Virus record (IMG/VR): IMGVR_UViG_3300013426_000023
Span: 42,064-106,063 of that record
Strand: one strand, 5' to 3'
Length of the DNA stretch: 64,000 nucleotides
From: a virus
Lineage: Duplodnaviria; Caudoviricetes
Made by a program: the position numbers and the translations under genes. Of this stretch, positions 1-64,000 are shown piece after piece (position 1 is the first letter of the stretch; the number at the start of each line of letters is the position of its first letter). Below the pieces are notes generated by a model, which did not search any database, was not told the DNA's origin, and was given only the letters and a program-made list of their open reading frames with translations.

Positions 1-463
1 CAAGTATATATTTATACTTATTAAAGAACTTAGAACCTAATATACCATGCAATGTAACGCCTGTTGTTTGTTTTACAATATTAAATGTTTGAGTTAAATT
101 ATTAACAAGAAATTCTTCCTTATAATTCTTTTCATTATAGTATAAAGTGATATATCCTGATTTAGCACTTACAGGATTACCTTCCATACCATATATATTA
201 TGAGGATTGTCTATAGGTTCAAAAGGAATCTTTTTATTAACAACTAAATTTTCATTAATGATACAATTAGTACTTCCTGTATCTAATAAAAAATTAAATT
301 TATTGTTTCCAATATAAAAAGTCACAATAGGCATATCTGTTAATTCAAAAGATTGTCTAAAAGACATAGTATCTTTGTTATGAACATAGGAAGTATAAAA
401 GATATATATTCCACATGACATTAACAAAAGATATAGAAATACTGTTATATATATCCAAATCAT
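1..463 (-). CDS. Membrane-anchored retropepsin-like aspartyl protease (runs off window; not in ORF track)
   Basis: Manual translation from ATG at 463-461: MIWIYITVFLYLLLMSCGIYIF (TM)...KFNFLLDTGSTNCII...HGILGSKFF. It has the DTG catalytic motif and the GILG motif; ATGA overlap with the dUTPase stop. Confidence 0.8.
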   Translation of the reverse strand, partial: MIWIYITVFLYLLLMSCGIYIFYTSYVHNKDTMSFRQSFELTDMPIVTFYIGNNKFNFLLDTGSTNCIINENLVVNKKIPFEPIDNPHNIYGMEGNPVSAKSGYITLYYNEKNYKEEFLVNNLTQTFNIVKQTTGVTLHGILGSKFFNKYKYIL

Positions 464-942
464 CTTACTCCTGTACTACCAAAACCACCTCTATTATTAC
501 CAAGATTATCTACCTTGACAATCTTAACACCATTACTAAATAACCACTTTAATTTCTGCCATATAGTAGCTTTTTGTGACAACTGAATCCTAAACTGACA
601 GATTCTATCTCCTTTGTGAATAGTAGTAGCTTTCAAAGCTTTTGCAGGAAACTTCCATTCATCATTGTTACCTTGATATAACCAATCAATAATACCCTCA
701 GAGTTAATACACATGATGTTAAATTTCTTAGGAGTACTACTTCTTGGCAATACATGAGCTTCAAAACCTTTAGGTAGTTGCATTGCAATTCCAAGTGGAA
801 TATATTTAATCTTTCTTGATTGAACCTCTGTACCTTTGAACTCAACATCCTCAGCAGCTCTAAGGTCAATCCAATCACCTTCCTTGATAATTTCAGGAAG
901 ACTACCTTTCACTAATTCCTTTACTTTAATTTTCATTTTCAT
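460..942 (-). CDS. dut: Trimeric dUTPase
   Basis: Motifs WIDL, PRSS, GIIDxxYxG, GDRICQ, RGGFGSTG. Confidence 0.93.
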   Translation of the reverse strand: MKMKIKVKELVKGSLPEIIKEGDWIDLRAAEDVEFKGTEVQSRKIKYIPLGIAMQLPKGFEAHVLPRSSTPKKFNIMCINSEGIIDWLYQGNNDEWKFPAKALKATTIHKGDRICQFRIQLSQKATIWQKLKWLFSNGVKIVKVDNLGNNRGGFGSTGVR

Positions 943-1465
943 TTAATTGATTTAATTTATTAAACTTATATGTTAAGTCTGTTAAAACTATCTCATTTTT
1001 ATTCATATTTTCGGTTCTAACCATATCTATTTTATAGAATCTTTGATTAGTATTTATATTATTTAATCCTCCCATAGAATTTATGTAAGAACCTACTTTT
1101 ATATAGTCAAGTACTAATAAAGATGTTTTATTAATGGAAGTAATTAAATCTTCACCACTATACCAAGCTCTTTTTATATTAGGATATTTTACCATTATAT
1201 GAGTAAATATCTTATTTAACCATTCATAATCTTGATTTCCTCCTAATATACATATACAAGTGATACCGCTATTATATAATATCAGTCTATCAAGTTCTTC
1301 AATAGTTAAATCAATACCTTTATTTTCCCAAAGATACTTGGAATGACAGTCTTTACAATGTATTTGACATCCAGATATACTAATACACAAAGTAACTTCA
1401 TCAGGTACTTCTGAAAATGTTACTTTACTATCAATATATTTTAAACTATTTATCTTCCACTTCAT
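926..1465 (-). CDS. nrdG: Anaerobic ribonucleotide reductase activating protein (radical SAM)
   Basis: GCQIHCKDCHS CxxxCxxC motif, YIKVGSY...TNQRFY; near nrdD. Confidence 0.9.
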   Translation of the reverse strand: MKWKINSLKYIDSKVTFSEVPDEVTLCISISGCQIHCKDCHSKYLWENKGIDLTIEELDRLILYNSGITCICILGGNQDYEWLNKIFTHIMVKYPNIKRAWYSGEDLITSINKTSLLVLDYIKVGSYINSMGGLNNINTNQRFYKIDMVRTENMNKNEIVLTDLTYKFNKLNQLNENEN

Positions 1466-1838
1466 ACCATGATTTATTTAATTGATGAAAACCATAACTT
1501 ATTAACTCAAGGAAGTTCTTTGTCTCTTCCTCATTAAGGTCAAGGGGTCTATCACCCACATAACCAAAATTATAGCATTCATCCTCTTCATTCCAATCAA
1601 AGGATGCTATTGCATAATTAAATTCTTTGCTTGTAAAGCAGCTCCTATGTATCCTGCACCCTGTGTTCTTTGGGTCACAATAGAACTCATGGTTTAATTT
1701 TACATAGTTCTTTTCCTTGCCAAAGTGTTCATTAGGATAGTACTTAACTATATGCCATGAGACAACAGAAGGCTGCTTACATAAGTAAGTAGCCTTCATT
1801 ATCCCTAAGTTACCAATTCTCTTAGATATTTTTTCCAT
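1446..1838 (-). CDS. Hypothetical protein between nrdD and nrdG
   Basis: ORF; likely start MEKISK at 1838 overlapping the nrdD end. Confidence 0.65.
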   Translation of the reverse strand: MEKISKRIGNLGIMKATYLCKQPSVVSWHIVKYYPNEHFGKEKNYVKLNHEFYCDPKNTGCRIHRSCFTSKEFNYAIASFDWNEEDECYNFGYVGDRPLDLNEEETKNFLELISYGFHQLNKSWYEVEDK

Positions 1839-3972
1839 TACTATAAACTCTTGTTTTTTGTTCTTTCTGTCTACCATCAGACCAATTGGAAATCTTAGTT
1901 AAATACCCAATTACTCTATCCCACAATGATATATTGGTAGAACCACATTTAGGACATTTATTAAATGGTTGTTTTGCTATATAATGACAATCATTACATT
2001 CACAATTAGGAACATTAAATGTAAAGTATTGACATTTGTTATCTGCTGCATATTTAAGTATCTTATCATATTGTAGTTTACTTAGATGTGAATCTAAATT
2101 TATATGACATGCTGCACCGCCATCAAGAAAATCTCCTATGTAATTCTTACCATGTAATCTAATCTTTTCAAAAATTGAAATATCATCGTTTGGCTTAAAT
2201 ATATAACTAGCATAAAGATTAGTATCTTCTGATACTTTATAACCATCTTCTTTATCCCAATTATAGTTCTTAATAGCTAAACTTTCAGCAGGTACACACT
2301 CAGTATTAAATGTACATTTTTTTGTCTTATGAAGTTTATTTTGTTCCTGTATAGTAGAGAAGATAATCTGACAGAATTTCATATAATCTTTATTATCCCT
2401 ACATTCAATTCCAAGGAACTCTGCTGCTTGATTCAAACCATTTATGCCTATTGTAAGATATTGTTTATTCAAGTTTATGAATCCTGCTTTATATACAGGA
2501 AGTAAATTGGAATTATACATATCCCACAATAATTCATTATATGCAGTCTGATACTTATATACTCTGTCAAGAATATTTATAAGATACTCTTGTATATCTT
2601 CATAAGGCATATCATCAATTTTATCATATCCATTACTTCTATAGCAATCTTGAATAATCCTATTGAGATTAAGAGTAATAACAGACTTACTACCTGTTTG
2701 AACTCCCATATTACCATTTGTAAAGTTAAATTCTTTGGTAGTAATCATGTTCTTTAATCTACAACAAGAAGAAAGACTATCTACAGTATCAGAAATATAT
2801 GTAAAGAATGAATGTCCTCTTGCATATTCTTCTGTTACAAAATTAGCAGAATCCTTATCAACAAATTCACCATTCTTATATACTAATGCAAATGATTCAA
2901 CAGGAAAAGTTAATATACATTTAAGTCTTTCAGCATTGAACCATTGCATAAATTCTTTTTGAATCCAACTGAGTGATTCCCAATCTGGTTTAGTACCATC
3001 TGGAAAATAGAAATCACTAAACATTCCCTCAAAGAAAGGTTTATCAAAATAAGAAAAATTTACAAATGCAGATTGTAGTCCTCTTGCAGCAGCTGGTTGA
3101 TTTATTGAATATATAACTTGTTGCCAATATTGATGTATTTGTTTCCTTATTGTTTTTTGTCTTACTGAGAAACTATTAGTTATTGTTTCATCTGGCTTAA
3201 GATAAAATAAAGGTCCCCATTCTTTCTTACAAAAATATGTAAAATAAAGCAAAAATTCTGATGTTGCAACAGCACCTGCAAACATTGCTGATGTAGCAAA
3301 TATAAGATTTATATACATACCACAGAATGAATCCAAATTCTTAGGTGCTGCACTAAGACCTCCTAAATATTTTAATCCATTTATAAGGAATGGATACATT
3401 GTTATACTACAACAATATGGAGCTACAGCACCTGCAAATGAACTTTCATCATGCTTATATATGATATGATGTTCTAAGTCTCTTATATATTGTTTACTAT
3501 CAAAATTTGGATATAATTCCCTTAATTTATCAGTAATCATTCTTCTTGATATTTGAATGTTATCTTCTTTATGAATCTCAGCATTCAATACACCAATATT
3601 CTTACTACTTACATTACTATTATCATCAACTGTTGCATTTGCAGTATTATTCGATTTTTTGTACTTATTGATGAAATTTTCTTTTCTTTTTGTCCATTCC
3701 CTAAGATTCTTATGTTTCTCTCTATATAGTATATAAGAATTAGCAATAATAGGATAATTACCCATAAGATAGTACTCAACAGCATCTTGAACATTTTCTG
3801 TTGTAAATTCATCAAACTTTAGACTATTTGCAAAGTCCTTAAATTCTTGTTCATTGAATTTATCTTCCTCCTTACAGGAAACAAAGGTTTTTCTAACAGC
3901 ATTTACTATCTTGTTAGAATTAAATTCTACAGTATCTCCATTTCTTTTTCTTATTACATAATTTAAAGACAT
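1822..3972 (-). CDS. nrdD: Class III anaerobic ribonucleoside-triphosphate reductase with ATP cone
   Basis: N-terminal ATP cone (KRNG...FNSNKI), SSCCRL, C-terminal CxxC/CxxC and RVIGYL glycyl-radical motif. Confidence 0.95.
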   Translation of the reverse strand: MSLNYVIRKRNGDTVEFNSNKIVNAVRKTFVSCKEEDKFNEQEFKDFANSLKFDEFTTENVQDAVEYYLMGNYPIIANSYILYREKHKNLREWTKRKENFINKYKKSNNTANATVDDNSNVSSKNIGVLNAEIHKEDNIQISRRMITDKLRELYPNFDSKQYIRDLEHHIIYKHDESSFAGAVAPYCCSITMYPFLINGLKYLGGLSAAPKNLDSFCGMYINLIFATSAMFAGAVATSEFLLYFTYFCKKEWGPLFYLKPDETITNSFSVRQKTIRKQIHQYWQQVIYSINQPAAARGLQSAFVNFSYFDKPFFEGMFSDFYFPDGTKPDWESLSWIQKEFMQWFNAERLKCILTFPVESFALVYKNGEFVDKDSANFVTEEYARGHSFFTYISDTVDSLSSCCRLKNMITTKEFNFTNGNMGVQTGSKSVITLNLNRIIQDCYRSNGYDKIDDMPYEDIQEYLINILDRVYKYQTAYNELLWDMYNSNLLPVYKAGFINLNKQYLTIGINGLNQAAEFLGIECRDNKDYMKFCQIIFSTIQEQNKLHKTKKCTFNTECVPAESLAIKNYNWDKEDGYKVSEDTNLYASYIFKPNDDISIFEKIRLHGKNYIGDFLDGGAACHINLDSHLSKLQYDKILKYAADNKCQYFTFNVPNCECNDCHYIAKQPFNKCPKCGSTNISLWDRVIGYLTKISNWSDGRQKEQKTRVYSNGKNI

Positions 3973-3991
3973 TATTTATATTATTTAAAAG

Positions 3992-5038
3992 TTATAAGTT
4001 TCTGTTTATCCAATCAACTACATCGTTTGAACCTTCAATATTAATTCCATTAGGTACTTTTGCTCCTATAGAGAGATAATAGTTAAGCTCTTTACCTATC
4101 TCCCATGGTGCTCTTAGTTCAATTTGTTTATTCTTACCAAGATATAAAGTACCTTCTGCTTTTGTATATGGGAAATCCCATACCAGAGGTATCATATTTG
4201 ATTTTGATATTACTATATCTTTATAATTAAGAATCTCAAAGTCTTTGAAATAATCATCTTTCTCTATTACTCTTTTAAGTACTTGATAATATAATCTACA
4301 TTGATAAGAATACCCCCATTCTATGAATGATTTATAGAAGTTATATGAAGGTTTATATGATGTTTTTACATCAATAGGTTGTATAGTTTTATTTTTATAA
4401 TCTACTCTAATTACATCAAACATTACTACATAACCTACATTATCAATATTAGCTTTAAACTTCAATTGATATAAGTTTTCACAATCCTCAAATGGATTAT
4501 TAGGTTTAAACCAAAGTTTTGTTTGAGGGCTATTAATAAGTGCATCTGCCATCTCATGTGCAGTATTATTAAGTTCTGTACTAATAATTTGTTTATCTTT
4601 TGCAAGATATAATAAATTATAGTAATCTGATGCTTTTTCTCTTATTACTTTAGCTCTTGTTTCTGGTTTCCAATTTAGCTGATATTTATTTACTTCTGTT
4701 TCATTAATAATAAGATTATCTGGTATCTTGTGAATACTATCATATACATCATTATACTGATTAAATAATGATTTTACTATTGTCTCTATAGTAGATGTAA
4801 TAGGTGGAAACTCTGCTACAAGATATCTTCTCTCATATTCTTCTGGTGGGTCTGTTGTTAAGCAATCCACTAATGAACCTAACAATAAAGAAGGACTTTC
4901 AACTTTATCAAATAATGTATCTAAATGTTCAAATCCTTCTTTTGCAAACCTTGATATTGTACTATAATGAAGTTCCTTACTATTTCTATAAGTTTCTTCA
5001 TCCCAGTTTAATGCTAATTCTTTAAGACTCTTCTGCAT
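3992..5038 (-). CDS. PD-(D/E)xK-family exonuclease-like protein
   Basis: FDVIRVD...PIDVKTS...YSYQCRLY motifs; YSTIS and GSLVD N-terminal motifs. Confidence 0.7.
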   Translation of the reverse strand: MQKSLKELALNWDEETYRNSKELHYSTISRFAKEGFEHLDTLFDKVESPSLLLGSLVDCLTTDPPEEYERRYLVAEFPPITSTIETIVKSLFNQYNDVYDSIHKIPDNLIINETEVNKYQLNWKPETRAKVIREKASDYYNLLYLAKDKQIISTELNNTAHEMADALINSPQTKLWFKPNNPFEDCENLYQLKFKANIDNVGYVVMFDVIRVDYKNKTIQPIDVKTSYKPSYNFYKSFIEWGYSYQCRLYYQVLKRVIEKDDYFKDFEILNYKDIVISKSNMIPLVWDFPYTKAEGTLYLGKNKQIELRAPWEIGKELNYYLSIGAKVPNGINIEGSNDVVDWINRNL

Positions 5039-5534
5039 ATTTCTTAAATATTTCTATAGCTTGTAATAATTGTTTCTTACTATATATCTCAAAGTAAATA
5101 CTTCTTTGTCCTGTATTATTATATATATCATCAAGATATTGTCTAAATAACTTTTTCTTAAAATAGAAACAGTCATTTTCCATACCCTTAGCTTCAATCC
5201 AAACATCTAAATTTTTATATTTTAAATAGAAATCTGGAGTATAAGTTATTGGTAATATCTTATCTGATTTTAATGTAAGTAATTTAGGACTTGGTTTACC
5301 TAATAATTTTACTCTTTTTTTATGTTGAGAATCAGTTTCTTTATCATAAAAAGGAGTATTACTATTATGAAAATCTATAAGATGTATTTTGTGAGGCTCA
5401 TATTGAGGCTTAAATCCCTGCTCAAGAAGTGTATTGTAGCACATCTTCTCAAGCATGGATTTGAAAGTAATATTCTTAGTCTTGACAATAGTTGCATTTC
5501 TAATTTTTTTATTAATCTTTTTGCTTTGTATCAT
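5022..5534 (-). CDS. PD-(D/E)xK endonuclease (endonuclease I / resolvase-like)
   Basis: FKSMLE...YTPDF...WIEAKG; probable start MIQSKK. Confidence 0.75.
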   Translation of the reverse strand: MIQSKKINKKIRNATIVKTKNITFKSMLEKMCYNTLLEQGFKPQYEPHKIHLIDFHNSNTPFYDKETDSQHKKRVKLLGKPSPKLLTLKSDKILPITYTPDFYLKYKNLDVWIEAKGMENDCFYFKKKLFRQYLDDIYNNTGQRSIYFEIYSKKQLLQAIEIFKKYAEES

Positions 5535-5841
5535 CAAGTAATGTTTTAAGAATTGTTTTAGCAATTATATTCATGTCAGAATTATCATCAACATTAATAA
5601 TCTTTACATTCATTCCGTTAATCTTTTTTGAATAAATCTTAAAATTATTCTTCTTTTTCTTCTTTTCTACAGGAACATCCTTTACATCAAGTGCATTTCT
5701 TTTCAACAAATCCTCAATAGTACCTTTATCAACTACACTATTTGATTGCCACTTCTTACCATCTTCTGTTTTAATGATAGTTACAAATTCATTTCCTAAC
5801 TTAACTTCTGAGTTAGTTCCTTTAATAAAATACTTCTTCAT
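5512..5841 (-). CDS. Hypothetical protein
   Basis: ORF coupled to both neighbours. Confidence 0.65.
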   Translation of the reverse strand: MKKYFIKGTNSEVKLGNEFVTIIKTEDGKKWQSNSVVDKGTIEDLLKRNALDVKDVPVEKKKKKNNFKIYSKKINGMNVKIINVDDNSDMNIIAKTILKTLLDDTKQKD

Positions 5842-6487
5842 ACCAATTAATTTTGTTATTTAAATGTTTATTAATTTCATCCCACAAACTATGTCTTAAC
5901 TTCTGTGAAGTTCTTGCATAGTAAGAAGGATGCTTTTCTTTTATTATATAGTTATGTTTGTATATATATGGTGAGAAAGTCTGTGCAATCTCACCAAATA
6001 ATACATAAACACAAGCTGTCATATATCTAGATGTATTATAAATTACATTAGATATGAAATTTCTCCACACATTTACATGAGACATAGGATTTCCTGCTGT
6101 GCAAGTTAATGCAGAATTCAACATAAGTACCCCTTGTTTCTCCCACTCTTGAAATGAGGGGTCAAAGATAATACTATTATGTGGAATTTCATAATCAATA
6201 ACTGATTCCTTTATTACTTGTAATGATGGAGATAGATTCTCCTCAAGTGTATTACTATCATTACCAAAAGCAATTCCAGTAGCTTTCCCTAATTGTGGAT
6301 ATGGTGATAATCCTAATATAACTACTTTTAACTCATTCAATTCACAACGATGAAAGCAATTGAATATATCATTATAAGCAGGACAAAGTAACTTATTGCC
6401 AGAAATAGAAGGATTACAAATGCTTTTGTAGAGTTCATTTTTATCTATTATTTTTGACCAATTACCAAAATATTCTTCAAATGTCAT
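5822..6487 (-). CDS. ung: Family 1 uracil-DNA glycosylase homologue with atypical motif A
   Basis: VVILGLSPYP...ATGIAF, SPSL, QGVLMLNSALT, KHPS. Confidence 0.88.
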   Translation of the reverse strand: MTFEEYFGNWSKIIDKNELYKSICNPSISGNKLLCPAYNDIFNCFHRCELNELKVVILGLSPYPQLGKATGIAFGNDSNTLEENLSPSLQVIKESVIDYEIPHNSIIFDPSFQEWEKQGVLMLNSALTCTAGNPMSHVNVWRNFISNVIYNTSRYMTACVYVLFGEIAQTFSPYIYKHNYIIKEKHPSYYARTSQKLRHSLWDEINKHLNNKINWYEEVFY

Positions 6488-7470
6488 TTAACAACTCTAT
6501 TTTGTATTTGTTTTAATGCCATGTCGAGAAGTTTATTTGTGATTTGTTCTTTCACACAACTATCTGGTAATTTAATCTTATAAGGACTATCTTCCTCTGT
6601 ACCCATAAGCCCCTCATAAATCACTTTAGGAACATATTCACATTGGAATCCAGTTTTTACATCATAAGGAATACAATTACCTTCATTATCATATTTTGCA
6701 AAATCAATAGGTAAATAAGCACAAGACCTTAATTTACCATATTCATTATTATTTCCAAATTCACTTACTTCTCCAGGCACTGCTACTACATCAGCAGGAT
6801 TTATCAAACATACAATACCAACACTGCCAAAATAATCTTTTTTTATCCAAGAACAACCTGCACTGTGTAATCCTCTACTACAAGTAACATTACTATTTGA
6901 ATCACATTTTTCTCTTGGCATTGTTACCATTTCACCAATCTTAATACTAAATTTATGACTATGAGCATCAGTAAATATAGTATCTTTTGTTATTGTACTA
7001 TTTTTATCTTTTTTATCTACATTTCTATAAGTAATAAAAAATCCACTTCTCTCAATCTTTAAATCATGTTTAATAAGAAATGTATATAGTTTATTTCTAC
7101 ACAATTCATCAGTATTTAAACACAATAATGTCCAAAAATTCTTTAAAGTTTCAAGAAGAATTTCATTATTATCATTTTCAGCTTTAATAATCATTTTAGC
7201 TAAATCCTTTGGAACAGATAGTGTACTTACTTCTTTCCAATAAGCACAATCATCTTCAAAAGTAAGGATTGAACTTTCTTTTAGCTCATTTATAAGCTCT
7301 TTATTAGAAGCTAATTCTTTACTTTTGTCATCAATTAATAAAAGAACTTCTTCATCAGTCTTACATTTTCTAATTTTCTGATAAAGTTCTTCATTTACTT
7401 CTTTTGTAATGGTGCTACCATTACTTAGGGTCACTATACATTGATTCCCCAGCTTTAAAGTTTTTACCAT
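6484..7470 (-). CDS. rIIB-like protein
   Basis: GFFITYRNV, DAHS, MPREKCDSNSNVTCSRGLH, INPADVVAVP, KLRSCAY; follows the rIIA-like gene. Confidence 0.85.
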   Translation of the reverse strand: MVKTLKLGNQCIVTLSNGSTITKEVNEELYQKIRKCKTDEEVLLLIDDKSKELASNKELINELKESSILTFEDDCAYWKEVSTLSVPKDLAKMIIKAENDNNEILLETLKNFWTLLCLNTDELCRNKLYTFLIKHDLKIERSGFFITYRNVDKKDKNSTITKDTIFTDAHSHKFSIKIGEMVTMPREKCDSNSNVTCSRGLHSAGCSWIKKDYFGSVGIVCLINPADVVAVPGEVSEFGNNNEYGKLRSCAYLPIDFAKYDNEGNCIPYDVKTGFQCEYVPKVIYEGLMGTEEDSPYKIKLPDSCVKEQITNKLLDMALKQIQNRVVK

Positions 7471-9691
7471 AGTCAACAAAATATTTAATTATTTTATTAT
7501 TTTGTAATTTTATAAAACATTCATTATTTATGTTTTTCTTAAATATATATAATAAGACAAATGATATTATATCATTATATAAAGTATAATTATAACAGGA
7601 TAAATTCTCTGAAATATTATCTTTAATATATTTATCCGCTTTTAAATATAAATTATATAATTCTAAAATTTTATTTTTTATTTTTTCAGATTCTGCATTC
7701 GTTGAATATCCTTTTAAATCTAAATTATCTAAATTCTTTAGTATTCCAAAACATCTTCTAATTTCAGATGTATCAATAGAACCTATATCAAATATATATT
7801 TTACTCTATTAAATACACTATCAGGTAAATCTTTATAAGATACTAAACTACCTATAAGGTTATTCTTAGAATTAAGATAATCAAGTTCAGTTATTATATG
7901 ATTTTTATATTGGCTATTCAATAATTTCTTATACATTGTATTATTTATTAAATAATACTCAATATCATCATTTTTAGCTAATTGAAGCACTAAATTAGAA
8001 CTGCCATTACCATATTCTCCAAGTATTATTTTATGTTTATTTACAAAAAAATTATCTAAATCTTGAACTTCTTTTTTCTCTCTATAATCATTATAATATA
8101 CTTTATAAAATATTAAAATATTATTTATAAACTTATTTTGTTTTATTTCATCTTTCTTATCTTGTATATATTTTTGAATTTTCTTATCATTATAATCAAG
8201 TTCTATCTTAGGAATTGAATTTAAGTCATTAAATATGTTTATACACATTGAATCCTTAACAGATTGTGGTATTTTATTATAAGTTATACTATCATATATA
8301 GTATATAGTTTGTGATAAAAAGTTTGTAAAGTATTTAAATCGCTATCTTTAAATATATATATCTGTTTATCACAAAACCTTTCTTTTATATAATTTTTTA
8401 AATAATTTGTTAATTTGGAAGTATTTTTTAATTTCAAAAATACTGTATTTGATTTTAAGCTTAATATGTTGTTACCTGTTCTTGAACTATGATTTTTAAT
8501 ATATATAGCAGATATAGAAAACAAATCCTTAAAATATGTATAATATACTTTATTTAATAAATAATTTTTGATAAAATCTGTAACAAGAACGTTATTATAA
8601 TAATATTTTAAATTAAAACTTACTGAATTATTACTTTCTGCTGATATATCTAAATTAAATATATTTATAAAACATGTTTTATATAATTTATTTTTTAATT
8701 CCCATAAATTAGTACAATGTTTATATTTTTCTACAACAGGTTTAATATTTGTATTAAGTTCTTTTAAAGCTTCTCCTATTCTATTATTTATATTACTGAT
8801 AGTTTCATTTGTATATTGTATAGCTTCTCTATTAGGTGTTACATTTAATTCTCCTATATTGAATTTAAATACAAAACCTGTTGTACTTAATTTATTTATT
8901 TCATTTATATATTTATTATTAACAATCTTAAGATTTAATGGATATAATACATTTCCAAGTAATATTTTATTTGATACAGATGTATTAAGAACTTTATAAT
9001 AAATATATTCTTTTATTTTATATTCATTAAAATCTTTTATACAAAAATTAATATATTTATATTTATCATGATAATTTTCATTAGATTCGCTTATGTATTT
9101 AGCAAATACATTTGGAAAAAACTTAATGTAATCTAAAGCTTTTATGTATTTACCAATGTTAGTATCATTAAAATTAACAGATACTTCTAAACCGTTTCTA
9201 TCATTTGTATCAGTAGTATTAACTAAGTTAGTAATAATATCATTATTATCTTTAGTCATGATATAAGTATACTTCTTACCATTATGATAATTAACGATAG
9301 TAGCCATATTAGATACTGCCATAGGAGTAAGATGTCCTAATCCCCACATACCAATATAATCATTACTATTCCTTTTTGATGATGCTCCAATATTACAATA
9401 TAAGTTTTGAAATTCTTGCTCTGTCAAACCTGTACCATAATCTCTTATAGTTATAGTTTTATTACTACCATTAAATAAAATAATTACAGGTTCATTTGTA
9501 TTACCTGCTGCAACATGTGCATCCCAAGCATTTGAAACAATTTCTCTTATAAATGATTCTTCTGGCATTGAATAGAAGTTAGTACTTAAAATACTTGTAA
9601 TAAAACTAATATTTTCTGCTTGTATTGTTGCTTTGTAGGATTTCATTTCACCTGTTTTCTCAATGACAGATTCTAATTGTTTATATATCAT
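7421..9691 (-). CDS. rIIA-like protein (N-terminal GHKL/HSP90-type ATPase)
   Basis: REIVSNAWDAH, IRDYGTGL, SSKRNSNDYIGMWGLG, TPNREAIQY. Confidence 0.88.
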   Translation of the reverse strand: MIYKQLESVIEKTGEMKSYKATIQAENISFITSILSTNFYSMPEESFIREIVSNAWDAHVAAGNTNEPVIILFNGSNKTITIRDYGTGLTEQEFQNLYCNIGASSKRNSNDYIGMWGLGHLTPMAVSNMATIVNYHNGKKYTYIMTKDNNDIITNLVNTTDTNDRNGLEVSVNFNDTNIGKYIKALDYIKFFPNVFAKYISESNENYHDKYKYINFCIKDFNEYKIKEYIYYKVLNTSVSNKILLGNVLYPLNLKIVNNKYINEINKLSTTGFVFKFNIGELNVTPNREAIQYTNETISNINNRIGEALKELNTNIKPVVEKYKHCTNLWELKNKLYKTCFINIFNLDISAESNNSVSFNLKYYYNNVLVTDFIKNYLLNKVYYTYFKDLFSISAIYIKNHSSRTGNNILSLKSNTVFLKLKNTSKLTNYLKNYIKERFCDKQIYIFKDSDLNTLQTFYHKLYTIYDSITYNKIPQSVKDSMCINIFNDLNSIPKIELDYNDKKIQKYIQDKKDEIKQNKFINNILIFYKVYYNDYREKKEVQDLDNFFVNKHKIILGEYGNGSSNLVLQLAKNDDIEYYLINNTMYKKLLNSQYKNHIITELDYLNSKNNLIGSLVSYKDLPDSVFNRVKYIFDIGSIDTSEIRRCFGILKNLDNLDLKGYSTNAESEKIKNKILELYNLYLKADKYIKDNISENLSCYNYTLYNDIISFVLLYIFKKNINNECFIKLQNNKIIKYFVDYGKNFKAGESMYSDPK

Positions 9692-9723
9692 GTTATTTAT
9701 TTTTAATATTCAAACAATATAAA

Positions 9724-9747
9724 TAAAAAAGGGAGGTTTTACCTCCC
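9724..9747 (-). terminator. Intrinsic terminator
   Basis: Minus strand GGGAGG-TAAAA-CCTCCC followed by T6. Confidence 0.8.
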
Positions 9748-9762
9748 AAATTTTATAATATT

Positions 9763-10032
9763 TTAAAGTAGTTCACTATACTCAGAATCAAGTAATATCC
9801 TCTTTTTATGAAGAATCTCTACTAATTTCTGAAATGGTGATTTTTTTACATTAGAAATGTTATGTTCTTTTGACTTTTGCACAACATTATCAACTTTTTT
9901 AGCTGTATTAGCTAAAATTATTTTCTCAAGTTTATCTGTTGATACCTGTGTAAAGTTTCTACCATAGAGTTTCTTTATTTTATCTTGAAGGTTAAGTCTC
10001 TTAATACCTTCATAAGCTTCTTTTCTATTCAT
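9763..10032 (-). CDS. Hypothetical protein
   Basis: 89-aa ORF in operon. Confidence 0.7.
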   Translation of the reverse strand: MNRKEAYEGIKRLNLQDKIKKLYGRNFTQVSTDKLEKIILANTAKKVDNVVQKSKEHNISNVKKSPFQKLVEILHKKRILLDSEYSELL

Positions 10033-10055
10033 AAATTTAATAGTTTAATTGTGAA

Positions 10056-11078
10056 TTAAAAAAATGGTAAATCATTATCTATTTCCTGTAAGAGAGAAGA
10101 ATAAGAATCTTTAAATTCTTTAATTAATCTCTTTTTTCCAAAAAAATGATATATATCTGACCAATCCTTAGCTTGGTCAATTTTAGGACATTTTAATATA
10201 GAAAGTCCTGTTTTTAAAGATAAGTTATTTGCATCTTTTATACCTGCGTTATCTCCATCAAAAGCTATATAAATATGGTTAAATCGTTTTCTCAATATTT
10301 GTAGTGCAGTATCAGATAAACCTGTAGTCTCTGATTGCACATAAACACATGGAATCTGAACATTTGACCATAGACAAAGTGCATCTTTTAATGATGAGCA
10401 TATCAATAACACATCTGCTGTCTCTGGTAGTTTAGACCAAAGTCCTATAACACTCTTGTCATTGGAATTAGTCCATTTATAACCATTTTTATTATAGGGT
10501 TGATAGATTTTCTTTGTTATATTTCCTTCTTTTCTTTCAACAAAGCAATAAGCATATTTATCACAAGCAAACACATATCTTTTATTATCTTTATATATAA
10601 TTTTATGAGAAATAGGATATACTTCTGTGTACTTTACAAGATTTACATTACAACCATAACTCTCCCAATACTCAACATCATAATTTCTCCAATCCCTTAC
10701 CTTCACTTCAAGTCTAATTTGACTGTTATTACTGATAGTAATATTGTGCTTAAGGTTAGATTTTTGAATATTAATCTGTTGAGTATTAATGTTCATATCA
10801 CTACATAATTTGTTCAATAATTGAGGAAATGATATATTATATATCTTCATCAACAAATCAAACAAAGAACCTTGCTCTCCTGTAGCAAAGTCTTTATAAT
10901 GTATATGCTTTCCATCACTTGAATATATACCAAATGATGGTTTATCATCTTTCCTTAAAGGGCTTTTCATCCTAAAAGGAACTTGAGTTATACCAAAGTA
11001 ATAATTAAGAATTTGTCCTTCATTAACTTTGGTGAGTATATCTTGTAAAGAGGCAGAAGTATATCCCTTACTTATCAT
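10056..11078 (-). CDS. DNA primase (DnaG-like, TOPRIM)
   Basis: SPLRKDDKPSF, YKDFATGEQG, SSLKD, FDGDNAG, KDWSD. Confidence 0.88.
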   Translation of the reverse strand: MISKGYTSASLQDILTKVNEGQILNYYFGITQVPFRMKSPLRKDDKPSFGIYSSDGKHIHYKDFATGEQGSLFDLLMKIYNISFPQLLNKLCSDMNINTQQINIQKSNLKHNITISNNSQIRLEVKVRDWRNYDVEYWESYGCNVNLVKYTEVYPISHKIIYKDNKRYVFACDKYAYCFVERKEGNITKKIYQPYNKNGYKWTNSNDKSVIGLWSKLPETADVLLICSSLKDALCLWSNVQIPCVYVQSETTGLSDTALQILRKRFNHIYIAFDGDNAGIKDANNLSLKTGLSILKCPKIDQAKDWSDIYHFFGKKRLIKEFKDSYSSLLQEIDNDLPFF

Positions 11079-11092
11079 AACATCAATATATT

Positions 11093-12037
11093 TTAAGCAT
11101 TATCCCAAGGTGAAGAGGTAGGAGCTGTACCACTAAAAGGAAGTGCAGCATCACTATTATTAAGATTAGTCTCCTTTACACTATATTCATGTAAAGGATT
11201 ATTATCAAACTCAGTAGTTTGTAAACCTCCTGCATTTTTCTTGCTCTGAATATCCGCATCAATCTTAGCCCAATTATTGCTGTTATTCTTTAGAGTATAA
11301 TTAGTATAAAGAGTACTATACTGCTTGCCATCATCAGTAGTTCTCACACCAATCATAGCCTTAAACTTATTATTAGGCTGAAGAGTTACAATATCCTTAA
11401 GCTCTGAGAAATTACCACTAAAATAATCCTTAATATGGTCTAATCTACACTCAGAATCTGATGGATTATCAACCATTACCCACTCATTATTTACATACTT
11501 TTGACAAGATGGAATATTAAGATAATTCTGCAAGAACATTGTCAATGGTTCTTCACCAATAAATGCTGGTCTATAATTTGCACTGATGTTAAATTCATGA
11601 CTTACACCATCCTTTTCATAAGTAGGAATTTTATGATTCTTTACATCATCCTGTGTAGCCCATGCAGTTCTTCCGTATTCATCAATTACTTGACACTTAG
11701 TATTATCACGGTTAGTTCTTACTTTATTTTGAATAGTAAATCTTGCAGTAAAGAACTCCTCAATTCCATTATTTGTCTCAGGGTCAGCTTGACAAATAAA
11801 TGTAACATGAGCTGTTTGTACTTTATTACCATCATTATCGGTAATTTCACCTACATATTCTTGGTCTTTTGTAATCTCTCTATCATAGAGTTTACTCAAT
11901 TGTTCCTTAGTAGGATTAAAGGCTCTTACAAAGAAAGAGCCTTGACCAATATATTTCTTAAACTCCGCTGCTTCTGTACTTACTTGTGACTTACCAAATG
12001 CCATAAATAAAAAGGATGTTTTAATGTTATTATTCAT
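11093..12037 (-). CDS. Putative single-stranded DNA-binding protein
   Basis: Lies between AAA ATPase and primase; flexible C-terminal tail ending LPF...SPWDNA. Confidence 0.55.
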   Translation of the reverse strand: MNNNIKTSFLFMAFGKSQVSTEAAEFKKYIGQGSFFVRAFNPTKEQLSKLYDREITKDQEYVGEITDNDGNKVQTAHVTFICQADPETNNGIEEFFTARFTIQNKVRTNRDNTKCQVIDEYGRTAWATQDDVKNHKIPTYEKDGVSHEFNISANYRPAFIGEEPLTMFLQNYLNIPSCQKYVNNEWVMVDNPSDSECRLDHIKDYFSGNFSELKDIVTLQPNNKFKAMIGVRTTDDGKQYSTLYTNYTLKNNSNNWAKIDADIQSKKNAGGLQTTEFDNNPLHEYSVKETNLNNSDAALPFSGTAPTSSPWDNA

Positions 12038-12064
12038 TTCTTTAAATATTTAATATGTTAATAA

Positions 12065-12535
12065 TTAATCTAAATTCTCTGGAAATACTTTTTCTTCTGT
12101 ACTATTTTCTACATTATCTATACTACTTGTAGACTCTGTTGATTCTGTAGTGTTTGTAATATCAACAGGTTCTACATTATCAACAATAGATTCTACTGAT
12201 GATTCTGATTCATTTACTTCCTCTACAGGAACAACAAATGTAAGTACTCTTTTCTTAAGTTGATACTTATTATCTTTGTCCATCTTAGGAGTACCATCCT
12301 CATTTACTTGTGGAATATAGTCACACTTAATGAGCTGACCAGATGTATAACCAGTGAGATTCTTTACACCATTCTCTGATGATTCAATAAAAGTATTAAG
12401 GTCTTCCTTCTCTTTTGTAAGTTCCTCAATTTTCTTATCAATTGAATCAATCTTCTTATACATAGGAAGATTATTCAAAAAGATTCTCTTAATACTAGCA
12501 ATTTCTCTACTTGTAAGTTCTGTTAATGCTTTCAT
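12065..12535 (-). CDS. Hypothetical coiled-coil protein with acidic S/T/E tail
   Basis: ORF composition. Confidence 0.7.
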   Translation of the reverse strand: MKALTELTSREIASIKRIFLNNLPMYKKIDSIDKKIEELTKEKEDLNTFIESSENGVKNLTGYTSGQLIKCDYIPQVNEDGTPKMDKDNKYQLKKRVLTFVVPVEEVNESESSVESIVDNVEPVDITNTTESTESTSSIDNVENSTEEKVFPENLD

Positions 12536-12613
12536 TTTAATTTAAATTTAATATATTAATATTATGTTATTTCCTCCATTCATTAATTTTTTATTTTTTT
12601 ACTAAATATACAA

Positions 12614-13297
12614 TTATCCATTGTAATATTCATCCATTGCCTTTACGACAAGTCCTAAATCATTAGGAATAAAATCCTTATCAAACATTTCTGCTGGTGA
12701 TTTAGCTGGTATCTCAATGTTTCCATCAAGACATTTATGAGTATAAAATCCATATATAGGATTTTTATTCTCATCATATTTTACAGTTGAATATAACAAC
12801 ATTGGAACAACCTCAATAGGATTATATGAATTATCAATCAATTTACCTATTGTTGAAGGTTTATAACCAACAATAACATTGTCTGATACTATATCTTCAC
12901 TATGCATGATAAGAAATACATTCATATTCTCTCTCATATTTTCAGCAGTACTAATAATACTTTGAAAATGAGAAGCCATATCTACAAATTTATTAAAGCC
13001 AGTCTGTTTAGCTGTCTTGAAATATTCCTTTCTCATAATATAAGTTGCATCATCAATTACTACATTTCTTACATTATGAGCTTTATCACTAATAGCTTGC
13101 ATATAGGATATAATATCACTAAAACTATCCAACATGAATAGATTTTTATTCTCTGTATTATAAATCTTTCCACTACCTTTAAATGGTAATTTTTTCTTTA
13201 ATACATTGAATATAACTGTTGATTTTGGGTCTAATGTCTTAATAGAAGTTGATTTACCACAACCAGACTTACCCATGATTAAAACTACATTTGCCAT
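12614..13297 (-). CDS. AAA ATPase (Sak4/AAA_24-like)
   Basis: Walker A GKSGCGKST, Walker B VVIDD, AKSP motif. Confidence 0.85.
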   Translation of the reverse strand: MANVVLIMGKSGCGKSTSIKTLDPKSTVIFNVLKKKLPFKGSGKIYNTENKNLFMLDSFSDIISYMQAISDKAHNVRNVVIDDATYIMRKEYFKTAKQTGFNKFVDMASHFQSIISTAENMRENMNVFLIMHSEDIVSDNVIVGYKPSTIGKLIDNSYNPIEVVPMLLYSTVKYDENKNPIYGFYTHKCLDGNIEIPAKSPAEMFDKDFIPNDLGLVVKAMDEYYNG

Positions 13298-13326
13298 ATT
13301 ATTTCTTCTACTTCTTATAGGAATTG

Positions 13327-13334
13327 CAAAAATA
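13327..13334 (-). promoter_or_regulatory. Possible Bacteroidota -7 promoter box
   Basis: Minus strand TATTTTTG(CA) about 30 nt upstream of the AAA ATPase start. Confidence 0.5.
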
Positions 13335-13345
13335 ACATAAATATT

Positions 13346-14518
13346 TTACTCAAGCAAACCTTTAACTTTATTTATTATACTATACATAAGCATACTAATA
13401 GACGTCTTAACATCATTAGTACTTCTTATTTTATGAAGATACTTATAAACTTTGTCAAGTTCTACCTTATTATTAGGTAATGGTAACTCATCAAAGTAAT
13501 TAATAGCACCATCAAAGAATAAAGGACATATACCATTAGATTGTCCATTTCTATTTAATACTACCTCAAGTACTCTAAAATTACCTTTTAATTGTTTAAT
13601 ATCATATCCTAAATACTCAGGTAATTCATAAGAGAAAGGATTAGTAATACCTAACATTATACTACAATCCTTAGCTGTATATTTACTATCACTTAAACCA
13701 GCCATTGTAGGTCTAATCTTATTATTTTTAAATGCATCAAGATTAGTAGTTTCTGTTGATTGCTGTTGAACAGCAACAGGTATATAATTATATCTATTTC
13801 TAAATATAATCATATATTCACTATACTTATTAATACATTCTCTAAGAGTCATACCTCTCTCCTGTTCCAACAATGATATATGGTCAGTAATTATAAATAC
13901 ATATTCATTAGGATTATCTGGCTCATAATAATCAAAACATTCTCCTTCTTTCTCTTGACCCCATTCATCCTTATATTTATATTTTTTCTTATGTGTTTTA
14001 CCATGTGTATCTGCATAAGATTTTACTGTTTTCCAAATACCTGTTGGATTTCTATCTGATTGAAATGATACTACTTCTTCATAATAAGACATTATATTTT
14101 TATACTTATCTGAATTAAGCAAGTCTAATATCTTAGTGTCAACTGGTTTCTTATTATCAGTTGATTTTAGATTTGTAGGACTTATCCTAATATTATCAAA
14201 TATATATAATAAATATGCCATAAACCTAAGAGTTATAGCTTCTTCAGTTTCTTCCAAATTATAATAAAATATCTTAGGTTTTATTATGTCTTTATGTTTA
14301 TATGAGTACAATATAGTATTATATACAAATAGAAAATTTGTAAATTGTGTTTTACTTGCTTTTGTTGCACCACTAATTAAATAGTATGTCCCTTGTTCTA
14401 TTCCAGGAATTTCACTTCTAAACCTATTGAAAGGAAGAGGAATACAATTAATTTCTCCATTAATTATTTTCTCTCTTCTTTTCTTTAGAATATTAAGTAC
14501 TCTTTCTCTTAAACTCAT
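13346..14518 (-). CDS. DnaB-like replicative helicase
   Basis: GATKASKT P-loop variant, YNLEE, IITDHISL, VQQQ, LSDS, VLNRNG. Confidence 0.8.
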   Translation of the reverse strand: MSLRERVLNILKKRREKIINGEINCIPLPFNRFRSEIPGIEQGTYYLISGATKASKTQFTNFLFVYNTILYSYKHKDIIKPKIFYYNLEETEEAITLRFMAYLLYIFDNIRISPTNLKSTDNKKPVDTKILDLLNSDKYKNIMSYYEEVVSFQSDRNPTGIWKTVKSYADTHGKTHKKKYKYKDEWGQEKEGECFDYYEPDNPNEYVFIITDHISLLEQERGMTLRECINKYSEYMIIFRNRYNYIPVAVQQQSTETTNLDAFKNNKIRPTMAGLSDSKYTAKDCSIMLGITNPFSYELPEYLGYDIKQLKGNFRVLEVVLNRNGQSNGICPLFFDGAINYFDELPLPNNKVELDKVYKYLHKIRSTNDVKTSISMLMYSIINKVKGLLE

Positions 14519-14844
14519 TAGAATGTCTTAATATAATCCTTTTGATTCTGTAAGTGTTCAGCATTCTTATTAAGAGTATATTCAAGATTATCTTTGTATT
14601 TACTTATAATCTTGATTCTATTTGTAAGAATTTCATTATATTTTACGTAAGCATTTTTTTCAGCTCTTGCTCTTGCAAGTTTTTTACCTTTTTCTAAGTT
14701 AAAATCCTCATTTTTAGCAATTGCAACACCTACAGTATTAATTTGGTCAAAAGGAACACCAAACTTTGCGTTGCATACTACTACTTTGTTACTCTCATCT
14801 ACCTTGAATGAAAATTCAAGTTGTCTCATTTTAAAATTTTCCAT
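14518..14844 (-). CDS. Conserved phage protein
   Basis: GVAIAKNEDFNLEKGKKLARARA motif common in phage proteins. Confidence 0.7.
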   Translation of the reverse strand: MENFKMRQLEFSFKVDESNKVVVCNAKFGVPFDQINTVGVAIAKNEDFNLEKGKKLARARAEKNAYVKYNEILTNRIKIISKYKDNLEYTLNKNAEHLQNQKDYIKTF

Positions 14845-14940
14845 TTTACTTTTAAATTTAATATATTAAACAATAAAGTTATTTATTAATAATAATAGGA
14901 GTATCTTCTTTAAAATATTCCCAAGTTATATAGTTATCTG

Positions 14941-15561
14941 TCATTTTAATTCTGTTGTCCAATCATTTGAAATATTATCTTCTTGACCTTCATTTTCAAT
15001 ATAAGATAACAATTGAGAATTATCTTCTGTAGAACCATCAATACCAGTAGTTCTTTTACTTATGAAATATTTAAGAAGTTGCATGTATCTATAGTTACCA
15101 TTAAATGAATTAACATATTTTTTAACTGCATTTATTGCCTGTTCGTCTGTGAAATCTACTTTGAATTTTCTTACTAAATTTTTTAATCTTAATGCTATTA
15201 TATTAGTAGAATCTCTCCATTGATAAGCAGTTCCTTCTTTTCTCCCTTTTGGATATAATTCTCTCAATTTATCTGCCAATACAACAAATCTATCTTTTAA
15301 TTCATTTTCTACTGGAACTAGTTGCTGTATTTCACTATTAAGTACTAAAGCTTCTATTACGTTTATACCATATTGGTTTATCTTTACATTCTCAGCATAT
15401 CCTCTACTAATAAAATCATATTGAATCATACCTTTATTACATAAGGATTTAAATGTAGAAAGCTCTATCTTCTTTTTAAAATAGAGAGAAACAAGATACA
15501 TACATTCATCTATAGTTAATCCTGTTTCTTCTATTTTGTCAGTATCTATTATTATTTTCAT
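14941..15561 (-). CDS. Putative replication initiator / helicase loader-like protein
   Basis: wHTH-like N-terminus plus LYPKGRK motif resembling replisome-organiser C-domains; upstream of the DnaB-like gene. Confidence 0.4.
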   Translation of the reverse strand: MKIIIDTDKIEETGLTIDECMYLVSLYFKKKIELSTFKSLCNKGMIQYDFISRGYAENVKINQYGINVIEALVLNSEIQQLVPVENELKDRFVVLADKLRELYPKGRKEGTAYQWRDSTNIIALRLKNLVRKFKVDFTDEQAINAVKKYVNSFNGNYRYMQLLKYFISKRTTGIDGSTEDNSQLLSYIENEGQEDNISNDWTTELK

Positions 15562-15570
15562 AATGACTAT

Positions 15571-16791
15571 TTATATTTTAACTTCCTTAATTTTACTAAT
15601 ATCACTTAAATTTATTATATATTCTTTATTGTAATTCTCAAGCATTTTATTTTTTATTTCTTCATCTCTTGAATTTACAATATATGGTATAATAATATAT
15701 GGATTTTTACATCTTAAACTTCTACCTACACGTTGAATACCAATAATTTCTGATGCATTTAAATTTGCAAATATAGCTACCTTACAATCTTTTAAATTCA
15801 TACCTTCATCAAGAATATGCACAGCAGTTATATGTTTTATCTTATTATTATTAAAATCATCTAATGTCTTTAAAGCTTTTGATGTCTTACTATGTATTGC
15901 ATTACTTCCAAGTATTTCAGATTGTTCAATATTATTGCAGAAAGTTAATGTTCTTTGTTCCTTTAAGAGAGATAAAATATACTTTACTGTATTATTCTTA
16001 TACATTGAAAGCCATTTTAATCTATCTCCTGCTGACCTTAGCCATTTATTTTTAATAGCTATTGACCTTGAAGACATAAATCTTTTTTTATACCAATCTA
16101 TCTGGTCTGACATATAGGAATAATATTGTCTTGCAGTACAATGAATAATTATTTTTCTATTAGAAAATCTTTTTATATAATTCCATCTTTCTTCAAAATT
16201 ACATTCTATTGGATTATTACATCTTGGATTTTTGATAATAGTATATTGTCTGTTTTTTGTATCTAACTGTATAGGAATTGTAATTATTGTAGGAGTAGGA
16301 AGAATGTTATCTTCTATAGCATCATTTAATGTATTTTTTACAATATTATAAGTACCAAAACTTTCAAAGAAATACATAATTTCTTTAGGTAATGTAGCAC
16401 TTAATACTATAATTTTTGATGTAGGAGAAATCTTCATATCTATAAAAGTTTCTCTTCTTGCTTCAGACATATGTTGAGCCTCATCAAATATCCATATATC
16501 AGCATATCTATTACATTTATCTATACTATTATAACATTTAATATCTATACCTTTTGAATGATAGTCCCATTTTTTTAGTTCATCCTTCCAGTTATTTATT
16601 AATGCTCTTCTAGGAACAAGAATATTAACTGTAATTTGTTCTTCTCCTTGTTTGATAAGTTTATCTTCTATAGCCTTTATACAATCAATAGCAATTTTAG
16701 TCTTACCACTGCCTGTACTAAGTTGTAGAATTGTTGTTCTTACGCTAAAAATCTTTTTTAGAGTGTTATTTAGCAGTTCTTCTCTTGTCAT
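15571..16791 (-). CDS. Superfamily 2 helicase
   Basis: TGSGKT, DEAQH, LSAT, LDEGMN, QRVGRSLR. Confidence 0.92.
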   Translation of the reverse strand: MTREELLNNTLKKIFSVRTTILQLSTGSGKTKIAIDCIKAIEDKLIKQGEEQITVNILVPRRALINNWKDELKKWDYHSKGIDIKCYNSIDKCNRYADIWIFDEAQHMSEARRETFIDMKISPTSKIIVLSATLPKEIMYFFESFGTYNIVKNTLNDAIEDNILPTPTIITIPIQLDTKNRQYTIIKNPRCNNPIECNFEERWNYIKRFSNRKIIIHCTARQYYSYMSDQIDWYKKRFMSSRSIAIKNKWLRSAGDRLKWLSMYKNNTVKYILSLLKEQRTLTFCNNIEQSEILGSNAIHSKTSKALKTLDDFNNNKIKHITAVHILDEGMNLKDCKVAIFANLNASEIIGIQRVGRSLRCKNPYIIIPYIVNSRDEEIKNKMLENYNKEYIINLSDISKIKEVKI

Positions 16792-17198
16792 TTAAGTATC
16801 TTTACTTTAACATGTTCTACATTTATTCTCTTTGAATCTTTTGGATGTATGAGAATATCAATCCTATGTTTATGTCTTTTATTCATAATATCCTTTACTT
16901 GATATTCTCCATATCCTTCTATATATACTCTTTTAGGCTTTCCTTTTGGAAATAACCATAATAAGTCTCTTGAGATTGCACACCATTTAATTTTATTGTT
17001 TCTTAAATGATATAAATTTATCTTTGAACCATCAGAAGTAACTAATGGTTCATTATTACATTGTGATTTAATTGGCTGATAGCAAGTCAATGTCACATGG
17101 GTTGTCTGTGCACAGCATTTCATGCAGGTAAAACATAGCATTCCTACCAACATAACAATCCATAATGCACATCTATAATTTATTCTTATTTTATACAT
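16788..17198 (-). CDS. Exported 3D-domain (MltA-like double-psi barrel) protein
   Basis: Signal/TM N-terminus; TLTCY, VTSDG, CAISRD, VKDIMN, RIDIL. Confidence 0.65.
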   Translation of the reverse strand: MYKIRINYRCALWIVMLVGMLCFTCMKCCAQTTHVTLTCYQPIKSQCNNEPLVTSDGSKINLYHLRNNKIKWCAISRDLLWLFPKGKPKRVYIEGYGEYQVKDIMNKRHKHRIDILIHPKDSKRINVEHVKVKILK

Positions 17199-17206
17199 AA
17201 CATTTC

Positions 17207-17590
17207 TTATAATATTTTCTTGTCAAACTTTGACATTAACACTACAATGCGTTTGTATTTAGAAACAACTAACCCAAAAGGGACTAATCCGTTTTTTGCT
17301 CCATTAAGAAACTTACAATCAAATCTCTTTAGTCTGTCATTCCATACTGTTTCAACAACACTTCCTGTCTCTAAGTTAGATATGATGTCACCAACATAAA
17401 TATCTTTCCCATTCATATCCTTTTCACCTGTGTACTGGCAGACGGTGGAAGGGTCAACAACATGTGAGCCTCCATTAATAGGAGCAATCATAGTCACTTT
17501 TTCTGCATGAAGCAAGTCACCTTCCACCCATTCTCCATTGTCAAGTTTCTTAGCCTTGAATTTAATATCTTCTAATCTCATATTAGTCAT
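17207..17590 (-). CDS. YopX-family protein
   Basis: IKFKAK..DNGEWVEG, TVCQYTGEKDMNGKDIYVGDII. Confidence 0.88.
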   Translation of the reverse strand: MTNMRLEDIKFKAKKLDNGEWVEGDLLHAEKVTMIAPINGGSHVVDPSTVCQYTGEKDMNGKDIYVGDIISNLETGSVVETVWNDRLKRFDCKFLNGAKNGLVPFGLVVSKYKRIVVLMSKFDKKIL

Positions 17591-17781
17591 TTTAATACAT
17601 ATTCCAAATCAAATACAAAATCTCCTAACAAGTCTATTTTCTTTCTTATTAGTTCTGCTTCCAAATCAAACTTGTGTTCAACACAAAAATTTAATTCACT
17701 CAACAGTTTATCTCTTTCAGACTTCCATTTAGCCAAAAGCTCATTTTTTTTCTATCTTTTCCATATCACTCTTCTTTAAGT

Positions 17782-17976
17782 TCAACAATAGACAAGCTCA
17801 ACTGGCTTATCGTTAAAACTCAGTTCTCTTCCTATCAGCTTCTTGATTGAGCCTTTGGGAAGTACAACTAAATTATAATAACCACCTGTAATCCATAATG
17901 AACCATTCTTAGTTTTTGTAAGTTTTGCATCGGAAATGATTTCATTTCCATTACCATTAATTCCAACCCATGCCAT
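17782..17976 (-). CDS. Small conserved phage protein
   Basis: MAWV...LPKGSIKKLIGRELSFNDKPVEL. Confidence 0.7.
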   Translation of the reverse strand: MAWVGINGNGNEIISDAKLTKTKNGSLWITGGYYNLVVLPKGSIKKLIGRELSFNDKPVELVYC

Positions 17977-17978
17977 AA

Positions 17979-18383
17979 CTATTCCTCCTCTTTTATACCA
18001 AATGGAGTGCCATCTGCAAAGGTGTAATTTTCCATTACCCCCTCATAGTCCCATCCTCTATTTCCGCAAATACTTATATCATCTTTTTCTTTATCAATGC
18101 CAGTAACCAGTATTATGTCCTCACACTTCTTGTCAAGCAAATATCCACAAGGTTGATGCTTCAACATCTCATTCCAGCATTCCTCTTTGTTGACAAAAGG
18201 ACGGTAGGTAGGAGGGGTATTGATGTGAAATTCATAATCAGAGCTATTTTCGAGATTTATCTCATCTCTTACAGCATACCATAATGATTTCATGCCATTA
18301 GAGTTTCTTCTGAACTCTATATCTTTACCTTCCGCAAAAGCTTGCAAGATAGGCAATAACTTAGCAACTTCTTCTCTTGTCAT
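17979..18383 (-). CDS. Hypothetical phage protein
   Basis: Start MTREEV after AGGAGG; LPILQAFAEGK...YRPF...TFADGTPFG. Confidence 0.7.
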   Translation of the reverse strand: MTREEVAKLLPILQAFAEGKDIEFRRNSNGMKSLWYAVRDEINLENSSDYEFHINTPPTYRPFVNKEECWNEMLKHQPCGYLLDKKCEDIILVTGIDKEKDDISICGNRGWDYEGVMENYTFADGTPFGIKEEE

Positions 18384-18394
18384 TGTTTGTCCTC

Positions 18395-18616
18395 CTAAAT
18401 AAATTCTGATTTCATCCAATCTTTTAGCCCTAGAATAGATTGTTTTGTATTGCTGTTTACTCTTTCAGTCTCACTGTCTATCTTCCAGTATAACTCATTA
18501 ATCTTATTCAATATATCACTTTTCTCTTTGTTCCACTTGTAATTGTAGAACATAGTTACAAGATAGCAGAATGCTATAATGCAAGCTAAAATAATTATAG
18601 TTATTTGTGTACTCAT
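18395..18616 (-). CDS. Small single-TM protein
   Basis: Probable start MSTQITIIILACIIAFCYLV. Confidence 0.55.
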   Translation of the reverse strand: MSTQITIIILACIIAFCYLVTMFYNYKWNKEKSDILNKINELYWKIDSETERVNSNTKQSILGLKDWMKSEFI

Positions 18617-18666
18617 ACCTCTTTCTATTTGCCCTCTCCCTGCTGTCACCAAGGAGAGGTGGTTAG

Positions 18667-18975
18667 TTAATCTGTTACTACTTCCCAATCTTCTGCAAAC
18701 ACATCTGATACAGAAGGCACCCAAGAATCAGCTCTACCATCGGGGTTGATAATCAGCATCTGATTAGTATAGTCAATGTGTGGATTCTCACGCTTCATCA
18801 AGATGTCTTTTGCCGACTGAGGAAGAGACTGCATCTTAGGGATGATGTCACCTGTAATGTGTGCAGGAACTTGCTTGACAACAAACAGACCTTTACCATT
18901 CCAACCACTACGGCGAATAGCTTCACCTTTCTTTAAGTGCTCAATAGCACAACCAAAATTAAATTTTTCTTTCAT
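18667..18975 (-). CDS. tad2: DUF2829 / Tad2-family anti-defence (immune-signal sponge) protein
   Basis: FGCAIEHLKKG...RRSGWNGKGLF...SWVPSVSDVFAEDWEVV is the DUF2829 signature. Confidence 0.82.
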   Translation of the reverse strand: MKEKFNFGCAIEHLKKGEAIRRSGWNGKGLFVVKQVPAHITGDIIPKMQSLPQSAKDILMKRENPHIDYTNQMLIINPDGRADSWVPSVSDVFAEDWEVVTD

Positions 18976-19001
18976 ATTACTACTATTTAGCCCGAAGGCT
19001 G

Positions 19002-19415
19002 TTAAACATTTATTTTACTATCTAAACCTAATCCAAAGAGAAGGTGCTGTAGTTGATGAAGCCAATTTATAGCATTGCCCCCTTTAACTTCTATTTCATT
19101 ATTGTAACAGAATGGGTAGAATGTTTTCTCTTCAACATAATATCTTAACTGGATTGATACTAAAGATGGATTATGGTATTCATAATATTCAACATCATCA
19201 TAATTTTGCCTTTTATGATGTTTTCTAAGTTCCCACTCATTCTTTTCAAGAATCTCTGGAGTAATAGGAATGCCTTTTATATCGTTTACATTTTTTACTT
19301 CTTGCCACTTAATATTATCATTATAAAAAGTGGCATAATAATCATCACTCTGTTTTATAGTTCGTATACTACCATCAATGTAGACAATATCATCCTTTAT
19401 ATATTTCTGTTTCAT
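19002..19415 (-). CDS. Hypothetical phage protein
   Basis: IPITPEILEKN...LHQLQHLLFGLG motifs of a common Bacteroidota phage family. Confidence 0.7.
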   Translation of the reverse strand: MKQKYIKDDIVYIDGSIRTIKQSDDYYATFYNDNIKWQEVKNVNDIKGIPITPEILEKNEWELRKHHKRQNYDDVEYYEYHNPSLVSIQLRYYVEEKTFYPFCYNNEIEVKGGNAINWLHQLQHLLFGLGLDSKINV

Positions 19416-19417
19416 AC

Positions 19418-19606
19418 TTACTTTCCTTTCTCAACGAATATTACATTCTTGCCATCTGAACGATTACCGCTTTCACACATTAGGAAACAAGCTCCCCTCA
19501 CTGGTGTGTCAAAGAAGAAACACCCTTCGCAAGGATGCTTTGGGTTGTTAAATGTATTCTCCTTAACCTCCAAGATGATTTCTTCACCAACCTTATATTC
19601 CTTCAC
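19418..19606 (-). CDS. Small Cys-rich (Zn-binding-like) protein
   Basis: CEGCFF...C...C...RSDGKNVIF. Confidence 0.65.
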   Translation of the reverse strand: MKEYKVGEEIILEVKENTFNNPKHPCEGCFFFDTPVRGACFLMCESGNRSDGKNVIFVEKGK

Positions 19607-19788
19607 TGCTCACCTCCTATCTTGTCAAGTTTGTCACAAATAAATGAAGAACCCATAGCACATGCAAACACCAATGGTATGTTCCATAATGAGCTACTGC
19701 TCACTCCTGTATACTCAATCAAATTCTGTAACATGACAAATGTCAAAACAAAATAACAAGTGAAACGCTTAATCAATGTCCAAATCAT
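19603..19788 (-). CDS. Small two-TM membrane protein
   Basis: Two hydrophobic segments; coupled start and stop. Confidence 0.55.
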   Translation of the reverse strand: MIWTLIKRFTCYFVLTFVMLQNLIEYTGVSSSSLWNIPLVFACAMGSSFICDKLDKIGGEQ

Positions 19789-20135
19789 TTCTCACCTCCT
19801 TTCTGCTCTAACAAATCATCAATGTAACACCAATGTTTTATTGATATTTTTTCAACAAAGTGCTTCCAAAACTTAATTTCTTTTATTTGGAATACAGAGG
19901 AGAACCCACCATATTTATATTGAACCAATATCCACTGTTCATATCCTTCTGGCTCTTCCCCAGCAGGATGCCACAGGTCTTTCAAGAACTCTTGGATTGC
20001 CCAGTGAGCACCTTCTGAAAAAGCATTTTTCAATTCAGGTTTTAATGACATTTTCCAGTTTCTACCTATGATTTGGCAATTGTTGCTTGCACCATAGGTG
20101 CTTGCAGCTTCTTCCATCTTCTTTTCGTCTAACAT
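19785..20135 (-). CDS. Hypothetical phage protein
   Basis: Start MLDEKK; LWHPAGEEP...WCYIDDLL. Confidence 0.7.
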   Translation of the reverse strand: MLDEKKMEEAASTYGASNNCQIIGRNWKMSLKPELKNAFSEGAHWAIQEFLKDLWHPAGEEPEGYEQWILVQYKYGGFSSVFQIKEIKFWKHFVEKISIKHWCYIDDLLEQKGGEK

Positions 20136-20137
20136 AA

Positions 20138-20851
20138 TCAATCCTCCCAATTATCTGTTGTACCAATCAACTTTGCTGTCTCCTCATTGTAAGGAATACA
20201 TTGCTTATAGTCATCATCAACGCAAACATACCAATTATTACTATCTTTGTGACTAAAAATGTCGCATTTCCAATGATTGTCATTGTTATCTTTCACCAAC
20301 ACTTTGTCAAATGGCTTTGGATTCCACTTAGGCTTGATAAGTTCTACTTCCAAGGTCTCCATGTTTAGTTTGCCACCAAGTCTCTCTTCAATGGTGTTGA
20401 GGAAATATTCCCCTGACTCTTCATCTTCCTTCATGAACAAAGAAGTCAAAGGCTGGTTCTCTGACAGATACTTGATGTTATTCTCATTCCTGCTATTCAA
20501 CCAATGTTTTGCCTTGAATTGAGTATAGTCATCATTATACCAGCCTTCAAAGACACATTCACATGTACCCTCATTGTTAGCCAGCACATCGCCTTTCTTC
20601 CAGGCGAACTTACCCCAGTCCCTCATGGCATTGGAAGGAAAGAGCATCATTTCACCACCTGCGGTATATCTGCCGTATTTGTCAAAAGAGTATTCTCCAA
20701 ACTTGTTTTCCGTCCAAATTGCCTCCACGCTATCCTCATTATCTGAAAGATAGCCAAAGTTCGTCTTCCCGACCATAGGGGAATATAAAACAGTACCTTT
20801 TGGCATCTGTGCCAATATCTCTGCTATGTTAATTAATTGATTATTTTTCAT
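20138..20851 (-). CDS. Hypothetical phage protein
   Basis: PKGTVLYSPMVG, LFPS..MRDW, KPFDKVLVKD...CIPYNEETAKLIGTT. Confidence 0.75.
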   Translation of the reverse strand: MKNNQLINIAEILAQMPKGTVLYSPMVGKTNFGYLSDNEDSVEAIWTENKFGEYSFDKYGRYTAGGEMMLFPSNAMRDWGKFAWKKGDVLANNEGTCECVFEGWYNDDYTQFKAKHWLNSRNENNIKYLSENQPLTSLFMKEDEESGEYFLNTIEERLGGKLNMETLEVELIKPKWNPKPFDKVLVKDNNDNHWKCDIFSHKDSNNWYVCVDDDYKQCIPYNEETAKLIGTTDNWED

Positions 20852-20876
20852 CTTATGTTATTTTAATTGTTTGTTG

Positions 20877-21077
20877 CTATAATAAATGTTGTAATCTATA
20901 TGTAAGTAATTTCCTACACATTCTTATCTTGGTGTCATAAAGTTTACTATTGTCTTTCTTATAATACCATAATAATATCTCTATTCTGTTGATACAATGA
21001 TGTATCTCTATATATGGTCTATAGACAGACAGTACTATAAATGACAATAGGATTGTTGATGAAATAAATATTATCAT
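20877..21077 (-). CDS. Small TM protein
   Basis: Hydrophobic N-terminus. Confidence 0.5.
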   Translation of the reverse strand: MIIFISSTILLSFIVLSVYRPYIEIHHCINRIEILLWYYKKDNSKLYDTKIRMCRKLLTYRLQHLL

Positions 21078-21192
21078 GACATTATAATTTAGTAAAAAAC
21101 TAATAGAACTATCTTCACAGACAGTTCTATGACAAATACTCTTAATACTCTAACAAAAAGTAAAATTAACTAAAATATATTCGTATGACACA

Positions 21193-21501
21193 TTATTCAT
21201 CAAATACTTGATAGCTGTCCAATACACCACAGAAATTTTCTGCAAGTCTATTTAAATGACATTCAAGTCTTTTAACCTTAGACATTCTTACCCAATCTCC
21301 AGACTTCATCCATTCAGGACTTTCCTTTGAAGTCATATAGTTATATGCTTCCGTAGTAAGGTTAATCACTCTTATTCTTACAGGAGAAGGAGACATCTTG
21401 AAGTTAATGTCTGTTGGATTCATACCCTTTGGTTTTACAGTGAAGTTTACTGATTTTTCAACTCCACCTTCCTTAATGTTTACTGAAACTTTAATATCCA
21501 T
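21193..21501 (-). CDS. Hypothetical protein
   Basis: 102-aa ORF. Confidence 0.7.
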   Translation of the reverse strand: MDIKVSVNIKEGGVEKSVNFTVKPKGMNPTDINFKMSPSPVRIRVINLTTEAYNYMTSKESPEWMKSGDWVRMSKVKRLECHLNRLAENFCGVLDSYQVFDE

Positions 21502-21733
21502 AATATTTATTTTTGTTATAATGTTTTAATTCGTTAATTGTTTCCAATGCAAAATCTATTGCAGATGACATAAGAACAAAAAGCCTCTCATTGTCTTTTA
21601 TTGAAAGAAGTAAATCTGTGACTTGGTTTATCTTTGCAATTTCCTTTGCATTTGTCATATTGTATTTATCGACAAATGCTTTTGTGACCTCATTACTATG
21701 CTTCATGATGCCATGTAATTTCTTATCCTTCAT
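21491..21733 (-). CDS. Hypothetical protein
   Basis: 80-aa ORF. Confidence 0.65.
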   Translation of the reverse strand: MKDKKLHGIMKHSNEVTKAFVDKYNMTNAKEIAKINQVTDLLLSIKDNERLFVLMSSAIDFALETINELKHYNKNKYYGY

Positions 21734-21973
21734 TGTTATGAATGTTTTATTAAAAGGTTAACAGTTTACTTTCATTTGAAAGAAACTGTTATGTAAAGAA
21801 AGTCAGTTAGTTTTCTTCTTGAAAATTTCCCTAAAAAGTCAAATGTTCTTTATGGACTGAACTTAGTTTAATATAACCCGTTTACTGATTTTTTAATGTC
21901 TTAACAGTTCTTGCAGTCTCTATGACAGATAAATTATTATCATCATACACTTTAAAATGTTGTGAAAGTGTAA

Positions 21974-22459
21974 CTAAAGCATAAAGTTCTTCACCCATTC
22001 CTCATACAATGCATCTCTCAATATGGTCTTGAAGTTTGGGTTATCAACCACTGACTCTGCATCCTCTTTCTGATAGAAAAGAGGAGTAAAGCCAGTATAA
22101 CACTTTGCAGGTAATACTTCAAAAACACGAGTATCAGCATTGTAGGCTATATAATAGCCTTCTTTACTACTGCTAAATCCCTTGTTAACATCTTTAAATA
22201 TTTTAGAATTATAGTACCTTACAATATTAAATAGCTTTGCAAGTGCCCATAGCTTTTGAAATTGAAGGTTTCTAAATGATGCAAACTTATTTATTATCCT
22301 GGCATAATCAGTAGCATCTGAGGTTCCTATTTTAACATCCTCATAAGAAATTTCCTTCTTCTTGAATACTATACTGCCTTTTTCTAAATCAGTGTTCTGC
22401 TTGTCAATCTCCATTCCATTTGGGATTTCTATTTTAAATGTGATATTTTTCTTTTCCAT
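21974..22459 (-). CDS. Hypothetical phage protein
   Basis: Probable start MEKKNI; KIEIPNGMEIDK motif. Confidence 0.7.
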   Translation of the reverse strand: MEKKNITFKIEIPNGMEIDKQNTDLEKGSIVFKKKEISYEDVKIGTSDATDYARIINKFASFRNLQFQKLWALAKLFNIVRYYNSKIFKDVNKGFSSSKEGYYIAYNADTRVFEVLPAKCYTGFTPLFYQKEDAESVVDNPNFKTILRDALYEEWVKNFML

Positions 22460-22569
22460 GTCTTTAAGCTTGATGTTCAACAAAAGCTCCTGTAGGAAGT
22501 AGAATGGATAGTTCCATCACTACTCTCCTATAGGAACAAAATGCAAACAAAAAATTTAAACAGCAATAT

Positions 22570-22854
22570 TTAAATGTACTTCAAATATTCATATCTTACA
22601 GGTTGAAGGTTTCTCAGGTTCTCGAACATAATCCATTTCTTCAAGTACTTGGGATTATTACATAGAAACTTTGTGTTGTCACTCACAAGCAATACATATT
22701 TGTATCTATTGATAATCTCCTCACATAGCTGAATGTTGCTGATGGACTTGTTCCTTGACAGCCTTATGTTGTTCAACCTATAATATCTTCTAAGGGCAAA
22801 CAACAAGTCAGCCCCTCTCTTTCTTGTAAGTACCATTTTATTTTTTACTTCCAT
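22570..22854 (-). CDS. Hypothetical basic protein
   Basis: 94-aa ORF. Confidence 0.6.
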   Translation of the reverse strand: MEVKNKMVLTRKRGADLLFALRRYYRLNNIRLSRNKSISNIQLCEEIINRYKYVLLVSDNTKFLCNNPKYLKKWIMFENLRNLQPVRYEYLKYI

Positions 22855-23008
22855 ATAGTCCTATAATATTAATAATTGTACCCACTAAAAACATAACAAA
22901 AAAGAAAAAGAATGTACTATTTATTGTCATACAATAAGCTGACAAAATAGTTAATATAATACCACATATCGTAGTAATATAATAAAAGATATTTGATAAA
23001 TATTTCAT
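22838..23008 (-). CDS. Small two-TM protein (56 aa, not in ORF track)
   Basis: Manual translation MKYLSNIFYYITTICGIILTILSAYCMTINSTFFFFFVMFLVGTIINIIGLYGSKK. Confidence 0.5.
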   Translation of the reverse strand: MKYLSNIFYYITTICGIILTILSAYCMTINSTFFFFFVMFLVGTIINIIGLYGSKK

Positions 23009-23568
23009 TTTAGTTTTTTATTTTTAATAATCCAATCCATACGATTGTTAATAACTTTGAAGTTGTTAGCTTCAGAAAAAGTGCAAAAAGCTCTTACTAT
23101 TTCGTTTGTGCTATCTAATACATAATACATATTATAAATAATTAAACATCAGATGTAACAAAGAGTTACACCTGATGTGAATTAAACATTTACTTATAAC
23201 AATAATATTTACTTAAATAACGGTTTCTTCTTATATTTCTTTGATTCCTCGATTGATTCAAGGAAATATAATTCAGCTTTAGCATTTGTAACTTTAGTTA
23301 CATGACCATTCTTAACGACAGTCTTTGATGTTTCATTGTAGCAAATAGCTACTTTCTTACAATATTTTTCCATTTTATTAAGTATTAAATGTTTATGAAA
23401 GTTGTTTTACTTTAAAAGCAATAGCTTTAAATTTTAATATATGTTTATGTAATGCAAAATATTTACATTCTGCAATACCTTCTTTTATAGTTTTGTTAGA
23501 CTTGACTGTTCTTACTAAATAATAATTTGGTTTAAACAATCTATAAAACTTGATTAAATATTTATGTT

Positions 23569-23760
23569 TCATTTCTTTGTTTTTAATAAGTTATTTACTA
23601 ATTTCTGTTTCTTTATTGAACTCTCAATGATGTCAAGAATGTCAATAACATTTTCTAATAGAGATTTATCTACAGAATCTAATAATTCTTTATTATTATT
23701 AATAAGTACTGCAATTCTTGCCATATCAGTACAAATATATTCAATATCTTTGAAATTCAT
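23569..23760 (-). CDS. Hypothetical helical protein
   Basis: 63-aa ORF. Confidence 0.6.
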   Translation of the reverse strand: MNFKDIEYICTDMARIAVLINNNKELLDSVDKSLLENVIDILDIIESSIKKQKLVNNLLKTKK

Positions 23761-23764
23761 AGTT

Positions 23765-24046
23765 CTATTTATTTATTATTTTAGGATTATTTTTTGTAGA
23801 GAGATATTTATTAATAATAATCTGTCTTGCAGATAAATAATCATCTCCTCTATCACCATCAAAATATGCTTCATTCTCATTTTCAATATCGTCAAAGAGA
23901 AATTCAGCAGCATCATAATAATTTCTCAAGTCTATTAGTTCTTGATTATTCTTATTAAATACTTTGTTTTGACAGTTTATTGTGTATACACTTAGACATA
24001 GTAATGTTGTACTTACTATTGCCCATATTAATAATAGTTTTTTCAT
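23765..24046 (-). CDS. Exported or membrane-anchored small protein
   Basis: MKKLLLIWAIVSTTLLCLSVY signal/TM. Confidence 0.65.
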   Translation of the reverse strand: MKKLLLIWAIVSTTLLCLSVYTINCQNKVFNKNNQELIDLRNYYDAAEFLFDDIENENEAYFDGDRGDDYLSARQIIINKYLSTKNNPKIINK

Positions 24047-24050
24047 TGTT

Positions 24051-24206
24051 TTATAGGTTTATTATATCTCTATTAAATATTATATCTAATATATTTGCAA
24101 TTATACTTAATAGTAAAAATATAATTGCTCCTATCTTAAAACCATTGTCTATATTTGAATAGACAATTATAAGACAAAAAATAAGAGTAAGAAGAATTAA
24201 AAACAT
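24051..24206 (-). CDS. Small two-TM protein (51 aa, not in ORF track)
   Basis: Manual translation MFLILLTLIFCLIIVYSNIDNGFKIGAIIFLLLSIIANILDIIFNRDIINL. Confidence 0.5.
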   Translation of the reverse strand: MFLILLTLIFCLIIVYSNIDNGFKIGAIIFLLLSIIANILDIIFNRDIINL

Positions 24207-24236
24207 AATTATAATGTTATTAATAACAGAAGAATA

Positions 24237-24452
24237 TTAATATATATTCTCTATTGTTGTCATTACTTCATTAAGAATATTACTTTTCTCTTCTTGTTTT
24301 AATAACATTTTAATAGTATTGACCAAATGGTTGTTGTCCATATCCTTGATAGAAATTTGTCTACCATCTTTGGTAGTCCAATAGATAGAGCCAGAGTTGC
24401 GCTGTCTAAGCCACAACTCCAGCTTTAGGTCTTGTAATGTTGCTTGTTTCAT
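24237..24452 (-). CDS. Small conserved phage protein
   Basis: WTTKDGRQISIKDMDNNHLVNTIKML motif. Confidence 0.7.
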   Translation of the reverse strand: MKQATLQDLKLELWLRQRNSGSIYWTTKDGRQISIKDMDNNHLVNTIKMLLKQEEKSNILNEVMTTIENIY

Positions 24453-24454
24453 GT

Positions 24455-24649
24455 TTATTTTTTGTTTTCTAATTCAAGATTATCTCTAATAATGCAGCCA
24501 ACATCACCAAGATTATCAACTACTGCTTCCAAGGCAGTAGTGATTCTCTTGTTGTCGTTTGCACTAAAAGATGTGTTGCCTTTATGTCTAAGGATGATAT
24601 TTACCAATGCTTCAACTTCATCCATAAGTAAATTGTTGTACTTGCTCAT
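24455..24649 (-). CDS. Hypothetical protein
   Basis: 64-aa ORF. Confidence 0.6.
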   Translation of the reverse strand: MSKYNNLLMDEVEALVNIILRHKGNTSFSANDNKRITTALEAVVDNLGDVGCIIRDNLELENKK

Positions 24650-24689
24650 TTATTCTTTGTAATATTTAAAGGGTTAAACTATAGCTGAC

Positions 24690-24986
24690 TTAATATAGTA
24701 AGTCATCTATAATCTTATATGCTTTAATAGTTTCTTCATTCTTGTTATGTTTTAAAATATCAAGAACTTGCTCTAATTTATTTTTAATCTCAATAGAGAG
24801 ATTAACAGATATTTCTTGAATAGCCTTAAGTTCACCTAAAGTAGTCTTTTCTGGCTTAACTCTACTAAAATTAACATCTTCTATCTTACCACAATGCTCT
24901 AAAGCATAAGCAGTAGCTTCAATAGCTGAAAGTGTATGAGTTATTTTCATATTTTTATAATATTTATTACCATTATGTAGTATCAT
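24690..24986 (-). CDS. Hypothetical protein
   Basis: 98-aa ORF (start may be MKITHT). Confidence 0.6.
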   Translation of the reverse strand: MILHNGNKYYKNMKITHTLSAIEATAYALEHCGKIEDVNFSRVKPEKTTLGELKAIQEISVNLSIEIKNKLEQVLDILKHNKNEETIKAYKIIDDLLY

Positions 24987-25134
24987 AATTGTTTATTTGT
25001 TTTAAATGTTTTTAACTAATAAAATTAATAATATTTTATAATAGAATATAAAACAAATAGTTTTATATAAAAGTATAAAATGCTATTGATTTTTGTATTG
25101 ATGTGAAAACAGTATTACATAGATAAGTTATTAA

Positions 25135-25161
25135 AATAAGAGTGTTGGGTTTCCCCAACAC
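25135..25161 (-). terminator. Hairpin/terminator after first early gene
   Basis: Minus strand GTGTTGGG-GAAA-CCCAACAC then TCTTATTTT. Confidence 0.7.
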
Positions 25162-25176
25162 ACCTACTTTAGTCTC

Positions 25177-25458
25177 TTACAGTGTATATTTGTCCTTTAC
25201 ACCATTTCCAACTACCATTAAGCAAGGTACCCATGTTGCACCATCATCAATGCTGCATTCAGCATATTGCAAGTCTGCTGCCTGACCTCCAGCTTCAATC
25301 TTTGCCATAGCTGGCTTTGAGATGTAGCCTGTGATTTCACCGCATACAAAGAAGAAACTATTAGGTTTCTTAGGGTTTTCCCTGATGTGCAAAGAATCGT
25401 TGTTAATTGACTTCAAAGATTCAACACTCATTCTGTTTCTGCTAATAATTGCATTCAT
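25177..25458 (-). CDS. First gene of the leftward arm, hypothetical
   Basis: 93-aa ORF with strong A-rich leader. Confidence 0.75.
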   Translation of the reverse strand: MNAIISRNRMSVESLKSINNDSLHIRENPKKPNSFFFVCGEITGYISKPAMAKIEAGGQAADLQYAECSIDDGATWVPCLMVVGNGVKDKYTL

Positions 25459-25610
25459 AGTCTAATGTTTTAAATGTTAATAATGTTAATGGTCACAGGG
25501 GATTATCCCAAAGTGCCGAAGGCTAGGGGGGGTTTGGGGTGGTTATCCCACATTCATGTAACTCCAATAAAATTTCAAAAAAAATAAAAAATAATTTTTT
25601 CACTTATTTA

Positions 25611-25642
25611 TTTGATAATTTAAAATTTTATTTGTACCTTTG
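25611..25642 (+). promoter_or_regulatory. Bacteroidota sigma promoter (-33 TTTG / -7 TACCTTTG)
   Basis: TTTG 25611-14, 20-nt spacer, TACCTTTG 25635-42. Confidence 0.8.
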
Positions 25643-25649
25643 CATTTAC

Positions 25650-25980
25650 AAGGAACATATAAGTACTTGCAGAGATTAATCAACTCTATAAACCATAGAT
25701 TGACCCAATATAGTAGGATTATATTTGAATGCAGCAAACTGAGAGAATAAAGGGTATCAGTAAAGGCTACAGGTAAGCATTCCTAGAGATAACAAGAGTG
25801 AAAAACAATAATATATAAACGGGATATAAGACTACTATATGGAAGCAAGCCATAATGCTGGCAGGGTCTCTTTATATAGTATAGATAATGATTGATTTAT
25901 TAATGCAAGGAATTAGGATTAATATATTAGAATATGAATGGAGTAAAAAGAGTGGTAATTAAGTTTATTACTCTTTTTTG
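25650..25980 (+). ncRNA. Predicted structured non-coding RNA (~330 nt)
   Basis: Own promoter and terminator; no convincing ORF (ATG-started frames checked are under 20 aa); nested long-range stems (see findings). Confidence 0.6.
25944..25979 (+). terminator. Intrinsic terminator
   Basis: AAAAAGAGTGGTAA-loop-TTATTACTCTTTTTT. Confidence 0.75.
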
Positions 25981-25987
25981 TTTTACA

Positions 25988-26019
25988 CTTGTAAGAATAA
26001 AAAATTATTTATATCTTTG
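25988..26019 (+). promoter_or_regulatory. Bacteroidota sigma promoter
   Basis: CTTG, 20-nt spacer, TATCTTTG 26012-19. Confidence 0.8.
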
Positions 26020-26044
26020 CAGTAAAATTTAAATAATATTATTT

Positions 26045-29000
26045 ATGTGGAATAATTTAAGTATACAAGATAAAGCTTCATATATAAGAGAAGCAGTAGC
26101 AAATGGTATATATAATAGAAGAGATATTATCTCTAACTATAATTCATTTGCCAAGGGTGGCTATAAGCCTTCAGATAAAGTAAAGAAAGATATAGCTACT
26201 TGGGAAGGTTCTTCAATGAAAACAAACAGAAGTTTTGAAGCTGAGGCAAACGACTTTAATAAGTATTTACCTAAAGGAGCTTTAAACAAATTAACACAAT
26301 CACAATTAGATGCACTATATTCTTATTCCTATAATGTAGGAGCAGGAAATTTCAATAAAAGAGTAGTACCTGTACTTACACAATATTTGAATGGTAAAGC
26401 TACTAAAGAAGATGTGCAAAAGTCTATGTGGGCTTCAAAGGATAATGAATTAAGAGGTCTTACTAGAAGAAGAAATTGGGAGAGAGAAGGATTTGGTGGT
26501 AATTATAGAACCATGTTTACTGGTACAGGAGGAACACCTAATTATTATGGTTATAGAGATTCAAGAATACCTAGTTCAGATTCTACTAATCAAGTAGCAC
26601 AATTTGATGATAATGTCACTAAACCCACAGACTTTATATCAAGTGTAAATGGATTTACTTTAGACCAAATAAATGAAGCTATGAATAATAGTACATATAA
26701 GCCTATTAATAATGTAGAAAATCAAGAATCTTCTCTTCCTCCTACAGGAACAGCGTTTACTATACCTTCATTAAATACAATGTATAATCCTATAGAATCA
26801 GCTAAACCAGATTATAGTTATACACAATCAATACTTACAGATTTTGATAATACGCTGTATGGCAATGATATAAATGACGAGGATAATATGTTTGATAAAG
26901 GTGGTAATCTATTTTTTGTTGGAGGACAACAACAAAGAATAACTGAAGCAAAACCTTATATATTTAAAAATGGAAAACTTGTAGCTAATCCTCAATATCA
27001 TCAACCTGATAGAGGGGTAGCTTTACCATTGGGTTTTCCTTCAATTTTTAATGCAAATAAAGACTATTTACCTGACCCATTATTTAATATATTAACGTTA
27101 GGTAGGAATATATATAATATAGATTATAAAGGACTTAAAGAAGCATATAAAGTATTAAAACAAAAATACACAAAAAAAGGTTTTAATTTAAGCAAGGAAT
27201 ATCCAGATTGGGAATCAGCTTTAAAAAAGGTATTTGATGAACTTGGAGACTTTTTAATTCCTGGACTTAAATATGGTGGTAGTTTAAATAAATTTGAAGA
27301 TGGTGGAAATGAAAATGAGGATAAAGGTTATAACTATGTAGATGCAGATAATCTAAGACATAAAGATTTTTTAAATCTTATCAATGTAGATGGTAAATTA
27401 ATGGATAGTGATAACAATACTTATAATTTACAAGCATTAGATAGAGAACATACTCCTGTAATACAAGGTACTAATATGTTAGCTAAGAAAATGGCAGAGG
27501 ACATGGCTTATGCTAATGCTAAAAAATATTTTGACTCTAATACTACTATTGATTTTATTAATGCTGCTACATTAGGCTTATTAAATAGAGGTTCTATATC
27601 ACAAGATGCTAGATTAATAAAAGATGCTTATAATACAGCTTTTGGTGATATGACATATGACCAATTAATTAATAGTGCAACATTAGGAAATGAAGGTATA
27701 TTTGAAAATCCTTTATATAACACATTAATAGATTTTGCTATTCCTTTAGGAACTTATGGTACTAATCAATTATTAAATACAAATAAAGCTAAAAATTTAA
27801 TAGCATCGTTAGTAACAAAAAACTCATTACTTCCTAAGAATTTTTCCCCTAATTATCTTTCAATTAATATAAATAATGGAGATAGTGATTTAATTAAAAA
27901 TATTCATAATAAAAATTTAGCTGAAAAATTAAGGACTGCTTATTTAACTAGATTTGGAGAAAATAAAGTATTGAATTTAAATAATAATTATTTTAGAAGT
28001 TCAAAACAATTACCTACAATAATGGAAGAATTTAATCCTTATCAAAATTATCCTGTAGGAGAGTATACATCTAAGGAGATACAAGATTATTATAGTCAAG
28101 TGATGTTACCTCTAATGAAAAGATATAATATATCTGCTCCAAAGAAAGTAAAGCCAGCAATTATTACAGTACCTGATAATATTAATAAAAATATAAGAGG
28201 ATGGTACAATCCTTGGTTAGATATTCCATTTTTAAGAGCTGTGGGAATAGATGGTAAATTAACAAATAGTATAAAAAATGGTTTATTTAATTCTACATAT
28301 CTACACGAGGCAGCTTCTCATGGTACTGATGAATTATTGGATAATCTTAATTTAATGTCAAAATATAAATTTGAATCATTTCTACCAAATGATTATGTAT
28401 TTCATCCAAAAATAAGTGCTTCAAAATTAGGTGAAGAATTTAGAGCAACAATGAATGAGGTAAGACAATCATTGTTAGAAACACGTAAAGAATTTAATGG
28501 CTTAGATTATTTTTATCCACAAGGAAAGGATTTAGAAAAAGCAATAGATGATATAGGTATTAATTTATTAATGAATAAAATGGGTATTACAAATGCATAC
28601 GGTGAAGATTATTTTAATGCTTGGAATAATTTAAAGAATAGAGCTAACAATGGTAATTTAAGAGACATACAAAATTTAATTAATTTTGAAAATAATATTA
28701 AGGATGCTTTTAAATATCTTCCTGCTATTGGAACAGGTGTTATAGGTACAACAGCCTTAAATAATAAGGAAAAAGCATTAGGAGGACCATTAAATGCTTA
28801 TGCAGGGGGAGGAATCTTAGATATAATAAGTAATTTCTTTACAGACAATAAACAATCTCAAATTAAACCAAAAGTATATATAAGTTTAAGTGGACAACAT
28901 TTTAAAACAGCACATGAAGCTGCTATAGATAATTTTAACTTACAAAAAGGTAGAGGAAAATATGCTCCAAAGAATATAAATTATATTGTAAAAGCAGGTG

Positions 29001-30364
29001 ATAGTTTATGGAATATTGCTAGAACAAATAATACTACTGTTAATAATTTAATGCAATTAAATCCTAATTTAAAAAATAATATTATATTTCCTAATCAGAA
29101 TTTAGTAATAGGAAAAAAGCAAGGAGTTAAAGCTTATAATATAAGAAAACAATGGGAAGCAGATAAAAAATTAAATAATAATTTATCAGTCATACAAAGC
29201 GTAAAACATGATAATAATTATATTGTTATAGATAAAAAGAATAGTTTATTAAATGTATTTGATAAAAATAATAAATTGATATATAAAACAAATGATATAA
29301 GTACTGGTGCTTCAGGAAATGATTATAATACTATAACTTATGTAGATAAAAGTGGTAATATAAAAAGTGGTAAAGGTAATAATTCTACTCCAGCAGGTAT
29401 AACTAAGATTACAGGTACAGGAATTTATCATGGTTATCCTTCTTTTACAAGAGGTAGAAGTAAAGGTTCAAGTTATGAAGATATAGCAAGTTCTTTACAT
29501 TTTGGTAATACTTCTCAACAAAGATTATCTAATGGATGTGTAAGAATAGGAGGTAATACTTTAAATCAATTAAGCAAGTATATTGATATTGGAACAGATG
29601 TCTATACATTACCTGAAAAGAAAGGTTCTAAATTTGTTGCTAAAGATGGAAAATTAAGTTTTGTAGCTAATAAACCTTACGGCAAAGACATAAAGGGAGA
29701 CCCTAAGAGATTCTGGGATGATTATAATATTAGCATAAATAAATCATATTCACCTTTAAAAATAGTTTCAACTGTAAAAGGTAACAAGGAATATAAAGAA
29801 AATGAAAGAAGATTTATAGATACCTTAATAAACAAGAAACAAGAATTGATGAAAAGATTTAATCTTGATTCTGATACATATAATCATATAGCAGAATTAT
29901 CTTTAGGCATTGCAAATCAAGAAAGTAAGATGGGTACAGGTACTTCTCTCAATCCAAAACATAATTATAAACTTAAAACTGCAATTCCATGGTTAGTAGA
30001 TATAATGAAATCTTTTTCTGGTGGTGCTGTATCTAGAGGTTATGGACAAGTGAAACTTAAAGGAGATAATAAAAAACTTAGAGATATTTATAATAATTTA
30101 GGTATTAATGAAAATAATATATACTCTGCTGAAAATGGAGCGTTATCAATATTAGCAAGATTAGCTTATATGTATAATACAGAAGTAAAAGGAAGAAAAT
30201 TTAAAGGTGCTAATGGTAATATAGACCCATATACAGCTCTTATATATAAATATAATGGAAGAAGTTCTGCATTAAAAAAAGGTGATGTAAATCCAGATAA
30301 TAATAGTTATATAAAGAATGTAAGAAAATATGCAGCTAAATATAATATGTATTCTATTAGATAA
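26045..30364 (+). CDS. Multi-domain virion peptidoglycan hydrolase (GH24 lysozyme + zincin-like + LysM + L,D-transpeptidase + SLT-like)
   Basis: IATWEG/QLDALYSYSYNVG/GLTRRRNWE; YLHEAASHG; YIVKAGDSLWNIA; TPAG..SLHFG..SNGCVR; ANQESKMG..GYGQVK..KYNG. Confidence 0.8.
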   Translation: MWNNLSIQDKASYIREAVANGIYNRRDIISNYNSFAKGGYKPSDKVKKDIATWEGSSMKTNRSFEAEANDFNKYLPKGALNKLTQSQLDALYSYSYNVGAGNFNKRVVPVLTQYLNGKATKEDVQKSMWASKDNELRGLTRRRNWEREGFGGNYRTMFTGTGGTPNYYGYRDSRIPSSDSTNQVAQFDDNVTKPTDFISSVNGFTLDQINEAMNNSTYKPINNVENQESSLPPTGTAFTIPSLNTMYNPIESAKPDYSYTQSILTDFDNTLYGNDINDEDNMFDKGGNLFFVGGQQQRITEAKPYIFKNGKLVANPQYHQPDRGVALPLGFPSIFNANKDYLPDPLFNILTLGRNIYNIDYKGLKEAYKVLKQKYTKKGFNLSKEYPDWESALKKVFDELGDFLIPGLKYGGSLNKFEDGGNENEDKGYNYVDADNLRHKDFLNLINVDGKLMDSDNNTYNLQALDREHTPVIQGTNMLAKKMAEDMAYANAKKYFDSNTTIDFINAATLGLLNRGSISQDARLIKDAYNTAFGDMTYDQLINSATLGNEGIFENPLYNTLIDFAIPLGTYGTNQLLNTNKAKNLIASLVTKNSLLPKNFSPNYLSININNGDSDLIKNIHNKNLAEKLRTAYLTRFGENKVLNLNNNYFRSSKQLPTIMEEFNPYQNYPVGEYTSKEIQDYYSQVMLPLMKRYNISAPKKVKPAIITVPDNINKNIRGWYNPWLDIPFLRAVGIDGKLTNSIKNGLFNSTYLHEAASHGTDELLDNLNLMSKYKFESFLPNDYVFHPKISASKLGEEFRATMNEVRQSLLETRKEFNGLDYFYPQGKDLEKAIDDIGINLLMNKMGITNAYGEDYFNAWNNLKNRANNGNLRDIQNLINFENNIKDAFKYLPAIGTGVIGTTALNNKEKALGGPLNAYAGGGILDIISNFFTDNKQSQIKPKVYISLSGQHFKTAHEAAIDNFNLQKGRGKYAPKNINYIVKAGDSLWNIARTNNTTVNNLMQLNPNLKNNIIFPNQNLVIGKKQGVKAYNIRKQWEADKKLNNNLSVIQSVKHDNNYIVIDKKNSLLNVFDKNNKLIYKTNDISTGASGNDYNTITYVDKSGNIKSGKGNNSTPAGITKITGTGIYHGYPSFTRGRSKGSSYEDIASSLHFGNTSQQRLSNGCVRIGGNTLNQLSKYIDIGTDVYTLPEKKGSKFVAKDGKLSFVANKPYGKDIKGDPKRFWDDYNISINKSYSPLKIVSTVKGNKEYKENERRFIDTLINKKQELMKRFNLDSDTYNHIAELSLGIANQESKMGTGTSLNPKHNYKLKTAIPWLVDIMKSFSGGAVSRGYGQVKLKGDNKKLRDIYNNLGINENNIYSAENGALSILARLAYMYNTEVKGRKFKGANGNIDPYTALIYKYNGRSSALKKGDVNPDNNSYIKNVRKYAAKYNMYSIR

Positions 30365-30383
30365 GTTAATTAATCTTAATTTA

Positions 30384-30415
30384 TTTGGTAGTATAAAATA
30401 TAATGTTTATCTTTG
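30384..30415 (+). promoter_or_regulatory. Bacteroidota sigma promoter
   Basis: TTTG 30384-87, 20-nt spacer, TATCTTTG 30408-15. Confidence 0.8.
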
Positions 30416-30433
30416 CAAAGTAATTTAGTGAAT

Positions 30434-30820
30434 ATGAAAAATTTTATATTATTTATATGGCAATTACCACAGATGATTATTGCATTCATCTATCAAATGT
30501 ATCTAATATATAGTAATAATTATTTAGGTGCTTATGAAGAAAATGACAATATAATACATCAATGTGTGATGAGAGGTGCTGTAACTTTAGGTAATAATAT
30601 ATTCATTAATGTTGGTACTTTCAATATGGAACAAGTACTTGAACATGAATATGGACATACAATACAAAGTAAGATTCTTGGTCCTTTATACCTTATAATA
30701 ATAGGTATTCCAAGTATTACTTGGGCAGGACTTAGAAGACTAATTCCTTCTCTTAGAGAATATAGTTACTATTCTTTTTATACAGAGAAGTGGGCTAATA
30801 AATTGGCTAATAAAGCGTAA
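30434..30820 (+). CDS. Membrane-associated HExxH metallopeptidase-like protein
   Basis: IWQLPQ, AVTLG, HEYGHTIQS..LGPLYL, YTEKWA. Confidence 0.7.
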   Translation: MKNFILFIWQLPQMIIAFIYQMYLIYSNNYLGAYEENDNIIHQCVMRGAVTLGNNIFINVGTFNMEQVLEHEYGHTIQSKILGPLYLIIIGIPSITWAGLRRLIPSLREYSYYSFYTEKWANKLANKA

Positions 30821-30921
30821 GCTTATTAAATGTAGGTAGGAGTGATGACCTACCTACTTATATTAACCCTCATAAATATTAAATGTCGTGTATTCCCCTT
30901 GAGGGTTTTATTGGGGAATAT

Positions 30922-30994
30922 TGGGGTATAGTATAAAGGTAGTACGCAAGATTTTGGTTCTTGGTCTGTGGGGGTTCAATTCCCTCTACCCTAA
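30922..30994 (+). tRNA. tRNA-Gln (UUG)
   Basis: Acceptor TGGGGTA/TACCCTA, anticodon arm CAAGA-TTTTGGT-TCTTG, T-loop TTCAATT. Confidence 0.85.
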
Positions 30995-31000
30995 CTAAAT

Positions 31001-31075
31001 AGTTCTTTAGCTCAGTTGGATTAGAGCAACAGCCTTCTAAGCTGTGGGTCATGGGTTCAAGTCCCATAAGAACTA
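31001..31075 (+). tRNA. tRNA-Arg (UCU)
   Basis: AGTTCTT/AAGAACT, ACAGC-CTTCTAA-GCTGT, TTCAAGT. Confidence 0.93.
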
Positions 31076-31292
31076 CAATATAAAGTATTGCAGAGTACTA
31101 TGTGAATACAACGTAACTCCAAGGCTTTAGTCATTGTCACTATGTAAGTTTAGCCCTTGTGGAAGTCGTAGAGTCCTTGTCTTAAGGGAGGCAGAGATAA
31201 TCCCTTATATATTATAGATTGTTTTCATAGATTTAATATATTAAACTAAGGTTTTCTACTCTACTTTTCCTTAATAAAGTGGAGTGCTATAA

Positions 31293-31366
31293 TGCCTCTT
31301 AGCTCAGTTGGTCAGAGCATTAGACTGTTAATCTAGGTGTCGCAGGTTCAAGTCCTGTAGAGGCAG
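31293..31366 (+). tRNA. tRNA-Asn (GUU)
   Basis: TGCCTCT/AGAGGCA, TTAGA-CTGTTAA-TCTAG. Confidence 0.93.
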
Positions 31367-31410
31367 CAATAGTTTTAGGTAGCAGTTTTCCTTAATAAAT
31401 TGCTATGAAT

Positions 31411-31484
31411 ACTCACTTAGCTCAATAGGTTAGAGCACTCGGCTTATACCCAAGTGGTTAGGGGTTCAAGTCCCTTAGTGAGTA
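31411..31484 (+). tRNA. tRNA-Ile (UAU)
   Basis: ACTCACT/AGTGAGT, CTCGG-CTTATAC-CCAAG (one mismatch), TTCAAGT. Confidence 0.82.
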
Positions 31485-31486
31485 CT

Positions 31487-31753
31487 ATGAAATGGATATT
31501 AAAACTTATACAGAATAATACTGGAGTATCTTCAAAGAACTTCTTTCTTATTGCTGTAACTATAGTAGGTATAATATTGTTGATAGTACCTATAATAGTA
31601 TTATTAGTTGAGGTGTTTACAACAAATACAATACATACAGATTTAAATGGTATGGCTGCATATATTGCAGCAGTTGCTGGTGTATTTGCTAGTGCTGGTA
31701 TTACAAAGGCATGGTCAGAAAAATATGAGAATAATGTGGTTAAAAGAGAGTAA
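31487..31753 (+). CDS. Two-TM membrane protein (holin-like)
   Basis: Start MKWILK just after the tRNA; two hydrophobic helices. Confidence 0.65.
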   Translation: MKWILKLIQNNTGVSSKNFFLIAVTIVGIILLIVPIIVLLVEVFTTNTIHTDLNGMAAYIAAVAGVFASAGITKAWSEKYENNVVKRE

Positions 31754-31952
31754 TAGAGATAAACATTTTTTATATGCTATACCAATAGGTATAGTATTCA
31801 CTATACTATGTGTATTAGGTGTAGCATCTGGTTTAGAGTTTAAAGATAAACTATATGGAAATAAATGGGATTGGTTAGATTGGTTAGCTACTATATTGGG
31901 TGGTTTAATTGGTCAAGTTATACAAATATTTATTATTTCATTACTCCTATAG
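31734..31952 (+). CDS. Small membrane protein
   Basis: Start MWLKESNRDKHF; EFKD...WDWLDWLATILGG. Confidence 0.65.
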   Translation: MWLKESNRDKHFLYAIPIGIVFTILCVLGVASGLEFKDKLYGNKWDWLDWLATILGGLIGQVIQIFIISLLL

Positions 31953-31961
31953 GAGTAGCTT

Positions 31962-32034
31962 GCTACTGTAGTTCAATTGGTAGAACACTTGATTTGTACT
32001 CAAGTTGTTGAGGGTTCAAGTCCTTTCAGTAGCT
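31962..32034 (+). tRNA. tRNA-Thr (UGU)
   Basis: GCTACTG/CAGTAGC, CTTGA-TTTGTAC-TCAAG. Confidence 0.92.
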
Positions 32035-32061
32035 CTATATAAACTTTAAATTTGTATAGAT

Positions 32062-32172
32062 ATGAAGACTGTATTAAAGGTAACAAAAAAATGGTTTAAG
32101 GCATATATAGATGCCTATGCTAAGGTAATGAAACCTCTTTATGAGAATGGTGTATGTCCATTACCTTTGTAG
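32062..32172 (+). CDS. 36-aa amphipathic peptide (not in ORF track)
   Basis: MKTVLKVTKKWFKAYIDAYAKVMKPLYENGVCPLPL, followed by a hairpin and a GGAGG/CCTCC-T6 terminator. Confidence 0.55.
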   Translation: MKTVLKVTKKWFKAYIDAYAKVMKPLYENGVCPLPL

Positions 32173-32285
32173 TAATTAATTGATATTTAAAGTGTTAAGA
32201 GCAATATGGCTCTTACACTATGTTTGAGGAGGATTATACCTCCTTTTTTAATGTCTGTTAATATAATGTTAAAGTATGTAATTTA

Positions 32286-32317
32286 CTTGCAAAATATAAA
32301 TATTTGTATTATCTTTG
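32286..32317 (+). promoter_or_regulatory. Bacteroidota sigma promoter
   Basis: CTTG, 20-nt spacer, TATCTTTG 32310-17. Confidence 0.8.
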
Positions 32318-32336
32318 CAGCAGTTAAATAATTAAT

Positions 32337-32422
32337 GGCTTCATGATGGAATTGGTAGACATTTCAGACTTAAAATCTGATGAGTAGTAATACTCGTAGG
32401 GGTTCAAATCCCCTTGGAGCTA
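32337..32422 (+). tRNA. tRNA-Leu (UAA)
   Basis: GGCTTCA/TGGAGCT, TCAGA-CTTAAAA-TCTGA, long variable arm. Confidence 0.92.
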
Positions 32423-32443
32423 CTAATATAAAAGAAGAATATT

Positions 32444-32629
32444 ATGACAATAAGAAAAGAACAGCAATGGCAAGCAGAAAGTGACGCTAGAACTCTTGCT
32501 GAATATCAAGAAATATTAAGTGATAAAGCAAGACTTAAAAGAGCAACTACTGCTGCAAAAAAACAAGCAGCTAATCTTACAAAAAGAGCTAATGCTATGA
32601 GTAAGGCTGCTAATAGAGGAAGGAGGTAA
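32444..32629 (+). CDS. Small basic helical protein
   Basis: WQAESDARTL; Ala/Lys/Arg-rich C-terminus. Confidence 0.7.
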   Translation: MTIRKEQQWQAESDARTLAEYQEILSDKARLKRATTAAKKQAANLTKRANAMSKAANRGRR

Positions 32630-32784
32630 TATGACTAAGGGTTTATTAAAAACATTAAAAGTTATATCAGCCTACAATTCAAATGAGTTATGTAAGTTTG
32701 TAAACGCAAATGATATATCTCAAAATCAAGTAGTAAATATAGTAGTCAAAAATGATTTAATGCATTTATTTTATTACAGTTAAT

Positions 32785-33009
32785 ATGGAGGACAAAAGAA
32801 AAGAATATAATAAAGAGCCTGTATATTACTGTGCAAGATGTCTATCTCTTAGAATACTTGGTGTAGAAGGTATGGAAGGCTTAGATTATTGTGATGAATG
32901 TAATTCAACAGAAATAAAGGAAACTACAATAGATGAGTGGAATAAAATGTATGAGAATAAACATCATCACTCTTATTTAGATAATTATAGTAATAACAAT
33001 AAAAATTAA
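32785..33009 (+). CDS. Zinc-finger protein
   Basis: YCARCLSL...YCDECNS. Confidence 0.75.
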   Translation: MEDKRKEYNKEPVYYCARCLSLRILGVEGMEGLDYCDECNSTEIKETTIDEWNKMYENKHHHSYLDNYSNNNKN

Positions 33010-33016
33010 TTTTAAA

Positions 33017-33334
33017 ATGGAGAAAAAAATGAATGTTGCTCCTAAAGAGCAGAGTGCAGAAGTTAATAAGGAAGAAAAGAAGCTTACTTATGAACAACTT
33101 AATGGCATTGCAAATCAATTATTCCAAGAGAATAATAAGCTAAAGGCAATGGTTAATAAACTCTCTGACCAATCAGCATTTGCTAAGTTAGATTTCTTAT
33201 TTAAGGTTGTAGATAGTGCTTATGCTTTCCCTGCTGATTTTAGAGCTGCTTGTGCTAAGGAGATTCAAGATGCTATGACTACTCCTATAGAAGAATCTAA
33301 GGAAACACCCAAAGAGGAAACAAAGGAGGATTAA
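33017..33334 (+). CDS. Hypothetical coiled-coil protein
   Basis: KLTYEQL...LDFLFKVV. Confidence 0.75.
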   Translation: MEKKMNVAPKEQSAEVNKEEKKLTYEQLNGIANQLFQENNKLKAMVNKLSDQSAFAKLDFLFKVVDSAYAFPADFRAACAKEIQDAMTTPIEESKETPKEETKED

Positions 33335-33335
33335 T

Positions 33336-33725
33336 ATGCAGAAACCAGATAGTTTATTAAGAATTGACTGTGATGATTTACAGCAATTCTTTAAACTCTG
33401 GTTTAAGTTCTTAGAACCACTTCATCATCTTACTGATAGAGAAGTAGATGTACTTGCTTGCTTATGTAAATACAGATATTTATTAGGTAAGAAAATCATG
33501 GATGATGAAATACTTGACAATGTATTATTTAGTGAAGACATTAAGAAAAAAATTATAGAAGACTTAGGAATGTCTTTACAATATTATCAAGTCATTATAA
33601 GTAAGTTAAGAAAGGTAAATCTATTAAAAGAAGGTCATATAGAACCTAGAATAGTACCTAATCTAAAAGAGGATAGAGGTAATTATACTTTAATGCTTAA
33701 CTTTATAATTAAAGACAATGCTTGA
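33336..33725 (+). CDS. Putative HTH DNA-binding protein
   Basis: LTDREVDVL...IIEDLGMSLQYYQVIISKLRK. Confidence 0.6.
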   Translation: MQKPDSLLRIDCDDLQQFFKLWFKFLEPLHHLTDREVDVLACLCKYRYLLGKKIMDDEILDNVLFSEDIKKKIIEDLGMSLQYYQVIISKLRKVNLLKEGHIEPRIVPNLKEDRGNYTLMLNFIIKDNA

Positions 33726-33993
33726 TGATATATTTAAAGAAGTGTCTGAGAGCTTAGGAATACCAGAAGATACAGTAAGTAAAGTATATAAGGCTTATTG
33801 GAAAACTATAAAAGATTATATTGAGAGTTTGCCTCTTAAAGATAATCTTACTGAAGAAGAGTTTCTTAGCCTTAGACCTAACATTAATATTCCATCTATA
33901 GGTAAACTATATGTTACCTATGATAGTTATAAATATTTAAAGAAATATTATAATGAAAATTATAAAGACAAAGAAGATACAACCAACATTTGA
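33718..33993 (+). CDS. HU/IHF-like protein
   Basis: EVSESLGIPEDTVSKVY...NINIPSIGKL. Confidence 0.6.
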   Translation: MLDDIFKEVSESLGIPEDTVSKVYKAYWKTIKDYIESLPLKDNLTEEEFLSLRPNINIPSIGKLYVTYDSYKYLKKYYNENYKDKEDTTNI

Positions 33994-34375
33994 TAAAGTA
34001 GTTACTACTTTCAATACATATACTGAGGATTGCTTAGTAGATGATATTGTAATACCTAAAGGTACTTTTATGGTAGAACAGAAAGTATTGGCTGCTGGAC
34101 CTAATTCTCCATTTAAGGAAGGTCAGATGATACATATTAATCCTATTATGTATGGTCATAGAAAGCATCAAAAAGGTTCATTGAAGGATGGTGTAATTAC
34201 TGATAATCCTATTACTGAATATTCTCTTCCTGTTATGCAACTTGCAGACAAACAAGTATTGCTTCTTGATAGCAGGGATATTGATTATATCATATCAGAA
34301 TATGAAGAGATTGAAGCAAAGAAACCAAAGAAGAATGCTATTATAATGCCTAAACCAAAGACAATAATAATGTGA
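33953..34375 (+). CDS. GroES-like co-chaperonin fold protein
   Basis: IQPTFDKVV...VLAAGP...KEGQMIHI...LLLDSRDIDYII. Confidence 0.5.
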   Translation: MKIIKTKKIQPTFDKVVTTFNTYTEDCLVDDIVIPKGTFMVEQKVLAAGPNSPFKEGQMIHINPIMYGHRKHQKGSLKDGVITDNPITEYSLPVMQLADKQVLLLDSRDIDYIISEYEEIEAKKPKKNAIIMPKPKTIIM

Positions 34376-34404
34376 TTCTTGTTCATAACTATTATTTATA
34401 ATAC

Positions 34405-34441
34405 AGCCTTAGTCTTAATTAATTTAAGGCTAAGGTTTTTA
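34405..34441 (+). terminator. Intrinsic terminator
   Basis: AGCCTTAGTCTTA...TAAGGCTAAGG-TTTTT. Confidence 0.7.
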
Positions 34442-34452
34442 ATTTTAATTAT

Positions 34453-35007
34453 ATGAAACTTATAAAAATAGATAATTATGAATTAAAATTCAGTGATGAA
34501 TTATTATTATTAAAACCTTTTAGAGTATTGTATAATGCAGATAAAACTGTTGATAAGAATCATTTCTTAGACTTTTTATCAATACTTTATTATGTATATG
34601 ACCCAAGAAGTGAATTTAATTATATAGTTGATGAAGATACTAGACTTGAAGAAGTATGTAACGCAAATGGCATTAATAAACCAAAATTTACTAAACAAGA
34701 TTTATCATGTATAGAACTATATAAGAAAATGACTATAACTTCTTCATCATTACTTCTTGAAAGAACAAGAAAAACTTTAGATAAAGTAGGAATGTTTCTT
34801 GAAAACATAGATTTGACAGAAGAAGATGATAAAGGTAAACCTAAATATACAGTACAATCTGTAGTAGCTGCTACTAAATTAGTTCCTCAATTAGTAAAAG
34901 AAGTCATGGAAGCTGAAAAAAGTGTTGCAAAAGATATTGAAGAACAAGGTAGAGCTAAAGGTAATAATGGTAATAAAAAATTAATGGATGATGGTATTTT
35001 ATTATGA
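34453..35007 (+). CDS. Conserved protein upstream of terminase (possible small subunit)
   Basis: Position and helical C-terminus; YVYDPRS, DDKGKPKY. Confidence 0.5.
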   Translation: MKLIKIDNYELKFSDELLLLKPFRVLYNADKTVDKNHFLDFLSILYYVYDPRSEFNYIVDEDTRLEEVCNANGINKPKFTKQDLSCIELYKKMTITSSSLLLERTRKTLDKVGMFLENIDLTEEDDKGKPKYTVQSVVAATKLVPQLVKEVMEAEKSVAKDIEEQGRAKGNNGNKKLMDDGILL

Positions 35008-35330
35008 GAATAGAAGATTTAGATAATAAACAATTTGAATTGTTTGGTAGTAAGTATACAATTAAATTTGTAGATACTTTAGATGAACCAGATAGTGATA
35101 TTAGTCATTATGGACTTACTACTAATCCAAAGTATCTAATTGAAATTGCTAAAAATGTAAAAGGTAATCTTCAATCAGAAGATGAACTATATCTTACATT
35201 AGTACATGAAATAGTTCATGTTATATTGGATGTAGGTAACTATTGTAATACTTCTGGTGATGAACCTTTAGTAGAATGGACAGCTAGATGTATTATATCA
35301 TTATTAAAACAAAATATATTATGCAAATAG
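35004..35330 (+). CDS. Small zincin-like metallopeptidase
   Basis: TLVHEIVHVIL...DEPLVE. Confidence 0.7.
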   Translation: MRIEDLDNKQFELFGSKYTIKFVDTLDEPDSDISHYGLTTNPKYLIEIAKNVKGNLQSEDELYLTLVHEIVHVILDVGNYCNTSGDEPLVEWTARCIISLLKQNILCK

Positions 35331-35659
35331 AAGATATAACTGAAGTGTTAAATCAATACTTAAAGAAATCCAGACAAGAACTTAACTTAAACATAGGAGG
35401 TAAATTTGTAGTAAAAAGAAATATTATTACAAAGAAACCACCTATATTTAAGAAATTTATCATTGAGTTATATTATATTTCTTCTATAGGAGACAACAAG
35501 CTATGTATAACAATAGAACAAATAGAAAAATGTCCTTCTAATTCAGAAAATACATATTGGAACGAAGTATATAAATCTTATGTTCTTGAGATATTTAAGT
35601 TTATTAAAAGTGAAACGTTTAGTAGGTTAATACATGGAATCGTTAATACCAACAAATAA
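35321..35659 (+). CDS. Hypothetical protein
   Basis: Probable start MQIEDI. Confidence 0.6.
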   Translation: MQIEDITEVLNQYLKKSRQELNLNIGGKFVVKRNIITKKPPIFKKFIIELYYISSIGDNKLCITIEQIEKCPSNSENTYWNEVYKSYVLEIFKFIKSETFSRLIHGIVNTNK

Positions 35660-37880
35660 ATATCAAACTTCTATAACAAGTGAATTGCTTGATAAATATC
35701 CACAAGAAGTACAGGAACAATTCTTGGAATTTATAAATAATGTACCTTATATAAGAAATTTAATATCTCCAAATAGACCATATACAAAAGATTTACCTAA
35801 AGATAAAAATGGTAGAGCTATAATAGATTTGACAAATCCACCTTTACATGAAAATATGGATTATTTTAAGCCTACTGCAAAAACTTATCAAAAGTATGGA
35901 AAGGTAAGTACTTTAAGACCTAATCCTAATCCTAATAGTGAATATGGAAAATGGATAAGGGAAGAAGTAAGAAGATGTTATGATGGATATATTAGAGAAG
36001 ATGGTGAATTTGTTACAGGGGATATGTATTATTTCCTTAATTATTGTCCTATATTATTAAGTAAGGTTGTAGATGGAAAGAAAGCACTTAGAGTATGGGA
36101 CTTTCCTGAATTTTGGGAAGGTCACTGGCTTAAATTTAATTATATAGAAAAAGCTAGAAATGAAGGTCATCATGGTGCAGAATTGGCTAGTAGAAGTAAA
36201 GGTAAGTCATTTACTTTGGCATCAATGACAGCAAAGAGATTTGTGTTAGGAGAATCAAGGGAGGTTAATAGGGAAGTAAAGTGTTTAATTACTGCATATC
36301 AAAAAGAATACTTAGTAAAAGATGGTATATTGAATAAGTTTCAGTCTTATATTGATTTTGCAGCACAGAATACTGAATTTCCTACAAGAAGATTAAAGTC
36401 TTCTTTACAAGACATGTCATGGAAAATGGGATATATAGACCTTGATACTAATACACAAAAAGGTACGTTAAATGAAGTACTAGGAGTATCATCAAAAGAT
36501 GATGAATCAAAACTTAGAGGTAAACGTGGAGTACTTATAGGTATTGAGGAGTTTGGTTCATTTCCTAACTTATTAGGACTTTATGGAACATTAAGACCTT
36601 CTGTAGAGGAAGGTGATGTTACTTATGGTCTTATATATGCACAAGGAACTGCTGGTGATGATGATTCTGATTTTGCTGGAGCACAAGAAATAATGTATAA
36701 TCCTATGGGTTATAATATGGAAGCAATACCTAATGTATATGATAAAGAAGGACAAGGTAGAAAATACTTTACCTATTTCTTTCCAGGCTTCATGAATAGA
36801 AAAGGTTGTTATGATAAAGATGGTAATAGTGATGTAGTAAAAGCATTACTTGAAATATTAATGAATAGATATAAAGTAAAGTATAATTCTACTGACATTA
36901 ATGCTATTACAAAGACTGTATCAGAAGTACCTATTACACCACAAGAAGCTATTATTAGAACAAGAGGTAATATATTTCCTGTAACTGCAATAAATGAAAG
37001 ATTAAATGAAATAGACAATAATCCTAATTTCTTTGATGATGTTTATGTTGGTAAATTAGTAATGAATAGTAGTGGGAAGGTAGAATTTAAACCTACAAAT
37101 GATATACCAATAAGAGATTTTCCTACTAAAGATAATAAAGTTGAGGGTGCTATTGAGATATATGAAATGCCTGTAAAACAATCTGATGGTAATGTAAATC
37201 CAGAAAGATATATAGCATCTCTAGATAATTATGAGAATGATACTGCAAATACAATGTCATTAGGTTCTATATTTGTATTGGACTTATGGACAGATAGAAT
37301 AGTAGCAGAATATACAGGAAGACCTATGTTTGTAGATGACTTAAATGAAATAGCAAGACTAATTTGTTTCTTTTATAATTGTAAACTATTGTATGAGAAT
37401 AATAAGAAAAATACATTTGCTTATTTCAGTAAGATGAATTGTTTATATAAACTTGAAGATACACCAGAATATCTTAAACAAAGACAATTATTAAAAACTG
37501 TTGGATATGGTAATACTGCTAAAGGTGTAAATGCAATACCAGCAATTAAGAATCATGGTTTTTTATTAATTAAAGATTGGTTATTAAAACCAGTAACTAT
37601 CACTGCTCCTATAGGAGCAAATGGAGAAGAGATAGAAACTACTGTTCCAAATCTTCATTTTATAAAGAATAGAGCTTTATTAAAGGAATTATCATTATTT
37701 AATCCAGATATAAATGTAGATAGAATCATGAGTATGGTTCAATTAATGATATTTAGAGAACAAAAGATGATTATATATCAAGGAGAACTTGATGGTTCAA
37801 AAAGAGAATTTATTGATAAGAATTATATAGGAAATGATGATTTTTTTAAGAGAAACTATGATGTAAGACATCATAATTAA
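35634..37880 (+). CDS. terL: Terminase large subunit
   Basis: ASRSKGKS Walker A, LRGKRG..IEEFG Walker B, GTAG, nuclease domain SLDNY...YENN...NVDRIMS. Confidence 0.92.
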   Translation: MESLIPTNKYQTSITSELLDKYPQEVQEQFLEFINNVPYIRNLISPNRPYTKDLPKDKNGRAIIDLTNPPLHENMDYFKPTAKTYQKYGKVSTLRPNPNPNSEYGKWIREEVRRCYDGYIREDGEFVTGDMYYFLNYCPILLSKVVDGKKALRVWDFPEFWEGHWLKFNYIEKARNEGHHGAELASRSKGKSFTLASMTAKRFVLGESREVNREVKCLITAYQKEYLVKDGILNKFQSYIDFAAQNTEFPTRRLKSSLQDMSWKMGYIDLDTNTQKGTLNEVLGVSSKDDESKLRGKRGVLIGIEEFGSFPNLLGLYGTLRPSVEEGDVTYGLIYAQGTAGDDDSDFAGAQEIMYNPMGYNMEAIPNVYDKEGQGRKYFTYFFPGFMNRKGCYDKDGNSDVVKALLEILMNRYKVKYNSTDINAITKTVSEVPITPQEAIIRTRGNIFPVTAINERLNEIDNNPNFFDDVYVGKLVMNSSGKVEFKPTNDIPIRDFPTKDNKVEGAIEIYEMPVKQSDGNVNPERYIASLDNYENDTANTMSLGSIFVLDLWTDRIVAEYTGRPMFVDDLNEIARLICFFYNCKLLYENNKKNTFAYFSKMNCLYKLEDTPEYLKQRQLLKTVGYGNTAKGVNAIPAIKNHGFLLIKDWLLKPVTITAPIGANGEEIETTVPNLHFIKNRALLKELSLFNPDINVDRIMSMVQLMIFREQKMIIYQGELDGSKREFIDKNYIGNDDFFKRNYDVRHHN

Positions 37881-37903
37881 CATATTCATTTAATACATTA
37901 AAT

Positions 37904-37950
37904 AAATCCACTTATATTAAAGTATAGGTGGATTTTTTTATGTATTTTTG
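37904..37950 (+). terminator. Terminator with adjoining -7 promoter box
   Basis: AAATCCACTTATA/TATAGGTGGATTT-T tract, then TATTTTTG 37943-50. Confidence 0.7.
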
Positions 37951-37974
37951 CATATAAAAATTAAATAGAATAAT

Positions 37975-40362
37975 ATGAGTATAAATAACATATTTCCAAG
38001 ACAAACACTACCTTTTAATAAGAAAGGTAAAGAATGGCAAAAACAATGTGTAGATTTTGCTGATAGCAGAAGTTACTCTCATTATTCTCCATGTAGAAAT
38101 AGTGTAAGAAAGAAAATTATTAATTATAATTTACTTAATGGTAGATTAGACATGAGGGATTTACAATTAATTTTAAATCCTGAAGGTTTAAAAGTTGATT
38201 ATATACCAGCTAAATTACAGCATTATCCTATAATGAACTCAAAGCTTAATGTACTTAAGGGAGAAGAATCAAAAAGAGTATTTGATTTTAGGGTTGTTAT
38301 TACTAATCCTACAGCTATCTCAGAGATAGAGGAGAATAAGAAACAAGAGTATACAAATAAAATACAAGAATGGATTCAAAGTAATGCTACTGATGATGAA
38401 GCACAACAAGAATTAGCTTCAATTACAGATTATATGTCATATGATTGGCAGGACATGAGAGAGATGAGAGGTAATTTTGTACTTAATCATTATATGAAAG
38501 AATATGATATATCTTCAATATTTAATTCTGGTTTCATGGATGCAATGACTGTAGGAGAAGAAATATATTATATAGGTATTGTAGGTGGTGAACCTGTAAT
38601 AGAAAGATTAAATCCTACAAAAGTAAGAGTACTTAAATCTGGCTTTTCAAATAAAATTGAGGATGCTGACATGATTATCATTGAAGATTATTGGAGTCCT
38701 GGAAAAATAATAGATAATTTTTATGATGTATTATCACAAAACGATATTAAAAAAATTGAGGATTTTCCTAATAATTTAGGTACAGATAATACTGATAGAA
38801 ATGGTAATATTGACCCTATGTATGGTGTACTTCCTGCAAGTGTTGTATATAGTGATGATGACAATGGAATGGAAGGAGAAAATACTGAAGATAAATTTAT
38901 GCTAAATCTTGATGGTTATAATCCTACTATGATGGCTTATGATTATGCAGGTAATATAAGAGTACTTAGAGTATTTTGGAAATCAAAAAGAAAGATAAAG
39001 AAAGTAAAGTATTATGATGAGAATGGAGATGAACAATTTAACTTCTATACTGAACAATATGTAATAGACAAAGATAGAGGTGAAGAAGAACAAGTACTAT
39101 ACATTAATGAAGCATGGGAAGGTACTAAGATAGGTACAGATATTTATGTAAATATACAACCTATGCCGTGTCAATTTAATAGACTGAGTAATCCTTCAAG
39201 ATGTCATTTTGGTATCATAGGTTCTATTTATAATCTTAATGATGATAAACCATTTAGTATGGTGGATATGATGAAACCTTATGCTTATTTATATGATGTA
39301 ATTCATGATAGATTAAATAAGTTACTTGCAAGAAACTGGGGTACTTTAGTTAATCTTGATTTAGCTAAGATACCAAAAGGATGGGATGTAGACAAAGTAC
39401 TTTATTATGCAAAGACAATGGGTCTTAATGTAGTAGATTCATTTAAGGAAGGTACTTCTGGTGCTGCTACAGGAAAACTTGCAGCATCTTTAAATAATGC
39501 CTCTACAGGAGTTATTCAAGCTAATGATGCACAATCAATACAACAATACATACAATTACTTGAGTTTATCAAGAATGAAATGTCTGAAGTTGTTGGTATT
39601 ACAAAACAAAGAGAAGGTCAGATTAGTAATAGAGAGACTGTTGGTGGTGTAGAAAGAAGTACATTACAATCTTCACATATTACTGAATGGGTATTTATAG
39701 TACATGAGAATTTGAAAAAAAGAGTACTTGAAGCCTTTCTTGAAGTAGCAAAGATAGCAATGAAAGGTAATAAGAAGAAATTTCCTTATATATTACCTAA
39801 TGGAATGGAGAAAATGGTTGAAATAGATGGAGATGAGTTTGCAGAGTGTGACTATGGTTTAGTAGTTGATAATAGTGATGCTACACAAAAGTTAAACTCT
39901 CAAATGGAGACACTTGCACAAGCAGCTCTACAAAATCAATTATTATCATTCTCAAGTATTATGAAATTATATGGTTCTGCATCTATTGCTGAGAAAACAA
40001 GACTTATTGAGAAAGAAGAACAAGCTAAACAAGAGCAAGCACAACAACAAGCACAACAAGAACAACAAGCTCAACAAGAAGTATTACAACAAAAAGCACA
40101 GAGTGAACAAGAGCAAAGAGACCAAGAATATAAGATGAATCAAGAAAATAATGAGACTAAAATTATTGTTGCTCAAATTAGTGCTCAAGCAAAGGTTGAT
40201 ACTACTGATTTTACTCCAGAAGATAATAGTATGGAACAAGCAAAGCTTGAAGAAAACAGAAGACAATTTAATGAAAATTTAAGTTTTCTCAGAGATAAGT
40301 CTGAAAAAGAATTAAATATAAAGAGACAACAATTACATAAACAACAAGCAACTAAGAAATGA
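37975..40362 (+). CDS. Portal protein
   Basis: Follows terL; HYPIMNSKLNVLKGEE, GITKQREGQISNRETVGGVER, Q-rich C-terminal coil typical of crAss portals. Confidence 0.9.
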   Translation: MSINNIFPRQTLPFNKKGKEWQKQCVDFADSRSYSHYSPCRNSVRKKIINYNLLNGRLDMRDLQLILNPEGLKVDYIPAKLQHYPIMNSKLNVLKGEESKRVFDFRVVITNPTAISEIEENKKQEYTNKIQEWIQSNATDDEAQQELASITDYMSYDWQDMREMRGNFVLNHYMKEYDISSIFNSGFMDAMTVGEEIYYIGIVGGEPVIERLNPTKVRVLKSGFSNKIEDADMIIIEDYWSPGKIIDNFYDVLSQNDIKKIEDFPNNLGTDNTDRNGNIDPMYGVLPASVVYSDDDNGMEGENTEDKFMLNLDGYNPTMMAYDYAGNIRVLRVFWKSKRKIKKVKYYDENGDEQFNFYTEQYVIDKDRGEEEQVLYINEAWEGTKIGTDIYVNIQPMPCQFNRLSNPSRCHFGIIGSIYNLNDDKPFSMVDMMKPYAYLYDVIHDRLNKLLARNWGTLVNLDLAKIPKGWDVDKVLYYAKTMGLNVVDSFKEGTSGAATGKLAASLNNASTGVIQANDAQSIQQYIQLLEFIKNEMSEVVGITKQREGQISNRETVGGVERSTLQSSHITEWVFIVHENLKKRVLEAFLEVAKIAMKGNKKKFPYILPNGMEKMVEIDGDEFAECDYGLVVDNSDATQKLNSQMETLAQAALQNQLLSFSSIMKLYGSASIAEKTRLIEKEEQAKQEQAQQQAQQEQQAQQEVLQQKAQSEQEQRDQEYKMNQENNETKIIVAQISAQAKVDTTDFTPEDNSMEQAKLEENRRQFNENLSFLRDKSEKELNIKRQQLHKQQATKK

Positions 40363-43300
40363 CAGATATAAGACAATTAATAAAAAGTAATAAGGAAGAG
40401 ATATTTCCACAGTCATTTGTAGAAGCTATAACAGAAAGAAGTACAGGTAAATCATTATCAGATATTCTTAGAGGATTCAACAATATATTTGTAGCTTATA
40501 CTGATAATGAGGAAAATACAAGATTACAAGTACCTCTTACTTATAGAAAGCAAGGACTTACACTTACATATGTAAATGATAACACTGTCATAAGTGCTAT
40601 TTATATAGGAAATACAATACTTGATGATGATTGGAAATTAAGTAAGAATTGGAAATTGGTAAATACTTCAATTCCTTATTGGAAGATTGAAAATAATCAA
40701 TTCAAATATTCTATAGATGGAAGTACTTGGTATGATGCAGGAGATATAAATACAAATAATATATGGTTAAGTGAAAATCCACCTATAGATACAACAAATT
40801 ATCCTATTTGGGCAGACCCATCTGATACTTATATATTAAATAGTGATACAGATGAAATAAAGAATATAAAAACTCAGTTAAAAGAACTATCAACTAAAAT
40901 AAAGGGTATTGAAAAACTTACTACAATAGGTGTTGTAGCTTCTACTGTTGCAGATAGTTATAGAAGACAGATAATGAGTACTGCTACTCCAGAAAAACCT
41001 GAAGATGCTACTGATGTTGATGATACTGATGATAGTGAAGATAAACCTGATACTTCTGACATAGAACCAACTACAACTCATATAGCAATAAAGAGTGATA
41101 CAGCTGCTAATTTTACGAAGAATAAGCAAGATTTAATAGATAGTGAAATATTGTTTTATACTGATAGAAAGAAAATAGCTATTTATTATAAAGGTAATTT
41201 CTATGTACTTGGTTCTTCAGGTGAATCTAGTGGTGGAGGTGGTCTTTCTGTTGATGAATTATATAGTCTTGAAATAGAGAATTTACTATTTACAAATGGT
41301 AATAAATTATATAGAGTAAAAGTAGATTCAGATGGTGATTGGAGAGTATTGGAATATAATAAAGAACCTATATCTGTAGGTTCACCAGATGCAGCATGGG
41401 GAGTTTATATAAATTACTTATTGTGTATAAATGAAGTATTTTGTGGAGGTAATAATACAGAAGGTACTATGGTATCACATAATTTTATTGAACTTGCCAA
41501 TGCATCAAATACAGATATAAATCTTAATGGAATACATTTATTGTATACTGATGGTTCACAAGAAGACCCATCAGATGTAGGATATATATGGAAAGTACTT
41601 GATTTACAAGGTACTATAAAGGCAGGTTCTACATTTGTAATAAGAGGTAATAGATGTAATAGTGATAAAGCAAGTTTTATAAAAGTACAAAGTTATGATA
41701 TGGAATGGGATATTACATTTAATCAAGGTAAATCTTCATTCTTACTTTGTGCAGGTGATAAGTATAAAGAACTGCTTAATAAGAAACAACTTAGAAATAC
41801 TTGGAACAAAAATACTATAATAGAAGGATATATAGATGCTTGTGGTTTTGGTGAAGGTGCTTCCGCTGAGGGTACAGGTAACTTCCTTGTAAATAGTGAT
41901 TGGAATAACACGTTGTTTGTAAGATGGTTTATGTTAGACCCTTGTAAGCAAGGTAATAAAGCATATTCCGCAAGAAGTACTTCTGCCCTTTGGACATATA
42001 TAGATTTAAGCAAACATGATGAATATATGGGTAATAGTACACAATATTATTATCCAGATTATATAAAACAGCTTTATACTCCAAGAGCTTCTTATGAGAA
42101 AAAGGATTTCTTTACTAATAAAAATAAATTTGATAATACTAAACCTAATTATGTTTGTGTTACATTTGGCATACAAGCTACTGATAATGGTAATGGTGCT
42201 ACAAGGTGTTTTAATTGGATTTCTGTTGGTTATTACGATGAGTATTTGGAGTATAAAATTGAAGGTACAGATGAATGGAAGAAAGTTTATTCCATAACAA
42301 AAAATAATAGGAATAATACTGATGACATTAATAAATATATAGATTATTATCAAAGACTTAAATGGACTACATCAGATGGTATGTGGGTAACTACACATAA
42401 ATGTATAGTCAAAGGATTAAAAAAAGGTATTTATGAATATAGAATTGGTAGAGATAATAATAGTTTCTATAAGAGTGAGATAAAAACTTTTACAGTTAAA
42501 TCAGATTCTGATGTAAAAACATTTAGTTTTATACAGACAACTGACCAACAAGGTTTTAATTGGGCAGAATATCAAGCATGGAAGAAGTCAGCTTATGTAC
42601 TTAGTAATAATGAAAATAACTTTGATTTTACTATAAATACAGGTGATATTACACAAAATGGAAATAGAGTAAATGAATGGTTAGATTATTATGATGGTAG
42701 ACAATTTATTGATGACAAAGAAGAAATGTTCACAATAGGTAATAATGATTTATGTGGTCATAATAGTACAGAGCTTACAGATGGTAATGATAATACATCA
42801 AAATATAATCATATAAATGTATTAAGATACTTTACATTTGAACTTGATATAAATAATAATTATTACTTTACATGGAATGAACAACAATATCCTATTTATT
42901 CAATGTATTCATTTAATTATGGTAATTATCATTTTATATCATTAAATTCTGAAATAGCACAAGCATCAAGTAAGATGTATAAAGATTGGAATACTGTAAG
43001 TAGTGGTGATGCAACTATGGCTAATGCCGCTAATGCAGCTATAGAGGATTGGTTTATAAAAGACTTACAATTATATACTAAAAATGATAATCCTACTAAT
43101 TGTAAGAATTGTATAGTATATATGCATGAAATGCCATTTACAATTGTTACATATGGTTTCATGACATCTACTGCTGAAAGAGTAGGTTCTCATTTAAATA
43201 TATTGAATGATAAAGGATTATATAGATTCTCAAGATTATTCAAGAAATATGGTATTAGATTAGTAATAGGTGGACATAAACATACATATAGTATATCAAA

Positions 43301-43853
43301 ACCTATATATGATGCACCTACAGGTTATATTGATAATAATAATCATATAAATAATAATATAGACCTTATGTCTGAATTACAAAAAGGTGATACCAGAAAA
43401 CCTGTTATACAAGTTACTAAAGGTGAATATGTGCAGAGTAATGAATATGCAAGATATGAAATTGTTGATAAAATTAATGCTCCTACTTATGTAATGTCAC
43501 AAGCTACAGGATATAAATTAATATCAAATAAGGAACAACCTGCAAGTGATATAATAAATCCTTGGTTATTATCCTATTTTATGTCTACAGGTCAAAGTAA
43601 TGCAAAGGAAAACTTAAAGCAACATTATCCTATGTATATAAGATATGATTTAAGTGATATAGATATAAAAGTAACTGCAAGACAAGTACAAAATGTATGG
43701 AATGTTAATATAACAAACAATACAAAGACTTTTGATATGAATAGACAACTTACAGATTTAGGTGTAAAAAATATGACATTATCTGAAATTTCTGATAATG
43801 ATATGACTGCTTATAATGTAACAGATAAAGAAACATATACAATTAAACTATAA
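40359..43853 (+). CDS. Virion-type protein: fibre anchor + lamin-tail domain + FN3 + metallophosphoesterase (purple acid phosphatase-like)
   Basis: RLQVP..YRKQGLTLTY; INEV...FIELAN...INLNG; YEYRIG; TDQQG, TGDITQNG, IGNND, MHEMP, GGHKHTY. Confidence 0.75.
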   Translation: MTDIRQLIKSNKEEIFPQSFVEAITERSTGKSLSDILRGFNNIFVAYTDNEENTRLQVPLTYRKQGLTLTYVNDNTVISAIYIGNTILDDDWKLSKNWKLVNTSIPYWKIENNQFKYSIDGSTWYDAGDINTNNIWLSENPPIDTTNYPIWADPSDTYILNSDTDEIKNIKTQLKELSTKIKGIEKLTTIGVVASTVADSYRRQIMSTATPEKPEDATDVDDTDDSEDKPDTSDIEPTTTHIAIKSDTAANFTKNKQDLIDSEILFYTDRKKIAIYYKGNFYVLGSSGESSGGGGLSVDELYSLEIENLLFTNGNKLYRVKVDSDGDWRVLEYNKEPISVGSPDAAWGVYINYLLCINEVFCGGNNTEGTMVSHNFIELANASNTDINLNGIHLLYTDGSQEDPSDVGYIWKVLDLQGTIKAGSTFVIRGNRCNSDKASFIKVQSYDMEWDITFNQGKSSFLLCAGDKYKELLNKKQLRNTWNKNTIIEGYIDACGFGEGASAEGTGNFLVNSDWNNTLFVRWFMLDPCKQGNKAYSARSTSALWTYIDLSKHDEYMGNSTQYYYPDYIKQLYTPRASYEKKDFFTNKNKFDNTKPNYVCVTFGIQATDNGNGATRCFNWISVGYYDEYLEYKIEGTDEWKKVYSITKNNRNNTDDINKYIDYYQRLKWTTSDGMWVTTHKCIVKGLKKGIYEYRIGRDNNSFYKSEIKTFTVKSDSDVKTFSFIQTTDQQGFNWAEYQAWKKSAYVLSNNENNFDFTINTGDITQNGNRVNEWLDYYDGRQFIDDKEEMFTIGNNDLCGHNSTELTDGNDNTSKYNHINVLRYFTFELDINNNYYFTWNEQQYPIYSMYSFNYGNYHFISLNSEIAQASSKMYKDWNTVSSGDATMANAANAAIEDWFIKDLQLYTKNDNPTNCKNCIVYMHEMPFTIVTYGFMTSTAERVGSHLNILNDKGLYRFSRLFKKYGIRLVIGGHKHTYSISKPIYDAPTGYIDNNNHINNNIDLMSELQKGDTRKPVIQVTKGEYVQSNEYARYEIVDKINAPTYVMSQATGYKLISNKEQPASDIINPWLLSYFMSTGQSNAKENLKQHYPMYIRYDLSDIDIKVTARQVQNVWNVNITNNTKTFDMNRQLTDLGVKNMTLSEISDNDMTAYNVTDKETYTIKL

Positions 43854-43854
43854 T

Positions 43855-46800
43855 ATGGGAAGTTTAAAAATAAAAAATAATAATGGAGAGGATTGGAAAG
43901 TCCTCTCCTCAAATAATTCCAAGGGTATCTCAGTAACAAATCAAAACTTACTTGAAGAAGGAATAAACTATACTTCAGTAGATGATGTACTTGAGAGACA
44001 TGAGGAAGACATAGATAAACTAAAGAGAAATGTATCATGGCTTGCAAAACATGGAGGTGGTGGTTCTGGAGGTTCTGGAGGTAGTACTGTAACAGAAGCT
44101 ACTTGTAAAATTACTGTAAATGAAAAAGAAAATGGAAGTCAAATAATATTAACAAATAGTGGGCTTAGTATCAAACTTAATGATATAGATGTAAAAATTA
44201 CTGGTAATTGGAAAGTATCTATAAGTATTGGTAGTACACAAATATATACAGGTAGTGCTTCATTCGTCAATCCTACTATATTACTTAGTGCTAATAAGAT
44301 ATATGATAATCTTACAAATCATACAGGATTACTTCATGTAACAGCAACATATGAAGATGAAAATAAAGGTATATATGGTTCTGCTTCTTGGGATGGTACA
44401 GTAGTTGAAAGTAATGTAGAAATTTCAGTAGACAATCAAGATTATACTTACGAAGATTTAGTAGGTAAGGAATTGTCAATTAGATATTCATCTGGTGTAA
44501 TAGGTAGTTATACACTTACAATTGAGGCGTATAAAGACAATAACAAAATAAACTCAATTACTGAAAAAATAAATATAACTACATCAAGCTCAAGCACTAT
44601 AAATAAGATAGTAACTGACCTTATTAAATCTTCAGATGCAACATCTACTGTTGGTGTTTATACATTAAAATTCTATCTTACAAATGATAATAATACTGAA
44701 GTAAGTGGAGAAACATCTTGTAATATAACAATAGTAAGTGATGAGATTCTTATAGCTACTACATATATGAGTGAAGATATATTAAATCCTACTGAAGTTA
44801 GCTTGGATTCTACAATTAATACTAGATTTACTGCTTACCTTTCAGGTGCTTCATTCTATAGTTATACTTATAGTATAGATGATATAAATCTTCTTACCTC
44901 TACAGGAACATTTGGTGAAGAGAATATAGATTTCTTATCAATAAAATCACTTGATTTAAATGTTGATGATATTAAAGCTCTTAAACTAAGTATTAAGTCT
45001 GGTGATAATACAGCAACAAAAACATGGTATATAAAGTTTGTGCAAGCTAAAAATACATTACTTACTCTTGACAATAGTATTAATGCAGAAAATATATTTC
45101 ATTTTGATAATACCCAATATTCTGAAGGAGTACAAGATATAGAAAATATATTAAGTACAGGTCTTGTAAAAACAAATCTTAATTTACATTATTCAAATAG
45201 TCTATGTGGTATGAGAACTAATCAAACTACAAGACTTCCTTATTATAGAATAAGTAATGGATGTTATGGTACTTTAGGTCCTTGGATATTAAATGATGTT
45301 GAATATAACACTTTTAACTTGTTTAATAGAAAGAGAGAATTTACAATATCAATATGTTTTAAGGCTGATTATCATCCAGATGATAATAGAACTATATTCT
45401 TCATGGGTAGTACTTCTTCAAGTAGTGGTGAAGAAGGTAATATCATTAAAGGTATATCAATAGATGTTCATGATATATACATTAATAATGAGTCTGTTGC
45501 AAAACTTACAGATGATACAGTAAATATAGTTGATATAGTATGTAGACAAACTGAATATAAAACTATGGTTGGTGATGAACTACAAACTATTAATGGCTAT
45601 ATTATAAAAGTATATATTGATGGTGTAATGACTTCTGTAAAGGAATATAGCACATATATATTTGATAATACAATCTTTAATAATATATATCTTGGTGGTA
45701 GACCTTACAGTGGTAAAGATAAAGATGAAATTGCTTATCTTTGTGATTGTTCAATATATTCACTTGATATATATACAACAGTACTTGATGAATATGATAT
45801 AATGATAAAATACATCAATAATCAAGTAATATCAAAATATGTTGATGGTGCTCCGAATTATGATATAATAGGTGAACAACTTAGATATAACTTCTGTTCA
45901 AGAAATTCAGATGGTACTGTAAATTCATTATTATATAATAAAGCAATAGGTTCTTATGATATTAGTTTCTTATTATCAGGTAATAATCTTGATATAAATA
46001 AGCTTAATACCAATGCAAAGGAAATAGGTCTTCCTATAATGCTCATTGATGTAAGTAACATACCAGATTGGACATTCAATAACTTTGTTCAACTACAAAG
46101 TGATGATAGTAGAAAACTTGCAGATGCAGATAATGTTCCTATACAATATTATGACCCTAATGGAAGTAATTCAAGTGTAGTGAAAATTTCTGGTTGTACT
46201 ATTGCATTACAAGGTACTTCTACATTAAAAGATGCAGTTAAGAACATTAATATAACTGTACCTAATGATAGTGTATTTATACCAAAAGATACTTGGTTTC
46301 CAGAACAAACGTATACATTAAAAGCTGATGTTGTTGATAGTTCACATAGTAATAATGCAGCAATAGGTAATTTTATAAATACTGAATTTGGTACAGATGT
46401 ATTGGATAAAAATAATTTAATGCCTTTTGACAATACTGCAATATCAAATGTAAATGAATCAAACTATAAAAAGACGCAACAACCAAAAGTAACATTGAAA
46501 CATACAGTTGAGGGATTCCCTATATTGTTGATTATGTGTTTTAATACTACTGATATAGGACAGATTTCTGTAACACCTTTAGGTATTTATTCATTTAACT
46601 TAGGTAGAAATGCATATAGAAATTTAGGATTTAAAAAACTTGACTCAATTACTGTCAAAGATAGTACTGAGAAGATAGAAATTGGTACATATCCATTCTC
46701 AATGAATAATGTTCAATATAATGAAACTGATTCTGATGCTAACTGGCTTGAGGTAGGAGCTACAGCTTCTGTACCACAATTACTTAATATAACTGAAAAT

Positions 46801-49800
46801 AATGTTCTTCCTGATAATTTAGATTCTTCAAGAGGTGATTTATGGCAATCTGATGATACTGTACTTGATGCAAGATTTGAGGTAAGGTATCCATCAAATA
46901 AAAATGCACATGATTATCAAAACTTCAAGGACTTGACTAATATTATATCACAGATGCCTATAGAGCCTAATCTATACACAACAGAAAAGGGTAATATTAC
47001 TTCTGTTGATATGAGTAGTGGTAAGGGTGTTATGGAATATAAATATGATTCTACTTCTGAAGCATTTGTTGAGAAAGGTAGTAGATATAATTTCTATACT
47101 GACCCTAATGCAATGCCTCCTATAGAGGATATACCACTTAGCTTTCCAAGTGCATTCTCATATTTTGTTGTTGCAATGTTATTTGGATTAGTTGATAATT
47201 TTGGTAAGAATCAGACATATAGAAGTTGGAATGGAGGTAAATATTATATAGATTTCTATGACCTTGACACTGCATTAGGTGGTAGTAATCAAGGTGCATT
47301 GGATATTGGTGCAGATACTTGGACAAAATATTTATATAATAATATAATAAAAGGAAAGACATATGGTTATCTTGCAGAATCATTCAAACAACCTGCTACA
47401 TTGACAGAGGATAATCAACCTACAGGTATATATTCATCAAGTAATGTAATATCTGTAAACAGTAATAAATTATGGTTATCAATAGATAGTTATTATGTAA
47501 GAAGAGCATATGGTAGTGATTCTACAAGTAATTATTCACAATATTGGAGTAATTTAAGAGAATTTCTTTATAATAAAGCTAAAAGTAAAGGCTATTCTAC
47601 TTTCTCAGATTATTTTATTGAAGAATATTATAAAAAACAAACAAAACAATGTGGCTGTTTGTTATTTAATTATGATTATAGGTTAAAATACTTAATGCAA
47701 TTTGATAACAAAGAAGATTATTCAAAAACTTCATTCTTAAGTAAATTACATGGTAGAAAAATAGAATATTGTAGAGATTGGTTGAAAAAACATATAATGT
47801 TTCTTGATACTGTATTTCATTGGAGAAGTTCAGTCATATATAATTTCCCTAATGATGTTTCATCAGTATTAAATAATAATACTTATTCTGTTACAGAATA
47901 TTTTCCTATGAAAGTAAATAAACCACTTGTTGTATATAGTGGTCTTGGTGATGAAGTTAAATCGTTTTATTTCATGCCTAGAAATACTGCAATAAATATT
48001 AACTTAGGTAATATAAAATCACAATCAGATTTGACATGGAATTTTGATAATTCTTCTTCTATAATAGAACTTGGAAATACAGTAACAAAATTGTCAGATA
48101 TAAACATAAGAAAATTTGATAGTGCTTCAAATGCAAATCCTATAACATATAGTGGACTTCCTTCATTGACAACACTTGATATGTCAAATGCAAGTGTAAT
48201 AAATAAAGATTTCAAATTAAGCAATGTGTTTGATACAGCTCCTGTGTCTGAGTTAAGAGAAATTGATTTTAGTAATACAAAATGTACTAATAACGGTACT
48301 TTCTCATTAGATTTAGTTCTTAGTAATGGTGACACTAAATATAGAAAACTTACTAAAATAAACATAAATAATTCACAAGCTATAAGTAATCTTAGTATAC
48401 CTAAGATACCACTACAGGAACTCATAGTACAAAACTCAGCAATAACTAACTTTGAACTTGTAAATCAAAAATATCTTAATGAGGTATCTCTTGATGGTTG
48501 TAATAATTTGACTACAATAGTTATAAGTGGTTGTGATAAATATGAGAATATCAATCTTAGTAATCTTGTAAATGTAAGAAATGTTACAATAACAAGTAAT
48601 ATAAATTTAAAGACTGTTACAATTGATAATTTACAATCATTACAAAGTATACAGATTGAGAATTGCAAGAACTTAGAAACAATAAAAATAAATAATTGTG
48701 ATAAGTTAGTAAGTTCAGGTAGTAATAAACTTAGAATAACTGAATGTAGCAATTTAAAAACTTTAGATGTTTCTTACTGTAGTTTATTACAATATATAGA
48801 TATAAGTTCTGAATCATATAAGAATATAACAACTTTTGATGCATCATATACATCACTTACAAAATTAAAAAATGTAGATGGTGAACCTCTGAACTTATAT
48901 GATTGGAATGCACTCAATGATGTTAATTTAGGTTATAATACATCCTTGAAATCAGTACAATTTAGAAATGATAAATCAAATCCTGTTCCTTTTAAACATT
49001 CATTTTATGGATGTAATAATCTTGAAAGAGTTTATGGTTGTTGTATGTTATATGTAACTTCTCCTAATGCATTATTTCAAGATTGTAAAAAATTTAGTAT
49101 ACAAGGTATTAGAAGTAGTGAAGATGATATATTGACTTGGAATGGATTTAATGTATTAGCTACAAATTATGTTAAAACTGTATGGGATGTAAAACCAAAT
49201 GCTACGTTTGATAACACTTTCCAAGAAGGTAAGAAAGTAACTAATTTTAAATTACAAAATACTTCAAATGTGTTAAATAATTTATTCTATAATACTAATG
49301 TTACAGCATTTGATGTATATTATATGTTGTTCATATTATCACAAAGTCCAAACCAAAACTGTTCTATATTTTATACATTTGTATCATCAAATACAATAGA
49401 TGCTTTTGATTGGGCAAAAGGTAGAGTATTTAGTGTAAATATGTTTAAAGGTTGTAAAAATTTAACATCATTTGGAGACCAATCAATAAGAGTGATAAAT
49501 AATAATATCATGTTTTTACCTACAGGTATATTTGAACCTCTTGAAAATTTAAATTCAATTATACAAAATGGTATAAATTATGTATGCTATAATGATATAT
49601 TTAAAAGAACTGATAATAAAACATATCCTATAATAAAATTTACATATTTTTATATACAAAATATTATACAAGCTGATGATAAATCAATAAATGCAGAATT
49701 ATATGAAAATTATTCAAATTCAGATTGGATTAAGACAAACAAATTAAAATTTGGTGACTTTACAGGTGTATTTGAAAGTTTACCTAATTTACAAACAATA

Positions 49801-51570
49801 GACGCTTCCTTTAGTTGTCAATTTATTGATTATTCAACTATAAAGTTTGGTAATAATAAGAATTTAAGTTCAATAAATAATGTATTTAAATGTAGTTATG
49901 GTAAAGGAAATATTGACTTACATACAATGTTTCCTCTTACAAATTACTCTAATTTTAGGTATTTAATTATGTCTTTTAGATGTAATGGTGTTGATACTGA
50001 TTATGGTGATAAACCTACTATTTCATTTGATAATTCTTCATTTAATATGATGCCTAATGTATATAAATTAGGAGGTTCAATTAATAATGATTATGGACAA
50101 AGTAAATTGACTTATTCATTTGAAGGATTTGATAAATCAATTAATGGAAATTTTCCAGTTGAAATCTTCAGTAATCTTCATAAACTTGAACAGTGTATTG
50201 GTATTTTTTCAAATATTGATTATACTGGAAATTCATTTGATTTCCCTGGAAATATGTTTATTAATTGTCCAAATTTAACAGCTATTACAGGATTGTTTGA
50301 TAAAGCTAATTTTCCTATTAAACTTACATCTGATGGATTTAAGAATTGTACTAAATTAAAAGATGTATCTTTTTTATTTAGGACAAATCTTTCTGTTACA
50401 AAAAGAAGTAAGATGATAACAAGTATACCTTATCATTTTTTCTATCATGGTAGTAAGAAAGTTACAAATGAAACAATTTATGGTACAAACCAAACAGAAA
50501 AACCAGATGAAAACTACAATTTAGATGAGTTATTGACTGCAAAGAAATCATATGAAATTGTGAATAACAACATAACTAATATGGAGTATTGTTTTAGTGG
50601 TTGCATAAACTTACAAGAATATGTCAGAGAATCTACTACATTACCAATATTAAATCCAGATTATTGTCCATTTAAATGGGAATATAAAAATAATTCTTGG
50701 ATAGAGACTTCTGATGAAAATAAAAAACCATATATAGGATATTGGGGATTTGATGGAAATAATATTTATACTGATGGTACTACTTATACAGAAGAAAATA
50801 CCGTTTATTATGACAATGATGTAGAATTAGCACAATCAAGTACAAATAATTTTGTTCCTACATTAAATTATATTTGTGCTCCAGACTTATTCAGATATTG
50901 TCAATCCAATGCAATAATAACTTACATATTTAGTTCAAATGGTCTTTCTTATGCAGGTAATGCATCAGGTGCAAATGCAACATCAGAAAGTGAACTTTAT
51001 ACTATAGGTATGAAAGGTAGAATACCAGAATATTTATTATTACCTATATCAAATATCTATAACCTATCTTATATGTTCTATAATTGTAAGACAATTAGTC
51101 CTGTAATAAAGAATGGTGTTACATATCTTATACCTAAGAATTTCTTTAGTTATGCTCCTAATATAACTAATTTAAGCAAGACTTTTTCTGGTATGATGAT
51201 AGATTATAATGTAAATCTTAATATATTTAGTACATTACTTAAGTCTATAGATGTTAGAGGTATATTCTCAAGTTGCAAATATTTGAAAAAAGATACTTCA
51301 AAAAATACAATAAGAGGTATATTCAATACTAATAAGATAAGTGCTTGTTCTGGTGCTTTTACTCCTTTTGATATAACTTTGAATAGTAGTATTTATGGTA
51401 TAGATTTTAATAGTAGGATTTATTATATATCTAATTCAACAAGTAATGTTATATTTAGAGATAACTTTAATAAAGGTTTATTACAAACAAATAAATATGA
51501 TAGAGTTTATTATGGTTGTAGTGATGCACAAGATTCAGCAATAAATTCATCACCAAACAATTATAAGTAA
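43855..51570 (+). CDS. 2571-aa protein: Ig-like/LamG + CotH-like atypical kinase + leucine-rich repeats
   Basis: LQGTSTLKDAVKN, YTLKADVVDSSHSNN, EGFP, LGIYSFNLG, GLVDNFGKN, FYDLDTALG; LxxLxIxxCxxL repeats and BspA-like FxxCxxL repeats. Confidence 0.7.
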   Translation: MGSLKIKNNNGEDWKVLSSNNSKGISVTNQNLLEEGINYTSVDDVLERHEEDIDKLKRNVSWLAKHGGGGSGGSGGSTVTEATCKITVNEKENGSQIILTNSGLSIKLNDIDVKITGNWKVSISIGSTQIYTGSASFVNPTILLSANKIYDNLTNHTGLLHVTATYEDENKGIYGSASWDGTVVESNVEISVDNQDYTYEDLVGKELSIRYSSGVIGSYTLTIEAYKDNNKINSITEKINITTSSSSTINKIVTDLIKSSDATSTVGVYTLKFYLTNDNNTEVSGETSCNITIVSDEILIATTYMSEDILNPTEVSLDSTINTRFTAYLSGASFYSYTYSIDDINLLTSTGTFGEENIDFLSIKSLDLNVDDIKALKLSIKSGDNTATKTWYIKFVQAKNTLLTLDNSINAENIFHFDNTQYSEGVQDIENILSTGLVKTNLNLHYSNSLCGMRTNQTTRLPYYRISNGCYGTLGPWILNDVEYNTFNLFNRKREFTISICFKADYHPDDNRTIFFMGSTSSSSGEEGNIIKGISIDVHDIYINNESVAKLTDDTVNIVDIVCRQTEYKTMVGDELQTINGYIIKVYIDGVMTSVKEYSTYIFDNTIFNNIYLGGRPYSGKDKDEIAYLCDCSIYSLDIYTTVLDEYDIMIKYINNQVISKYVDGAPNYDIIGEQLRYNFCSRNSDGTVNSLLYNKAIGSYDISFLLSGNNLDINKLNTNAKEIGLPIMLIDVSNIPDWTFNNFVQLQSDDSRKLADADNVPIQYYDPNGSNSSVVKISGCTIALQGTSTLKDAVKNINITVPNDSVFIPKDTWFPEQTYTLKADVVDSSHSNNAAIGNFINTEFGTDVLDKNNLMPFDNTAISNVNESNYKKTQQPKVTLKHTVEGFPILLIMCFNTTDIGQISVTPLGIYSFNLGRNAYRNLGFKKLDSITVKDSTEKIEIGTYPFSMNNVQYNETDSDANWLEVGATASVPQLLNITENNVLPDNLDSSRGDLWQSDDTVLDARFEVRYPSNKNAHDYQNFKDLTNIISQMPIEPNLYTTEKGNITSVDMSSGKGVMEYKYDSTSEAFVEKGSRYNFYTDPNAMPPIEDIPLSFPSAFSYFVVAMLFGLVDNFGKNQTYRSWNGGKYYIDFYDLDTALGGSNQGALDIGADTWTKYLYNNIIKGKTYGYLAESFKQPATLTEDNQPTGIYSSSNVISVNSNKLWLSIDSYYVRRAYGSDSTSNYSQYWSNLREFLYNKAKSKGYSTFSDYFIEEYYKKQTKQCGCLLFNYDYRLKYLMQFDNKEDYSKTSFLSKLHGRKIEYCRDWLKKHIMFLDTVFHWRSSVIYNFPNDVSSVLNNNTYSVTEYFPMKVNKPLVVYSGLGDEVKSFYFMPRNTAININLGNIKSQSDLTWNFDNSSSIIELGNTVTKLSDINIRKFDSASNANPITYSGLPSLTTLDMSNASVINKDFKLSNVFDTAPVSELREIDFSNTKCTNNGTFSLDLVLSNGDTKYRKLTKININNSQAISNLSIPKIPLQELIVQNSAITNFELVNQKYLNEVSLDGCNNLTTIVISGCDKYENINLSNLVNVRNVTITSNINLKTVTIDNLQSLQSIQIENCKNLETIKINNCDKLVSSGSNKLRITECSNLKTLDVSYCSLLQYIDISSESYKNITTFDASYTSLTKLKNVDGEPLNLYDWNALNDVNLGYNTSLKSVQFRNDKSNPVPFKHSFYGCNNLERVYGCCMLYVTSPNALFQDCKKFSIQGIRSSEDDILTWNGFNVLATNYVKTVWDVKPNATFDNTFQEGKKVTNFKLQNTSNVLNNLFYNTNVTAFDVYYMLFILSQSPNQNCSIFYTFVSSNTIDAFDWAKGRVFSVNMFKGCKNLTSFGDQSIRVINNNIMFLPTGIFEPLENLNSIIQNGINYVCYNDIFKRTDNKTYPIIKFTYFYIQNIIQADDKSINAELYENYSNSDWIKTNKLKFGDFTGVFESLPNLQTIDASFSCQFIDYSTIKFGNNKNLSSINNVFKCSYGKGNIDLHTMFPLTNYSNFRYLIMSFRCNGVDTDYGDKPTISFDNSSFNMMPNVYKLGGSINNDYGQSKLTYSFEGFDKSINGNFPVEIFSNLHKLEQCIGIFSNIDYTGNSFDFPGNMFINCPNLTAITGLFDKANFPIKLTSDGFKNCTKLKDVSFLFRTNLSVTKRSKMITSIPYHFFYHGSKKVTNETIYGTNQTEKPDENYNLDELLTAKKSYEIVNNNITNMEYCFSGCINLQEYVRESTTLPILNPDYCPFKWEYKNNSWIETSDENKKPYIGYWGFDGNNIYTDGTTYTEENTVYYDNDVELAQSSTNNFVPTLNYICAPDLFRYCQSNAIITYIFSSNGLSYAGNASGANATSESELYTIGMKGRIPEYLLLPISNIYNLSYMFYNCKTISPVIKNGVTYLIPKNFFSYAPNITNLSKTFSGMMIDYNVNLNIFSTLLKSIDVRGIFSSCKYLKKDTSKNTIRGIFNTNKISACSGAFTPFDITLNSSIYGIDFNSRIYYISNSTSNVIFRDNFNKGLLQTNKYDRVYYGCSDAQDSAINSSPNNYK

Positions 51571-51584
51571 TATGATATTATAAG

Positions 51585-51631
51585 AGAACTACTTAGACTA
51601 TTGTTTAAGTAGTTCTTTTTTTATATTTTTG
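51585..51631 (+). terminator. Terminator overlapping a sigma promoter
   Basis: AGAACTACTTAGA/TTTAAGTAGTTCT-T tract; TTG in loop, 20-nt spacer, TATTTTTG 51624-31. Confidence 0.75.
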
Positions 51632-51655
51632 CACAAATTAATAAATAATATAAAT

Positions 51656-53551
51656 ATGAAAATAATAGATAATATACAAAAAAATGTTCTTCCTCCTATT
51701 AACACAAGAGCATTATGGATAGATGAAGATAATTTACTTAAGATATTTAATAATGGTCATTGGCAAGGTGTTGGTTTCACCAAGGAAGATGAGACTTTAC
51801 TTGACAAAATTGATAAAGAAATAGGTACTATCAATAATGATATTGATATTATTAAATCTGAAATAGATATTGCTGGTTCTCCATCAAAACATATTATTCC
51901 TCTTTTGATTGGTAATGATGATGAAACTAAAGCTTCTAATTTGAAGAAACTTCAAACTCTTACTGATGCAGCAGACCAAACATTCTTTGCTGATATTAAT
52001 TATGGTTATGGTACTGCTTCTTGGTTGCCTACTAAAGGTGGTACTGCATTTATTATAAATGATGATGGTAACGCTTTAAGTTATACTATTGGTGCTGATG
52101 GTAGTTGTATTAAAAATACTGATAGTGATGTTGATTTGAAGAAGAGTATTGATGATAGTAAGTTTGTTAATAAAATAACAAAATTAAGTGAAAATGCTAT
52201 TACTGAATACTTTGTTAAAAGTATATATGATAATAAAATCTATTCTATTAGTCAAAGTTTAAAAAAAGGTACTGGACAAAATACAGGACATGTTTTTTTA
52301 GATTTTACCTTTCAATATGGAGATTATTTTAATACTATAGATAAGTACGGCATTCATGGAAATACTGTTAGTCAGTATAATAATACTGATGACAAAATAT
52401 ATAATTACAGTTTATCTTGTGATGGTTTACAGTTTGATATTAATGGAAACAATATAAGTTATCAGATTGTAAGACTTGGTAAAGAAGGATTAGTGTTTAG
52501 AGATAAAACTGTAAAGGATATTCCATCATGCAAAAATTCTTTCATCCATATAGGAGATACAGATGATGCTACATTATATACTCAAGTAGCACCTATAACT
52601 AATGGTAAGATACCAAGTAGATATATTCCTGATATAAGTATTGATAAAAAATATTTATATACTGATAATACTAATTTGGTATTAGGTGGAAAAAATAACG
52701 CATCTTCTGTTCAATTGTTATTTAAAGGAGGAATTAAAATTGGAAATACTAATAGTTCTGGAAAATATATTACTACAGAATATAGCAATAATCAAGCAAG
52801 TAATAACTACTTCGCTACTGATGGTTCTATTCAATCTATAACAGACAAAATAGATGAAGCAATAGAGAATAAAGTAGATGCTATTGATGGTGTAGCAGAT
52901 TACCTTACTGTTACATCTCAACTTGTAGTTACGAGTTCTACTGCAACACAAGGTGGAGAATCTGGTGGTACTCCTGACGAAGGAATTACAATAACTCCAA
53001 CTGGAATTATAATTGATACTGATTATGATAATGATGATGGAATATTTTTAACAAATGGTACTGTAGCGTCTTTAACAGATAAGATTTCAGCTTATATGAC
53101 GGCTCATCCATCATCTAGTTCTTCAGATGTAGGTTTAAGTTATAACAATACTTTTACTGGAGAGATTAATACATTCAAAGGAAGAGTTGCACTTGGAAGT
53201 GATAGTAGTGTTGTAAATCTGAAAGGAATAAATAGTAATGATTTCAAAGGTCTTGAACTTGGTATTTATGATAATGCTAAATGTGGTATAAAGACTCATA
53301 GTGGAGAATCTAATGAATATTATGCTACTGATGGAAGTTTGCAAAATATTACTACTAAGATTGCTGAATACATTAAAGCTAATCCTGTAAATGCAAGTAT
53401 AACAGCAGCTACTCCTACAGCAATAGGTGGAGTTAAACAAATAGCTGCTCCTGCTGCATTAAGTGCAAGTGCATCAAATGCTGAGATAATAGCAAGAGTA
53501 AATAGTATAATAACAGCCCTTACTTCATGTGGAGTATTTAAGGGTGCTTAA
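51656..53551 (+). CDS. Fibre protein with C-terminal head-fibre-like domain
   Basis: Start MKIIDN; ATDGS repeats; C-terminal AATPTAIGGVKQ...VNSIITALTSCG. Confidence 0.65.
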   Translation: MKIIDNIQKNVLPPINTRALWIDEDNLLKIFNNGHWQGVGFTKEDETLLDKIDKEIGTINNDIDIIKSEIDIAGSPSKHIIPLLIGNDDETKASNLKKLQTLTDAADQTFFADINYGYGTASWLPTKGGTAFIINDDGNALSYTIGADGSCIKNTDSDVDLKKSIDDSKFVNKITKLSENAITEYFVKSIYDNKIYSISQSLKKGTGQNTGHVFLDFTFQYGDYFNTIDKYGIHGNTVSQYNNTDDKIYNYSLSCDGLQFDINGNNISYQIVRLGKEGLVFRDKTVKDIPSCKNSFIHIGDTDDATLYTQVAPITNGKIPSRYIPDISIDKKYLYTDNTNLVLGGKNNASSVQLLFKGGIKIGNTNSSGKYITTEYSNNQASNNYFATDGSIQSITDKIDEAIENKVDAIDGVADYLTVTSQLVVTSSTATQGGESGGTPDEGITITPTGIIIDTDYDNDDGIFLTNGTVASLTDKISAYMTAHPSSSSSDVGLSYNNTFTGEINTFKGRVALGSDSSVVNLKGINSNDFKGLELGIYDNAKCGIKTHSGESNEYYATDGSLQNITTKIAEYIKANPVNASITAATPTAIGGVKQIAAPAALSASASNAEIIARVNSIITALTSCGVFKGA

Positions 53552-53561
53552 AAATTAGCTT

Positions 53562-54734
53562 ATGTTTTTTACAAAAGAAGATTTTCAAAGGATTGAAAAT
53601 TACTTAAAAAATAAATCTATAAGAGATACAGAGTTTCCTACTACATATCATGTTAATGATATTGATACAATAGTAATAACACAAGATAATTATAATAAAA
53701 AATTATCAATAGGAAACTTTGTAAACTCTTTAGGCTTATTTGATAAGTATAATTATTTTATTAATGTAACTGAAAAGTATAATGCTGAAAGTATTACTTT
53801 AAATGAAGCAATATCACTAATTCCATCAAAAGATAGAAGAAAAGGTGCTGTGATAACATTTCTCAATACAAAAGATACATGGGAAACTTATCAATTTATA
53901 GGGTCTTTAGTACAATGGAATATGCCAGAAATGTGGCTATTACTTACTACTGATATAAATAATTTAATTAATAAACTAAATAATTTATCTGATAGTATAA
54001 ATAATTGTGCCAAATTAAAAGGTGATTACAATTTATTCTATAATTCAAACACTTTTATAAATTCAACATCTTTTAATGAAATTAGAGCAAAAACAATAAC
54101 CCCTAATGGAAGTTTAATATTAAAAGGTGTTAATCAGATTATAGCAGGTGCTCCATATAATGAAAAACCAAATCAAGTATTTGCAACAGATGGTAGTATA
54201 TATGATATGAATATTATTAGTACTACTAGAATAAACAATAATAGTGGCGATAATATTCAGATAAACAAGCCATTTGTATTTACTACTGATGATGGTTATT
54301 TTAGTACCACTATTAATACTAATGGTAGTATTTATATTTATAATAAAAATAATAAAAAAAATGTCGTTTCTCTAAATACTAGTTATGGAGTATCTTTGTA
54401 TTTATCTTCGTGTAGTCTTAGTGGAATTAATTATCTAACAAATGCGGAAAGAAAGGAAATATATAATGGTGGCAATTATGATATATTTACTGCTTCTCAT
54501 TTTAAACTTAGAGATGGTACAGAATCTCAGCTATTAGCAGGTAATGGTAGTACATATGATGCTAATAAAATTGTAACAATAGATGATTCACAAACTATTA
54601 ATGGTAATAAGACTTTTAATGGGTCTATTATAGTTAAAGATGATACTTTACATATAACTTATAAGAATAATTCATATACATTTAATATGGATAAAGCAAT
54701 TGAATTAGGAATATTACAACAAGAATTTGATTAG
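53562..54734 (+). CDS. Tail fibre-like protein
   Basis: MFFTKEDF start, IPSKDRRKGAVITF..WETYQF anchor motif, FATDGS, QTINGNKTF. Confidence 0.7.
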   Translation: MFFTKEDFQRIENYLKNKSIRDTEFPTTYHVNDIDTIVITQDNYNKKLSIGNFVNSLGLFDKYNYFINVTEKYNAESITLNEAISLIPSKDRRKGAVITFLNTKDTWETYQFIGSLVQWNMPEMWLLLTTDINNLINKLNNLSDSINNCAKLKGDYNLFYNSNTFINSTSFNEIRAKTITPNGSLILKGVNQIIAGAPYNEKPNQVFATDGSIYDMNIISTTRINNNSGDNIQINKPFVFTTDDGYFSTTINTNGSIYIYNKNNKKNVVSLNTSYGVSLYLSSCSLSGINYLTNAERKEIYNGGNYDIFTASHFKLRDGTESQLLAGNGSTYDANKIVTIDDSQTINGNKTFNGSIIVKDDTLHITYKNNSYTFNMDKAIELGILQQEFD

Positions 54735-54736
54735 TT

Positions 54737-55150
54737 ATGAAGAATAAAGAAGTTAAATTAAACCATATTTTAGGTAGATATTGCATGTTATCATTCAAGT
54801 ATCTTCCTTATATATCAGCATTCCTCATAATGCTTCATGTAATATTAGGTTTAATGGGATTTTGTGTATGTGTATCTGAGTTATTGATAATAACAATAGC
54901 TACAATAGTCATATTATTATGGGCACAATTCCTAAAATTTTGCTTCTTACATAAGTTATTCATAATATATAGTTTATCTGCAATATGGATAATATATTTT
55001 CATAGATTCTTAGGTTTAGGTAATATGCTTGAATTTATTAGAATAGGTTATCTATATTTTGGTACATTATTATTCACTACATTAATAATTAAGTTTAAAG
55101 TTGATTATGGTAAAGAAATTACTGATTCAATTACTAAGAAAAATAGCTGA
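54737..55150 (+). CDS. Multi-pass membrane protein
   Basis: About four hydrophobic helices. Confidence 0.7.
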   Translation: MKNKEVKLNHILGRYCMLSFKYLPYISAFLIMLHVILGLMGFCVCVSELLIITIATIVILLWAQFLKFCFLHKLFIIYSLSAIWIIYFHRFLGLGNMLEFIRIGYLYFGTLLFTTLIIKFKVDYGKEITDSITKKNS

Positions 55151-55406
55151 TGACTTAGATACAGGAAATTCAAATCTTACAGATGATGATGCTAATACTG
55201 CATTAAATTATATAAATAATATGATGCATAAGAATGAAAGATTATATACTAGATTAGAAGCTATAAGATATTTAAGAATATCTGAGACTAAGTTTAATTA
55301 TATAAGAAATAAAGGTCTCATTAGTAATGGTAATAAAAAAGCAGGAGATGTAAGAAAATGGACTAAAGATGAATTAGATAGATATATTGAGAAAAATAAG
55401 TCATAA
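55107..55406 (+). CDS. Excisionase/MerR-type HTH protein
   Basis: YTRLEAIRYLRISETKFNYIRNKGLI...WTKDELD. Confidence 0.7.
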   Translation: MVKKLLIQLLRKIADDLDTGNSNLTDDDANTALNYINNMMHKNERLYTRLEAIRYLRISETKFNYIRNKGLISNGNKKAGDVRKWTKDELDRYIEKNKS

Positions 55407-55408
55407 TT

Positions 55409-55467
55409 AAAAGGAAGTTGACAAATCTGAAAAGATTTTGTTGGCTTCCTTTTTCTTTTTATCTTTG
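55409..55467 (+). terminator. Terminator overlapping a sigma promoter
   Basis: AAGGAAGTTGACAAATCT-GAAA-AGATTTTGTTGGCTTCC-T tract; TTTG 55437-40 and TATCTTTG 55460-67. Confidence 0.75.
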
Positions 55468-55506
55468 CAGTGTTAATAAATTGTTTAACATTTAAATACT
55501 AATACT

Positions 55507-56244
55507 ATGGAAATACATGATGAGAATAAAAAGGAATATGCTTCTAAGAGTTTAGCTGGTACAGCATTGGGTTTATCTATTGGTGCTCTTGGTGTTGAGT
55601 TTTTAAGAAATAGAGGCTTAGGTTTATTTGGAGGTACTAATATGCCAGAGAATGTAAATATTAATGGTGGTATAAATAGTACAAGTAATGAACCTACAGT
55701 ATATGATGCTATATCAAAGGAATGGCAAGATGATTTAAATCTTACTAATGAAATGTGGGGACTTAAATTAAACACTATGAATGATATGGCTAAAGCAAGA
55801 GAAATTGATGTAGCTGAGAAATTTAGTTCCTATAAGGGACAAATAGATGCTGATTTTAGAATCTACAAAGGTTATAGAGATGCAGATGATAACATAATAA
55901 GTAAGCTTAATGAAGCTGCTTTTGGTTTATATAAATATAGTAGAGATTCAAAAGATGACGTAGAAAAGAGAATATCTAATATAGAAACAAAACTTGCAGT
56001 TAATGCAGAAGCTGATAAATGGAGAGATAAAGTACTTCAAATGCAAATACAAGGAGTAAATGCTAATGCTGAAAGTATGGTTGCACTTGAAAGAGAAAGA
56101 AGACAATGTGCTGATGGTAAAATAGTAAACTATGTGAATAGTACATTCTATCCTGTTTCTATTGCAGATGTAACTACAGGAACTACAACAACAAAAGCTA
56201 ATACATATAATCCTCTTTGTGGTTGTAACACTTGTTTGAGATAA
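55507..56244 (+). CDS. Glycine-zipper / coiled-coil protein with C-terminal Cys cluster
   Basis: ASKSLAGTALGLSIGALG; helical core; NPLCGCNTC. Confidence 0.75.
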   Translation: MEIHDENKKEYASKSLAGTALGLSIGALGVEFLRNRGLGLFGGTNMPENVNINGGINSTSNEPTVYDAISKEWQDDLNLTNEMWGLKLNTMNDMAKAREIDVAEKFSSYKGQIDADFRIYKGYRDADDNIISKLNEAAFGLYKYSRDSKDDVEKRISNIETKLAVNAEADKWRDKVLQMQIQGVNANAESMVALERERRQCADGKIVNYVNSTFYPVSIADVTTGTTTTKANTYNPLCGCNTCLR

Positions 56245-56262
56245 CTTTAAAATAATAATATT

Positions 56263-56709
56263 ATGAATCCAGTAAATCAATTTATTCTAGGTAATAATCC
56301 ATATATGGAAGATTTAGATACACAAATAGCTAAATCAAAGGAATATCAACAAAGATTGATGCAAATAAAATCAATGGAAATTAATGATACTCCTATATGG
56401 GATAAAATAGATAGTGAACTTAATACTCTTACTCCTATACAACAGAAGAAGTTGATGAATAATAATAATTATTCAGAGATAAGTAATAGTATTCAAGCTA
56501 TAGTATGGAAAGAATTAGTCAATATCGTTAAGTCAAAAGTAGAGAAGAATAATAAAGATATATTGAATAAACAACTAGATTTAATACATAAGTTAAAGGC
56601 TAAAATTATTGAGGAAGATACTATGGAACTTAACTTATTTAATGAGTTTAAGGAATATAGCAAGACACATCCTAATGCAACATATAATGAATTTCTAAAA
56701 ACTAAATAA
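56263..56709 (+). CDS. Hypothetical coiled-coil protein
   Basis: 148-aa ORF in operon. Confidence 0.75.
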   Translation: MNPVNQFILGNNPYMEDLDTQIAKSKEYQQRLMQIKSMEINDTPIWDKIDSELNTLTPIQQKKLMNNNNYSEISNSIQAIVWKELVNIVKSKVEKNNKDILNKQLDLIHKLKAKIIEEDTMELNLFNEFKEYSKTHPNATYNEFLKTK

Positions 56710-56711
56710 CT

Positions 56712-57077
56712 ATGAAAACAGATAAAATTATAACTGTAGTAAAGACTTACATAAAACAACAATTAAGTGCTCTTGATTCCCCAATAATTAACTTTATAAA
56801 ACCTGTTATAACAAGAATTGTTGATAATAATATTGACAAAATAAGTAGTTTTCTAGACTTGTTAAAAGATAATAATAATGAGGTGGATATTAAAGGTCTT
56901 CTTACTGATATGACAAAGAGTTTAGTTGATAGCAAATCTTTCAATTATGGTATATTCAATATAGGTGAAGGTAAGATTAGTATGTCCATACTTAATCAAA
57001 AAATAACATTTACTAAGAATGATATTGATTTACTGAAAGTAATGTTTGAGGAGAATAATTATGAGCAAATTAGTTGA
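56712..57077 (+). CDS. Hypothetical protein
   Basis: 121-aa ORF in operon. Confidence 0.75.
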   Translation: MKTDKIITVVKTYIKQQLSALDSPIINFIKPVITRIVDNNIDKISSFLDLLKDNNNEVDIKGLLTDMTKSLVDSKSFNYGIFNIGEGKISMSILNQKITFTKNDIDLLKVMFEENNYEQIS

Positions 57078-57474
57078 TATATTATATAAAAGAGGACTTA
57101 TCACTGAGGAAGACAGACTTGAGGTAATAAAGAATGATGATAATATAAAAGAGTTATCTTCTCCTTACAGGACCAAAGTTCATGAGGTTGTAAGCAATAT
57201 GTATCACTATCATGATGGAAAGAAATATGAAGGTGAAAGATATAGTATGAATGATGCAAAGGAAGTATATGAAAAATATAGAAAATATATAGATAACAAA
57301 TATACTTGTGAGGATATATATATTGCAATCAATGCACAATATCATGACTATGAAAACTTATTTAGTGAATGGTTTGATGAGATAGACCATAAGATAATAA
57401 AGTCTGCAATTATATTTTGGTTTATGGATGATGATTATACTGGTAATAAAGTAAAGGATTATTTTAAACTTTAA
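57061..57474 (+). CDS. Conserved helical hypothetical protein
   Basis: Start MSKLV; GERYS...DIYIAINAQYHD...FWFMDDD. Confidence 0.75.
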   Translation: MSKLVDILYKRGLITEEDRLEVIKNDDNIKELSSPYRTKVHEVVSNMYHYHDGKKYEGERYSMNDAKEVYEKYRKYIDNKYTCEDIYIAINAQYHDYENLFSEWFDEIDHKIIKSAIIFWFMDDDYTGNKVKDYFKL

Positions 57475-57479
57475 TTATT

Positions 57480-57525
57480 AAATCTCTTATGTAGTTGCAT
57501 AAGAGATTTTTTTTGTATATATTTG
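57480..57525 (+). terminator. Terminator overlapping a sigma promoter
   Basis: AAATCTCTTATG/CATAAGAGATTT-T tract; GTTG at the loop, 20-nt spacer, TATATTTG 57518-25. Confidence 0.75.
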
Positions 57526-57550
57526 CACATTAAATTAAAGTAAATAAAAT

Positions 57551-57937
57551 ATGAGAAATTTAATATTATTATTTATAGTTGTTCTTTCATTATGTTCTTG
57601 TAAGACTAAGGAAAGAATAGTTGAAATTCCTATCACACATACAGAATATAAATATGTAGATAAGATAAAGTATGATTCAATATATTTCAAAGATAGTGTG
57701 TTTATGTTTAATAAAGGAGACACAATATATCTAAACAAATATATATATAGATATAAATATAAATATTTGAAAGATACTGTTACAGTCAATAAGACAGACA
57801 CTATTACTAAGTTACAAAAAATAGAGACGATAAAGACTGTAAATAAGCTAAACACAATACAAAAAATATTGATTTATATTGGTCTATTCTCCATTGTTAT
57901 ATTAATATTCATATTATATAAGCATATTAAGAAATGA
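57551..57937 (+). CDS. Putative unimolecular spanin
   Basis: Lipobox LCSC, beta-rich DSI/DTI repeats, C-terminal TM helix. Confidence 0.7.
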   Translation: MRNLILLFIVVLSLCSCKTKERIVEIPITHTEYKYVDKIKYDSIYFKDSVFMFNKGDTIYLNKYIYRYKYKYLKDTVTVNKTDTITKLQKIETIKTVNKLNTIQKILIYIGLFSIVILIFILYKHIKK

Positions 57938-58260
57938 TTGAAATCCTTATTAATGGAGGAGTGGCAATAATAACAAGTGTGATAACTTGGTTACTAGCTA
58001 GAAGGAAATATAATGTAGAAGTAAATGGTGGAGAATTAGATAATATACAAAAACAACTTGATATTTATAAGGAAATAGTTGAAGATACAAGAAAACAACT
58101 TAATCTTATAATAGAGCTAAGAGATACTGACAGAAAAACAATACATAAATTACAACAAACAGTTGATGCTCTTTATCCTTTGGCTTGTCAAATCAAGAGA
58201 TGTAATAATAGAAAATCTTTAACAGAAGATATATTAAATAAATTATCAGAAACAAAATAA
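57934..58260 (+). CDS. Putative holin (single TM + coiled coil)
   Basis: GGVAIITSVITWLLARRK then coiled coil; inside the lysis cassette. Confidence 0.55.
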   Translation: MIEILINGGVAIITSVITWLLARRKYNVEVNGGELDNIQKQLDIYKEIVEDTRKQLNLIIELRDTDRKTIHKLQQTVDALYPLACQIKRCNNRKSLTEDILNKLSETK

Positions 58261-58272
58261 TATTTTACTATT

Positions 58273-59512
58273 ATGTCAAAAGAAACAATTGGATTATTAT
58301 TCAATAAGAGAATAGTCATGGGAGGAGAGAATCCAGAAAATGAACTTCGTGACAATGAGATACTTCTTAGAAAGAAAAAGATAAATACCTCAAAGGGTAT
58401 AGAGGATGGTATTGGTCTATATGAAAGGGATTTAAATGGACAATTAAAGAATATTACACAATATACAAATGTAAAGGATAAAGTATATACAAAAGAAGAT
58501 TATCCACGTTCTACAAAATATAAAACTAATAGAGGTTATTATACAGGAGATGCAATAATTCGTAGTTTAATAGACCATTCTTCATCACTGGAAGAAGATG
58601 AAGTTATGATAGAACAAACCTATCATATAGATACACCTATAAATACATTGGAAGATTGGAAGTTTAATGGTGCTACTAATTGGAAAGGTGTATTAATAAA
58701 TATACCAGTGGAAAGTTTTATAATTACTGATAATGATTGTTATTTTAGGTCTCCTGTAATAGGTATAAGACAAAACTTTACAAGATACCCTTATCAACCT
58801 TGTATTGGTGCTGATTTTAATGCCATGATAGAAAAAAAATCAGCCATTTTTGATACCAGCAGGAGTATATGCTTTTACATGTCCTATAGATGAAGAAGGT
58901 AATACCATTCCATATAATTTGAGAATAATATCTTATAATAATACTTCAATACAATATATAAAAGAAAATTTTGATATTTTCTATGTATTTAATATTGGAA
59001 AGCCAGCTTGTTGTGGCTTTATGACATTAAGAGTATTTTTGGATTATATGAAGTCTCAACAGGGTAGAGGTAGACTTTGGAACTATGTTACTGAAGACTT
59101 TATGAAAGAACACAATATGACAGATAAGGTATCTGTTATTCAGACTTATGATGGAGGTGCAAATTCTGTTTATGCTGCATACTATGACTATGAGTTCCAA
59201 CCTTTGACAAAGGACCTTATTTATAAAGCTATAGAAGAAGACAAAAATTTAACAATATTATATAATTCATTAACTGATAAAGATAATTATTCTTATTACA
59301 GTCCACATGCAGTCACTATGCAAGAGTTAGGACTGGCTGAGGCATATAATCATTTCTACCCTAACAGTCCTATAGCAACACAAGCAAGTGAAGTAGAGAA
59401 TAAACCTGTTGTAATGAGTCTTGATGAACAAGAAGATAATAATGATAATGAATCTAAGGATAATTTTATTAAAGTCGTTAAAGTAGAAGATAATGAAGAT
59501 TTTATTAAATAG
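58273..59512 (+). pseudogene. Single gene split into two ORFs (58273-58893, 58850-59512) by an A8 run
   Basis: Removing one A from 58832-39 gives a continuous 412-aa frame (..MIEKNQPFLIPAGVYAF..). Confidence 0.6.
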
Positions 59513-59924
59513 AATAGCAAAGAAGCCTACCTACACTATAGGTAGGCTTCTTATTGATGATATTTATTTTTGTGATACTCTTGAAGATAAGGATAGAGGT
59601 CTTAAAGATTCTATGTCTGAACAAGAAATAACAAAAATAAAAATAAAAGATAAAACTGCAATACCTACTGGTACTTATAATATAACTATTACATATAGTA
59701 ATAGATTTAAGAAACTAATGCCTCTCATTAATAATGTGAAAGGATTTAGTGGTATAAGAATACATGCAGGAAATGATGAAAATGCAACTTCTGGATGTAT
59801 ACTTTGTGGAGAAAATAAAGTAGTAGGTAAAGTAATTAATTCTAGAATATGGACAAATAAACTCTATGATAAGATAAGATTAGCTTTAAATAAGAAAGAA
59901 AATGTAACAATAACAATACAGTAA
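59493..59924 (+). CDS. Putative endolysin, DUF5675 / L,D-peptidase-like
   Basis: YTIGRL..FCDTLED, TAIPTGTY, GIRIHAGN...TSGCILCG. Confidence 0.8.
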   Translation: MKILLNRIAKKPTYTIGRLLIDDIYFCDTLEDKDRGLKDSMSEQEITKIKIKDKTAIPTGTYNITITYSNRFKKLMPLINNVKGFSGIRIHAGNDENATSGCILCGENKVVGKVINSRIWTNKLYDKIRLALNKKENVTITIQ

Positions 59925-59990
59925 TTAAGTATATTACTTAATATAATTTATATTTGTACTTACAAGGTTTTACATATATTAAATATATAT

Positions 59991-59998
59991 TATCTTTG
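59991..59998 (+). promoter_or_regulatory. Bacteroidota -7 promoter box for the capsid operon
   Basis: TATCTTTG(CA) about 40 nt before the scaffold-like gene. Confidence 0.65.
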
Positions 59999-60039
59999 CA
60001 CTTGAAATTTAATTAACTAATTAAAAGGAGAAGAATAAT

Positions 60040-61194
60040 ATGAGTGGATTAAGTATTGACAATCTTTTTACAAATGATGACTTTAACCCAGATGTAGGTA
60101 TGGAAGATGAGGGTATGGAGGAATCTACAAGTGAAGAGACTACAGAACAACAAGAAACTAAACAAGAAACTACTGAGAATAATCCAGACACTAAGGATAA
60201 TTCAGAGAGCGTAGGTAGTGAAGATGAGAATATACAAGAGAAGGAAGATACCTTTGGTGATGATGAAAGCAATGGTACTTCTCCTAAATCTAACTTCTAC
60301 TCTTCCATTGCCAAAGCTTTTGTAGAAGAAGGTGTCTTCCCAAATCTTGCTGATGATGATATTAAAGACTTGGATGAATCTCCTGAAGCATTAGTAAAAC
60401 TAATGAATAAAGAAATTGATTCAAGACTTGATGAAAGGACTAAGAGAATTGAATCATTACTAAATGGTGGTGTTCAACCTAACATCATTAATCAGTATGA
60501 GAACACGCTTAAGTATCTTGATAGTATTGATGAGGATATTATTTCTGAGGAGGGAGATAAAGGAGAAAACCTTAGAAAACAACTTATTTATCAAGATTAT
60601 GTTAATAGGGGCTATTCACAAAAGAGAGCTATCACAATGGTAGATAAATCTATTGAGAATGGTAATGACATTGAAGATGCAAAAGAAGCCTTGAAAAACT
60701 GTAAAGATTATTATGGTAATGAATATAGTAAATTACAGCAAGAAGCAAAAGCTAATGAGGAGGCAATGATTAAAGAGAGACAAGAACAAACTACTAAATT
60801 AAAGAAGGATGTTCTTGAAAGTAAAGACTTAATGGGAAATGTTGATGTAGATAAGTCTACAAGACAGAGAATTTTTGATGTAATGGCAAAGCCTACATAT
60901 AGAGATGATGAAGGTAATTATATGACAGAACTTCAAAAATATCAAAAAGAAAATCCTATTAATTGGGTCAAGAATATAGCTATTTGTTATGCTATGACAG
61001 ATGGCTTTAAAGATTGGTCTAAGCTTGGTAAGGCACAAGCAAAGAAAGAAGTTAAAAAAGGTTTAAGAAATCTTGAGAAAGTAATTAATTCTACTAAAAG
61101 AACTTCTGATGGTAACTTAGACTTAGTAGGAGGTTTTGGTGGAGGCTTCAATGAAGATACATTCTTTGGTAAAGGAGCAAAATTAGACCTTTAA
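60040..61194 (+). CDS. Conserved crAss pre-MCP protein (scaffold-like)
   Basis: Acidic N-terminus, coiled coils, TDGFKD motif; directly upstream of MCP. Confidence 0.7.
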   Translation: MSGLSIDNLFTNDDFNPDVGMEDEGMEESTSEETTEQQETKQETTENNPDTKDNSESVGSEDENIQEKEDTFGDDESNGTSPKSNFYSSIAKAFVEEGVFPNLADDDIKDLDESPEALVKLMNKEIDSRLDERTKRIESLLNGGVQPNIINQYENTLKYLDSIDEDIISEEGDKGENLRKQLIYQDYVNRGYSQKRAITMVDKSIENGNDIEDAKEALKNCKDYYGNEYSKLQQEAKANEEAMIKERQEQTTKLKKDVLESKDLMGNVDVDKSTRQRIFDVMAKPTYRDDEGNYMTELQKYQKENPINWVKNIAICYAMTDGFKDWSKLGKAQAKKEVKKGLRNLEKVINSTKRTSDGNLDLVGGFGGGFNEDTFFGKGAKLDL

Positions 61195-61291
61195 AGTTGT
61201 TATATGTTGTGAAACATATTGATTGTTGTGATAATAATCAATTACAACTAGATTAATCAAAGTGATGATTAACGTTTAAACTATATATAAT

Positions 61292-62659
61292 ATGTCTGGA
61301 AAATTAGGCAGATTTCAAATGACACCCTTTACTAGTTGGAAGGGTTGTACTAAAAGTAACGCATTAGCAGCACTTGGTTATATTGGACCACAGATGTTGA
61401 CTAATACAATGGTTCAATTACTTGCTTCATATAGAGGACCTTCTATAGAAGAGGAACTTAGAAAATATCCAGTTAGAGAGTTAGCAAGTGATGATGCATA
61501 TGAATGGGACATTGTAGGTTCTGATAAGAAGAATGTTCCTTTAAAGTATGCAATAGGAGATGATGGTAAGATTGTTAAGGCAGATGATAATATGATAGGT
61601 ATTAATGGTGCTCCTTTCTATCTTGTATTCTCAGAAGATTATTTCTTTAAGGGTGAAATTCTTTTTGGTAATCTTAATGAGATTTATCAATTAAGAATTA
61701 TAGAAGAGCCAATAGAAAGAGGTACAGATACTGCATATAAGGTTACACTATTTGGTCATAATGCTATCAATGGTATTCCTGCTGAAAGACTTCTTGCAGG
61801 TGAAAGATTTTCAGTTGGTTATACACCAGTTTCTAGAGAGTTCTCTAGAGGTATAGGTGGTATAAGATTCTCTAGTCCTACTAGAATGTCTAATGAATGG
61901 ACTACTGTGAGAATTAAGCATAAAGTGCCTGGCAATAGACTTGTACAGAAACTTAAAGTGGGTGTACCTATTAAAGATGCTACAGGTAAGCCATCTACTA
62001 CTACTAAGTGGATTCACTTAGAAGACCTCAAACTTGAGGAACAATTCTCAGATTATAAGAATAATGCATTAATGTTTGGTACATCTACTAGACATAATGA
62101 TGGTACTTATACTGACTATGACTTCGGTGGTAGCATTATAAGACAAGGTAGTGGTCTTCGTGAACAATTAGAAGCAGGTAATCAATATTACTATAATACT
62201 TTCAGTCTTAAGACTATGGTTGAGGCACTTTCTGGTCTTTGTAATGATGGTGGACTTCCTCTCTCTCAGAGAAAGTTTGTTGTTAAGACTGGTATGGGTG
62301 GTGCAACTTTATTCTCAGAAGCTGTTAAGAAAGATGGTAGTGGTTGGACTCAATTTATACTTGATAATAGTTCTGTTCATGTAGTAGAAAGAACTTCTTC
62401 TGAATTACATGAACATGCATTAAAGGCTGGTTTCCAATTCACTGAGTTCTTAGCACCTAATGGAATACAGATTAAGATAGAAGTAGACCCATGTTATGAT
62501 GATAGAACTAGAAATAAACTCTTGATGCCAGGCAGTACATTGCCAGCAGAATCCTTCAGATTTGATATAATGGATATGGGTACAACATTAGACCCTAATA
62601 TTCAATTAGTCAAGATTGCAGGAGACCAAGAGGTTAGAAGTATAGTTAGTGGTATCCGT
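61292..62659 (+). CDS. Major capsid protein, exon 1 (456 codons)
   Basis: crAss MCP motifs (SWKG, YEWD, MSNEWTTVR, GSGLREQ, GFQFTEF.APNG); ends at ..SGIR at the 5' splice site. Confidence 0.9.
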
Positions 62660-63421
62660 AAACTTAAAATTGCGGCTTAATATAGAAATATACTAATGAA
62701 AAGGTATTAAATTGCTGGAAATCCCTTAGAGATTTCAGTGCTAGTTTTTTAATTAATCTCAAACATTTAATTATGGAGAAAGAAGTGTGGAGAACAATTC
62801 CTAATTTTTGTACTAATATAGAAGTTAGTAATTTAGGAAATGTTAGAAGATTTGATACAAAAAATAATTGTTGGAAAAAACCAGCAATTCATAAAGATAA
62901 AGATGGTTATTTACATATTAATATAAAGAAAAAAGAAGCTAAAAGATATACTCATCAAGGTATACATAGATTAGTAGCTATGGCTTTTATTCCTAATCCA
63001 GAAAATAAAGAATGTGTAAATCATATAGATTCTAATAGACAAAACAATAAAGTTGAAAATTTAGAGTGGGTAACTCCTAAAGAAAATCACACACATGCTT
63101 ATTTATATGGAAAATTAAAATTATGTAAACAAGTACCAAGAAAAGTAGTTCTTACTGATTATCAAGTCTCACAAATAAATAAATTAAGAACAATATATAC
63201 AGTTAATCAAATAGCAAATATATTTAACTGTAAATATACTACTTTAAAAAATATAATTAGAAAACAGAAAAAATCTGAAATATTGGGCAATCAGCATCCA
63301 AGCCATTATACATCTATATATAAAAAGATGTGATGGAAGGTTCAACGACTAAAGAGTACCCACCTTAAAAAAGGTGATGATATAGTCTGACCTTTATAGA
63401 AATATAAAGTTAACATAAGTG
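62660..63421 (+). mobile_element. Group I self-splicing intron (762 nt) in MCP
   Basis: P1 CCGT/GCGG with U-G wobble, P4 TGCTGG 62713 / TCAGCA 63291, P7 GACTA 63347 / TAGTC 63383, P8, P9 GAAA hairpin, terminal G. Confidence 0.9.
62773..63333 (+). CDS. NUMOD4-HNH homing endonuclease (intron-encoded)
   Basis: EVWRTIP..EVSNLGNVR; HRLVAMAFIPNPENKECVNHIDSNRQNNKVENLEWVTPKEN. Confidence 0.92.
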   Translation: MEKEVWRTIPNFCTNIEVSNLGNVRRFDTKNNCWKKPAIHKDKDGYLHINIKKKEAKRYTHQGIHRLVAMAFIPNPENKECVNHIDSNRQNNKVENLEWVTPKENHTHAYLYGKLKLCKQVPRKVVLTDYQVSQINKLRTIYTVNQIANIFNCKYTTLKNIIRKQKKSEILGNQHPSHYTSIYKKM

Positions 63422-63565
63422 GACCCATGGACAGGTAAATTCTCTGTTGAGAATGCTGCTACTGATGAAGATGGTTCTGAGATTCATAAGATGTCTACAT
63501 TTGGTGTTACAGTATTAGACCCAACTAGAACAATGGCATTTATTCCTGCAATATTGCAAGCATAA
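63422..63565 (+). CDS. Major capsid protein, exon 2 (47 aa)
   Basis: DPWTGKFSVENAATDEDGSEIHKMSTFGVTVLDPTRTMAFIPAILQA*, in frame after splicing (503 aa total). Confidence 0.88.
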   Translation, partial: DPWTGKFSVENAATDEDGSEIHKMSTFGVTVLDPTRTMAFIPAILQA

Positions 63566-63576
63566 ATGTATAACAT

Positions 63577-63615
63577 AAAAGAGAGTGGTGGTATATTCTA
63601 CCACTATTCTCTTTT
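63577..63615 (+). terminator. Intrinsic terminator after MCP
   Basis: AAAAGAGAGTGGTGGTA...TACCACTATTCTCTTTT. Confidence 0.75.
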
Positions 63616-63657
63616 ATTTTTTATTATAACAATTAAAACAAAAAATAAGTTTAAAAT

Positions 63658-64000
63658 ATGGAAGAGATTATTGATGATAGCTTTGTAGAACCTAAGAAGA
63701 TTGCTGTTCCTATACAGCCAGAAGATAAGTCTACAAAGAAACAACCTAAACAAAAGAAAGTTAAGGAAGATAATAATGAAGAAAACTTAGTATCTTGTCT
63801 TAGAAATACTAAAGTTACAGTAAGATTTATTCCTAGTAATAATCCATTATGGAATAATGGTAAGAAACATGTATTATCTGGTGGTATGTCAGAGAACTCT
63901 ACTAGAATACTTGTAGTACCTAAGTTATCAAGTGGTATATATGTAAATATACTTACTAATAGTGAAAAGGCATTCCTTGAAGAATTTATGGGATTAGAAC
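63658..64000 (+). CDS. Conserved crAss post-MCP protein (partial)
   Basis: Manual translation MEEIIDD...LVSCLRNTKVTVRFIP...HVLSGGM...VVPKLSSG.YVNILTNSEKAFLE; runs off window. Confidence 0.75.
   Translation, partial: MEEIIDDSFVEPKKIAVPIQPEDKSTKKQPKQKKVKEDNNEENLVSCLRNTKVTVRFIPSNNPLWNNGKKHVLSGGMSENSTRILVVPKLSSGIYVNILTNSEKAFLEEFMGLE

What the first reader, a model, noticed from the sequence alone, without database searches (positions are those of the whole stretch)
25650..25980. Stand-alone ~330-nt structured ncRNA at the divergence point
Seen: a consensus promoter (25611-42) and a terminator (25944-79) enclose a region with no convincing ORF and nested pairings. These are GACCC 25702-06/GGGTC 25864-68; ATATAGTAG 25708-16/CTACTATAT 25832-40, extended through a tandem GA/GA internal loop by TTATATTT/GGATATAA; GAATGC 25727-32/GCATTC 25777-82; and ACTGA 25738-42/TCAGT 25757-61. 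An A-rich unpaired strand lies at about 25783-25820. Inference: an unannotated phage RNA, for example a 6S-like RNAP decoy, a defence-protein decoy or a packaging-associated RNA.
Basis: partly seen in the sequence, partly recalled or inferred. Interest (0 to 1): 0.8.

Follow-up and report, generated by a model that had tools for sequence, protein, structure and literature searches.

The report
New structured RNA in crAss-like phages
The flagged stretch is a real, previously undescribed folded RNA gene, shared by many crAss-like gut phages and showing near-perfect compensatory base-pair evolution; what it does is still unknown.

Summary
Confirmed. Window 25648-25979 (+) is a non-coding RNA unit in a crAss-like phage. 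It has a Bacteroides-type promoter (TTTG 25611-14, TAccTTTG 25635-42), a ~260-nt structured domain (25649-25910) and an intrinsic terminator (25945-79).

I found homologues in more than 100 phage contigs, with 64 distinct core sequences. They come from human, rodent and ruminant gut samples. Named records include cr85_1, cr106_1, Kehishuvirus 'tikkala' and bajarodcaudo virus 1.

In the core, 99.7-100% of helix cells form standard pairs, and 16 of 18 pairs show double compensatory changes. Shuffled and slid controls give 28-70%. Unpaired loops and a 38-nt A-rich strand are almost invariant, although portal proteins of the carrier phages checked are only 57-67% identical to the window's.

No Rfam family matches and no conserved ORF exists. 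No paper on it turned up in the library searched.

The fold is branched, not a simple 6S-like rod. The RNA always heads the rightward arm, before variable ORFs and the tRNA array. Its distribution is patchy: crAss001 carries a different leader in the same slot.

Function is inferred only. The most likely reading is a stable trans-acting accessory RNA that binds a conserved partner (~0.4). A cis-acting leader is the main rival.

The parts
25611..25642 (+). Bacteroides-type promoter: -33 TTTG (25611-14) and -7 TAccTTTG (25635-42). The inferred start is about 25648-50.
   Evidence: Sequence. A TAnnTTTG box lies 6-98 nt upstream of the core in 61 of 64 distinct homologues.
25649..25669 (+). P0 hairpin: CAAG / CUUG stem with a 13-nt loop.
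   Evidence: The stem differs between lineages (CAAG/CUUG, CUAG/CUAG, UAA/UUA) while the loop (GACAUAGCAAGUA-like) is kept. It is absent from the short forms (L333, tikkala).
25666..25694 (+). Basal rod, 5' strand. It pairs with 25876-25910.
   Evidence: MFE. Lineage-specific sequences stay complementary (window CUUGCA/UGCAAG, cr85 CAGGAU/AUUCUG). L273 carries a double compensatory change.
25695..25706 (+). P1, 5' strand. It pairs with 25864-25875.
   Evidence: The 3' strand holds the family-wide motif GGUCUCU, found 30-70 nt after the core in 60 of 64.
25708..25726 (+). P4 (25708-16), tandem GA (25717-18) and P4b (25719-26), 5' strands. Their partners are 25832-40, 25830-31 and 25822-29.
   Evidence: P4 sequences are wholly different yet paired in at least 7 lineages. 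All 5 P4b pairs covary.
25727..25782 (+). Apical arm. P5 25727-32/25777-82; P5b 25733-35/25766-68; P6 25738-42/25757-61; 14-nt loop L6 25743-56; 8-nt bulge J5 ACAGGUAA 25769-76.
   Evidence: Nine different P5 sequences are all 6/6 paired. L6 and J5 are nearly invariant.
25783..25821 (+). A-rich junction strand, predicted unpaired and nearly invariant across lineages.
   Evidence: Alignments A6 and A8. It is conserved in L333 and L334, which were found with a model that does not include this strand.
25822..25875 (+). 3' strands of P4b, the GA tandem and P4; linker; hairpin P7 (GCCA 25849-52 / UGGC 25859-62); P1 3' strand 25864-75.
   Evidence: P7 is replaced by other hairpins in other lineages.
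25876..25910 (+). Basal rod, 3' strand. It ends in CAAGG, a repeat of the P0 5' arm.
25945..25979 (+). Intrinsic terminator: 14-bp hairpin plus U-run.
   Evidence: hairpin; -9.5 kcal/mol before a T-run. The same arrangement occurs in L276/L011, L372 and L375.
26012..26019 (+). A second TAtcTTTG promoter box, serving the 1439-aa gene at 26045.
   Evidence: Sequence. The same arrangement is seen in L276.

Best explanation
Shown: this is a member of a previously undescribed family of structured non-coding RNAs in crAss-like phages. Every named carrier with a taxonomy line is in Steigviridae, Asinivirinae. The RNA is about 210-370 nt long. It sits behind a host-type (Bacteroides sigma) promoter as the first unit of the rightward arm. 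Its helices evolve by compensatory change, while its loops, an 8-nt bulge and a 38-nt A-rich junction strand are almost frozen.

Inferred: host RNA polymerase makes it as a stable RNA whose paired 5' and 3' ends protect it. In this phage the terminator at 25945-79 releases it; in most relatives it would have to be cut from a longer transcript. It then acts in trans as an accessory scaffold or decoy. Its invariant unpaired nucleotides would bind a slowly evolving partner, either a host protein or RNA machine or a core phage protein. The partner is unknown.
For: Reality and structure:
- Fold z -4.2.
- 100% of 368 and 99.7% of 779 helix cells form standard pairs.
- 16 of 18 pairs show changes on both sides.
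- Covariation score 0.83 and 0.77, against 0.24 and 0.18 in shuffles (0 of 500 reach it).
- Slid controls give 28-55% paired.
- Nine different P5 sequences are all paired.
- Among 11 lineage representatives, 4 of 36 paired columns are invariant against 40 of 90 unpaired columns.

Constraint:
- Portal proteins of eight carrier records are 57-67% identical to the window's.
- Outside the RNA and the tRNAs, 12 kb of flanks has no nucleotide match to any phage record.

Trans-acting, independent gene:
- At least three separate lineages (window and L276; L372; L375) have an intrinsic terminator directly after the RNA.
- In the window, L276 and L372 a fresh promoter box follows it.
- The window and L276 still differ by compensatory changes in P4.
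- The first downstream ORF belongs to at least 8 unrelated families, so the RNA is not tied to one gene product.
- The 5' and 3' ends are paired in every lineage folded.

Accessory nature:
- It is absent from crAss001, although that phage shares the promoter with the RNA-bearing 'tikkala' at 99% identity.
- It is absent from 3 of 4 near-complete relatives.
Against: - No expression data exist. The transcript ends, abundance and stability are all inferred.
- In about 56 of 64 lineages no terminator was detected between the RNA and the downstream ORFs and tRNAs. That is what a 5' leader looks like.
- No partner was identified. The neighbouring leftward protein does not co-occur with the RNA, and a phage TROVE/Ro60-like protein co-occurs only in cr106_1.
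- The terminators could equally be attenuators.
Confidence: 0.4

Rival explanations
1. Cis-acting leader acting on transcription. The nascent RNA folds just after promoter escape and modifies host RNA polymerase, in the manner of HK022 put or Bacillus EAR. The long rightward unit, including up to about 20 untranslated tRNA genes, is then transcribed through intrinsic and Rho-type terminators.
For: - It is always the first transcribed element behind a host-type promoter. It is in the same orientation as the downstream genes and present once per genome.
- Most lineages have no terminator before the ORFs and tRNA array.
- The downstream genes are unrelated to each other, which fits a gene-independent role.
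- A few lineages place a terminator right after it, as antitermination modules do.
- A conserved host RNA polymerase would explain the frozen unpaired nucleotides.
Against: - The window, L276 and L372 have a new promoter box after the terminator, so downstream genes do not need read-through.
- crAss001 and other relatives with the same operon layout lack the RNA.
- Known put and EAR elements are 65-120 nt, from memory. This RNA needs about 260 nt before its closing helices can form.
Confidence: 0.2
2. Riboswitch-like sensor. The junction core binds a small molecule or a tRNA. It switches between alternative pairings to control the downstream genes. The candidate alternatives are P0 against rod closure, and the end of the A-rich strand against the P1 3' strand.
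For: - It lies in the 5' UTR in most lineages.
- A closing helix P1, conserved junction nucleotides, covarying helices and optional inserted hairpins are the classic aptamer signature.
- Two pairs of mutually exclusive pairings exist. One, hairpin 25677-81/25698-25702 against the rod, has covariation on both sides.
- Terminators follow the RNA in a few lineages.
Against: - The downstream genes share no common function.
- The closing rod of more than 25 bp is long for a switch.
- Most lineages have no recognisable expression platform.
- No Rfam riboswitch model matches.
Confidence: 0.1
3. A 6S-like decoy that sequesters the host sigma-holoenzyme.
For: It has paired ends, a largely helical body, a strong host promoter, and a conserved single strand in the middle.
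Against: - No hit to 6S (RF00013) or Bacteroidales-1 at E<=10.
- The centre is a multi-branch junction with 0 nt on the 5' side and 38 nt on the 3' side, not a two-sided bubble.
- The RNA's own promoter needs the same holoenzyme.
Confidence: 0.07
4. A self-processing RNA, or an oligomeric 'large ncRNA' of the GOLLD/ROOL kind that sits beside phage tRNA arrays. It would be involved in maturing or protecting the tRNA transcript.
For: - The tRNA array, usually with tRNA-Gln first, starts 0.3-5 kb downstream in 37 of the 64 distinct-core loci. Many of the other loci end before an array could be reached.
- The conserved core sits in junction strands, as in ribozymes.
Against: - No Rfam ribozyme, GOLLD or ROOL match.
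- It is much smaller than GOLLD or ROOL.
- crAss001 keeps the tRNA array without this RNA.
Confidence: 0.08
5. Not an RNA gene at all: a DNA-level element (origin, packaging site) or a small protein gene.
For: It lies at the strand-switch point next to a G-rich island (25491-25552).
Against: - Strand-specific G-U pairs and compensatory changes point to selection on RNA pairing.
- No conserved ORF exists.
- Insertions of 30-70 nt form hairpins of their own.
Confidence: 0.02

Closest known systems
GOLLD and ROOL large non-coding RNAs (Rfam RF01998, RF03087)
   Same: Orphan, elaborately folded RNAs often carried by phages or prophages next to tRNA genes (from memory). This RNA too lies upstream of the phage tRNA array and has no known function.
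   Different: No sequence or structure match. It is 210-370 nt rather than about 600-800 nt. No evidence of oligomerisation. It occurs in Bacteroidales phages rather than Firmicutes.
T4 stable RNAs 'species 1 and 2' (RNA C and D) in the tRNA gene cluster
   Same: Small stable phage RNAs of unknown function, co-located and co-transcribed with phage tRNAs (from memory).
   Different: No homology was tested or expected. The T4 RNAs lie inside the tRNA cluster and are processed with it. This RNA precedes the array and has its own promoter.
6S RNA (RF00013; Bacteroidales-1 motif)
   Same: Paired ends, a mostly helical body, an abundant-looking host-promoter transcript, and a possible protein-sequestering role.
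   Different: No model match. It has a branched core instead of a central bubble. See the membership test.
HK022 put RNA, EAR RNA, and the lambda pR'-tR' short transcript
   Same: A structured RNA immediately after a host-polymerase promoter at the head of a long phage operon, sometimes followed by a terminator.
   Different: It is much larger. There is no experimental link to RNA polymerase. Related phages with the same operon layout lack it.
Y RNAs (Ro60/Rsr partners; RF00019 and bacterial YrlA)
   Same: A long stem formed by the two ends plus a variable internal module. A TROVE/Ro60-like protein is encoded by some crAss-like phages (crAss001, cr106_1) and by Bacteroides.
   Different: No Y RNA or YrlA model match. 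ARAGORN finds no tRNA-like module. Most RNA-bearing phages lack a phage TROVE gene.

Membership tests
Any Rfam 15 family (4227 models) | Covariance-model score at or above the gathering threshold | tested here: not met
   Window at gathering threshold: tRNAs only. Window 25400-26100 at E<=10: four weak chance hits, the best 20.4 bits on the terminator hairpin against a 55.8-bit threshold. Five homologous loci at E<=1: tRNAs only.
6S RNA | Rod with a large two-sided central bubble that mimics an open promoter | tested here: not met
   The consensus structure has a multi-branch junction with 0 nt on the 5' side and 38 nt on the 3' side.
6S RNA | Binds the sigma-holoenzyme and templates a product RNA | not testable with these tools
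   This needs biochemistry.
Y RNA / YrlA | Ro/Rsr-binding stem plus a tRNA-like module, with an adjacent or co-occurring TROVE gene | tested here: not met
   No model hit. No tRNA-like call inside the RNA. TROVE is absent from the window genome, tikkala, cr85_1 and bajarodcaudo, and present in cr106_1 and the RNA-less crAss001.
Riboswitch (generic) | 5' UTR aptamer with a conserved junction core and covarying helices | tested here: met
Riboswitch (generic) | Downstream genes share a function linked to a ligand, and an expression platform is present | tested here: not met
   At least 8 unrelated first ORFs. A terminator lies within about 110 nt in only 4 of 64 distinct cores.
Processive antitermination RNA (put / EAR type) | Sits in the leader of a long operon directly after the promoter | tested here: met
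Processive antitermination RNA (put / EAR type) | Promotes terminator read-through in cis | not testable with these tools
   This needs reporter or run-off assays.
GOLLD / ROOL | Homology to RF01998 or RF03087 | tested here: not met
Protein-coding small ORF | A conserved open frame | tested here: not met
   The longest ATG ORF has a median of 17.5 codons, with frames and strands differing between lineages. The + strand of the window has stops in all three frames.

The most novel reading that the evidence does not exclude
This is a new class of phage RNA with a mechanism of its own. One version is an RNA decoy or scaffold that neutralises a conserved Bacteroidales factor, such as a defence protein, an RNA-repair or Ro-type complex, or an RNA polymerase or ribosome component. 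Another is a ligand- or tRNA-sensing switch that lets crAss-like phages read the host's state. It would be carried as an exchangeable cassette in a slot that other phages, such as crAss001, fill with a different non-coding leader.
Probability: 0.3. Interest if true: 0.9.

Novelty: categorically new. Interest (0 to 1): 0.8.

Why it matters
crAss-like phages are among the most abundant viruses of the human gut, and most of their biology is unknown. This RNA's covariation support is near-complete: 99.7-100% of helix cells pair and 16 of 18 pairs show double changes. Its unpaired core is better conserved than the phages' structural proteins. It is present in an isolate that can be grown ('tikkala' on B. 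cellulosilyticus WH2) and missing from that isolate's close relative crAss001. That pair amounts to a natural swap experiment. The RNA therefore offers a directly testable handle on how these phages take over or sense Bacteroidales hosts. It also adds a new class to the short list of orphan structured RNAs of phages.

The novelty claim is about the RNA class: no Rfam family matches and no paper turned up in the library searched. Its mechanism is not established.

Tried and rejected
- **Expression data.** The look-up of sequencing runs (kind rna) on window 24500-27500 listed no RNA holder, so no read-level test of expression or transcript ends was possible.
- **Metagenome 20-mer.** Two of the 34 hits (L256, L258) are chance matches inside coding DNA.
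- **Weak R1 hits.** L335 (24 bits, next to a portal gene) and L336 (18 bits) were not recovered by R2 and were dropped.
- **Virus relatives.** The genome search does not draw 'relatives' for a virus record.
- **TROVE/Ro60 lead**, taken from the crAss001 paper (PMC8375218). A phage TROVE gene does not track the RNA, so a Y-RNA reading is not supported. Host Rsr remains possible.
- **Neighbouring gene.** The first leftward protein (25177-25458) does not co-occur with the RNA.
- **Host homologue.** None was found in 150 other genomes of the order sampled. The five 'genome' hits are MAG contigs of 2-62 kb that carry the same RNA. I take them for mis-binned phage contigs but did not check this.
- **crAss001's own 337-nt leader.** It is not homologous (no R2 hit) and does not fold better than shuffles (z = 0).
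- **Literature.** Full-text searches for crAss-like phage ncRNAs returned nothing relevant.
- **tmRNA / tRNA-like.** ARAGORN finds none in the region.

Full report
**What is in the window.** The window is a crAss-like phage. Leftward genes run up to about 25460. Rightward genes start at 26045 and include terminase, portal, a 2571-aa ORF that is presumably the virion RNA polymerase (by its size; not scanned), and the capsid protein. It lies in a 106-kb virus record.

Between the two arms lies the flagged unit:
- A Bacteroides-type promoter: TTTG at 25611-14, a 20-nt spacer, then TAccTTTG at 25635-42.
- About 260 nt with no meaningful ORF.
- A 14-bp hairpin with a U-run at 25945-79.

The + strand folds far better than shuffles (z -4.2). 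The - strand folds less well. No Rfam family matches, even at E<=10.

**Relatives.**
- Against GenBank phages, 12 kb around the site matches nothing except tRNAs and 112 nt of this RNA, which is 86% identical to cr85_1.
- Exact-word scans found the RNA in 13 IMG/VR contigs and 32 gut-metagenome contigs.
- A covariance model of the 5' half (R1) then found diverged copies in two phage contigs whose portal proteins are 57-58% identical to the window's.
- Those copies led by blastn to Kehishuvirus 'tikkala' (an isolate on B. cellulosilyticus), cr106_1 (Mahstovirus) and bajarodcaudo virus 1 from a rodent. All three regions are unannotated.
- A second model (R2) was built from only five of the diverged copies. 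It recovers every other lineage at 58-97 bits.
- R2 also scored 54 further loci that had been fetched with a junction-strand pattern. These include five MAG contigs, among them one from a goat-omasum MAG.
- In total there are 78 loci with 64 distinct cores.
- Portal identity between the window phage and five RNA-bearing phages is 60-67%.

**Structure and covariation.** P5 occurs as nine different sequences, all of them 6/6 paired:
- GAAUGC/GCAUUC
- GGAUGC/GCAUUC
- GGGCAC/GUGCCC
- AGUUGC/GCAACU
- GGUCUA/UAGACC
- CCCCUA/UAGGGG
- GGUUCA/UGAACC
- UCCCAA/UUGGGA
- CUUCAA/UUGAAG

The counts on the two alignments made with R2:

| Measure | First alignment | Second alignment |
|---|---|---|
| Helix cells forming standard pairs | 100% of 368 | 99.7% of 779 |
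| Pairs with changes on both sides | 16 of 18 | 16 of 18 |
| Covariation score | 0.83 | 0.77 |
| Score in shuffles | 0.24 (0 of 500 reach it) | 0.18 (0 of 500 reach it) |
| Cells paired when partners are slid | 31-44% | 28-55% |

These alignments are fitted to the model, which favours pairing. However, the anchor-based extraction and the plain MAFFT alignments show the same result.

P4 also changes completely while staying paired. L260 carries several compensatory changes relative to cr85_1.

By contrast, 40 of 90 unpaired columns are invariant against 4 of 36 paired columns. The invariant unpaired parts are loop L6 (25743-56), bulge J5 (25769-76), the A-rich strand (25783-25821) and GGUCUCU in the P1 3' strand. 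Lineages differ by whole inserted hairpins of 30-70 nt at one junction site, and by different P7 hairpins. No ORF is conserved.

**Context.**
- A TAnnTTTG box lies 6-98 nt upstream of the core in 61 of 64 distinct copies.
- The RNA always points rightward.
- An ORF from one of at least 8 unrelated families starts about 40-160 nt after it in most lineages. In at least 9 lineages this is the N-terminus of the window's 1439-aa protein.
- A tRNA array, usually with tRNA-Gln first, then follows 0.3-5 kb downstream wherever the locus extends far enough.
- An intrinsic terminator follows the RNA directly in the window, L276, L372 and L375. A new promoter box follows it in the window, L276 and L372.
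- Window 25934-26032 looks like the remnant of the ORF start seen in L009 and L013.

**Distribution is patchy.**
- crAss001 shares the promoter with 'tikkala' at 99% identity. From the transcription start onward it carries an unrelated 337-nt non-coding segment.
- Among four near-complete relatives, only one has the RNA.
- None of 150 other genomes sampled from the order containing the goat-omasum Bacteroidales MAG (G036) has it.

**Interpretation.**
- *Shown:* this is a real, conserved, structured RNA family that is new to Rfam 15 and to the literature searched.
- *Inferred:* it is transcribed by host RNA polymerase (promoter type only), and its ends are inferred from the promoter and terminator.
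- *Why I favour a stable trans-acting accessory RNA (about 0.4):* it persists, under continued structural selection, as a self-contained promoter-to-terminator gene in several lineages. It is uncoupled from any particular downstream gene. Its two ends are paired. It behaves like an exchangeable cassette.
- *Why the partner is probably a conserved macromolecule:* the unpaired core is frozen across phages whose proteins have diverged widely. The partner itself is unknown.
- *Main rival:* a cis-acting leader, either antitermination (0.2) or a sensor (0.1). This fits the majority of lineages, which have no terminator.
- *Disfavoured:* a 6S-like decoy, a ribozyme or GOLLD/ROOL-like role, and a Y-RNA role. 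They are not supported by model searches or by architecture, but they are not excluded functionally.

**Open structural points** are recorded in the notebook:
- P0 and the repeat of its 5' arm at the 3' end of the RNA.
- A covarying local hairpin that excludes the rod.
- Two co-varying haplotypes of loop L6.
- Possible pairing between the end of the A-rich strand and the P1 3' strand.

Noticed in passing
L340 (crAss001 MH675552) 662-998: A different 337-nt, GC-richer non-coding leader fills the same slot behind the same promoter. It is 98.6-100% conserved in 29 Kehishuvirus primarius-like records and 79% identical over 87 nt in cr128_1. It has no Rfam hit, and its fold is no better than shuffles.
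   Followed up: partly
crAss001 97428-97901 (-); cr106_1 near 32806 (+): A TROVE/Ro60-like ORF (PF05731) is present in crAss001 and cr106_1. It is absent from the window genome, tikkala, cr85_1 and bajarodcaudo. The B. thetaiotaomicron control genome has a TROVE gene. A possible RNA-protein link is unresolved.
   Followed up: partly
window 25491-25552: A G-rich island sits in the AT-rich spacer about 60 nt upstream of the RNA promoter's -33 box. Similar G-rich blocks sit upstream of the RNA promoter in cr85_1, L011, L218, L333 and L334.
   Followed up: no
G004 (record of L282), portal gene; L333 and L415 downstream of the RNA: The portal frame has 20 in-frame TAG codons, which points to TAG recoding. 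ARAGORN calls a CUA-anticodon ('Pyl') tRNA as the first tRNA after the RNA in L333 and L415.
   Followed up: no
L337 (tikkala) about 1745-1790; L333 about 1810-1850: A 4-5-codon mini-ORF lies behind an unusually strong GGAGGGAGGG Shine-Dalgarno-like run, between the RNA and the next gene.
   Followed up: no
window 25934-26032 and 26012-26019: This is a remnant of the start of an 87-aa ORF that follows the RNA in L009 and L013. Here it is overwritten by the terminator and a new TAtcTTTG promoter for the 1439-aa gene.
   Followed up: partly
window 26045-26120: The N-terminus of the 1439-aa protein (MWNxLS...NGI) is the first gene after the RNA in at least 9 other lineages, with protein lengths from 64 to 1929 aa.
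   Followed up: no
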